A stretch of DNA of 64,000 bases from Paramecium tetraurelia. Taxonomy: Eukaryota. The number at the start of each line of letters is the position of its first letter. The first letter of the stretch is position 1. The notes beneath the pieces were generated by a model, which was given only the letters and a program-made list of their open reading frames with translations, was not told the origin of the DNA and did not search any database. Below are positions 1-64,000 of the stretch, piece after piece. The stretch spans positions 124,001 through 188,000 of the forward strand of contig CT868006.1 of the NCBI GenBank assembly GCA_000165425.1, in the 5' to 3' direction. Both the position numbers and the translations under genes were made by a program.

Positions 1-164
1 AAAAGACTGAAGAATTGACAAAGAATGCTGATATCATCTTTAAATATAGTAGAAATGTTCATAGGGCAACAAGAGGTAGCGAATTTAGACTCGGAGGAAA
101 AGTCTTAATTCTGTCTTTGGTAATATTTGCAATTTTGAGCTTATACATCTATTATCAAATTTGA
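1..164 (+). CDS. 3' end of an R-SNARE (synaptobrevin/VAMP7-like), partial
   Basis: The frame from nt 3 reads KTEELTKNADIIFKYSRNVHR..., then a C-terminal hydrophobic anchor VLILSLVIFAILSLYIYYQI and TGA at 162-164. Confidence 0.7.
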   Translation, partial: KTEELTKNADIIFKYSRNVHRATRGSEFRLGGKVLILSLVIFAILSLYIYYQI

Positions 165-825
165 CACTTATTTTTAAATATATTCGCTGTCATTCCCAAT
201 ATAATTTATTGTATATATACTTTGTTTTATATTCAATATTGATAGAAATTATTATAAAATTCATTCTTTTATTATTATACTCTTGAATTCTTAATCTTTA
301 GTAGAATATTTTTACATAAAAAAAATACATCTATATATTGAGGGGGCATCAAAATAGAACCATAACTCCTAAAGCTAATAATTATATAGACCATGATAAG
401 TAAAAATATACAAATTAGATTCATTTGATAGCTACATATGGTTTGATTCCTAAAATTTAATAAAATGAATTTATAAATCCCTCGATTTAAATTTATAGGT
501 ATTAGTATAAAAAGAATGTATTCTATATATATAAAAATAGAACTAAAATTAATTTTCATGCATATTTTAAATTCAGGATGTAAACATTGGAGCAATTATT
601 TGATTAAAATTAATTAAATATATATAATTTAAGGTTTAGTTATCAGTTATAATTTTGACATATTCTATTGATTAGCCATATTATTCTTTCATATTTCCCA
701 GAATTAGAGTAAAATGCATTTGTATCTAATTTAAAATCATATTACAATATCTATGCTATATGTTTATGTTATTTCCACAATTTAAATCCTTATTTCAAAA
801 GATTAGATTTATTTTTTGAGAGAAT

Positions 826-832
826 AAAAAAA
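826..832 (-). terminator. Pol III oligo-T terminator of tRNA-Ile
   Basis: T7 on the minus strand immediately follows the tRNA discriminator base. Confidence 0.85.
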
Positions 833-906
833 TGGTCTCGGAGGGGATCGAACCCTCGACCGTCAGCTTATTAGACTGACGCTCTAACCAACTGAGCTAC
901 GAGACC
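833..906 (-). tRNA. tRNA-Ile (anticodon AAT), intronless
   Basis: Minus strand GGTCTCGTAGCTCAGTTGGTTAGAGCGTCAGTCTAATAAGCTGACGGTCGAGGGTTCGATCCCCTCCGAGACCA. It has acceptor stem GGTCTCG/CGAGACC, a D arm, anticodon loop CT-AAT-AA and T loop GTTCGAT. Confidence 0.97.
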
Positions 907-1077
907 TGTCTTAATTATACTTTTAGATTTTTGAATTTAAGCTAGTAAGATTAAAGATCTAATCAGTGCAAACGATAAAATCCAATTAAATAGCCTAATT
1001 ATTTTTAATATTAATAGAGATTAAAACATTTAAATGATAGAACAATAAATCATGATTCATTAATTATTTAATTATTT

Positions 1078-3949
1078 ATGAAATTCCTCTCTATCAAAAA
1101 TATATTTGAATTTAAAGACAATCATATAGATGGAGTCAGAAACAATCTATTCAAAAATATAAGTAATCAGAATTTAGATTTAAGATTAACTTTAGGGCTT
1201 GGGATTACCGGATGTTTGTATTGTAACTAAATAGTAGCCAACTCATGTGATGAAATCCACTTTTGAGACCTAATCCTCGTTTCATTTTATTTAAGGGTTG
1301 TGTCCTCAATCGTAGGCTGATGTTTTTGCATACCTTCAAACGATTTTACAAAATTTAGAAAAATCAGAGCATTAAGGCTTGTTCTCTAAAAATTAGACTA
1401 TTTCAAAAGTAAAATAGTTCCTCTAGATAGTTAACTTATATTTGTTACGATATTTTTTCCAAGACTTTCTTGGTGTGCGAGATTTAAGTGTTTCTGGAAG
1501 GGCAACATAAATCAAAAACATTCGGAGTATAAGAGAATCAGCAATACATATTACCGACTAGGTAGCATTGGCAAGGAGTTTATATAAGTAGTATATTAAG
1601 AGCAATTGATGAAGAATTTAAGCTAGCAAGCGTTGGTAGATTCTTTAATAATATAAACTTAAAAAACAATATAAAGTTGTCTGAAGTAATACAGATGCTT
1701 TTAGAATTAATAACAACTAATGTAAGCCTTTTTTAAGACCTTGACAAAATTAGCTCAATAAAAGATTTTCCTGAACTTAAAGATGTTTTGTATTATTTAT
1801 GTTGGCCTTTGGAAATTTTAGTTTCGTATTTAGAGAAATCTAATTAACTATAAATATTAATAATAGAATTAGATAACATAGAAGATAGCATAGTATTTTA
1901 TTTGATTAAAAGCATTTTGTTCTATAAAATGAAGTAACTATGATATTTAAATTAGAAATTACGAAAAATCTCTATAATGCTTGGTACATATATCTTGTAT
2001 CTGTTCACAATTTAATCTTGTTAAATACATATTTGGAAAGGTCCTCATTAAACTTGGTAGGCATAAATAAGCTTTCTTGATGCTAAAAGACACTTTAGTG
2101 AGCTCCTATGAGAATTAAATAGTTTGGATTACTTTGGTATGTATATCATCCTATTTTAGGCTTCAATATTTAGAAAGAAAAAAAATTATCAAGTATGTCT
2201 GAGCCTATTAAACAAAGCAGCAGAATTCTAGGTAAAAAGAACAAGAAAAAGTTTTTGGCGAGAAATTCACATATAGAATTATCGAGTATTGACTCAAGAC
2301 TCTTCAATCGTTAATCTTACTGATTTAGATAAAGTCTATACTGTAATCAATCCTATTCAAGTAAATAAAATTGAAAGTTTCTCTTAATTGAGTAATCATC
2401 CAGTACTTGAATAGCTACTATTGAGACAGAGAACTTTAGATAAAAAAGAATTAAAAGTATTGAATTATTATATTAAAAGAGTTGGCTTCTTTAAGCTCAA
2501 AAATCGCTAAATAATCAGACCTAAAAAATTGACAAGTCAACAATTGAATTCATTTCATCAAATCAACTGCTTGAAAACAAATAAGCACTATCATTATTTC
2601 AAAAAGAAATAATTAGGCTTTCAAATTAGGTGGGACAAAAATAATTGCAAAAATACTTATAACTATATTTCTATAGTCCACCTCATAGTTCTTATTCTTT
2701 TTTTGATACTAAAATAGATAATAATTGTTTCCAAATAAAGTTAAAAAACAAGAATTTAAATAATTTGTAAAAAGTAATATTTTATTAATATCATAATAGA
2801 GAGATCCTGCTAACTACACTACAATTTCTTTAGGAGATATTGATTCGGATGAGGAAACGGAACCTGTATTTTTAAAGTAAAACTTAAACAAAACTTTTGA
2901 CTTTACGAATGCTTGTTCTCAATCTACCTTGTAATCTCCAAATTCAAAAAAGAAGCAATCAAATACTAAAATTTCACAACAATTATTGCAAAAATCAGTT
3001 AGCAAAACATATTAGGTAATTCAAGAGAATGCTTTCGAGAGTGTTGAATCCGAAAGAGATTGTGCAAAACAATATAAAGAATTTGGTATTGGAATTTTTT
3101 AAAAAAAGAAAACAATGGAAACATTAAGTGAACAAAGTTTAACAAAAGATGTTAAAGTTAAAATGTTTGGATTGATTGATCATTTGGGTCAAAATATTCC
3201 TTAGGATAAACAAAATGAAATGTGTGATTAAATTAAAAGGAAAAAGGATACTTTACATACTGCACTTTTAGAATTTATAGATTAAATTTCGGTGACTTAA
3301 AACATTCTCGATGATTTATTTTACAACAGCAACCAAAAAACAAAGACTTTCTAAACATCTATACAATCATCTTTCAATTGTTCTGAAAAGCAAACTCCAA
3401 AACCAAAAATACCATAGATCTTTAAATCCTAATTAAAAGAATCTGTGATGAAAAAAAATTATCTGAAAAAAAAAATAGATATTAAAGATATTTATAATTT
3501 GTATGGATTATAGCTTTAAGATAATGATGAATGGTCAACCTATTTTTAATTTACTAAGCAAGAATCAATATTTCTTTATAAGTGTAGCAAGATAGCTATG
3601 AGACTCAAATAATAGGAATTAGCATAAAAACTTCTTGAAAAAATAAATGCCCGTGTTATTTCTGTTTAAATTTCGTATTCATTATTACAAATCTATAAGG
3701 ATGATCATTCATAATTAATTTAATTGTAAGTACTTTATATATTTTAGAATCTAAAAAATAATGGTTGATTTCATAGAGTGTGGAATCTCAAAAATAGAAT
3801 CAATGCCTTTATGGATTGAAATTCATTTGATTCGATTAATCAAATTAAAAGGATCTAATTATGTTTTGGGATTACTAGGATAATTAGAAAATGAAGATGC
3901 ATTTTAATTGATGAAAAAGATTGTTCTATAAACTGAAAACCTTCTTTGA
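1078..3949 (+). CDS. ChAPs (Chs5p-Arf1p-binding, exomer cargo adaptor)-like protein with TPR-like helical region
   Basis: N-terminal motifs LQGLGLPDV, SFHFIQGL..ADVFAYL, TYICYDIFS and HWQGVYISSILRAID parallel the ChAPs signature (LGPPDL, YHYVTG, YCCYNAFS, WLETYLSSVLRA). A TPR-like region follows, with several tiny introns and TGA at 3947-3949. Confidence 0.7.
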
Positions 3950-4163
3950 AAAAAATTTGTTGATTATTATTATTTTGTGTGTGTATTGTTATATTTAAAT
4001 TACCATATTTTATTACAACAGCTAATTCAGATTATTTTTAGTTTTGTTAAATAACTTGTTTGATCTTATTAAAATATAAAGTTTTTATACCAAATAATTA
4101 CTAAGAATCAATCAATAATTTAAACATAATACTATAAGAAACGTATTAATTTAAGATATACAA

Positions 4164-5710
4164 TCAAACAATTGTTTATTGAACAGAATTTCTAGCCTAA
4201 AATCTAGACTTGTTGAAATTTAATTGAGCATATTCTTGAGTCTCACTTTTTTTTAATTTTGAGCTTTTTCGTATTGTTTGATTGGTTGGAATTTGAGAAT
4301 CCTTTTTCAATACTTTGAAATTGGGAATAGCACTAATGTGAGGAGATTCATGGTCTACTTACAATTCATCTGGATACTTTTCAATTTCATTGATTTCTTT
4401 TTAAAGAGGCTTATTGCTTCTCTCTCCAGGTGTGGGACCTTATATTGACTTTTTTTTAGCTAATTATTATTCATCATTGTGAGTAATGTCACTTTAAAAA
4501 TAAGGATGAGATAGAGCTGTTTCTGCACTAATTCTTTTTTCTGGATCAATTTCAAGCAGATTTTTCAAAAGATCTATTTCTTCTGGAGTTAGCTTATATA
4601 ATTGAAGTATTTTTAGGTCAATGTTGCAGATTTTATTTAACCTTAGGATCTCGTTGGATGTTTTTCCTGGAAATAAGTCTCGGGTTGTAACTCTATTAAA
4701 ATACTAAAAAACATTAGCTTTACAATTTAAAGAAAATACATCCAATACTAAAAAGATCTACCTTTTCATTATAGCTGTCTTTGAATTTTTCTGGTGCTGC
4801 ATAACCAGGAGTTCCACAAACTCTTAAATCTTATGAAGGATTAATAGGCACAGCTAAATCAAATTCGGTTAATTTTAGTCCTTCTAAGGAATCTTTATTT
4901 TTGAATACGATATTTGTAGGTTTAATATCTCTATGCATTATATTACTGGAATGGATATCTCTAACAGCAGTAATTAATTGCTATAATATTGATAATTTAT
5001 ATTACTTTCATAATTATTAATATTTAAGTTTTATCCAAAGCGACATTCATAATTAATTCATACAAGTTAGCTCCCTCCAAATATTCTTAAATCAAATATA
5101 CAGTATTCTCTCCATTAAATACTTCGTGTAGATTTTACACATAATCAGATCTAATATTTATTAAGCAAGAAATCTCGTTATGAATTCGTGTCTTATTTTA
5201 AATGCAATATGTACAATAGAATCTTCAAATTAATTTTTGGCAAGACATTTTATTTCGTATGAACTGCCATTTATCATGTCGATACATAAATATACCTAAA
5301 TGTTGATTATGAATTACTTCATCAAAATTTCCTTCGCCTAACTAATGCATAGGTTTGTAAAGCTAACTAACTGATGAATACATAATTCTATTTCTTATAA
5401 TTTATCGCAATTTAAAAAGGTCTTCATGAGATGATTGGAATTATTTCTCCATGTTGTTCCATATAATGCTAAAGCTTGTTAGTTATTTCATTTGATTTAA
5501 CTGCCATGAAATGGTGTAATTTAAATCTAATTCAATGATGTATTTCGGATCCTTGCCAATCTATGTAATTTTTAATGCATACCTAACTTAGAGTAATCTT
5601 AGTTGAAAGCAACTGAAGAACATATTTCTAATCAAAAAAAGTATGCTATCGAATACAAATGAAGCTTAGCTAAGATTCCATAAATTAAATAATAGATTTT
5701 TATATTTCAT
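4164..5710 (-). CDS. CAMK-group-like Ser/Thr kinase with atypical motifs (candidate pseudokinase)
   Basis: Motifs are LGEGNFDE, YEIK, HRDIKPTN, TEFDLA (in place of DFG), CGTPGYAAPE and DLFSIG. Tiny introns are present. Confidence 0.88.
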
Positions 5711-6900
5711 TTAATTAGTTTGAACCTAAATGCTTTTTCTATTTTAGATAATCAAAGATGATTATTTCTAATTATTAAATTTTAATTTAAAGACTTTGAT
5801 GAATCCAAGAAAATTAGAGCATCTTAATTCCAAATATTGAGTATTGCATTGTGTTTAAGATAAAAGATTTCTAGATTTTTTTTCATTTTTACCTCTCAAA
5901 TATAAATTTGCTATTTATTGGATAAAAAATACAATAAATTAAATTATCAAAATTTATTACTTGCAAGTTTTCATTACTTTGGTATGATGTTTTAAGAATA
6001 TATTTATTAGTTTTGATATCTAACTATTTTTAAATATAATCTAAATACTTTTAAGATCATTCATTTAATATGGTATTAGTCTATTAATTAAAATTTGCAT
6101 CTAAATAATCAAGCAATTCTTTACTATTTGCAATGGATTGTAATGCTAATAATCAAGATATGCATTTATTCTAAAATATTGAATAAAATCCATTTAAATT
6201 TAATCTTAATTATCATATCAATACATATTTAGGTGTTTAATTAGATACCTATTCAATTGATATCAATACATTTACAATCATTTAAATACTAAAAAGTAAA
6301 CTAATAAAATTTAGATTGTTTGAGAAAAAAAGAAAAATCAATAAAATAATAGTCTTTATTAAAAAACATTCAATTAGTTCGAAGGATTGAATCAAAAATC
6401 TATAGGGTATAATACCATATTGAGGATATTTAAATTATTGAATTAATAAAACGTTTTAGAGCACATGATATATAAATTGTTGTTGTCGGTTATAAAAAAG
6501 TGGTAGTGTCATTATGTTTTTTGATAATCAAAGATAGATATATTTAATTTGATATTAAATGATATCCTATTTATGATTGAAATAGTAAGATCAAATGTAA
6601 ATTGAAAATTGATATATTTTCCATTTTATCTACATATTTCAAGACACCAAACAAAATCTTGGAATTTGGATCACATAATTAATTTTGAATTTTATCAATA
6701 TATTGATTTATCACTTCTATTTATTAACATTCTGCTGGCCATACTGAGAATGATTGTTTGTATAAGGATGCAAATTATGATGGATAATTTAACATCGCTA
6801 CTATCTATAAAGAATCATAAAGTTTATTTGGGTTATTTTAAGAACTAGGGGTTCTTGATAATTAGGTTTATTATAAATTTTAATTTTATTTGATAATTAA

Positions 6901-7600
6901 ATGAGTGGAAATAAGAAGATGGATGCTTTGATTAGCATGAAAGCTGAAATCTAGGCATAAAAGGAAGGGCAAGAAAAAATATAAAAATTATGTTTTGAAA
7001 ACATCAACATTGGATAATTTACAAATGAAACATTAAAATTATTGTCAAAATATAATGATTTAAGTAAAAATGATGAATAAAGAAAGTATGTTTGGAATTT
7101 AATGATTGCAAATTGTCATCTTTGGATAATTTGATAGGATTCCCAAATCTAACAAAATTACGATTATGCAATAATTATTTGGATAAGAATAGTCTCCAAC
7201 ATATTATTTAGCATTTTCCAAAAGTGACACACTTAGACATAAGTGGAAACAAAAAAATAAGCGAAGATGTATTTTATTATTTGAATAAAAAAAGGATCTT
7301 AAAGTTTTGGTTGACTTAAAAGAATTATAGCATTTAGTGTTTAATGACAAAGATACAAATAGAGCACTCTTGTTTGAATAGATTCCATAGTTGAGTTACA
7401 TTGATCATAAGGACAAGGCTGGAAATGAGATTGAGGATGAGGAAAACGAAGATGAAGAAGATGAGGATGAAGAGGATGAAGATGAGGAAGATGAAGAGGA
7501 AGAAGATGATGAAGATGATGAAGATGAAGATGGAGAAAGTGCTGAAGAAGCAGAGGAATCTGAAGTTGAATAGGCAGTTTAGAAAAAGAAAAAAATATGA
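6901..7600 (+). CDS. ANP32-like acidic leucine-rich-repeat nuclear protein
   Basis: LRRs (LSSLDNL..FPNLTKLRLCNN, VTHLDISGN), an LRR cap (LFEQIPQLSYID), a long D/E tail and C-terminal basic KKKKI*. Confidence 0.85.
7431..7530 (+). repeat. GAR/GAY low-complexity tract encoding the acidic D/E tail
   Basis: (GAA/GAT/GAG)n lies in frame with the ANP32-like CDS. Confidence 0.9.
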
Positions 7601-7648
7601 TGAGAAAATATTAAAAATAAATATAGACTCATTTTTTAGATGGTTCAG

Positions 7649-9567
7649 TCAATAAACTTTAATAAAATTTTAGGTTGGTAACACTTTTTGTATTTTTGAG
7701 TGTATCATTTGAACATATCACTGATGATAGTTATGATTATGATTATTGGGATAATAGTGATTGTTAACTATTCTGAGAATTTTTAGTTCTCTTTCTTACT
7801 AAAGAATCGATTGTGTCTTTGGTAACTTAGGTAGATGAGTTTTTATCAAATTCATATACTTTGTATCTTTTCTATTGATAGAAAAAGGCACTTTCAAACA
7901 TGGGCGTAAATTAAGTAATCAATTTCTGCTCCCTGTTTAATTATTCAAATAATATTCTATCGTTTGTTGTAGGCTATTTAAATGATAATTTGGTTATATC
8001 AGGAATGTAAGGAGGATCTATTTTTTTTTGAATGTACTTGGTAATGTCAATGTCTTAGAACCAAGGATGTGCCAGTATATCATCAATTCCATTCTTCGAT
8101 CCCAATCTCTTACTTGGATCCTTAATCATCAATAACCGAATTAGGTCTTTGACTTCTGGACTTAACTTTTTGGGGAATGTCACCTATTCATTCAACAATC
8201 TGGTGTAAATGATGTTTTTATCTTCACAATAAAAGGGGGGGAGTCCCGTAACAAATTCATATAATAATGCTCCTAAACAATAATAATCAACTAAATAATT
8301 ATGTCCATCATTATGGAACATCTCAGGCGCCATGTACTCGGGAGAACCACAAAATGAATATGCATTTTATTCTGGTTGCATGTTGGGTCTTGCCAAACCA
8401 AAATCAGCCAATTAAATATGTCCTGTTATATCAATTAACACATTTTCCGGTTTTAAATCACGATAGATCATTTGTTAGTGGTGTAGAAACCCAAGGGCTA
8501 AACAGACTTCTGTGATGTAAAATCTGGCTTTGTGACTCCGTCATCTTTTAAACTCTTTTCATATAACTAAACATTTCTCCACCAGGACAATAGTCAATGC
8601 CAAAGATTATCCAATTTTTGGTTTCAAATACAAATTATATCTTTGATGTGAATAACGAACCTTTGTTTGTAGTTTCTATAAGTATATCTCTTTCATTCTA
8701 AACTAAGTCCTGCTTCTCATTTTGGATGACAAAGCTTTTGCTGATAAACTTTAAGGCGACGAAATTACCATCAATTAATGATCGAGATAAAATAACTGTT
8801 GAGAATCCACCTCTGCCTATTACATGTAAAAACTAAAAGCAACTTAAATTCAATAGTTTTGGTGGAGATATACCAATAATGGGTTTCAACCTTATGGTTT
8901 TTCCAATCATGTGGATCATTGGGAGAGAGGGAATTGTGAGATAATAATCAAGCCCAATATTTTCATCCAATGTTGCAAATCCAATTACTTGGTAACTGCC
9001 TGATTTACTTTTTAATACACTCAGCATTTTATCCGTAGTTACATTGGGATTAAATCTGTGATTTTGGGTAACTTCTGAGGAGTAGTGAACGTAGACAGAA
9101 ATTTCTTATTTAGGCATTTTATCAATGGATGAAGATTTCCCTCCTGCTTAAATAGAACTGGTTAGAAGATCTTCGACACTGCTTCTGCGAGTCATTGAAC
9201 CTTTTTCTAAGATGAGTTTATTTTTGTTCGTCAATTTTTAGTTTAGAATTAAGTTGATTCCCTTTGATATTTATTGAAATGGGAAATTTGTTTCAGTTGG
9301 AACTTTCGAAGTTTTTACTTATGGTTTAGGTTTATCTCTAGAATTTGATCGCTGCTAACTATGCACTCTCTCTGTTAAGCTGCCATGATTAACCTTACGA
9401 GCAGAATCTTGTTTCACCAAATCCTTCAATATAATTTGCGACAGATTTCTTTGAATGAATTTTAAGGGAGATTGTGATGCATTTTTGCTAGTTTGATTCT
9501 TGGTACTCATCTAAAAGTTTTATATTACACGAGCGGGTGACATTATCTAACCACTTCGTTATCTCAT
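7649..9567 (-). CDS. AGC-family Ser/Thr protein kinase (PKB/SGK-like)
   Basis: Motifs are IGRGGFSTV, VALK, YRDLKPEN, ADFGLA, FCGSPEYMAPE, GLPPFY, RLG and HPWF, followed by the AGC tail PPYIP. Confidence 0.93.
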
Positions 9568-9861
9568 TTATTGTTATCAAATAAAAAAAATTATTATTAT
9601 TTACATTTATCGATAGGTAAAAATAAACAGATCAAAATTGCTATTGATATTCACATTCTATTTGTAATTGCCAAACAAATTAGCATCTTAATAGTATTTA
9701 GACTATTTATATTAATTAAATAAAAGAATGTCATTCTATATTATTACTATTCTTAAGTGAAAAGTGCCAATAACTTATTAATTCATAATGATAATTAGAA
9801 TGAATTTGGTAATTAAATTTAACTTTTATCATATATAATTTTATTGATATTTCTAAAAATA

Positions 9862-11218
9862 TCAACTCATTCTAATTTAATATTCTCCATTTTATGTAAT
9901 ATATCTGACCCATGGCAATGCATTGTATCCACTTTTATCTTGAATCTTTAAATATCTGACCTAGAATCCAGAGACAGTAAAGTAGGGAATTTCAAAAGTG
10001 ATATTGATAGGCATCTTCTAAAATTTATCTCTGTTTGGTGACACAATCCTATATAAAAGTTTATATCTATATTTATACGTTGGGAGATGGAAAACAGCAT
10101 TCATCATGAAGTCTCTTTAACCTCCAAATTACTTGATACTCCAACACATTGCCTCCTTATCAGGCATATAATTGACAGAACCATGAGCAGTTCTGAATTG
10201 AGGTTACTCGGCATCATCAGGTACTGGAACAAATATCTGACATTAATAATGAAAGTGTTACTTCCACATTGTTGGCTGTGCTCTTGGGCTTGAAATTGGA
10301 CTTGGCTTTAACTAAGAATTCAATCTTTGTTGCTGATTTCCTCTCAATCAGGACATCCACTGAAAAGAGTGGCTTCACTCTTATATCTAATCTATAAGAA
10401 ATCAATTCGAAATCGCCATCTGGAGGGATGAATTAAATGACTCTTTCATTTTCAAATTTAGACAATCTCACACATTAATGGAACTTGATATCATCAAATT
10501 CAACTGCTCTTGCTCTGGCTTGACGTCCTTGTGCTTCAAAAAATGCTTTATCGTTCAAACCCAATTTCAACTCAGGCATTCCACTCAACATACATTTCAC
10601 CTACACTTATCCTATGATCTCACTCTTTATCACGTTTCCTTGTTGACCGATTAGCATATTCAATTTCTCAATGACATCCAAGAACACTTCATTCTTCTTG
10701 TATTTGATTCCCTCCTTTCTCCATGATATCTTATTAGAAACCAATGCAACCACATTGAAATTGGCTGGTTCTGGTTACTTTTTCTCTTTCAATTAGAAAC
10801 TTTCAGTTTTTATGAATTCTTTCAAAATTTTAAATTCTGTCGTTTACGGATATCCATTATCAAGCATTTCATCTAGCAATTCATAAACTACTACAAAATT
10901 ATCTCGAATTGACTCTTCCTCCACGTTTACAAAATATTCCTATAACACCTACACCAATCTGAATAAGAATGAAAAAATCATCAAACAATTAGCATTTTAA
11001 GAGCACACTGTCATAAATATTAAATTGTTATGCCTTATAAATATGTATGTATATCCATCCTTATCGATCATCACAGGCTTCTGAGTATATTCATCATATT
11101 CCAATAATTTTTTATTAAATGTTTCATGAATATTTGCAGGCAATTCATTTCTATATTGCCTTGAAATCAGAACTCTTCCCTTCTGATCCAAAATGTAAAT
11201 CGATGAAATTCCAAACAT
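9862..11218 (-). CDS. AP1M: AP-1 adaptor complex mu subunit
   Basis: [89 protein letters not shown]. Introns lie near 10049-10078 and 10238-10262. Confidence 0.96.
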
Positions 11219-11651
11219 TATTAATAATAAAACACGTCAAATTAAAATAATTTGTATATATGCACAATATCTAAGTTCTTCAAATAAATAATATTACTTA
11301 TAATTAAAAAATAAATTTTAATTGTTCCATTATTCACAAATAGAATTTGCATATGATCTCAAAGTTAAGGTATACAATAAATGCATTTCTCCTATTATTG
11401 ATTTGCCATATTTATGTTTGAGGAATTTAATTCATGAGAAAAAGTTCATTGTTCCTATGAAATTCTAGAATAAATATGAATTCTTTAAAGATATATGATT
11501 GTTTAGAAATTCAATACATGATTTAGAAAATTATTTTGTAAATGATATAGAACCAAGAAATTAAATATGGAAAAGAAGATTCAAAAATATAAAAATGTTA
11601 CTTCTTATGAGAGTTGATGATCTTTAGTCTAAATTAATAATAAATTTTAAT

Positions 11652-13937
11652 TCAAAATCCTTATTTAACTATTTGACCAGCTTTGGATAAATTAGCTGAA
11701 GACTTTTTACTCAAAATTGACATCAGTTCATTTTAAAGGGATACTGATAGATTGTTTTTTTAAGGAGGGGAGGAATCTGTTCTAAATTTATTGACTGATT
11801 ATTCTTCAGATTGCTATAAGTATACTTATTATTGTTAAGCAGTTGAAAAGTTGACTTTTTCGGATAATTCCTATTCCAATTACTAAACATATTCATCCAA
11901 TTAATAAACTCTAGTTTACAAGGAACTTAATTATTATTTATAATAGTCGATTTAACCTACAACTGAATTTTTCTTAAGAATATCTTCCTTTGCAAAATTT
12001 AAAATTTAATAGTAACTTTAAGAATTTATAGATCTCCCTTAATATTTCAAATCGTATTTATTTATTTAATACTTTAATTCCTTAAGCATCTTATTAACGA
12101 TATTAAAATCTGTTTACTTTCCTTCTTCTATTTCATGAAATATTGGTATGAACTTTTCAAAGGTCTAATCAATGACTTCATTAGCTTCAAATTCAAGATT
12201 CACTACTTCATCTTTAATATACAAGGCCTTTTTCAGTTTCTTAACAAAAATAATTGCATATGCTACTTTTCTGAATCTCAAGTAAACATTGTTACTCCTA
12301 GCCTAGAATTCATTCCTAAGCAAAACAAAATAATGGATGTAATTTGAATATTGAATAAATTATGAGAACAAAAATTAACTTCTCTTATTTTTAAGTAAGT
12401 AGGATAATAAACTATAACTTAAAGCCACCTTATTTTAAGAAATAGCTTTTCTTACCAGTAGCTCCTCGAATTCGACTTAAAGTTAGATATATTAATTATT
12501 AAGTTCTTCAAATTCCTATGCCAAATCCTATTTCTATAATAAACACTATTAACTCAATTTCTCTTTTTCTAAAATTTATTGATCATATTGATGACATGAT
12601 TCAACAAGCTGATTGATGTATTAGTTATCTTTTTATGCTTTTAAATTTTGCTATTCAAGAGCATCTTGCAATTAATTGATTTTGTCTTCCTATTATTCTA
12701 TTATAATTTGATGCTCTAATTGCAATTAGTCTTTTGCCTTGATGTGTTCAGAATTCAATTGTTCAATTTTATATCTAAGCTACTCACCTACCTTGTGCAT
12801 CTCTTAGATATTTTTGCAAACTTGATCATTTTCATCCTTCAATTGAGTATTCGTAGATATTAAACTTTGGATGATTTCTTTGATATCTATAAAGAATTCC
12901 TCAATTTGTATTTAATTATAACTATATTTCTTCTTCTTTTTAGGGACTGACCTACGACTGGAAGCAGATGAGGACTTTCTACCCTCATACAACCTTTCAT
13001 AGACATTTGATTTCTTTTTGACAACCAAACACTCTGCAATAGTTTCATCAATTTACTATTAAATATAATTAAACAATTTTGAGAATTCTTTGTTTTGCTA
13101 TTCCAATTAATTAGAGTACTCCTTTTGTTGTTTATAGTGATCATTCTAAATTTCGCATTCTTTCCTTAATTTTTCATTGGCCTTATTCATTTCATCAAAT
13201 TATAATCCATAATTCTTCTCACATTCCATTGCAGTCTGAACTTAAATATTGAATTGCTCATTTAACTATTAATTCTTCTTTTCTAAATCCTCAAATTGAA
13301 TCCTCATATATTTCAACTCAACTAACTCTTAATGTTGCTATTCCAATCTCTGTCGATATTCTTCTAACTCTTATTTCAATAGCTCATTCTCTGTTTCCAA
13401 TTATTTGAGCATATTCATTACACTATTCTCAAACTTATTCTTTTCAGTTGTAACCTATTTTAATGATGATTCTGCTTCTTGTTTTTCTTTTTTTAAAATT
13501 GAATTTTTCTTAGTTAATTATTATAATTCATCCTCCAATCCCTTGACTGCATCCTTTATCAACGAGATCTATTCAGTAACCTCTTATTGAGCCATTTACT
13601 TTGTCGATATTTCCTAACTTTAAAATTTGACTTTTTCTAAAAGCTCCTAATTCTTATCTTACACTTCCTTCAATGCAACCAATAATTATTAGTTAAATTA
13701 TTGCAGTTACTTGTTCTTTTTCTGCTAATTGTCAAACATTTGATCATGTTCTTCTTACAGTATAGCAAATTATCGATCCCCATACTCTTTTTATTTGATT
13801 GCCTAACTCAATTATTCCTCCAACTCTTGTAGTCTTTCCTAAAGTATATTGATTGTTTAGTCTTTTATCTAAACATCATTACTCAATAACTTAATCCTAG
13901 TGTAACTTTCCTAGATTGCTTAAACGCTATCGTTCAT
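11652..13937 (-). CDS. Long coiled-coil protein, function unknown
   Basis: A continuous ciliate-code ORF, rich in E/K/Q/L heptads, runs from MNDSVQAIQE to TGA at 11652-11654. Confidence 0.75.
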
Positions 13938-14660
13938 ACTTAAATTTAAAATTATTTATAAATAACAATCTAATGTCATTTCATAAAAAATCTTGCACAA
14001 TTCAAAATTGAGAAAGAAACATTGGATAGCACTCCTACTAAATATTGAACAGACCTTTTTCAATTATGAAATTTTTCTTGACCAACCTCTCTCCGATTTG
14101 AAAAATCAATACTATTATTAATGGCAACCTTGCATATAAGAATCTAAAAAGGATCTCATAATTGCTAATTCATTCAATATAAAGCTCTCTGTTTCAAAGT
14201 GAAAATAACTATAATAATTGCTTGAATCTCTTCTTCTAATTTAATATCTTACTATATATTCAGAATATTATCTAAATGCTTTTTATCTTAATTCACTCTC
14301 TTTGCATTGCCCCTTCAAAAATATATAGTAATCACATTAAAACCATTGTCATTTATGATTTAGCAATCTATTTTTTTGAAAGTTTCCATTAATAAAACTT
14401 TTATGTCTTTTGATATAAAATTGCTTAATATCTAATGCAATTAAATCTCTTATTGCTTCATTTTATTGAAGAAATAACTATATTTATTTAGTATAATTGT
14501 GAATGCAAAAAAACTGAAAAATTAAAATAAGCTCTTCACATATCTACATTATTTTTTGAAATATTCTGTATTTTTAAATTAAAGACATTAAAGTAGAATT
14601 ACAAACATCATTTAAAATATAAAAGATTAATATTTTATAATATATATAATGTAAAAAAAG

Positions 14661-17351
14661 TCAAATTAAGTCATCAATATCTTGTATTGAAAATTCTAAT
14701 TGTTATTAGCAACCCACATTTTGAAATTATTATAATAATCTTTAGAACAGACTAATTCTTAATTGCTTAGCTTTTTATGATTTTATTAATGGCTACTCAA
14801 ATTCCTTATCGTCTAACAAGATAAAGACTTTGCTTTTGAGAATGCAAGAGATGCATTAAGGTTCTATAATCTTAGTTGATTAATCAACAATGCAATAATC
14901 GAAGGATTAGGATTACAAAATATCAGTACAATATTAACAAGATGAGAAATAAAATTGTTTATCTTCTAATTTCTTTTCAACTTCTGGTATATCCTTACAA
15001 TTTTTAAACGAAAAAGAATATTTCTAATAATGTTCTGGAATTTTATCTTTTTCTCCTTGCAATCTCAAAACCCATTAACCTTCATTAGGAAAAGTATCAA
15101 CAAAATCTTTAATTTAATCATCTACGACCTCTTGATCAGCAGCACAATACAATACTTTTTTATTTGTGTATCCTAATAAAAACAACAAATGACTCAACAT
15201 TTTTCTCTTGCCATAACTACCTGATATCAAAGCAAAATCTTCAGCCAATAAACATAATTGAATAGCTTTTATTTAAAATTCATTTAAGTTTTTCTAAAAC
15301 TTTTCCATGAGAATTGCATTAGCAACTTTTTAATTATCGTCCATTTCAGTAACCAGTCTGAATTTAGGTTCCATGCCAAAAATAAGTATCTCCTTTTTCC
15401 TTTAATAAATTTCCTTATTAGTTGCCAATTCAAAAATGATAAATTTAAAATGCTTAAAAGGATTCTTCTAGTATAATTTATGAATCAATTCATCATTGAT
15501 TTGTAAATGATCTCCTAATTAGTCTATTTGTTCATATTCCAAGAAAATCTCCAAACCAATGGCGTAATCAAAATTTTGTTCATCCACTTCAATTTCTTCC
15601 ACATCTGTTTAATTTTCAATTAAATTAATTATCTAAGTCCCCTAAACTAGCCATGCATTCTGAAAGTTGTACTTAACATTTTTTTATGTTCTAATACAAA
15701 AAAGATTTATCTTTGTTTTATCTTAAAAACACTATTTCAAAATTTCATTAGCTTATTATTTGAGATAATAATTTTTGGATTACAATGTTACTTGAATTCC
15801 AGTTTAGCAACTCTTTGTTGCTTAAATATAATATGTAGCTTAAGGGATGAGTATGGTTTATTCCTCTTACCTAATATTCTTCAACATCTCATTTAAATAC
15901 TCCTTTGATTTTGATTGCAATTATTAATTAATATTATCGTAATATGGATTCTAAACAGTTAACTCTGATTACTCAGTTAAAATATGTAATCCATAACAAA
16001 CAGATTTATCATCGCATTTCTCACATTTAAAATTAAGATCCCGTTCACTTCTAAGTTCATCTTTTAAATCAGGAAGTTTAGAATAACAATCCTTAGGTTT
16101 TTCAAACATGTAAGTTTCTGATATATATAAATTCCTATAAAAGAATAAATCGTTTATATCCATTTAATCACATGTAACAACTTCAAGTTCCAACTTGTTT
16201 AAGTACAATAATAATCCAAACTAACTCTACTATTTATAAAAGTTATTCATTAATAGTAGATAAGTTTGGACCTACAAATGATATGACTATTTCTTTGAGC
16301 CAGTTTTCAATTCTATAGGAATATAGCAAATTTAACATTCCTTAGAATTCTTACGAAATTCGACTTACACTACAACATCTATAAATCCTTTTAATCCATA
16401 AACCGAAGATGATATTAATTATTCGTTACTAACCCATTTCAAGATTTTAATTTTGAATACATCCGAACTTTTTTATTATTTTAAACTTATTGGCTACTAC
16501 TTAATTACAAATTATTGTATCCATCTAAGTGTATTAACACACTTTGGAATGATATTAATTAACATTTCTCTTACTGTTTTTTTCTCTAAATGGTAAAATT
16601 CTTATATATATTTAGAATATAACTGACTTATTGGTTGCAAAAATGATTAAGGTAAATTCTCCACTACTAACTATTATAAGTCTTTTTAATGTTCATCAAG
16701 TTATTCAATATTTTCAAATAATGAATCATAGCTTTTGACATCCATAATAATGTTTTAAAAAAAATCATGAAGAATCTTACCACTAAGCATTTCTAGAGTA
16801 GTTCCAAAGCATTGGTTTTGAAAAAATTCTCTAGTAAACTATTTCCTTCTGCAAAAGTCTAGACCATTCAAAATTGATGGAGCTACTAATGTTTCAGGTT
16901 CTAAAGTAAATGAATTTTTATTTTGAATTTTTTATGTGAAGATTATTGCTCGTGAATCTATAAATTCACCATTTACTCTAATTTACATTCCCTTTCTAAT
17001 TTGCTTTAGATTATTGTAATGGTCAAATAGAAATATCTCTATAGTTTTTTGATTGTCCCCAAAGTTAAATTTTTCGCACGCCAAAATTAATAAAAAATGG
17101 GAAGTTGGTTATTTCTAAATTCTTTTAAATATTGATAATATGTAGGAATCTATCTCAACTTAATTCGAGTTTAAGACATCCTTTACAATTAAATTGTAAT
17201 TTGCATTCGACATACAATTTTCATTATTAATTAAGTTTTCTCGATTAACAACCTACGGTTTTTCCTATTATTATAATTTTTTTGTTGGCCTATTATCCTC
17301 TCTTAAAAACTCTTCCAACTCTGCATCAAAATTAGAAATTTTTTAAAACAT
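14661..17351 (-). CDS. DNA2: Dna2-like Fe-S nuclease with degenerate, truncated helicase
   Basis: Dna2 motifs EPETLV..LDFCRRK, GKILHDFF, YGLKGFIDV, PIELKTG, GLLLYL and CEKCDDKSVC. Helicase motifs are altered (ISGSYGKR, IVDQST). The ORF appears intronless and stops at TGA 14661-14663. Confidence 0.88.
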
Positions 17352-18318
17352 TTTATGTAAAAATAAATAATTAACCGCCAAAAGTCCATAGCTTTAGACA
17401 TAAATTATGACAAAATTTCAGTAATAGAAAATTGAAAATTCTTAAAACTCAAATTCCAAATATTTATTGTTGCTTAAGAACTCAATAATCTAATACTTTA
17501 GATGGCCTATTGATTAAATATTACAAGTATTCTGTTATTTAGATATTTAATAATCTTATAAGAATTTTATGTATTGCTATCAGATTATTAGAAACTTAAT
17601 ATTTCATATACTTAAATAGCAAATGGTATGTGTAATAATAAAATAAATTGAAATACTATCAAGATATAACACTAGAATGTAGATGCGTATCCTATTAGGG
17701 ATGATTGAATTAATTAAAAGTAAAGAAACCTATAGCTAGCAAATACTTGTTCTTATTTTTGAATTACATTTCACAAGGATTTAATTAAAATTTATGATAA
17801 ACTCCTTCAAGATTAATATTAATTTGCATTCACTTTATAATATTAAAAACTTTATTAATAATTATGAAAGTATAATGAAGTTGTGAAGATAGTGAATCCT
17901 CCTTTCACAGCCCTCATTAATTTATCAATTTAGCAATTTAATTTCACAATAGATAATTGAATTCTGAAAACTAAATTGAAAAATTTTTTGAAATTCCAAC
18001 CATAAAATCTGCTGAAATAATGTGATTAAAAATGATTAAATATATACAAATATATTTAAAAAATAATTTTGTCAAAGTTTCAATTAAGTTAAATTTTACG
18101 AAATCATTTTAGAAAGTCATTAGATTCTTAATCACATTTCATGTGTTATTTTTACAGTTTTTTGGCATACTTGCAAACAGATATTATATTAATTTTATTA
18201 CATCAACAACCCCTTTGATAAATTAAGTATTTAATTTGCACAAATTTCATAAAAAGAAGATTTGGGATTTAACTCTAAGCACTTGTATCACCTTTTAAGT
18301 GTTTTGAAATTGAGAATC

Positions 18319-18965
18319 TCATGGTCCATTGATTAATTTTTATAAAAATATATTTTTCACTTTTTCTTTTATACTTCCAAATTTTCTAGTATTAAGGATT
18401 ATACCTCAGGTGAATTAGAATATAAGACTAAAGCAAATTTGCCTTGAGGAAAATTTGAGGATTACTAAAATAAGAATGATAATAAACCTCTGTTATCTAT
18501 AGTTTTTTAAATTCTCCTTTTCCTTTAAATTACAATTTGGTCTTTCCCACCAAAATAGGCTTTCCTTAGGAATTGACTGTGATTTCTTTAGGAAATTTAT
18601 CAGCTGAAAATCTTCATTAATGGAATAGGATACAATTTAATGTAGACAGTGTATTCTTCATTTTTTGCCAAATTGCCAGAATAATCTCTTAAGGAAACAG
18701 AAAGTGTGAAATCAGATTTGCATTATAAGTTTTAAATTTCCTTCTCCAGATGAATAAAAATCGTTGCTTCTTCGTTGCTATACAACTTGTATAGGTTCTT
18801 ATTTCTTAATCTTGTCTTTTATTTAAAGTTCTCTAAACAATTCTAAACTGATTTGAGTCCCATGGATAAGTTATGGATCTGAAGACTTTAGGATGATAGC
18901 ATATCTTCAAGCATTTTGAAATTCAAATCTTTCTACTTATCGAGAAATTCTTACAATTCTTACAT
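18319..18965 (-). CDS. Hypothetical protein
   Basis: An open ciliate-code frame remains after removing two tiny introns. The start could be a downstream ATG. Confidence 0.6.
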
Positions 18966-18976
18966 TAATAATCATA

Positions 18977-19669
18977 ATGATTAAGACATTGCCTTTGTTG
19001 CTTCTACTTACAATATGTTTATCTGAAGATACACCAGTAGCAAGATTTGCATATGGAAATATGAATTTACTGCCAAGATAAAGAGCTCCTTTCTTTAGTG
19101 CTATAGCAGTCACTCCAGATTTGAAATTCCAGAAGATATCCCTCTCTGATTATTCGGGAAAGTATATAGTCTTGCTATTTTACCCATTTGATTTCACTTA
19201 CGTATGTCCCACAGAGTTGGTTGCCTTTTCAAATGCAATTGATTAATTCAGAGCATTGGGAGCAGAAATTTTAGGTATTTCTACAGATTCCCATTTCACT
19301 CATTTGGCATGGTTGAAAACACCAAGAAATCAAGGAGGAGTTGGTGATCTCTAAATCCCATTGTTGGCAGATATCTCAAAGAAGATATCAAAAGCATATG
19401 GTGTTTTGGTTGAAGATGAATTGGATGAATTATACGGTGCTTCATTAAGAGGATTGTTTATTATCGACAAAAAAGGATTAGTGAGAACAATGCAAATAAA
19501 TGATGCTCCAGTAGGAAGATCAGTTGAAGAAACCTTAAGATTGATTTAAGCATTTTAATATACAGATACTCATGGTGAAGTATGCCCTGCCAATTGGAAA
19601 CCTGGACAAAGAACTATTGTTCCAGATCAAGATAAAAAGGCTGAATATTTTGCAAAAAGTGAATTATGA
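18977..19669 (+). CDS. Typical 2-Cys peroxiredoxin (AhpC/Prx1 family) with signal peptide, PRDX4-like
   Basis: [18 protein letters not shown] leader, peroxidatic [17 protein letters not shown], resolving GEVCPANW, and C-terminus EYFAKSEL*. Confidence 0.96.
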
Positions 19670-20484
19670 TCATATATATCAGGTTAATTCAACCAATAAG
19701 GCTTTTTTAAAGTTATATTCATTTTGTATTTAGATTATTAAATTAGGCAATCATCAAATCTATATCAGAGAAATTCACATTTCTCTCTAAATCTAATGTT
19801 CTAAATCTTTAGTCAATCTTGCTTATTGATCTTATTTTTAGGTTTTGGTGCTTCATTATAAACTTCATTATTATAATATGTGAATCTCATCAGCAAATGA
19901 TAATTTTAATAGAGCATTACATCAACTGTCTAAGTCTATATTATTCTTATAAAAAAGTGTTTAGATTATTGAAGTCCCATATTTTCATCCAAATCATTAT
20001 TTTTAATTAACTCTAAAGAACTATTTTCCAATCTCTTTAACTCTTTATGCTTTTATTCATCTAATTATATTACTCCAGACTATTTTCTAAAAATTTTATC
20101 TCTGTTTCCTTTTATCAGTATTATATTATAATTTACAATATATTTCTCTAATTTATTAAAGTTATTATCGAGATTGCAATTCCTAGATACTTCTTTTAAG
20201 ATAATGAAAACAACAATTTGGCCTTCAATTCATATATTTAAGTTTCAATTTAATACATTTAATAAATAATTTGAAAATTAATCAATTAAAATAATTCTTA
20301 AAAAACGAAAAGAATGAATTCATTTACAATTAGTTCTTAAACCAATTCTAACTATGTATTTAATTGTCTCTAATTATATATGTTGACATACCTCATTCCA
20401 TTAATAATAATCTAGAAAATTTACTGAACTTTTATGGAGTTTCTAATGAGCTCATGCTTAAATTCGTAAAAAAAATTAATAATA

Positions 20485-22023
20485 TCAGATTAAAATATGT
20501 TCTCCAGATTTCGCTAAATTCTTTCTATTCCAAGTATTAACAATAACTTCAGGCTCTTCATTTGGAATTTCAGCCATCTTGAACTATTTCCCTGTTTCTC
20601 TATTTAACATCATTTGCTCTCTATCTTTTTGACTTTGTCCTGTTAAGAATAGAAAATTCTTGCAATCAACAAATTTTTTCTTAAGCTTATCCTACAGTTT
20701 TTGATTGTATAATGTCATAAGTTTGTTTGTATATAAACTTGATTTTGGAGACTAAGTGGCCTCATTTTCGATTAGTTCTATAATAAATAAAAACTATTTT
20801 ACTTTTTTCTGAAATAACAGTCTCCAACTATTTAAATGGGTTATCAATAAGTTTTGTATTAAAATTGGCTTAAATATCAGACAACACAAATTATTATTAT
20901 TGTGCAAGTCTCTCAGCATCGAAATCTGATAAAAAGCGATTCATTAACCTATTTTCAAACTGCTAGCAGCTCTTTGATTTATTTGTTTATGTAAGTAAAG
21001 TAAATTAGGGTCTATCGTCTTTGTGATCATACCATCTTAATCTTAGATACCAATATCTACTACTGTTCTTTTCTTCTTCACCTTTACTAAGTTCGATTGC
21101 TTAGATCTTTTAGTTTCTTTCCCTGAATTGATCTGCCCTACTCATAATTGTTTATTCTGGTTCCCTTTAACAATTAGACGCCACCTGAATATTAACATTC
21201 TCCCACTAAGTCTTCACATTTTCAAACTTTTTCATAGCCCTTTCTTCCCTTGAAATAGCATTTCTTAAATGAAAAGGTAGTTTCTCCTCAGCCTTCTCCC
21301 TCTCTATCTAAGCTCCTTAAATGTGTTTTTCAGCATCCTTAACTATTTTATTTAAATCTCTTTTGCTTAAATATTGTTAATCAACTTTATTCTTTTTTGG
21401 CGTTTTTCGAGCTTGTTATTTATCTAAAATAATTGATTATGCTTATTGATTGGTTCTGGTTGGAGGTTGTTCATCAAATAATGAATCATCTGTTGTCATT
21501 TGATTTGGATTTTATTAATTTTTCTTTATTCTCGAAAAGTTTCTTTGTTTCTCTTGATGAATTTTAAGAAACTAATTATATCCAACAACAGAATATTTGA
21601 TGACCTTATCCGATTTATCCTTCTCAAATTATGGACCTCCTGTATAATCTATATACTTTTTCCTCTCTTCATTATTTGCCTCTACAATTCACGTATTATT
21701 TTACCCTCAAAAATATTCATTGTAGACTGCGTTAAAGCAAATGTATCAACACCTTATTTCAGCACTCTCTTACAGTTATTCTGCTGCTGCATTTGTTCTT
21801 GATTTTAAATAAATTATTTAGTCTTATCTCCTAATCCGTATTGAGTCTGATAAAAGTTGCCAGTTTCATTGGATCTAAAAGTACTTGTCTTTGTAGAGTT
21901 GTGTATTTAATCCAACATTAAGTCACTTCTGCTTGCTCCCTTCGAATGAAAGAGAATGGGTTATGAAACCAACAAGGTTTTTGTATGTTTTTCTGCTTTA
22001 GAAGGATTAATAGGTATTAGCAT
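20485..22023 (-). CDS. Hypothetical charged/coiled-coil protein
   Basis: A long ciliate-code ORF with tiny introns, starting MLIPINPSK and ending SGEHILI*. Confidence 0.7.
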
Positions 22024-22040
22024 TTATATATATAATTAAT

Positions 22041-22322
22041 TCAAGTTTTTAATTTCAATATTTTCTCTAAGATCGAATTTTATTCATCGATGGAGGTTTC
22101 TTTCTTAAATTGACCCCAAAGTTCCATCCAATGGGTTTATTGATTAACCCCCATAAACACTGGAATCTCTACTTTTTTGACTTCATTAAAACTCTTCTTT
22201 CTTTGATGCTACTATTGATAGCTACCACTTTTCCGTTCTTCCTTTGAAACATAGATCGTCTTTAACTACTATTAAATAACAATGTTTAGTTTCCCATATT
22301 AATGAATAGATGCCTCTGACAT
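22041..22322 (-). CDS. Small hypothetical protein (about 93 aa)
   Basis: ATG-to-TGA ORF MSEASIHQYG...LKLKT* with coding-like composition. Confidence 0.55.
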
Positions 22323-22448
22323 ATTTTAAATTTACAGCTAAATTCAATTTTTAAAAAATTTATAGGATTTCGCGCTCAAGAATTTAAGAAAATGACACAC
22401 ATTTTAATTAATGTAAAATAGAGAATCTTTCCTTCCCTATTTATCTTT

Positions 22449-22553
22449 TTATAATTATTTTCAAAACCACTAGTGAAAGAATTAATAAACTTTATTATTA
22501 TTATAATTATTTTCCAAACTGCTTTTGAAAGAATTAATTAAACTTTATCATTA
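22449..22553. repeat. Imperfect tandem duplication (2 x about 52 bp) in a divergent intergenic region
   Basis: TTATAATTATTTTC-AAAC-...TGAAAGAATTAAT(T)AAACTTTAT.ATTA occurs twice back to back (22449-22500 and 22501-22553). Confidence 0.85.
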
Positions 22554-22568
22554 TTAAAAATTAATTGC

Positions 22569-25500
22569 ATGCCTTTAAAGCCCTAGAAAACAATTAGAGA
22601 TTACTTAAAAGTAAAACGCAAATTGTTCTTAGACTAACTGAGCCAAATCCTCTCTGAAATTGACCAAAACTATAACATTAAGTTATCAGCCAAATAATTT
22701 GTAACACGATACTTTCAATATATACTTGAATGTAATGAGAGAAAACTCAGAGGTGATACAAGTGAGTTTGTCTATGAAATGGGTGATTATTTTAAAGACT
22801 TCAATCTGAAATATTTTTTTCCTAAGCAAATTTGGTAATTCAGTGTTACAAGTAATAATCCATTTTATATTCAGAGACCTTGATCAATAGTCTATAAAAT
22901 GCTTCAGAATTGGATATCCTTCATATCTTTATACTATTAAATTTAGTATTGCAAGGTAAATTTGCTATCTCGTCAGCATCACTTATTGAAGTCCTCCCAT
23001 ATGAAGGAGGGTATACCAAATATCCCTTTGAATATGATTATATGATAGCTTTCAGATACCGCAATCTAGTAAAAATAGTTATCTAAATTATTCCTGTATT
23101 GTATCCAATTTTAAATGAAGAAGGTAACCCTAAACATTTTGAATTCCATCATGAACTAATTTTGGTTGGATCGATACCTGATATTTAGAAGGATAACTAT
23201 TAAGAAATAGATAAGTATTTCAGAAATTAGTAAACCTCCCCTAATTATTTTCCCAATATGAAATTAGTTAAAGAATAGAAAGGAGATGCATAAGTATTAA
23301 ATGAAATAAAGATTGGTGAGAATCCTAAAAATTGGAAGGATTTGATGCATCCAAGGAAATTTGAACTAATTCTGCTAGATGGTAACGATTATGTGTATAA
23401 TCCATAATTTAAACGATGGATTTCAGTTTCTACTTAAGATATCTTAAATAAAAAATTATAGAAAATGCAAGCATTTTCAGCTAACCATTATTTGATATAA
23501 AAATATAGTAAGTAACCATCAGCATTCTAACTGTTTAAAATAATTTAAAATATTCCAAATTTCAAAGTTAATTTAACAAAAGAGCAATAAGAGATTATAT
23601 CATTTAATGGAGATGGATTGGTAATTGGTAGAAGTGGCACAGGTAAAACCACTTGTGCTTTACTAAGACTCTTCACGACAGATATTCTATTTAAAATCAG
23701 AAGTAAATTGGATTAAATTAATTATTAAACAAGTGAAATATAACTTAATTAATAATAGTAGGATTGCGAATTAAAGACTGTCTTTGTTACAGCCAGTCCC
23801 TTATTAGCATGCTAAGTTAAAAGATTATATGATAGATTAATTTCAAGCATTTAGGATGTCATAAATAAGAAAAAAAACAGGCAAAGGAATTAAGTAGACA
23901 TTCAAGTGTAAGGTGACCAAGATGAAATAGATCAGAGCACTTTTTAAATAATAGATGCAATTAAAAATGATTAAGAACAATAAGAATAACAACAGTAAAA
24001 TCAAGAAGATGATATTGATGACTAAGACATTGATGAATATGAAAAAGAAATGGGAGAGTATTAAAGATTTTCTGATATCAACCAATTTCCAATATTTTTG
24101 ACATTGAGAAAGTTTATTTTTTTGGTTGATGGTTCATTAATGAATTCATTTTTCGCTGTTTTCGATAATAAATAGAATAGAGGATCTCAATGGCATAATG
24201 AATAATTTGGATAGATGTCCATATCTCAAATTAATGAAGCTATGCAAAAGAAGTTGGAGTAATATAACTAAAAATTGATGGATGAAATTGATAATTCCGA
24301 TTTTATTCAAACAAAAATGCATGAAGTCACATAAAATGTTTTTGTAAGGATTTTTTGGCCAAAGATAGTAGGTGCCATTAAATCACAGTTTATAACGCTT
24401 AAATTTTGTGATCCAATTTTTGTTTGGTCAGAGATTTGCACCAAAATTAAAGGCCACGAAACATCCCATAAGTATCCTGATAAATATATAGATTTTGACA
24501 ATTACAAAAATTTATCAGGATTAAATAAGGATGAATGTAGTTTTATTTATGAGGCTTTCTAAATTTATGAATAATATAAATATTAATTAGGATATTATGA
24601 TTTGTTGGACTTGGTAAATCACATTAATTAAGAGTTAGCAAATGGGAATGATTTCATTGAAAATGTTCATTATCTATTGCTTGATGAGTTATAAGATGTG
24701 CCAAGAGCAGTATTAATATTGTTAGATCAACTCACAGAACTTGGCTTATTTTGCTGTGGAGATAATGCTTAAAACATAGCTAAAGGGATAGGTTATAGAT
24801 TTTTCGAAGTTTAAAACTGTTTATTGTCTACTAGAAATGAAAAGAAGAAGACATATAGAAATCTGAAAATATTTGATTTGAGCATCAACTTTAGATCTCA
24901 TAACCAAATCTTGTAATTAGCCAACTCAGTGATAAGAATGATCGAGATATTCTTTCCACAAAAAATAGATAAACTAAATAAGGAAACATCAAATTTGTAA
25001 GGTCCTAAGCCTATTATTATTAAGAGTGATGACGTTGGTTAATTGTTGAATAATCTATGTGATTTCTTCTCTAATGATAAAAACACAGTTGAATTTGGTT
25101 GCAATCAAGTCATTATTGTCAAAGATCAGGAATCTAAGACCAGATTGCCTATTGAATTGTAAAATGTCTTATGCTTAACCATCTATGAAGCTAAGGGTTT
25201 AGAATTCGATGATGTGATATTATTTAACTTCTTCCATGATTCAACTGCATCCATCGAAGATTGGTAATCTCTTAATGATTTAGAACCGTACTCAGAACAT
25301 CTAAAGAAGATTGATTATGAAAGATTTATAACAAGTATCAATATCATTAATAACTAGTTCATCAAAATGAAGTAATATAAAGCACTGAAGGGAAGGATAA
25401 TGAATTAGTATAAGTCTGGTAATTGAAAATGAAAAAAAAAGTTGAGAACTATACAATATCAATTGATTTGTGTTAAGAACTTAAGCAACTTTATGTAGCA

Positions 25501-28500
25501 ATCACGAGACCTAAAAATAGATTAATTATTTTCGATTAATCTTCAGAAAAGAGAAGAAATATTCAAAATATATGGATTCAACTAGATACAGTCAATGTTA
25601 TTGGCTAATAAGTACAACCAAAGGATGTTATTTTTTAATTAGAATCATAAAATAATAATAAGGAGAACTGGAAAAGGCAGGGTCTTAAAATGTTTAGAAT
25701 GAATAATTATGACCAAGCAGCAAAAAGTTTCAAATTTGCAGAAGAAAAAGTATTAGAAAAGAAATCTATTGCATATAATATTGTAGCTAATAATGCTCAT
25801 GTAGTTAATGATAATTTACACCTATTCCAAGAAGCAGCTATGCTTTTTGAAGAAATTGGATTATTTTATAGAGCTGCCTAATGTTATTTCACAGCTAAAT
25901 AGTTTGAGAAAGCATAAGATTTGTATGAAAAAATAGGTAAAATGAATGAGATGGCTGAATCAGCATACTTTGCTCGCAATTACTCAAAAGCAGCTTAGAC
26001 TTTTGAAATCCTGGGCGATATTAGAAGAGCTATTGATTGTTATAGATTAATACGAGATTGGGACAATGTTATAATCATATTAAATAAGTACAAAGATCAA
26101 TTCAGTCAGAAAGAGAGGATGGCATTCTTAAATTAATTCTTTCCTAATTATTTATAAAGTTTAGCTTTGGAGATAGAAGAGACAGGTGTATCATAAAATG
26201 AATCCAATCAAGTATAAGAAATCTAAGAAACTAATACATAAGGCGAATTAGTTTTAAATCAATCAGATAGTTTCACAATCCAGAATTCAGTACTTAATAG
26301 ATCTGAAAATTAAGGGGATTCTTAATTAGTTAGTGATTAAATCAATAATTAGAATCAAAATGAATCTAGTTTGGAGATATTAAATATTGAATAGGATGAG
26401 CAATCTCAATCATAATCATTTTAGATTGAAAATCAAGATGAGAATGAATAAAATATGGATCATTTGTCTATTTTTGATCCTGATGATGAATGGTTGCTAT
26501 AAGATTAGAAATCATTGATCAAATCAATGTCATCTAAGATCAGTCATCAATCAGAATTCTCAAACATTATACTTTTGAATCAACCACCTCAAATATCTTT
26601 GTTAAAGTAAAAAAGCAATATATTTATTTCAAATAAAGTATTGTAGAAATTGATTAAAAAATCACAATTATTCTCTTAGGAATTTAGGAATCACTTAGAG
26701 TCATAAAAATGCAAGCAAGTTTAATTATCTAATAGAAAGGATGATGATAAAGAGTTTGATCACATGATCAACTTTGTTTATGATTTGGAAAACATTGATA
26801 TAGATTCAATTTATATGATTTTGGATATTTTGGAGTAATTTAAGAGTTATAAATTGTGTATTTACTTATGCAATTACTTTAAATTAGCTTCATATCTAGG
26901 AAGATATGTAGTTTCCTTAACCTCCAGCTATTCTCCATTGACGAAAAATAAATCGTCAGTTTATATTTAGATGATTACTTTGGGATCTTACAGAAGGAAT
27001 CTACTTGAATAATCAGCTTTATCTTAAATAGCATTTGATAATATAATCGAAACAATTAATCCGATATTCTCAACATTTAAATATGAAGAAGAACTAAATC
27101 TTTGTAATAGTTTAGGATTGAATTTTTATTAAGAACTAATAGGATTAGGTTTTTGGAAGGCATTAATATATTCATTAAACTATAGGCATTCCATGGATTT
27201 GTGTATGTCTTTTAACAACTTTTCAGATGCTATTGAAATATTTAAGAAAATGAAGTAACACAAAAAATCAGAATTATCAGAGGAGGAATAATTTAGATTA
27301 AGAAAAATTTAGTATTATCAATTTATTAAATCAATTAAAAGTTAGTAGGATAAGGTAGTTGATTTTACAAATACCCTTGATGACGTTTTTTAGATCACAA
27401 AGAACTATTATATGAAAAAACAAAAAGAAATAAACGAAGTTGATTTGGATTAATTAATAATTAATGCTAATATCAGTAAGAAAAACTTGACTTTTAATGA
27501 GCAACTAAAATAAATAGAGGCGATAATATTAAGTTTTGATATCCTTAAATCAATTAGAGATTTCTCATATGAGAATTTTGTAGGATTATTTTAACTACTG
27601 GAATATTTCCATGATAAGTTGATTTCTTATCAAAATTAAGAGAATATCAATGAAGCATTATTATTTTGCTATGGAATCTCAATTCCAAAGGGGGATATTA
27701 TGAGTCATTATTCTCATTCTTTATTCATACACATATCATCGAAACTTATTAAACAAGTAGTAAAAGAAACTCATAATAAGGATAATGCTTAGAAATAACC
27801 AAATTGCTTAACTTTTGTAGATATTGGATATGAGTATATTTCTATTCCATTTGAACAAGCTATTGAAGAAATAAAAATCTCTTTTTTTTAGAGGATTTAG
27901 CAGATGTTGAACCATTAATCATAAAGGCTAAAGGAATTTTATAAAGTCCATGATGATGAATTTTTTTCATTGAGTTCCCAAGAATATTGGGAAGATACAT
28001 TAGCAGAGCTCTTAGTATTTGTAATGCTGGAATAATCTATTAAAAAGCTTTAAAGCAAGATTAAATAGAAAAAAGAAGTGCAACCCATTTCTATTCATTA
28101 TTCAAAATAGATGGAATCATAAGATAATTCAATAGTTGATTCTGAGACATCCTAGACTCTACAACTGATATAGCGGATTATATTGAAAAATAATTTTAGA
28201 ATAATTGAAACTCCTAATTATATCAAAAGTATCGTTCGCGAGATTTCCTTAGGTTTGATTTTGCGTAAACAAGATAGGAATCATTCCAATATGATAATGG
28301 CAATTAACTTATTAAATTTGACTGATTAATTATCTTTTGGAGTTTTGATCTTTTCAAGTTAGAAAAAAGGATATGAAGTTTTTTTGCCATATCTCAAATA
28401 TATTGAGTTTCTTGAATGCTAGCATTTTGGTATTATTGAGGATTCCGCAGGATGTTTTTTAGATTATAGTTAATATGTAATGGAAAAGTTTTATTTAGAT

Positions 28501-29666
28501 GAACAATTATGTCATGTAATTAGAATAGGTTTAAATATTCTAGTTTCTTTATTGTGTTACAGTTAATAGAAATTAACAATATTGAAAGGCTATAAAGATT
28601 ATTTAAATAAGATTGAGAATGTTGATGAACAATGTTGTAAATTAGAGGTTGGAGTATTCCAAATAAACAATTAATAAGTAATATTGGAATATTTAGAGTA
28701 TCTATTTGAATTTTACTAATACTGTTGTTCAAATTATTACTAGGATAAAATCAAATAATTTTTGTTTATATTCGCTATAAATCTTCTAAATACCCAATAG
28801 GTTAAGGTTATAAAGAGCCTTATTTAATACTTGTAATAAGACGAAAAACTAAAAGCCTTTAAGAGATTACAGGATACTTTGGCTAAAGAATTGTCAGGAA
28901 ATAAGAAGGAAGTTTAACATAAGAAAAATATATTAATATCTCATTTAAGTTATTTAGAGGAAGATATAGTAGAAGTCGAAATTGTAAATATCAAATCTGG
29001 GTAACAGTTGGATTAATAATATGATAAATGTATTTAGATATGGAATGATTATCAAGATAATTCAAACTCTAAGATGGACTGCATGAAATAGTTGATTAAT
29101 AAGTGGAATGGGTATAGAAAGAATCATAAAATAAATCTGACTGAGTAGATAAAGTAGAATTTACAGTTTTGGAGAAGTTTACAATATTATAAGATAGGAT
29201 ATGATAGACATCAATGTTTGAGGACATGTGTAAATTTAAGGGACTTAAACAGAAATATGAAAAAGCACATTTCCAATTTTAATGAAGATTTACAATTGAG
29301 TGTATCTTTATAGAGGTAATAAGTAATTATATATGTAGACAATTATTAAAGGAAAGATAAAATTATATTAACTCTTTTGATATCCACCTATTAAATTCAT
29401 TTTTGAATGATTTGGGAGAATATTTGAAAGAATTGTTTAGGGGAGAGGACGTGCATACAAAGGTGAAATAACTGGAAGTTGAGTTTAGAAATTGGAAGGA
29501 GAATAAAGAAGAGGATGGGACGTATTAAAAGATGATGGAATTGAATAGGTAGTTGATAGTTTAGAAGTGGAAGAATTTAAAGGGTGGAGTGAAGGTACAT
29601 CATAAGGGGAGGAGGGATCAATTGACAACGATATAGGAAGAAGTTACGGATGAATTTTAATAATGA
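22569..29666 (+). CDS. Very large UvrD-like SF1 helicase with TPR region (TRANK1/LBA1-like)
   Basis: IGRSGTGKTT, LLDELQD, CGDNAQNI, NFRSHNQI, YEAKGLEFDDV and ELKQLYVAITR, followed by TPR-like AAMLFEEIG/AAQCYF. The product is over 2300 aa. Confidence 0.9.
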
Positions 29667-29721
29667 TTTGGAGATGATTGATATATTAAGAAAGGGAAAT
29701 TAAAATATATATATTTAAATA

Positions 29722-32700
29722 ATGTTTCTTGGTCTATTGTGCATTACATATTCAGTTTTGGCAAATTAACCAATAGAGATTGGGGAGACTATTAACAAGT
29801 AATCGATTAGAAATACGTTATTTTAGTGCTATAATGCCGTGGCACGGAAATGCCAAATATGAATTATACTAGTTCGAGTTGAAGGAGGTGAAATAGGATG
29901 CGGATTTGGTGGTGGTGGTGAAACAATTGTCTGCCTTGGGGAATCCGGACATTTACATATCTACAACGGTAACAGAGCCTAATGAGCATACGGCTGAGTA
30001 TATATGTGACTCAATTGGGATGGGTATGAAATTTAGTAAATTGATAGATATATGTGTGATTGATAATGCAAAGAAGGGTCCGTATTATTTGACAGTGCAT
30101 TGCGAAGGCTATTGCAGATATGCTTTGAAGGTGGTTTATCAATCGGAACTATTGATGACGAATTGTAAATATCCCAATGTTCATTATTTTAGCTGACGAC
30201 TTAGAATTCAAGTATGATAGCAAGGCTTGGACAGACGTAGTCAGAATTGAAACAAAGAACCTGAGTTGGGAGGAAACTCAGATGAAACCAACATTGGAGA
30301 TTCAAGTACGAGTGAAGAATATGGAAATATTATAAGAATCCTTTAAATCATATTTAAATATAGGTGATTAGAAGCCTACGCCACAGAAATCTGACTTTGT
30401 TGGACAAGATACTTTCTCAGGAATGCAGAAATTCAAGATTCATAATTTGGAATCTAACAGCAAGTTCACATTGCTTGTGGAAGGTCAAGAAGGGGCAATC
30501 ATTTAGATTCAAACCAGAACCTACGGAACCATTCGTTATATGTAAGTGGGAGACAAAGTTGAAGACATAGTTGCTGAGGATGACTACTAGTTCTATTGCA
30601 TAGATCTTACTTAAGATTCTAAGGGAATTGCACTTGGCCAAACAGTCTTAAATATTCAACTCCTCCCTTTTAAAGGGTATACTGAAATGTATGTTAATTT
30701 GGATTTCCAACCCCCATTCTTGGATTAGTATTATTGGCAATTGAAGGACAGAATAACTGATGATCTGGTGATCACGAAGACAGATCTAAGTAAGGCCAAT
30801 GCAAAAGGAAATTATGCATATGTGGCAGTGAGAGGAAAGGAATCAAATGCCACATTTGAATTGAAATCCTAAGTCCTAGATCCCAATCTCATGCTCCTAG
30901 AACTCAACAAGCCCACAACTGCTAAATTGTAAAAGACTAATCAAATACAATACAAGTTCTATGTTAGACACAGTAAAAAACAAACGGTTAGTGTGAGTTT
31001 GAAGAATCTCAAGGGTGATGCTGATATTATTGTAAAGCAATGTGAGAATCTGTGGATGTGTACCATACAATAAGATGAAATCCATGATAAGGAGTAAAGA
31101 GTGGTCACCAAACCTGGAAAATTGTTTTTGTATTCAGACAAGTAATTTCTCATTTGATATAATCATAGTCCTGGCAATGACATCATTGTGTTTGATAATG
31201 ATCCAGAGATGTGTTAAAAGTATGAGAATACATATCAATGTTTTTATGATGTGGTTATATATCCTGGACCTAAAAATGATCAAGACGAACTTATTTACTC
31301 AATACTCATAACCACAAAGGGAGAATAGATCATTTTAAGAGAAAACACTCCACTGAAATAGTACGTAGGATTGGGCTTAAATAATTACTATAAATTCATA
31401 GTTGAAGAGTAAGATTATATTAGAAGAATGATGATTCAAATTACACCCATCTAAGGACAACCAAAACTGTTTGCATCCTAAACTACCCAGAATCCCACCT
31501 AACAAGATAAGTAGGCTGTGCAAAATGTCATCACTTATGGATAATTTGGGTAGTAGGGTGACTAAGAACCGATAAAAGGAACCTATTACATAGCTGTCAA
31601 TGGGTACACAGCATGTCAATATATCATCACAGTGTATGTGTTTAGAAACAGGGGAGACTGGAGTTAGATTGGCAAATTTCCTCATCAATACATATTGCTA
31701 TTAGATGGATATCCCTAAGAAATTACTTCCTAGAACAATACTGATGTCTGGTTATTTAAGATCGACTTGAGTGCTTATGACAATCCTGAACAGCTAATGC
31801 ACTATGGTGTTGATGTTAAACTCAGAGTCATTCAAGGAAGCTTCTTAATGTATGGGTTTGATCGTCCTAATGTGAACAAGAGCTAAGCATTCTTGAATGG
31901 CTCTGATTTCTTATCCCTCAACACGTTAAGCAAAATCTATCCTCAATATTTGTATATCAGAGTGGAACCAAATCCAGTGATTTCCACAAATCAATTATCA
32001 TTCCAAATTTATTATAGAATCAACAATCAACCAATTGAATTGATTTTAGGCGATAATTACAGAGGTTACATATCTAAAGATGATACCTAATAATTCGTAC
32101 TCAGCTACTTCACAAATGATGAATTGGTGATAACAAAGAATGCTGAATACATGGATTAATCAGTTTTAAAGGCAAGGGTTTACTATGGTAATTTTGATCA
32201 AGACATGACGACCTCGAGTTTCTTATTAAAGAGTGAGGACTTAAACTTTGAGAAATGTAAAACAAATGCCACAGAAATCATTAAGTGTCAAATTACAATT
32301 TTCATCTCTGCAAAAGTCGACACTTATTTCTCTTTGTTGATTACCAAAGAAGCCTCTGTCGTTTTCTTGTATGATGGTGAACCAGTCACAAAACAACTCT
32401 AAAATAAAAAAGATCACTTTTTATTCTATTTGACTGATCAAGAAACTGAAATATCCGTATTTTCCATATCAGGAGAAGTCAAAATATTGGTTCAATTCTT
32501 TGAGTAATAACCTAAATTGGAACAATTTCCAACCAATAATTTGGATGCTGCAATTCAATCCTTAGATGATTCGAATGATATTGGCAGTTCAATCTTCATA
32601 TCCAATGAGCATCTTGAATTAAAATAATGCAAAGAGAAAGGATGCTATATAGCTGTGACCTGCATCAAGGATCCAAAATATGATGCTAAAGGATAATACG

Positions 32701-35204
32701 TCATCACCAGATCCTCAAGCTATACAGTCCTATATCCATCCATCATATATTACGGTGAGGCTGAGAACTTGAAGATGAAATATTTCAAAATCTCCAATGT
32801 CTCACTGTCACATGGACTCATGGTCGTAGTGTCTCCCTTAAGTTAAGGCAGTTTAATAGTTCTAGCCAGCAGAAACGAGATGCCCACTTTAGACACTTAT
32901 TAATACTCCTCTAATTCTATGTTAGGAGACCAACTCGTCATTCAGGCTTAAGAGGATGAATCTAAGTCAGTTAATTACTAGTAAACCTATTTATTTATTA
33001 TTTTAGTGTGGGTGTTTATGCATTTGATAATGTGAAGTTTTCAATCCAAATCAATATTGGAAATCTTCACTTTTATCAGCTCAAAAAAGGAATACCTATG
33101 AACTTCTACGCTGAATACAATTCATTCACCTACCTTAATTACTACCATTCTCAAGACTCTGAATTCACTATCTTGTTCAGCTCCAATCTTGTGACTCAAT
33201 ACAATAGAGCAAATGTTCATGTGTACACCTATAAAGACATGTCAATGTAGGCAGATGCCATTCAAAAAGTTCAATAGGAGTAATTTATTTAAAAATACTT
33301 ATAGCCCAATGTGGAAAATGGCTGATTACTTCTTAACAATCAAAAAGGATATCAAGTACTGTTCATCATGTTATTATTTGATCTGTGTTCAGAACTTCAA
33401 TGTAAATAATGATATTTCGATAACTATATAATTGGAAAACGAATCAACTTAAATGTTAGACAACGTGGAAATTACCAATCAAATTTAGCCCAACAAACCC
33501 CATTATTATCATTACATAGTCGAAGATGACTTTTATTTGAATGCCACCATCTTTGAAGGCAAAGTCTAAATCTTAGGAGGGTTCCATAAGCATTTATCAG
33601 AAATCGAGTATCCCTTGCTTACTCTAGATGTAAATGAGGGTCTTACTGATAAAAATGGTCAAGTAATTGGATACTCCTACAGCGAAGGAAAATTCCCTAA
33701 CAAAACCATTAAAGTCAATAAGGATAACTCTGAGAATCCAAAATATCTTTATAGATTCAAAATCGTCTCCAGCTCTGTGTCTACCTATAAGATTGAGTGC
33801 ATCCAATAAAGATAAGCAATCGAACTCAAAGTTGGAGAACCCCAAAGCCACGAACTCAATTCAACACATACCGTTCCATTCTATTTTGTAATTCCTGAAA
33901 GAGCCTACGACAACTCAAATGAAGGCTTCTACACATTAGATATTGAAACCTATGGCCACTCACAAGCAAGAATCAGCGAGAAGACTTAACATCCCAATAT
34001 CAAATTAACTTAAGATCTCTATAGCAATCCAAATTTCCTTAGTGAAAATCACAACTTCTAGGATGTTCAATTCATTAGACACAATCAAACAGATCAAATA
34101 ATCCATTTCGAATTTCCAAACACTCCAGGACTGTATTTCCTACAAATCAGTCCTAGAGAAGCCTCAAATCTCCCCTATACCGTTACCTTGGGAAATGATT
34201 TCCTAAATATTTTGGCACCAAAACTCTCGAGATTTGCCTCCAATAGGATTGGGTAACAAAGATTCTGGGAATTGAATTTGTACAAACCTTCCAAAGTTCT
34301 CATTCAGGCCTAATTATGCGGTGGAATCATAAGTGTTTATGGAAGTGAGAACCTTGAAAACTTGCAAAGAGGATCATATTCCTAAAAAATGGACTATAAA
34401 CATAACAAATAGATTATTGGAACCATACCAATTTCATCATCTGGCCCCTATTACTTGAGCACCAAGGCTGTTAAGAGCATGATTCCTTATAAGGATTACG
34501 TGGATTACATCCTGAAAGTGAATGTACTTCAACCAAGCAGTGTGGTACCACATGAGCACTTTGAACCTGGAGATGGAGGTGAATTCACAGCACATTACGA
34601 TGGATCGAATATCACTATCTTTTTTAGTCCCATTCAAGTTTCTGAGCAATCCAGTTCTGAGTACAAGATCTAGAGTTTCTCATACAATTTTATTTACAAG
34701 TTGTATAATTAGTCAAGTGAAGAAATTCCCTTTTATCACTGCGATTCTTCAATAAGCTTCCCTTCCATATCGTTTAACAAAGAACCTCATTAACGTCTTA
34801 AGGAATTGAATCACGAATTCTATGTTGGCAAAGACTTCGAGAAGATATCTCTCAGCATTTTAGCTAAAGGTACTTATATCACTTATTACGCTAATTAGTC
34901 AGAGTAACTACAAACAATTTTGAAGAATTGAAGCTGTATTATTATTATGACACACTTTCTATGAAGGTGGATAATATTATATTGAGGTCCAATCCAAAAG
35001 CATATAGAAGAGGAATCATTTTCGGAATTATCACAATTCTGTTAATAGCAATTATCTGGTTATTTATAAGAAACAGAAAATTAAAATAATTGTATTATAA
35101 GTTTTTATAAAATTAGAATACAATTTGAATCTTCCTAATAAGGAACTCAACATTTAGTAAGGCAGGAGCAATCAATTGAAATGAATTATGCAAATTTACG
35201 TTGA
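29722..35204 (+). CDS. Large type I membrane protein with repeated beta-sandwich (PPC-like) modules
   Basis: Signal peptide MFLGLLCITYSVLA, recurring GNPDIYIS / GYTEMYV / GDADIIV / GQPKLFA / GPYY motifs, TM IIFGIITILLIAIIWLFI near 35015-35070, and tail ending YANLR*. Confidence 0.8.
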
Positions 35205-35467
35205 TAAGTGTGATATATTATATATGATGATGAATTGTTATATTTATACATTCGGAATATCAAGAACTTCCTATATTTCAGCTGAGTATGAATTCAAATA
35301 ACTATCATTTAATTTTTGAATACTCAAACTCTTCTTACTTCTATAATAAATAGGTGTTATAATAAGCATTGATTTTAGGAGTAAATTTTAAATAAGATTC
35401 CACACACTATAATAAGCGAGGAGAAGATTGATTATTTTTATTATTTTCTCTTTATAAATTGAAATTA

Positions 35468-36182
35468 ATGAGCCTTAGAGACTTCAACTGTATTACGATA
35501 TCTGCATGTAAGTTTTGGGAAAATTAACTCAAAACACCAAAAAAAGAAGAGGAATCTACAGTATGCAGTGTGCAAAACCCACCTTAACCATCTATACTGG
35601 AAGTTTCGGCATAGAAGTGTGAGGAATACTTATTTGGAGGAGAAGAGAAAATTTAGCCTGTTGCTGAATCTATAGACGGTGATGAATAATTGGTTGAGTA
35701 AGATAGATAGCCAAAGGATGACAGTTTCTCTTAGATGTCCGAGAAGGAGAGTCGAAAAGAGAGTAGGAAGTCTAAATCCACTTCCACAAAGAGGAAAGGT
35801 TAGTTTTAAGTTTAATTGAAGGAAAGAAGAGATTTTCAATCCAATAGAATCACCTCATTATGGAAAATATAAGGAAAGGCTCTAATTTTAATGAGATTGC
35901 GCAGTAGATTCCAGGAAGCACTATAAGTTCAATCAAGAGGTAGTTCATAAAAAAGCTTCGAGTTGTAAATGAGGAATCTGAGGATGGAGAGATTGTAAAT
36001 ACCATGAATCGGATACAAAGGTTGCTAGAGTAAATGAATTTACTAAATATAGAGACCAGAGTATGGACAGAGAAGAAAAAATAAGAGAACTCAAGATACT
36101 GATTTCAAATATCGAGAATCATTTGCACATAACTAAACAATTAATTCTAAAGAAATACTTAACCTTATTTCAATAAGAGTGA
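35468..36182 (+). CDS. Protein with divergent Myb/SANT-like domain
   Basis: KKRFSIQQNHLIME..GSNFNEIAQQIPGSTISSIKRQF resembles a Myb repeat. Two tiny introns are present. Confidence 0.6.
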
Positions 36183-36310
36183 TGATCTTTCATACATTTC
36201 CAAAATTTCTAAAACTAACAATAACTAATTCAATCCTAACACTCACACCTTTCAAAGTCCTAATTATTATTTTTAACAATTTATCCATTCCTTCATCTTC
36301 CCTCTCATTT

Positions 36311-37000
36311 TCATTTCCATCCTCCTCCTCCCCTCTTTTAATCTTAAAAAACCTCTCTTCTCTTTTAAATGTCAACCAAAGTCTCCAATTCCACAATGCG
36401 TTTATATGAAAATACTATGAACTATCTAAATTAATGTTTAGAATAATACTGAATTTATAATTTAACTCTATTCAATCCTTCAATATTTCTCCTCATTTCT
36501 TAATCCAGACTCTTCTCCTCATGTATCTCTCCTTTAATCTGCTATGAAAATCCTTGAGCATTGATTACAATTCTCAAATAATATTTATATAGTCATTATT
36601 AAATATTTCATAAGTACTTCCTGTATATCCTTTAAAGTTTCTTATGAATGCTTAACTAATTTCATGTATAATTTACTCATTTGATCAAATATTGTCACTA
36701 GTACTCATACTTACTATAAGCTTTCCTATAAATTAACAAATTGTTTTAATTTCTTATCATATTTATAAGGAGACTATAAGACATATTCCATATAACCCTT
36801 TGCATTACTTTGGACACTATTTAGCGGTTTCATCTCCTTGGAGTATCTTAGTAGTTTCCGAATCTAACCCTTAAGACAAGATATGTTTTGAGTCTGATAT
36901 ACTTTTAATTGATAGGTCCCTCGTTCTAACCAAGATCCAGACCGTATAATCCCGTTTATTTTACTTGCCTAAGTTGAAATTTCATTTTCAAGTTATAAAT
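36311..37000 (-). CDS. Hypothetical coiled-coil protein; exon structure and start unresolved
   Basis: Coding-like segments are joined by GTA..TAG introns and end GGGGWK*. Confidence 0.4.
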
Positions 37001-37178
37001 AATCATATAAACTATTAATTCAATTCTTTATATTCTATTTTTCTCAACAATTACAAAATTTTAGTCATAAGATAATATTTATTATAATATATGGATGCAT
37101 AAAGATTATTTATATGATAATTTTAGTGGATTGTGAATTAATAGCAATAAAGTAGTTAACATTGTTATTTTAATTAAA

Positions 37179-37460
37179 TCAAGTATTCCTGAGTTTCCGT
37201 ATTTTTTATAATTTGTACACAATGTCCTCCAGCCCCAGTTATTTGGGCGTCTCCTGCACTCTATCTGATTGTAATGAAAGATTTCTGATTCTCAGATGTT
37301 AGTTAGCTTGGGATTTGAATAGTTAGTCATAAGCTTTGTGATCAAACTTTGTTAATGGAGCCACAAGTAATGGATCAAGTCTTCGATAAAGTGCTGTGCG
37401 TTTTCTTTCTAAAAATAGGCTTGGAGGTTAATAAATAGTTTGTTTCCACTTCTCCATATT
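37179..37460 (-). CDS. Small hypothetical protein; start unresolved
   Basis: Open frame YGEVETNYLL...KIRKLRNT* with higher GC than its flanks. Confidence 0.4.
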
Positions 37461-37730
37461 AATATTATTAATACTTATACACATTAATTCAACTTAAAAC
37501 AAATGAATCATTTTAATTGAATTTCAAAATTACAAGATACTAGACTTTCGCTTTGTTGTTTAAGCATTATTTATCGTCAATTATGATCTCTTAAAATAAC
37601 TGATAAATACTCTTGTTATATATCGAATGTAAAATGTATATATATTTTAAACAAACTTTATTAATAATTTCCTCAGAAAGAGTATATATTATTAAGATTC
37701 TTAAAAGCTATTGATACAAATTGAAATCAA

Positions 37731-38653
37731 TCAAATATTTTGATGAGCACTCTTATTTCTTGTGATGTTTCTTCTGTGTCTTCTATGTCTCAATCTGACT
37801 AGTTCCTCCTCCTCCTCTTCGCATATTTCTTGAACTTGCAAGAATTGTGGTGACTATATCTCTAATTTTTATTCCTAATCTAATTCTCTGATTTCATCAA
37901 AATTAAATGAATAATTGAGCTAGAATATAAATTCATTTTACATTGGGATCGCTCCTTTGATGACAAGAAGTGCTTCTAATCATGCTGCTTTTACGAGAGG
38001 CTGGTTTTCGAATAGAATTGCGTATCTTCAACACATTAGTAGGCGAAATGAAACCTGGGGTTTTGGTACCATCATCTTGAAAAGAGTCAGTAAGAGGATT
38101 GAAGCAAGGGGAACCTTCAAAATATTCTTACTTCTCCCACATCTCTTTAAGAACCTAAGTAAATCTAGTAAATTCATCCTCCTTAGGTTACTAAATAGAT
38201 ATCGAACCATAAAATTCAATCAATTGTTTTTTTGATTAAAGAGTCGGATTGATGAGATTATGTTTTTCTTTGACATAATAGAATGCTTTTTCGTATTTCC
38301 AACCTTGGCTAATGAGATATGCAATTGCAATAGTGGGTGCTCCTTACAATCCGTTATTACAGACTACAAGAATAGATGATAATTTCAATCCATTCTAGAT
38401 CAATTCACAAATATTTTAAAGTTATTGTGTAGATTTGTCATCTTATAAAAATACTTACTAAATGCTAAGATTGAAGAATTACATAGTATCGCGCAAAATC
38501 AGTGTAATGTTTTGAAGGACTCTTATCCACACAAATAATAGTCCTAATATTTCTCGATCGGAGAATATTCAGTTGATCAGCCTAATGGATGTTTGACATA
38601 TATAAGGAATGAAATTTATCGCTGATTATGTGATAAACCTATGCTGAATTCAT
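37731..38653 (-). CDS. Dual-specificity phosphatase-fold protein, probably inactive
   Basis: LYMSN, NIRTIICV, SILVVCNNGLQGAPTIAIAYLI, AFYYVKEKHNLINP. The Arg of CX5R is replaced by Gly. Confidence 0.85.
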
Positions 38654-38670
38654 TTTGATAATAATAAAAT

Positions 38671-39551
38671 ATGAACATTAATAACTAGTTACTAAAGATC
38701 GTACAGGATGTATTGATTATCCAATATCTCTAGATTCAATTAACAATTAAGAGTGATTTCGATCTTAAACCCAACCTTGATGAGTTGATCACAATATTGA
38801 GATAATAAGTGACTATTCTGATTGAGTTGGTACAATAATAAAAGAGTGTTGATTATGATTAATTGGAGAAAGCAGTCCAGAAGGCTGAAGCTGAAATTCG
38901 AAACCATGTGAGAGTAATAGTGCAATTCCTACCAATTTAGGTTGAATAGTAAATGAAGTTATATTCGGACAGTCTCTAAGAGAAGATTGATTAATTGGAA
39001 AGGGAAAAACAGGAATTGATTGACAAGGTATCCCATCATTCTACTAATCCCTAAGAATAAGACCCTGATTTAAAGTCAGGAACGAAAGATCTCTTCACAA
39101 AATGCTACCAGAGAATCGAGTCCTAGTTTATTCAAGAAGTCCTACATCTTAGGCAATTAGGTGTATAATAGATAATAGGGTACTTCACAAGACAACTGTA
39201 CATCAATCATATAAAATTGTGACAGTCATTAGACCAGAGAAAAACGAAGCTCGGGCACTTAACATTCATACATTATGATGAAAAATATGTATCACATCAA
39301 TATATCCAATTAGTCGAGATAAAGTCAATATGAATGCTTCTTAGGAAAAGATTAATGATAAAAGTTCCACAATTCTCAAATCTCAAAATGGTTCCTCGCT
39401 CATTAAAATGTATAACATTTAGAAATTAATCATCAAAAATCAATAAGATAAAAATTTATAATAATTAAAAAAGTACTATTCTTATCCTAACCTTAGTTAA
39501 ACTCTGAATCAAATTTTGGATGACTCTCAAGCCACAAAGAAGAAACCTTGA
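38671..39551 (+). CDS. Coiled-coil hypothetical protein
   Basis: YDQLEKAVQKAEAEIRNHVR..EQQMKLY heptads, tiny introns and TGA at 39549-39551. Confidence 0.7.
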
Positions 39552-39892
39552 AATCATATAAATCATTATCTCATAAATATTTATTAAATCTTAAACAAAA
39601 TATTTACATACAATTTAAAGTAAACTGTCTTCTATTCATACAATTCTATTAAGAACTTTTACATCATCATTTATAAGAACTTTTTGAAATTATTATCATT
39701 AGTATAATAAACTATAAATCAAAATTGACTTATGGGTTCTCCATTTTTTATTTTAGAAGTATCTTAACGAATACTATAAAAACCTGAAGGTGAATCTAGA
39801 AGAAAGAATATTTTATAAGATTTTTTCATTATTAATTGAATAAAAGCTGATTTAAATTAATTTTCAAATCCAGAAATTAAAATTCTTTTTTA

Positions 39893-40610
39893 ATGGCATA
39901 ATTCGCAGTTGAAAACCTTGCTTAAGTCAATGAATTCCTTTCAAACAACAATTATTTGAATGGAGATCTCCCAGGAGCTGATGATGTCAGAATCTTCAAT
40001 GCCTTGAAAGGTGTTCCACCCAAGGATTAATTCCCAGAAGTTTATTTCTGGTATTTACTCCTCAGCTCATTCACACCAGCCGTTAGAGCTTAATGGGCAC
40101 CAGCTGCTGCACCAAAGAAGGATGCCCCAAAGAAGGAGGCACCAAAGAAAGAAGAGCCAAAGAAGGAAGAACCAAAGAAGGCTGAGGATGATGTTGATCT
40201 CTTTGGAGATGATGATGTTGATCCTGAAGCTGAAAAGAAAGCTAAGGCTTTGGCTGAATAAAAGAAATAAGAAGCTTTGGCCAAGAAAAACAAGCCCAAG
40301 CCAGTTGCCAAGACTATTGTGATCTTCGAAGTTAAGATCTTTGAAGCTACAGATTAAGCTTTATTGGAATCCACAGCCAAAAAAGTCAAGGAAACCATCA
40401 ACCCAGATGGTTTGACTTGGGGAAAGGAAGTCAAATTTGAAGAAATTGCTTATGGAGCCAAGAAGATTGTCATGTCAATGATCATTGAAGATGATAAGGT
40501 ACTTTATTAAATCATCCTCTTAGATCCTTACCGACGATGTGTTTGATCAAATCACAGCTTGGGAAGATGATGTTTCCAGTGTTGACATTGTATCAATGTA
40601 AAAGGTTTGA
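39893..40610 (+). CDS. EEF1B: Translation elongation factor 1-beta
   Basis: N-terminal NEFLSNNNYLNG, EDDVDLFGDDD, AKTIVIFEVK, DGLTWG, IAYGAKK, IEDDK and VSSVDIVSMQKV*. Codon bias is strong and there is one intron near 40499-40524. Confidence 0.95.
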
Positions 40611-41882
40611 TAAATATTAAACAAAGTACATAAAAATATAAAATCACATCCTTCTAGTTTAATAATCTATGCAGATTAAGAGCTTATATTTAATAGATAT
40701 ATCCAAATTAATCTTGTTTAAGGATTTCTTTATTTCCTACATTAAATCAATCAATCTTCTTTTATTGATCTTAGTGAAATGATATCATCTAAAACAAATC
40801 TAAATATCTTGAAGACCGGATATTTTTTGCTTTTCATTTATTGTAACTATATAATACCATTATTATTATAAATTAATTGACAGAATTCCCTTAAAATTGA
40901 TATAATAAAATCCTAAGAGAAATTTTAATAAAATGGATTTAAGAATAAAAGTAATCGATTACTAATGACTATCTCATAGTAATTTTGTTAATATGATTAA
41001 AACTATCTTTACTATACTTTAAGAATATAGTAATTAATAAATATAATTTAATTAATTTTAATACCAATTTTTAGAGATGGCTGATTTAAGAAAACGATAG
41101 CTTTTTTGAGGAGAAGCAAAAAAGGAAGTTTCTGCACTCAGAAGATATATAAATTATAATATCTCAAGTTGAAAAACATAATACCAATGCTAAGAAAAAT
41201 GAACGGAAATATCAAATTTACCCTTTCCTAAAAATAGTGCTTGCTAATGATTGTTATTAAAAGATTGAATAAGATACTTAATTGATAAAAGATTTAATCT
41301 CAAGTATAAAATGATAAATATTAATTAATGAAAACTTCTTAAAGATAAATATCCTTTTTTTACCTATTTTTGAAAACAACCTTAGAAAATTATGGAGATT
41401 TGGATAATAATGAAGATTATTAAGAAAGTCATTTAATTTTTATAATTTCCTTAATACCATTTAGTTAATAAACTCTACCTTAGGATCAATATGAATGTTA
41501 GTAGTAAAAGTAATTTTGCAAATATAGATAATAATCGATTTAAGAGAAATTAATCTGATATTTTCTTATCAAATTGGAAAAAAGAATAATCTAATTATAT
41601 AAATTACCCGATAGTGAAGGAGGGGAATAAATAATTGATTTTTACTAAATTACACAATTGAATGGACATCTTAAGTAGCCTATTCAATTTACAAGAGTTG
41701 TTGCAATAGGATATCTGATGACATTAAAAAATAAGAGTTCACTATTTATCTTTGAAGGTGTTTAGATAAGGGGGAATAAAATAGTGAATAAATAGGTTTA
41801 TAGTTAAGTAGTGAGTTATGACCCAAAGGCAATAGTTAATAAGATAATGCAATAACGAGTATAATAATGATACTATAATTAA

Positions 41883-42455
41883 TCAATTGAGCATATTTTT
41901 AAGTTTAAGCTTAAATTTTTTTAAAAAAGGTTCTGTGGTTGTTTTATTTTTTTGAGAAACTGGATTGATTGAAGATATGAAATTAAAATAATCAGTTGAT
42001 GTATGAGTGTAATTACATTATTAACTGTTTTATTTTTGGGCGAGTAGAATATTCTTTAGACATTTCTATCGATATTGACTTGTAGAGTTCTTACGAGAGG
42101 ATTTATGTTATGCCGAAATGATGATCCTTTGAAGTACTTTAGGACAACTTGCTTGAGGAGTAGGCACTCCCAACTCTGCAAATGCGCTTTTATGATGACA
42201 ACTTTTAGGTCTTGAGATATTAGTAGGAGTTTCTGTTATTGATTGTCTTGGCATTAATCTTGTTATTGGTTATTTAAATGTAATGATCCTTTTTTTCTAT
42301 TAACTTGATTTTGCAGGAGTAATGGGTACATCCCAAGGCTCAGCAGTGAAATCAGTTTCAATTTAATGATAGAATTTATTTGCAATTGGCATTTAAATGA
42401 ATTCTCTCAAAGTTGGTTCTATATTCAATAATTCCAATTATGGATCTCGAGACAT
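41883..42455 (-). CDS. Hypothetical protein
   Basis: An uninterrupted ciliate-code ORF, MSRDPQLE...KNMLN*. Confidence 0.65.
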
Positions 42456-43249
42456 ATATATGTCAATCAATTTATATATATATATTTAAAACTTATTTCA
42501 ATTTTATTTAATACCCTTTTCATTAGCATTGCCTTCTAAGTATTATGAGGTATCTGCATAATGTTCTCTTATCCAACAGAAGGTGATCATGTTATGCATA
42601 TACTCTCACTTGAAATAAATTTCAATAAACATATATTTGTTATTATCCAATTAATATTTATGCATATGTGATTATTTAAACCATTAACTCTTCATTGAAT
42701 GCAACCCTCTCTCTGTTTTTAAATCATCTGGTAATGTTCTTCAATTCTACTTACTCGTTGTTTTCTTTCTTCAATAGATATATGAATTCTTAGTTTTTAA
42801 ATTATACAATCATAAAACGAGTTATTATTTATCTCAATATTTAATATTCTTAGTTTTCAATGAATCTAATTATCAATCCTGATCTACTCCACTATTCTAT
42901 ATATTAATTCTATTCGTCTCTTGATACAAACGATGCTTTTAGATCTAAGTAATTGTCCAATTTGAATATTTCAGTCCATACATTCTCTCTTTATGAGTAA
43001 GAGTCTCGAATTCATTCAAATAAAATATTGCATTTAAATTATTAGCTCTCATTCCTTATAGTAGTTTTGGATATTAATTCATACAATTTTAAACACTTTG
43101 CCTTTTTTATGTATTTAGATCCATATAATCCTGGAGTCATTTCTTGCCTTTATTCATTATTGCCATAATTTTAATAATTTTATCGATCAATCAGCTTCAA
43201 AACTTCTTATTTTATTATACGTATTATAATTATTACTATCGTATTCATT

Positions 43250-43891
43250 ATGTTTAACATAAACCACCATAGTAATCTTGCAATCCCTACATTCTCTCAC
43301 AAAGAATGTTTGTAAACATTCAATTCATATCATTAGGTCATTCCAACTTCGATCAAGCAAATGAGGGAGTCCATTCAAATACCATACAATCAAGACATCA
43401 TGAAAGCTAGCACCATCTTAGAAGTGGGTTTACGAACTCGTAATACTCATTACAAAGAGCGATTAGAAGGTATTTTACACCACTATTCTAGATTTATACC
43501 TCAAATATGCAGATGGTTGCATTTATAGGGGTCAAGGTATTCCACCTTCTTAAAGACATGGCATGAGAGTCCTATTCAATACTGAAAGTTAGGAGGTTTA
43601 TTCCGGAGAATGGTTCAACAACCTTTATGAGGGATTTGGAATTTTGATTAACCAATCTCCACATTTGATTAAACATAAAATTGACCCCAAGGATTTAAAT
43701 ACTATTGAAGATAGTTGGAATGATTACAAAGGCTATTTTAAATAAATAAAATGCATAGGGAAGGTATTCTAACACTTACAAATGGTTAGAAATTTGAAGG
43801 TCATTTCATTAACGGTATGATTCATGGTAAAGGTCGTTTTTATGGAGACTAAATTATTGTTGGAAATTGGTTGGAAGGTGTTTTAATTTGA
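43250..43891 (+). pseudogene. MORN-repeat gene with apparent -1 frameshift (pseudogene or assembly error)
   Basis: YADGCIYRG, YSGEW..YEGFG and YKGYF lie in one frame. MHREG..FEGHF..IHGKG resumes one base out of frame at about 43745. Confidence 0.6.
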
Positions 43892-44227
43892 CAGATTATA
43901 TATCTATTTTACTACTCACAATTCCTTATAGAATTCTGTCAATCTATTTAGCATTAGAATTTCTATAATATCTCTTGATTAATTAGCATTCATTCTCTTG
44001 ATTAAATTAGCATTCTTATTAGTTATTCATTTAATGATGAATCGAAAACACATAAGTGGTGACTATTTCTCTTTAAGATAATTAATTTATAGTAAATTTC
44101 TTTATCATGCAAATTTAATGAGAATAGCCAAGTAAGACTTAACAACTTAATAATATAATATATACATAAAATCTTAAAAAATAAAAAAATTAATTTATTA
44201 ATTAATCTATAAAATAATGATTACAAG

Positions 44228-45978
<1,751 letters not shown>

Positions 45979-46963
45979 TCAAATATTATAATTTAAAATC
46001 GATGTGATTTGACAACTTAAATCAATTTGAAGTTTGTATTATATTAGTATAAATCAGATGACTTATAAAATTAATATTAATAGCAAATATTTATTTATAC
46101 TATCTGAATTGATAATTATCGAGAATATTATGAATTTCACTTTATCTCTATTGAGAATCAAGGGATAATATAAATATTCCATATTATTTTTTAATATAAA
46201 AAATGGATTAATTATTTAATTAATACCAATTTTATGATATAAATAATTTTTTTGTTCCTTATTTGCGTTCCTACTAGTTGTAATTCAGGTAACAATAAAT
46301 AATCATAGGCTTGGGAGAAAGATTTCGATGTCAGAGTAAAAATAATTATAAAAAATCTTTGCCAATTGTTTTTTGGAAAATCTATTTAAAAAAATGACTC
46401 AAACTCTTCCAAATATTTAATTTCTTTCCTGATAATTATTTGAAACTAATGGATCAATTTGAATTTGAAAAATACATTTGATGAGCAAAGAATAAATTGA
46501 AATATTGAAAATTTTGGAAAGAGTTGTTTAGCAATTGGATCAGGGACAAAACCTGATTAATATCTCTATATTTCTAAATATTTCTTAAAATCAATTTGAG
46601 TCTAAGTTTGACTTTAAAACACATTTAATAAAATTTTAGAAAAATCTTTGGTCACTCCTTGTTGAGTCTAGACCTTAACAAATGATTTGGGCCTAATTTA
46701 ATATATTTGTGGATTTTTATGTAAATATCATTCATTAATGAATTAATAGATAATTGAATAATTTTGAAACTTTCTGTGGACAATCACTAACCTTGATGAA
46801 ATTATGTTCGTAGTTCTGAATATAGTGACTAGAAAAGAGTTCCCATTTAAACTTATATGATAAATTGAAAATAGGAATACATAGTGATTAATTATTAAAA
46901 CCATAATTCCCTAAAAAATGTGTCTCTTATTTTATTTATTAATTTACAATATTAAACCATAAA

Positions 46964-48519
46964 ATGAAATCAAATTTAAGGGAATTATATCATGTAGAAG
47001 AAAATTAAAAAGGCTTTATAGCTTAAGGCGCATTCTCACATGTCTATGCATGTAGGAGGAAAAATGGAAATTAACAGGAACCTTTGTGTGTAAAGATTAT
47101 CAAAAAAAAAATTTATACAATGAATCGAACTTTATAAGAGATTGAAATATTGAATGAAATAAAACAGCTCAAATCTGAGAATCTTTTGCATATAGATCAC
47201 ATTAGTGAATCTGAATCACAATTTGAAGTAGTAATGGAAAGGTGTGATATGGATTTAGAATAAGAGTTCAAACTTTTAAAATCGAAAAACAAGTGGTACA
47301 CTGAGTAAGATTGCTTAAATATTGTAACATAAATTATGAATGGAATCCGTGTTTTATATAATAAGAATATTATTCATAGAGATATCAAACCTGCTAATAT
47401 TTTAGTGAAAATTATTAATACAGATAAGAATGAGCAAAAGAGAGTCTACTAAGTAAAATATTAAAAAATCAAAATAGATTGCAGATTTTGGATTTAGTAG
47501 AATTTTGAACGATTTTTGTGGTGTTGATTATTATACTTAATTGGGAACTCCACTTTATGCTTCTCCATAAATCTTTGGCTCAGAACCTTATTCAGGTAAA
47601 TGTGACATATACTCTCTCGGGATTTTATTTTATTAATTATTTTTTGAAGGTAATATGCCTAATTAATTGTAAACAAAAGGAGATCTCTTAAATTTCCATA
47701 AGACCCTCGAAAATAAATAGTTTAAATTTAATTCTCCAAAATATCATAATGCAAAACTTATAACTCATTTGCTCTAATTGATGATCGTCTATAAGGAAGA
47801 GGAGAGAATATCGTTTGAACAAATTTTTTAACACCAAATTCTTAAAATCAAAATTTCATTTAATTATTCTGATTCAATATTCAGTGAAGTTTAGTAGGGC
47901 GATTGTCTCAATAAACTATACGCAATGCAATTATAATTATACCGGAAATACCTGTTTTATAAATCGGTTTCTTAAAAATTAGTTTAATCTCAGTAAATTG
48001 AGGTGCAAGCTGCTTTATATTGTTTAACGTAATTAGGATTTAAATAACTTCATTTTTGCTTAGGCTTCATTCATATTATAATATCTGATATTCATCCTCA
48101 TTTCAACAAAGATAATATATACCCCTTATTGTAAGAATTGAAGTTATGCGAAATGAATATAGACAAACATCCTTAATATTAGTTGCTAATCAAAATAATA
48201 AAACAAAAATATTATTCTGAAAAGGGGGATTTGTAAAAATAAATGAACTAATTGGAAACTGAACAGAACTCTAATACATAGAAGAGTGAATCTATGAGGA
48301 CTTTTATGGAAATTTTTCAATTAAGTAAAAGTGCAAATATTGAACAAAAGTAGCTAACCGACCTACTTCAATTATTTTTAGAATAAAAACTTTTAATGTA
48401 ATAATTTTTTTAATTGAAGTGGATTTGAAGCTGATATCAAGAAGTCAATACTTTTGGAAGAGAGATTTCCAATTCAAAATAGTTAAGATATCAATCCAGA
48501 TGACATTTTTAAAGTCTGA
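46964..48519 (+). CDS. Ser/Thr protein kinase (ULK/ATG1-like catalytic domain)
   Basis: IAQGAFSHV, CVKII, HRDIKPANIL, ADFGFS, GTPLYASPQ and CDIYSLG. Confidence 0.9.
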
Positions 48520-48614
48520 AATTAATTAGGGGTTCTTTATTCAATTTTTAAAATGGTTAGTATATTTTTAGATTTACAAATTTTGTTTAGAATAAAAATA
48601 CTGTAATTTATAAT

Positions 48615-51600
48615 TCACATCAATCCAAAGCCTTCTGCATTATCTAAAGATATCATCAATTTATCCCTTAATGTTTCTTTCTTCTTGTATAGTGGCAATA
48701 ATAAAACATTGAAACAAGTGTGAGCTGATGGCAATTATTCAGTATCTAATATTATTAACGAATCTAACCTTCACCATGCTTTTAAATTACAAATTTTATT
48801 GACTTTAGTCCTCCTACAGGAATCCTATCTGTCCCTGTACAGAAAAACAGAAATCTCTTTTACATTTCAATACTCAAAGAATGAATACAACTCCAGAAGT
48901 ACCTATTAATATTCAATTAATCTAAACCTTATATACTCAGACTTATCATCGTAGCCATCATATTTTGTAACTAATTCCAAGTCTTTTAAGTCAAAGTGTG
49001 GCAAACCAATAATTAGTGCCTATAACTCTTCCCCAGAAAATAACTATTTATTGAAATACTCAATACTTTTATTCCATCTCCATCAACCACAGATTTAAAT
49101 CCTGAATGCAATAAATCAAACTAGCTTTTAACAAGTTTATTTAGGTACCAATCTGTATACAATTCTATATATTCTTCTCTATTCTCTTTTGTGACATTAA
49201 CTTAGAACCCATTTGGCTTAATATATAGATAAAATATCTATACTTTCAAATCATCAAAATATGCTTCTCCCCAAACAACATAACTTGCATTAAAATTGAG
49301 AGCAAGATTCGCAATTAAATTAGAATCTGTTTGTTCTCTCAAATACTAAAAACCTGTATATATTTCCATATCCAATTCCTTTAAATCCTCCTCTGTAACT
49401 TTTTCATTCTATAATTTTTTGAATAGAACAGTTGGGAATCTTACATCAAGCAACACCTAATTATAGAGAGCCAACCCTAACAATTTTCCGATCAATGAAT
49501 AGTATATTGGCATTTCAAATGACTTCGGATTAAACCAATACACTGTTCCATTGTTTTTCGGGATAAACATTCCATAATCTGGTGAAATCAGTTTCTCCAT
49601 CATCAACCTGAAAAACTCTCTTTTTGGACCTCCTTCATCTACACCTTGTTCTCCTATAAATTACACTTTCAAAGGGTTCTTTAATGGAATATGGGTTATT
49701 TATAATTATTTTATTGCTGATTCTATAATATTGTTTCTCTCAATCTATAAACTAAGATATGGAGCTTGTCCAGTAAAATGGTACTTTACTGAATGGCTCA
49801 TACTGTCGTGTTATTTGACTTTACAGTCTAGACTCAGCAACTTAGATTTAAACTCAATTGGAATAGACCAAGCATATAAACAAAAAGTAAACGAATAATT
49901 CCTCCATTGTTTTGCTGCATAATAACGAAATTGTGAAAACTCCTCTTTGTCAGCATCTTGTTTATACAATTTTGTTATTAGATCAATTACGAATTCTGAA
50001 GACTACAATCTAGTATTCATTTTGTTTGATTTTTGTAAGATTTGGAATAGTTCAAATAAACCAACCATTTTATAAGTATCTTCAATTTCCAGAAAAGGCA
50101 TTAAAGGTGTGTGTTACTGTCTTAGAATCTCAGAGTTAATTAATTTTTTAATCTTTTTTGTCGTATCTTCGAACTCTGCTTTTGACAGATTTGTAAACCA
50201 TCTAGATAATTATAATTTTTATTTCACATCAAGTCTTCTAATAATTTTTAATATTATTTATGATTTTTCATCGACAATATGTTCCAAAAATTAACGAAAT
50301 TGTAATATCAAATAGAGCGCTCTCAATTAATATAAGTTAGTTAAAGGTTCATAATTTTTTTCTTTTTAAGAAAATAAAATATTTATAATTAGAGTGAACC
50401 CTTTTTTGTAATTGAAGAATTTTGATTATGTTTCAATAATTAAATTAGTATCTACATCTGCATTCTATAAATCAATAGCATAAACGCCAGACTTATTGTA
50501 GAAATTTTCAACAAACGATGCTCCAAATATTTCCAGTTACTGAGAAATTTTGATTATGGCCTCTGGTAAATCCAGTTAAAACTCTGACATTTGTAATGGA
50601 ACCAATTTATTGTTGATGTTTTTTCCCTGATAACATAATTAATTCCAATTGACTTCCTCATTTTCTACCAATTATTAACAAATTCCTTTGATGTCATCTT
50701 AACTAAAATCTTGTTCAAGAAAACCATTGTTCAATTTACAATGCGGAAAGTCGCATACATATTTACCACAACCATTTAAAGCTCTATTGAACAAGAGTTC
50801 AGTATCAAGTTCAATTTACTATTATTCATCCATTTTATTAAACTGCCATTTATTTGACTCAAAATCTAAAATTAAACAATTATCTCTTTTTGATTATAGT
50901 TGAAAGACCATAAGAGTTTCTTGTAAAACATCACCATCAATTAGCATGGTTTGTTCCAACTATGATGTTATCAGATCGACATTGTAATTCTAATGTCTAG
51001 GTAACCAGATCCTGATGTTGGTTATTGGATTCTATTTTTATTCATCTTAGAATGTGGCTTTTAGTAAATCTAGCCAAGATTTAATTTCAGAATGATGGTC
51101 TACTTAGGCTTTTACACTATAAATTTTGTTGTCTCTTAAGGACTAGTAGATTAACGTAAACTAAAATTAATAAAATTGTATACTCGAGCCAAATTAGGAT
51201 AGACAACTTTTTTTTTTTCATTCTCTTAATAGAATCCAATCCTTTTCTATGGTTCAATTGATGAGTATTTCTCCTTAAATAGATCGAAAACTTCCTTAAG
51301 AATCTAGTTGTTTATCAATTTAATTTTTACGTATTCATAATCCCATTCATTTTCCAAATATCGAATACTGGAATTGTAAACATGATCTTCAGGTATGTAT
51401 TTAAACACCTTTTCATTGCTTTACAAATCTGAATTCATTTTATCAGGCTAATATATTTAAATTTCAATACTTTCTTTCTTGCCTCTTTCTATTGATCTCC
51501 CATTTCTTCATAATAATCCACATAATATTTCCATTATTTAACAAATTTTTTAGATACCAAATAGTACTCTATTCCACCTTTCTCCCTCAATGTTTTATCA

Positions 51601-51719
51601 TATCTCTATTGTAATCAAGTTAAATTTACTCTTCTTCCATCATCATATCTTTTGATTTCTTCATACTCAATTGGATCTCCTACTGGTTGGTGCCAATTAT
51701 GCAAGAAGTGATTAATCAT
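48615..51719 (-). CDS. HECT E3 ubiquitin ligase (UBE3A-like AZUL + HECT) with N-terminal DUSP-UBL module
   Basis: HECT motifs GEQGVDEGGPKREFF, FCTGTDRIP, catalytic LPSAHTCFN and EGFGLM*. AZUL-like GCGKYVCDFPHC lies near 50740-50780. The upstream frame is continuous from MINHFL at 51719 through a DUSP-like and a UBL-like segment. Confidence 0.88.
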
Positions 51720-52458
51720 CAAAATCAATATAATTTAGATTAGTATTAATTAAATTAATTCTCACATCTAAAAAGGTATTGAAAATGCAAATCAATTTCC
51801 TAACTACTATTCCATATTGAGGTTTCTGAATCCTTAATTTAGACGTTGAATCATTACATAAAAAATGGAAGGTTTGGATTACTTCAAAATATATTTGATA
51901 AATGGTACACTGACTTATTAATCGTTATTGCTTAAATTAGAAGAAAATCAGAGTTCTAGCAGAGTTCTATCTGGTCTCATATTTATATTAGAATTTAATT
52001 AGATTTTCGAATGTAAGAGAATTAAGAAATGAAAATTTATGGAAGAAAAAGAGAGTGTCCATATCAGAGAATTTTTGGACTAATATAAGAAATTTGAAGG
52101 GATGATATGTGATAAAGAAGCAGTTTCAAGCATTATTTAATTAACAGTTGATTTATATGAGTCATTATATTTGAACAATAGAATTAAATTTAAAAATATT
52201 GAATACTGTTGAATGTTATAAACATTTATTTTGTAGTAATGGATTGAAATAATACTACATAAAAAAGATCAGAAAAATTAGATCACTATTGAAAGAAATA
52301 AGTGAGAATAACATAAAAATAAAAATAGAGTTGAACTATTATAATATGGCATTTCTAATTAAATATTATGATTGATATCATAAAAATGCTATGTAGGATT
52401 TAAACAAAAGGTATAAATTACTGTATTTATGATATTATTAGCAAACTTAGTCATATAT

Positions 52459-52998
52459 TCATTATAGCTCCAATTTTATTTTAATATCAACCAATTTTTC
52501 ATTTTATCTCAATGGGATTACTTTTATTTAATATTAATTTTAATTTTATTTATTGATTTTTTTGGATTCACACAAAGGTTATTTCATAATAACATGATCA
52601 GTTTCAGGCTTTAAATCAACAAAATGCTTATATGGATATATTTTCCATTTTTAATTAAAGTCATTAAAGTATTGATTAATTTTATCGTCATATTCTACTT
52701 TTGAATTTTAAGATTATTGGCTCAATTTGAAAACAAAGTTTTAATGCTGCCATTCAGTAAAATCACTCTTCAAACTCGATTGTATGATATCAGGTTGAAT
52801 GTTTTCGACAAGCTTAAGTGAATTCAGCAAAGACGCTTACATTTTTAAATCCATTCTCTTAGGATTAGGCTTGCTGATTGGTTTCTTTACACTCTATTAT
52901 CCTTTTATGCTTGACTTATTTTAGGGTAGTTCTTAGGCTTTCGGTCTCTTTTTTATTGGTATTAAGGCTATTTCATCGTCTTCTCCGAATTATTCCAT
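52459..52998 (-). CDS. Hypothetical protein
   Basis: An open ciliate-code frame, MEQFGEDDE...IKLELQ*. Confidence 0.55.
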
Positions 52999-53377
52999 TT
53001 TATGAAAACCAATATGTTTTAAAGTATAAAAATTACAACCTTTATTTAGAACAATTTACCGCCTTGATGAAAATTATAGAATTCAAAGAATAAAAATGAT
53101 ATTATTCAATGAATTGTATCATTCCTGCATTAAAAAAATTATTAGATGATCATATATAATAGATCAGCATGATCTAATTTGTATTTTACATATAGCAATA
53201 TAACTTAAAGGACGAATTTGCGTTCTTTAAGAAATTAAACATCAGGTTTCTGCAACTAAGAAGCATCGTTTAAATTTGAAAAAATAATTGTGTCTCTTTG
53301 AATGTGAATAATTAGTATAATTATCAAATTCATCGTTAAAAAGTCTAAGTATATATAATAAATAAAATTATTAAAAA

Positions 53378-53916
53378 ATGTAAGAAATTGAAGCGAAGAA
53401 GCAATTAAAAGCAAGTGAAGGAGCTCATTTTTTTTATACTTTGATATTCCTTTCAGCTTCTGGTATAATTGAGACTCAATTTATTGAACAGAAATGTAAT
53501 CAAAATCTGCAATTGTTTGTTCACTTAGTATTCTATGGATTAATTATCTGGGGTACATACATTTTAATTACATTGATACCGAGGTATGTGTTATAAGTTG
53601 AATTTAATTAGATATAAAAATGCAGCTATCAACTTATTTTTCAATTTTCTTGATATCTGTTTTGGTATATACATAGGACTGTTATTGTTTTTTGGAGGAC
53701 GTATGTACATGGCATCTAATGATTGTTTAGCTGAAGCTCCTGCATTATACTTCTTTTTGGAGACATTTTTGTTGGTACTCTTTAATTTGAAATTATTAGG
53801 TTAACGGCATCATATTTGCAATATTGTTTTTAGCATTTGTGTCGTATGTCTTAAAGAGATTTTCTAAATCATAGCAAGTTTATGATGAAGGCAAAGATGA
53901 ATTTTATGATGCATGA
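53378..53916 (+). CDS. Small multi-pass (about 4 TM) membrane protein
   Basis: Four hydrophobic stretches, two luminal Cys, two tiny introns and an acidic tail YDEGKDEFYDA*. Confidence 0.8.
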
Positions 53917-53935
53917 TAATAATTTTTAATAATAT

Positions 53936-55631
53936 ATGAATAATTCAGTCTAAAACATACGAAGACCTGTAACATCTTAAAACTACAGATCGATAGATAA
54001 GTTAGGCAACAACAGCCAACAAAAACTACCAAATTTAAGTGATGTTATGAACCTGAAATTGAAGCAACAGAGTGAAAGAGAGTTACAGGAGCTGATTCAA
54101 AAATTGGTGAAGCAAGTTCAATAACTCAATTCAGCAGTCATCTAAAAAGACAAATAAATTTAACAATATGAATTCATGATTAAATCTCTTTAAATCGCGA
54201 TAGAAAAAAGAGATTGCATTATTAGTGCATTGAGAGTCGAGAAGCAATAAATAGTTGAGATCGTGAATCCATTGAAACCTATGGTAAAGACTGACGATTC
54301 ATCAAGAACTCCTAGTTTGGGTCCTAAGAAATCAATGAGGACCAGAACAAAAGACACTAATTTCGATGAAAATCTCTCTGCTATCCTTGACTCTGACTAT
54401 GGTAAATATATTAGAATTAGTTTGAGCCTTGCTAAGTTAATATGTAAAATGTTATGAAGAATTAAATCATTTGACATAGATAAAGAATTTAGTCTCCAAT
54501 GAAGATTAGTTCTTTGCTAACATTTAGAAAATGGAATTGAGCAACATAGTTCACATTTTCGATGCAATCTAATTAGTCCTGTAAGAACACAAGTTATTGT
54601 TCAAAAATGTTATCAAGCAAAATAAACTATTTGAAGCTTGTCTACAAATATATGAAGTAATTTATTCTTATGATCAATTTTCAGCAAATCCCTTTGAATG
54701 ACTAATTAGAGAGCTTGCAGGGATTATTGAAAGACTCCCTAAATTGTGATAAGGTTTAGATCTACGTACTCGACAGCGAACACTAAGAGTTATGGACAAA
54801 AACTAAAGACAGAGTGTTAAGAATATAGGCAAATGAAGATATCATCGGAGTTTGCTTTTAAGAAAGGGGTTTAATCAATGTCCACAATGCGTATAACGAT
54901 CCTAGGTTCAAAAAAGAAAATGATAAAGGATATAAGACAAATACTCTTCTTTTATGTCCAATTTTGGATAAGTAATAGAATTCAATTGGAGTTGTTATGG
55001 CAATCAATAAACTCACTGGGCATTTTAATAATGATGATCAATTGTTCATTTCCAAGACCTCAGAAATGATATCCATTTTATTAAGAAATCATCAGCAATC
55101 CAATGAGTCTATCAGTATCCAGAATGCTCTAAGAAATGTGATCTAAGTATTGAAATTGTTGTTCCACTTAGGCTTAACTTCAATTAGTGTACATGAATGA
55201 TACAGAGCACATCTTATTTGAAGCTGAAAACCTATTGAAGAATTTGTTTCACACTTAAAAAGGCTTAGTTTATGTGGTTAATAATAATCGATTACTAAGA
55301 GTGAACGAAAAGAAATTATTAGAAGTGTCATAACTAGGAATTGGAATTGTTGGAGAAGCTCATAAAGTCAAAGAGTTCTTGTGGGTTTAGAATGCTTACA
55401 ATCACTAATCATTTAACAACTTAGGTTTTTGCTTAATTTTATTTTTCAGTTGACATTCAAACTACTATGCCTATCTACTGCATTGAAGTCGAAGGGAAAA
55501 ATCAATCGGTCATTTTATAAGTTATAAACAACAAGGGGATCAGGTCCTAGAAGGTCAGTTCATTTGATTAGGAATTATTAGAAATGTTCGGAAAAATTAT
55601 TTTAAGTAAAATTGATTTTATATAATTATGA
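53936..55631 (+). CDS. Coiled-coil + GAF-domain protein
   Basis: N-terminal coiled coil, then a GAF domain LLNCDKVQIYVLD..ELWT..INVHNAYNDPRF..GYKTNTLLLCPI..GVVMAINK..FNNDD, and a degenerate second GAF-like tail. Confidence 0.85.
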
Positions 55632-56574
55632 TCTTTATACATTACAATTAATGATTCAAACACATTTAATTATAACTTAATTTATATAAAATATTATTCA
55701 TCTATTTTGTATATTTAAGTTCTGGTTAATATCATTATTAAATTGATAGGTTATATAGTGTAAAATTCTTAAACCTAATTGTATGATAACAAAATTACTT
55801 TAATAATATTACTAACATATTTATTTAGCAATTAACTTTATTTACCATTTGATCCAATATATAAGTGGACAGAATAAGATTAATTTGTATCTAAAAATCT
55901 ATTTTTTCTATTTTAAGAAAATTCATCTTCAGGCTACTTTAGTAAATTATAATATCAAACCCATTAATTTTATCGAAAATGCTTCTATTATAAGATCCAC
56001 AAACTCAAATAATTAGTTATTGAAAGAACAAAAATCAAAATGGCAATTTATTTTTCAATAATTAATTTTAAGATCATACATCGCTTAATATTTTTAATTG
56101 ATATTTTAAGCCTTGAATTGGGTAATGATTTAAAGTTATTTTGCAGTACATTTTACTTGGAGACTTGAGTAGGAAATGTTGAGATATTCTAGAACAGCAA
56201 TCTCATTTATAGCATTTAATAAATCATTTATTAAGTAGAAATAAAAAAATAATAATATAGATTTATGTTGATTTGGTCTTATGCATTTATTGTAAAGATG
56301 GTTTCAAATGATGGCTTAGAAGGGTAGATAAAAAATAAATAGATTTGGAGGGTAGGTTGAAAGTCAAGCCTTAGTTTTTCAAACAGATAGTATTTAAGGA
56401 GGAAGTATTTGATTTTTATATGAATTAAAGATATTTAAAATTAGATGATTAATAAATTCAACATAAATTAGTATTAAAATTTGAAGTAAGGGATAGGATT
56501 AGAATTAGAGTGAGGAGGAAGGAGGAAAAAGGGGAAGATTAATAAATAATATATATAATAATATTTTATGGATA

Positions 56575-56584
56575 GTTCTAGAAT
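56575..56584. promoter_or_regulatory. Possible heat-shock element core (nTTCnnGAAn)
   Basis: gTTCtaGAAt lies about 70 nt upstream of the Hsp70 ATG, with a second TTCtaGAA near 56187. Each has only two units, so the evidence is weak. Confidence 0.3.
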
Positions 56585-56653
56585 AAAAGGGAATTTTAAT
56601 AGTTAAGGAGATTGATTTTGATTAAGAATTAAAAATTAATTTGAGGTAATAAA

Positions 56654-58754
<2,101 letters not shown>

Positions 58755-58760
58755 TATATT

Positions 58761-61384
58761 ATGTTATTAATATTGTACATTCCTTTAATATCGGCTTCTT
58801 ATCTTTATGAGAATTCAACACTCATCACATAAACATTGTTTTATGAAAGAGAAGGCAACCCCATGTACAATTTAAGTGTGTTAACAACCTAAGAATCATA
58901 CAATTAATTGGATATCAAGATTGAAGATCTCGAAAAGCGATAATTTCATATTCCCTCAGAAATGGAACCATTTAAAAGCATTTATAATGATATCGTTAAT
59001 CCCATTGAATATTCGCATTACGATTATGAAACCCTAATTGATGAATCTCCTTTTAAATTTAATGTAATCAGAGTCGATACTCAAGAAACTATACTCTCTT
59101 TATTTGATATTATAGTTTCTGAATTGTACAGTGAATTTACAGTGAAAATACCTACTAAATACTTTTTTGGATTAGGAGAAAGGAATCAAAAAGGATTCAG
59201 GTTCAAAGAAGGAATTTACACTTTGATGGCTAAAGACGTCCCTTAATTGTTAGAAGATGGCAAATAACCAGGGAAAGGTGTCTATTCATCTCACCCAGTG
59301 TATTTGATGAGAGAAAGATCAGGCAAATACCATGTGTTGTTTTTTAAGAATAGTTCGCCTATGGATGTCGTCTATAAAGAGGATAAGTTGACATTCAAGT
59401 ACATCGGCGGAATACTGTAATTGAAACTCTTCTTAGGTGACTACGATCCTGAGACTGCAGTTAAATTATATCACTCCTATTTAGGAGGTTGGGCATTGCA
59501 TCCCTTTTGGGCCATGGGATATCATCATAGTAGATGGCCAATTAAAAGTAGTGAGAAGTTGAAAGAGTACGTTCATAATCATAAGGAAAATGATATCCCC
59601 ATAGATACTATATGGTCAGATATCGATTACATGAATGATAGATAAATCTTTTCTGTGGATGAAACGAGATTCCATAAGAGTGACTTTGAAGAAATATAAA
59701 ATCAATTGGGAGTGAACTACATCCCAATTATTGATGTGGCAGTCGGAGTTAAGTATGGTAAACAAGATAAAGGATTCAGAGAGGGAATCAATTTAGATAT
59801 CTTTTTAAGATCTCCAAATACAGGTCAAAGATTTAGAGGTAATGTATGGCCAGGATCTTCATATTTTCCAGATTTCTTTCATCCGAATTGTTCGACTTAT
59901 TGGAGGACTATGATCAAACATCTCTATCAAAGTACTAATTTTAGCGGATTATGGATCGATATGAATGAGCCAACTAATTTCTGCGATGGGGAATGCGACC
60001 TCTAATCAGGAGGCGATAAATGGAATTCTACAATGGACTACACTGACATTAATGAAGATTACAAAAACAATCATATTAGATTCCCTTACATTCCTGGAGT
60101 GTCACCGCTTGAAAAGATGACTCTCCCTCCAAATTTATACCATTATGGCAAATACCTCCACAAGGATGTTCATAATCTTTATGGATTGCAAGAATCATAT
60201 GAAACATATTAAGCTTAAAAAGAAATTGGAAAACCATTGCCATTTATTATCTCAAGATCCACTTTTCCTGGAAGTGGCCATTTTACCTAGCATTGGGAGG
60301 GAGACAACGAAGCCTCGTATACATTTCTGTATTTATCTGTTGGGTCCACAATGCAATTCAATATCTTCGGTATACCCATGGTAGGTGCTGATGTGTGTGG
60401 ATTCTTAGATAACACTACCCCTAATTTGTGTGCTCGCTGGGTTTAATTGGGTAGTCTTTACCCATTTTTTAGAAATCACAATAATGATAGAGCCAAGGAT
60501 CAAGAATTCTATTCTCTTGGTTAGGATGTGTATTAAGCAGCCAGAAGAAATATTAAATTAAGATATTCTATTATCAAATGGTACTATTCGTTGTTCCTGA
60601 GATCTAATCACACTGGTACAATATTTCGACCAGTGTTCTTTGAATTTAATGATGATGTTAATCTATTCAAGGATGAAGTGTTGGATACATAATTTCTAAT
60701 AGGAGATGAACTAATCGCCACTCCTATCTTGATAGAAAATCAAACCATAAGAAAGGCATACTTCCCCAAAGCATATTGGTATCATTTCTTAAGTGGATCT
60801 AGATTGTAAAAGTAAGAAGATCCAGGATTGGAACATTTTATTGTGTGTAAATACACAGATTATGTTCCATTATATATAAGAGGTGGTAGTATCATCTTAC
60901 AATAAAATATCACTAATGTAAGATCCATTAAGGATCTCAAAAATCATTTTCATGCTGTCATTGCTATTGGTGAAAAAGATTCCTTTGGTACGATGATCGA
61001 TTTGGATGAATTCTCAGATTAAAAAGTATTTATTATCATCAGAATAGATTTTAGAGAAATGTGATCAATCAAACTGCATTCTTAATGTAAATTTCTCGAT
61101 ACAAGAAAATAAAGCTGAATTTACGATTGTGAGAGCTGATAATGGCAAACCAGCATCATATCCATTATTTATTAATAGATTAAAAATCTATGGTTTATCA
61201 CCATCCTAAAACATTAAATGTTCAAGCAATGTAATTCTTAGATTTAAGTTAGAAAATTGTTGAGTGTTCATACAGCAATGATAATACATTCCCGTATATT
61301 TCCATCATAGAATTAAATGAAGGAATTGGCCTTGAGTTTGGTGAAACAACAGACATATTCAAATTAACATTATAATTTTCATGA
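58761..61384 (+). CDS. GH31 alpha-glucosidase (secreted/lysosomal type)
   Basis: Signal-like MLLILYIPLISA, FGLGE, WAMGYHHSRW, WSDIDYM, nucleophile motif WIDMNEP, HNLYG, SRSTF, acid/base HWEGDN, GADVCGF and PFFRNH. Confidence 0.95.
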
Positions 61385-61605
61385 ATATAATATCACTTAA
61401 ATTATTTCATAGACTTTTGTCTTCTACTTTATTACTTTTGATTCCTGTGTTTTGAATAAATCTGGAGTAAAATTAATTCTAGTCTCCTCTCACTCTGAGA
61501 TTAAATAATAATATTCTATTATGATTCCATAATATTCTAATATCTATAAAACAATAAACTTATATCTTTTATAAAGTGAAAATAATTGTCAATGAGAAAT
61601 ATATA

Positions 61606-63064
61606 TCATTTAATAAATGCAATTACTACTGTAATGTCATCTATGACTTCATCTTCTCTTTACCATGCTTCTCTTGCGGCTTGAATCAGTCTTTAGCAAG
61701 CACCTTGAGTATCATCTTTTCTATAATATTCATAAACAGTCTCAATAACCCATTCATTAGAGAGGAATCTAATATTTAGTATCAATAATACTCCCATATT
61801 CCATCAGATGCAACAATAATGAACTTATCACAAAGGCAAAAGTGAATGTTTTATTATTTCAGGCTCACAAATCACACCAACTTAACTAGCAACATAATCA
61901 CCAAAACTTCTTGACATAGCTAAACCAGGGACATCCTCATCAGATTTCCAAACTCTAGCAGGTCCAACTGGATTGCCATCTTCATCACTATATGCTTGCA
62001 CACGACCTCCTCTTTGAATGATTCTGGCTTACTCTAGAAAACAATCAGGTTTATGATCTTTCGACAATTCAATTACCGACAATTTATTATCGAATCTTCC
62101 TATAACTGCTCTACTATCACCAATATTGGCACAGTATAATACATTTTCAAAGGAGATTACTGTTACAGTGGTTGCACCTGAGTAAGTGACATCAATTCCA
62201 CTTTCAAGTAATTCTTCATTGGTTTATAAAAAACAGTTTTTGAGGATTGTGTTAACTTATCTAGGAATTAATTAAATATTGTACTTATCTCTATCATAAC
62301 AGGATGAAATGGCCTAGATTCCTTATTCAATGAAGGAAGGTAATACTTATTGTAGGAATTGAGCTACTTAGTGGCCATTTGTGCCATGTCCATCTGAAAC
62401 TTAAATATACCAATCATTTTCTTTGTTGTTAAATTTGTTGATTAGTTTGTAGATGTCCTAATTGGTTTTAGTTTAACCATTGTAAAGCATTCCAGGAGCA
62501 CTCAATCCATTTGCTTTTGCTATATAGAGGTGCAAGTTTGAAATATCAGGATTACTAATTGAACGAGGTCCTTTAAATAATTTCGATTTAACTATGGATT
62601 GTTATTGTTGCTTAGTCATTTCCATTAATTTCTGGTATTTTTTAGAAATGCCTTGTTGATTGAATAGATCTTTGTTTTACTAAATTACAGGTTATTTAGT
62701 TTCAGGCCTCTCCTGCTTGATTTTTAATAAGATTGACAAGGCATTGGCAGATAAGTTATGTGAATTTTCTTTGGTTTCAATTAATTTGCTGTTCTAACGT
62801 GCATGAGTTTTTTTGAGTAATACACTGCTAACATCTTTGAAATCCTTTCCACTGGCTGGCCTTGATTTTTTGGCTTCAATTTTTGAATTGCCACCTCCAT
62901 TCCTATTGCTGGGTACTAGATATCTAAATAGTAATTTGATTGTTGTACTTGTTTGCATTTACGATTGGTGACTTCAATCGGGCTTATTATTCTTGCTCAC
63001 TTTTCCTTTTTAGAAGTGAAGCATATAATTTATCTGGAGAAATTTAGGAGGCTTTAGCTTTCAT
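61606..63064 (-). CDS. Protein phosphatase 2C (PPM family)
   Basis: TNQD, SDGHG, YSGATT, ANIGDSRA, DHKPD, GLAMSRSFGD, ASDGIWE and DDITVV. Confidence 0.95.
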
Positions 63065-63672
63065 GCAAAATAGTTGTTAATTATTAAAATTATAAATATA
63101 TACATATTTTACTTGATCATATTTTTTCATCATTCACCTCTCCTCTCGAACCCTCTACTGTGGATTTAGCTTATCACTATACTACTTCAGGAGATACTCT
63201 ACATAAGCCTATAATGTAATAATAAGCATTTTAATTGGTGTTGCATTCATTTATGTATTTCATCATCATTATTCTATTTTATTTTACAACCAAAATATTT
63301 TATTTAATTTTAGTTATTTTATTTATTTCTTAAATATAAAATCACAAATTCTAATCTCTACCTTGATAACTTAAATATTCCACTAAAATCTTAAGGTTTT
63401 CCCAATTAACTATATGAAAATACCAGAATCTTAAGTGATATTCAACAAGCTTTTTAATATCTTTATCTCCCTCTTTGTTAACTCCTATTTTTACAATTGA
63501 CTATTCAATATCAGCAAAAGAAATGATATGCAGTTCATATATTTTTATAAATTATCCATTTTAATAATATATATGTTAAAATTTATTAATATTTATTTAT
63601 TAAACCATACATCCTATATTCGCTAAATATATTTTATTATAAAAACCTTTGATTTAGAGATTATAAAATAAA

Positions 63673-64000
63673 ATGTAAAATTAAGATTAAGAATATTTGC
63701 TCAATAATGTGAACCCCATCTTAGAATAACTAGCACTCTATTTAGTTAAAGAAAAGCCTGACAATGTGGTAATTCCTATTCATTATGATTTAATTAGACC
63801 CAAGCATCAATTGAATGGTTAAGCGTAACAGGAGGTATTGTTATTATTCATCAATTCACTAGCTCAAATTGAAAATGGATTACATCATAACCAAAATTTT
63901 CATAATGACACTGTTGAATCATCTGATGATACAGAATCTGATGAGGATGACTACGAACTCTATGCCAATAATCCCATTCGACCAGATAGAGCAAGCGTTA
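63673..64000 (+). CDS. PKA regulatory subunit-like protein, 5' part (runs off the window)
   Basis: D/D-like EYLLNNVNPILEQLALYLVKEKPDNV, an acidic linker and hinge-like DRASV at the window edge. Two tiny introns are present. Confidence 0.65.

Follow-up and report, generated by a model that had tools for sequence, protein, structure and literature searches.

Does a gene of Paramecium tetraurelia really carry, ahead of a UBE3A-like HECT ubiquitin ligase, the DUSP-UBL tandem of the deubiquitinases USP4, USP11 and USP15, and, if so, how did the ligase come by this module and what might it do there? The question is raised by a minus-strand locus in the 64,000-nucleotide stretch of DNA analysed here (hereafter, the window), for which the domain order DUSP, UBL, AZUL, HECT had been predicted from the letters of the sequence. 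DUSP stands for 'domain present in ubiquitin-specific proteases', and the role of this domain in those enzymes, targeting as opposed to regulation of the protease, is a matter of debate. On balance, we lean towards explaining the locus as a whole by a single UBE3A-type ligase gene with a DUSP-UBL tandem that was acquired once and acts as a docking module; the parts of this explanation, however, differ in strength and are considered in turn.

One gene across the apparent HECT start

The gene model consists of nine exons and eight introns on the minus strand (51719..48615; Table 1), the introns having been placed by eye and then checked by translation. After their removal, the frame is open from the ATG at 51719 to the TGA at 48617-48615, which gives a coding sequence of 2910 nt, stop included, and a product of 969 amino acids under the ciliate code (NCBI table 6). 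All eight introns are of the GT..AG type and 23-27 nt long; 31 TAA and 15 TAG codons are read as sense, the sole TGA of the coding sequence is its terminal codon, and an in-frame TGA lies just upstream of the start ATG. The MDEQQ at 50833, the apparent start of the HECT protein, is residue 264 and falls in the middle of exon 5; this site is interior to a stop-free exon of 639 codons, which leaves no space for a boundary between genes, and the original prediction was right that no stop precedes it. The peptides that it quoted (YYLVSKKFVKQWKYYVDY, PDKMNSDL, WDYEY, FDLFKEKY, IRIWL and CLILDFE) are all present.

Table 1. Coordinates, in the window, of the coding region, its exons and introns, and the parts of its product
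Feature	Coordinates	Strand	Basis or remark
Whole coding region, 9 exons	48615..51719	-	translated model; match to P0151; one-strand RNA reads
DUSP domain, ~residues 38-140, exons 2-4 (introns 2 and 3 included)	51226..51584	-	Pfam PF06337 and fold
UBL (predicted beta-grasp), ~residues 150-260	50843..51198	-	AF2 model and Foldseek; spans intron 4, from the end of exon 4 into exon 5
AZUL-type zinc-binding helical domain, residues 264-332	50627..50833	-	Cys pattern, hhalign, structure match
Helical middle region, residues 333-620	49763..50626	-	co-linear in hhalign with AZUL-HECT proteins
HECT catalytic domain, ~residues 621-969, exons 5-9	48618..49762	-	PF00632
Catalytic Cys937 codon (HTCFN)	48714..48716	-	motif alignment
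Exon 1	51719-51630	-	spliced gene model
Exon 2	51605-51471	-	spliced gene model
Exon 3	51447-51331	-	spliced gene model
Exon 4	51303-51184	-	spliced gene model
Exon 5	51160-49244	-	639 codons, stop-free; residues 155-793
Exon 6	49216-49067	-	spliced gene model
Exon 7	49043-48928	-	spliced gene model
Exon 8	48902-48769	-	spliced gene model
Exon 9	48745-48615	-	spliced gene model
Intron 1	51629-51606	-	GT..AG
Intron 2	51470-51448	-	GT..AG
Intron 3	51330-51304	-	27 nt, in frame, without TGA; absent from X4 contig
Intron 4	51183-51161	-	GT..AG; absent from X4 contig
Intron 5	49243-49217	-	GT..AG
Intron 6	49066-49044	-	GT..AG
Intron 7	48927-48903	-	GT..AG
Intron 8	48768-48746	-	GT..AG

The spliced product is identical over 969 of 969 residues to a public P. 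tetraurelia protein (P0151, GSPATT00030689001), the sole difference being that the public model retains intron 3 as nine additional residues. The P. octaurelia orthologue (P0001) matches it without gaps at 946 of 969 positions, and a co-linear protein of 930-970 amino acids is annotated in 17 other Paramecium entries. Transcription of the locus is evident from two kinds of data. A spliced contig (X4), labelled as RNA only by guess, so that the argument for RNA is its removed introns, spans 49871-51352 with no other letters and lacks exactly introns 3 and 4; it bridges 50833, joining spliced exons 3 and 4 to exon 5, and crosses the 50800-50900 region for which spanning RNA had been sought. Together with the 17 co-linear entries, this contig makes the fusion more than a matter of chance. 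Raw stranded oligo-dT reads from one study (X21 and X22; 58 nt, no listed joints, depth about 1-11) cover bins 48554 to 51728 on a single strand, with zero depth in bins 50205-50458 in both sets, and the read strand reverses upstream of 51729. Some of these reads derive from a paralogue, as seen in the other letters at 50711/50717 and 49259/49274 and in the loose ends at 50737 and 49244. The locus is, then, one transcribed Paramecium gene, with transcription continuous across 50833.

That the fusion might be only apparent, either because annotation merged two neighbours or because the main product is an AZUL-HECT protein initiated internally at Met264, is scarcely credible in the face of these data and has largely been refuted. 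Residue 264 is indeed a Met here, homology to ordinary UBE3A proteins begins precisely at this residue, and, given how short and sparse the raw reads are, a minor internal start could escape notice in them. Residues 155-793, however, belong to one stop-free exon, the X4 contig links the spliced DUSP exons to exon 5 over 50833, and the starts and ends of the raw reads, at their depth of about 1-11, form no pile at 50840-50900, where the transcription start or poly(A) site of a separate gene would be expected. Met264, moreover, is not conserved, its place in the alignment being taken by V in P0001 and by F or L in further paralogues, whereas the co-linear protein is retained in 17 of the 18 Paramecium entries, P. 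bursaria among them, and an independent 79-residue fragment (P0011) covers the UBL-AZUL junction.

The ligase body and the DUSP-UBL head

From residue 264 to the C-terminus, the protein is co-linear with the UBE3A/E6AP family, including proteins of Tetrahymena thermophila (P0051, 769 aa) and Protocruzia (P0138, 720 aa), and is apparently a catalytically competent HECT ligase of this type, as judged from its sequence. The HECT profile (PF00632, cut-off 23.9 bits) scores 192.6 and 55.2 bits on the pieces in the window and 320 bits on residues 682-977 of P0151. Among solved structures, UBE3A is the best relative (303.7 bits over residues 565-969; Rsp5, 214.7 bits), the PDB sequence match to its full-length form beginning already at residue 565. 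The HTCFN motif aligns in hhalign with the catalytic motif of UBE3A-type proteins, and none of its residues (H935, T936, C937, F938 and N939) varies among the 17 Paramecium proteins compared; a Phe stands at position -4 from the C-terminus, and Cys937 and this Phe correspond to the C-lobe cysteine and the -4 Phe that are established catalytic features of HECT ligases. Pfam scans of whole proteins (E<=0.1 or E<=1) recovered no peptidase family. An identity as a USP was rejected: there is no USP (UCH) catalytic domain, and what follows the head consists of AZUL, the middle region and HECT.

The AZUL domain is too divergent for its Pfam threshold: in the Paramecium proteins scanned, its Pfam family (PF16558) reaches 13.1-19.4 bits, in every case beneath the cut-off of 23.8. 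Nevertheless, hhalign matches this region to AZUL in the Tetrahymena protein and in other UBE3A proteins, and all 33 of the Paramecium and UBE3A-type proteins aligned share the G-C...C...C...C pattern, Cys285, Cys290, Cys295 and Cys330 being the presumed zinc ligands. A wide VIA-align search of 48,161 chains yielded only two with Z>=5, both of them UBE3A AZUL structures: 6u19_B (Z 6.9, rmsd 2.1, 60 of 64 residues aligned) and 8ept (Z 5.4). With an AZUL-only model, Foldseek gave no match at E<=1e-3; its ranks 1-2 were 2kr1 (E 2.6) and 8enp (E 3.1). The Paramecium protein, then, has in common with UBE3A/E6AP the four AZUL cysteines and the AZUL fold, together with the -4 Phe and the catalytic Cys, and what sets the former apart is the 263 additional N-terminal residues that form the DUSP-UBL.

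For the first of these two domains, the signal comes from profiles. In all seven full-length relatives, over residues ~38-136, the DUSP family PF06337 (gathering cut-off 29.3 bits) scores 32.5-44.8 bits; the value for P0001, the near-identical orthologue, is 40.4 bits, and P0043 and P0028 also lie above the cut-off. The P. bursaria protein (26.3 bits) and P0151 (27.2 bits) lie beneath it, and in the latter case it is presumably the intron retained in the public model that lowers the DUSP score of the gene below the threshold; exon 2 alone gives 20.2 bits (E 8e-4). For the UBL, the Pfam scan of the Paramecium proteins called no family, and stray weak matches to NTP_transf_8, PI3K_p85B (P. bursaria, residues 143-193), T6SS_FHA_C and DUF1638 were set aside. 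In Pfam, therefore, the prediction holds for DUSP and HECT, both above cut-off in the relatives or the window, and falls short for AZUL, which stays below cut-off, and for UBL, which is not called.

The structure comparison carries the head further. In an AF2 model of residues 1-332 (mean pLDDT 82.2, pTM 0.75), the UBL consists of strands 153-160, 167-174, 202-208 and 248-255 and helices 180-194 and 215-225, and DUSP-UBL tandems of USP15, USP11 and USP4 occupy Foldseek ranks 1-15, aligned over ~250 columns with probability 1.00 and E from 1.4e-9 to 2.8e-7. In all, 17 matches have E<=1e-3. Most of the top 15 show a target-normalised TM of 0.50-0.61 and a tandem rmsd of 5.5-7.4 A, whereas three of them (3pv1, 4mel and 3ppa) superpose at ~19-20 A with a target TM of 0.33-0.36; ubiquitin and UBX chains appear among the lower matches. 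The model thus supports a DUSP followed by a UBL, predicted to fold as one unit of the USP4/11/15 type. In the known tandems (4a3p, 4mem, 3jyu, 5ok6, 5ctr), a DUSP fold likewise precedes a UBL fold, and a beta-hairpin lies between the two; the Paramecium module differs in being attached to a ligase, without the USP catalytic domain, and in an identity of only 16-19%. Among PDB sequences, the N-terminal profile found nothing significant: its first match was an unrelated HGS chain (3zyq, E 0.045), and 11 of the 12 matches were DUSP chains of USP15 or USP4, with E 0.12-2.3. Taken together, Pfam, hhalign, Foldseek, the Cys pattern and VIA-align bear out the predicted order of DUSP, UBL, AZUL and HECT.

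Origin and distribution of the fusion

The same prediction held that a ligase had gained a deubiquitinase-type module, and this direction is supported by three observations: the point at which homology begins, the DUSP-less relatives, and the nested position of the Paramecium proteins. When 17 Paramecium proteins were compared with 15 AZUL-HECT proteins by hhalign (probability 100, E 7e-142, 669 columns), the match began at residue 264 in P0001 and at residue 53 in the Tetrahymena protein; because homology to the AZUL-HECT UBE3A proteins begins exactly at 264, the first 263 residues are an add-on. Among the best 120 of 1673 HECT-region matches, the DUSP family is present in 17 of 18 Paramecium rows, P. 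bursaria included, and in none of the 102 non-Paramecium rows, such that, within this set, the combination of DUSP and HECT occurs in Paramecium only. The nearest relatives outside the genus, namely, those of Tetrahymena and Protocruzia and the environmental P0048, have AZUL and HECT without DUSP. In the tree, all 18 Paramecium proteins fall into a single clade (SH-aLRT 99) nested among AZUL-HECT proteins, with Tetrahymena (82), P0048 (99) and Protocruzia (96) as successive sisters. The most straightforward scenario would be that a 263-residue DUSP-UBL tandem of the USP4/USP11/USP15 type was added ahead of the old start in a single event on the branch to Paramecium, once that branch had separated from the one to Tetrahymena, and that it was subsequently retained through gene and genome duplications. 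The paralogues include the gene studied here with a close ohnologue, a group of roughly 960 aa and another of roughly 930-940 aa.

Identity between paralogue groups is 63-70% and 29-36% for the DUSP, 48-59% and 30-38% for the UBL, 49-58% and 22-34% for AZUL, and 46-51% and 26-31% for the middle region; in these alignments, DUSP and UBL are conserved on a par with AZUL and the middle region.

As for the source of the module, a word-based homologue search with residues 1-265 returned Paramecium proteins only (8 of 8), and an exhaustive search of 1.84 billion representatives with the N-terminal profile returned 19 proteins at E<=1e-3, two of them Paramecium HECT proteins and the remainder short fragments. 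A Pfam scan of 18 N-terminal-profile matches found DUSP in 14, HECT only in one, and nothing in three. In that representative set, the closest HECT-free DUSP-UBL modules are two environmental proteins, P0019 (308 aa, E 1.9e-5) and P0023 (358 aa, E 2.6e-4); Pfam calls DUSP in both, and both run out into a Cys-rich stretch instead of AZUL-HECT and may be incomplete, so that neither can be named as a donor family. As far as these searches reach, the fusion is limited to one genus.

The novelty that had been claimed for this architecture stands in part. Literature searches, judged from titles and the starts of abstracts, found no paper on a DUSP-HECT protein, and the main texts of PMC3673628, PMC4327156 and PMC5339648 contain no occurrence of DUSP, Paramecium or ciliate, although in each case supplementary tables could list the architecture. 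The gene itself and its DUSP and HECT labels were, however, already public, with PF06337 and PF00632 precomputed for 17 of the 18 Paramecium relatives. To judge from the sequences compared, the architecture is unusual yet already listed in databases, and so far confined to the genus Paramecium. The UBL and AZUL parts carry no Pfam label.

What the head may contribute to the ligase

On a docking view, the DUSP-UBL head would work autonomously: it would deliver substrates, recruit an adaptor or confer a location, and the HECT domain would then ubiquitinate what has been brought to it, with AZUL retaining its ancestral role. Docking of partners is the role that we favour, although both the catalytic activity and, above all, what the head binds are inferred. 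PMC4914101 describes the binding of SART3 to the beta-structured linker between DUSP and UBL in USP4 and USP15, and passages of bioRxiv 10.1101/2025.09.22.676098 describe the binding of [YFL]PxW[IV] and [LF]xx[LF][LVF] peptides to the DUSP-UBL of USP11. Docking is not the sole precedent because, according to work cited in passages of the latter source, the DUSP-UBL of USP4 also regulates catalysis via ubiquitin release, with the DUSP promoting this release and working with the UBL at the active site (Clerici et al., cited in bioRxiv 10.1101/2025.09.22.676098).

By extension, the head could act in cis on the HECT domain, not as a targeting module but as an autoinhibitor or a ubiquitin-handling helper, for example, by occupying a ubiquitin-binding surface of HECT or by speeding ubiquitin release. 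We regard this as unlikely, if far from negligible. The head does have a ubiquitin-like fold, its lower Foldseek matches include ubiquitin and UbV chains such as 5hpl_C (a UbV on the Rsp5 HECT), and its conservation, which is about that of the non-catalytic ancestral parts, is compatible with any functional role. Against action in cis, AZUL and ~290 residues of the middle region separate the head from HECT, and the USP catalytic and HECT folds are unrelated, so that a regulatory surface specific to USPs need not transfer. Decidedly less probable still is that the added UBL strengthens docking to the proteasome in cooperation with the adjacent AZUL, which would raise the number of contacts from one to two. 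Binding to ubiquitin receptors of the proteasome is known for many UBL domains; here, the UBL lies directly N-terminal to AZUL, and the best structure match of the AZUL part, 6u19_B, is human AZUL bound to the RAZUL of the proteasome subunit Rpn10. This UBL, however, is of the DUSP-linked USP4/11/15 type, which the passages cited above describe as binding peptide motifs and SART3, not the proteasome, and the DUSP domain would be left unexplained.

A docking head raises the question of shared partners. The ligase may rival a USP for substrates that both act on, or counteract it there, as the original prediction proposed. That the head shares its 'address' with Paramecium deubiquitinases of the USP4/15 type, whether through the same adaptor (for example, a SART3/Prp24-like HAT-repeat protein) or through the same motifs, seems to us improbable, somewhat less so than the proteasome contact. 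If it does, a single shared module would direct a ubiquitin writer and a ubiquitin eraser to common substrates, and DUSP-UBL would be a targeting cassette independent of the enzyme that carries it.

Whatever the partners, a DUSP-UBL that has been transferred to an enzyme of opposite action and retained across the diversification of a genus and several duplications constitutes a natural experiment, one that argues for a function of the tandem independent of the USP catalytic domain. RNAi by feeding is routine in Paramecium, and this organism is a tractable system for finding DUSP-UBL partners. The known range of UBE3A-type ligases is also extended, with AZUL-HECT proteins present in ciliates and bearing, in Paramecium, a genus-specific elaboration.

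Gene structure and transcription

The DNA is macronuclear and comes from a Paramecium of the aurelia complex, with tiny introns and with TAA and TAG decoded as glutamine. The coding region, on the minus strand, runs from an ATG with an in-frame TGA upstream to a TGA stop; its eight introns, placed by eye and then verified by script, are 23-27 nt long, all (8/8) of the GT..AG type, and their removal leaves a CDS of 2910 nt, namely, 969 residues, in which 31 TAA and 15 TAG serve as sense codons and TGA occurs only at the end. The original prediction that no gene boundary exists at 'MDEQQ' (50833), the apparent HECT start, holds: this methionine is residue 264 and lies within the 639 codons of exon 5.

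Coordinates of the gene and its parts in the window
Feature	Position	Strand	Remark
Start codon	51719	minus	ATG
Intron 1	51629-51606	minus	GT..AG
Intron 2	51470-51448	minus	GT..AG
Intron 3	51330-51304	minus	GT..AG, 27 nt, in frame
Intron 4	51183-51161	minus	GT..AG
Exon 5	51160-49244	minus	
AZUL, modelled segment	50588-50851		
Intron 5	49243-49217	minus	GT..AG
Intron 6	49066-49044	minus	GT..AG
Intron 7	48927-48903	minus	GT..AG
Intron 8	48768-48746	minus	GT..AG
Catalytic Cys codon	48716-48714	minus	residue 937
Stop codon	48617-48615	minus	TGA

Four sequencing runs from three studies were mapped on the window as RNA evidence. In raw oligo-dT RNA reads of one study (runs X21 and X22, 58 nt), which cover the bins from 48554 to 51728, first mates map to the plus strand throughout, an arrangement that in most stranded libraries denotes minus-strand RNA. 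The read orientation reverses upstream of 51729, where a separate contig of run X4 (51761-52100) also begins, placing the 5' end of the transcript near the ATG. Another X4 contig (1432 nt), taken as RNA by a guess of the run type, aligns with 49871-51352 without any differing letter, and its 50 gap letters are exactly introns 4 and 3; it thus represents a spliced molecule in which DUSP exons 3 and 4 are joined to exon 5, far past 50833, and bridges the 50800-50900 interval where a spanning transcript had been sought. In the mapped runs, molecule starts or ends, whose accumulation would point to separate transcripts, do not pile up at 50840-50900. No splice joints were listed for the raw 58-nt reads of X21 and X22, and in both runs the depth falls to zero across bins 50205-50458, against 1-11 on the flanks; dips in such data are no finding, and this very A+T-rich stretch is spanned by X3 and X4 contigs without differences. 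The data show one gene with one spliced transcript across the 50833 junction.

The product is identical at 969/969 positions to the public P. tetraurelia protein P0151 (GSPATT00030689001 / XP_001427449.1 / A0BND4, 978 aa, 'HECT-type E3 ubiquitin transferase'), the sole difference being nine additional residues of the public model that result from read-through of intron 3, fall within the DUSP domain and correspond to an intron absent from the spliced X4 contig. This intron retention, reported here as new, is the likely reason why P0151 scores only 27.2 bits against Pfam DUSP (cut-off 29.3). The P. octaurelia orthologue, P0001, aligns gap-free with 946/969 identical residues.

Domain composition

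Exon 2 by itself matches Pfam DUSP with 20.2 bits (E 8e-4), and the predicted DUSP similarity of the N-terminus is borne out by scores of 32.5-44.8 bits in 7/7 full-length relatives (cut-off 29.3); two further proteins, P0043 and P0028, reach 50.2 and 41.1 bits, and the P. bursaria protein, at 26.3 bits, falls just under the cut-off. For the UBL, Pfam scans of the proteins called no family. Residues 1-332 of P0001, modelled with AF2 from a 32-row alignment (pLDDT 82.2, pTM 0.75), include a beta-grasp following the DUSP, and in a Foldseek search of the PDB with this model, ranks 1-15 are all DUSP-UBL tandems of USP15, USP11 and USP4 (E 1.4e-9 to 2.8e-7, ~250 columns, identity 16-19%), as anticipated from a USP15-like UBL after the DUSP. 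The target-normalised TM is 0.50-0.61 in 12 of the 15 matches and 0.33-0.36, with rmsd ~19-20 Å, in the other three (3pv1, 4mel, 3ppa). Judging from the modelled fold, the head is a full USP4/11/15-type DUSP-UBL tandem, a finding that is new here.

Pfam AZUL yields only 13-19 bits, below the cut-off of 23.8, and the G-C, C, C, C columns of the domain are invariant in 33/33 aligned Paramecium and UBE3A-type proteins. With the AZUL model (pLDDT 83.0), Foldseek places UBE3A AZUL structures at ranks 1-2 with non-significant E of 2.6 and 3.1; a Foldseek-independent structure search of 48,161 chains recovers only two at Z>=5, both AZUL domains, 6u19_B (Z 6.9, rmsd 2.1, 60 aligned) and 8ept (Z 5.4). 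The AZUL domain is present, making this protein the Paramecium form of UBE3A, which is also new here.

Pfam HECT scores 192.6 and 55.2 bits on pieces of the window and 320 bits on P0151, which, along with the invariant cysteines and the Z>=5 AZUL matches, confirms the postulated presence of both AZUL and HECT in the fusion. Among solved structures, UBE3A chains come closest (303.7 bits, residues 565-969), compared with 214.7 bits for Rsp5. The catalytic motifs of the HECT domain are intact, with the catalytic cysteine at residue 937 and a Phe at -4 from the C-terminus, and the protein is probably an active UBE3A-type ligase.

Boundary, distribution and origin of the head

When 17 Paramecium proteins are aligned, profile against profile, with 15 AZUL-HECT proteins of varied origin, including ciliates, amoebozoans, animals and fungi (probability 100, E 7e-142, 669 columns), the match begins at residue 264 of P0001 and at Tetrahymena residue 53. 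Nothing in the AZUL-HECT profile matches residues 1-263, which therefore constitute an N-terminal addition to an otherwise complete protein of the UBE3A type, in agreement with the proposal that a ligase gained a deubiquitinase-type module. Residue 264 varies (Met here, V in P0001, F or L in other paralogues), so an internal start is not a conserved feature.

In the top 120 of 1673 HECT-region matches, PF06337 and PF00632 co-occur in 17 of 18 Paramecium rows, which represent six species including a P. bursaria entry, the exception being a shorter model, P0010 (903 aa); DUSP was found in 0 of the 102 non-Paramecium rows, many of which, those of Tetrahymena (769 aa) and Protocruzia (720 aa) among them, have AZUL and HECT. 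In a quick IQ-TREE analysis of 40 rows, covering the last 420 residues, all 18 Paramecium proteins form one clade (SH-aLRT 99), with Tetrahymena as sister (82), followed by the environmental protein P0048 (99) and Protocruzia (96). The simplest reading is a single gain of the head in the Paramecium stem lineage; the boundary at residue 264 and the one origin within ciliates are new here.

An exhaustive N-terminus profile search of 1.84 billion proteins recovered only 19 at E<=1e-3, two of them Paramecium HECT proteins and the remainder short fragments, one of which, P0011, bridges the UBL-AZUL junction. A Pfam scan of 18 of these matches detected DUSP in 14 and HECT only in P0010. Of the DUSP-UBL modules that lack an attached HECT domain, the closest are P0019 (308 aa) and P0023 (358 aa), from environmental contigs, with a Cys-rich stretch directly after the UBL; these may be N-termini of protist proteins related to the module donor. 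P0008 (P. sonneborni, 534 aa), a DUSP-UBL-AZUL paralogue without HECT that loses homology after ~residue 470, could be explained by a frameshift in a pseudogene, by truncation of the gene or by an erroneous model.

By sequence identity, conservation of DUSP-UBL at least equals that of the ancestral non-catalytic regions.

Identity to P0001 by region
Region	~960-aa paralogue group	Distant group and P. bursaria
DUSP	63-70%	29-36%
UBL	48-59%	30-38%
AZUL	49-58%	22-34%
Middle region	46-51%	26-31%
HECT	76-82%	52-59%

Possible roles, precedents and neighbourhood

Databases already contain the bare combination, given the public gene model and the DUSP and HECT Pfam labels on relatives. A full-text literature search, judged on titles and abstract starts, returned no published description of a DUSP-HECT fusion, and the main texts of HECT and ubiquitin-system surveys and of a Ube3a evolution review contain 0 occurrences of DUSP, Paramecium or ciliate.

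Most likely, the DUSP-UBL head would serve as a docking module on a UBE3A-type ligase, a role proposed because of two USP precedents: SART3 binds the DUSP-UBL linker of USP4 and USP15 (PMC4914101), and the USP11 DUSP-UBL recognises two classes of short motifs (bioRxiv 10.1101/2025.09.22.676098). The main rival, regulation of the HECT domain in cis by the head, has its own precedent in USP4, whose DUSP is reported to act in ubiquitin release (same preprint, bioRxiv 10.1101/2025.09.22.676098). A third, less likely idea is bivalent proteasome docking by the head together with AZUL, suggested by the AZUL-RAZUL structural match and by general knowledge on UBLs. An annotation artefact or separate genes are practically excluded.

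The opposite-orientation reads and the 51761-52100 contig of X4 begin only ~10-40 nt 5' of the ATG (51729-52100), suggesting a divergent neighbour gene, with both the intergenic region and the 5' UTR very short. Read groups with other letters and loose ends occur in 50697-50737 (50711 T>C, 50717 A>T, loose end 50737) and 49244-49274 (49259 A>G, 49274 A>C, loose end 49244), most likely through cross-mapping from a close paralogue. Finally, a plus-strand ORF (47409-48428) converges on the 3' end of the gene, and its translation, with motifs such as DFG and GTPxY, resembles a protein kinase C-terminal lobe followed by a tail.
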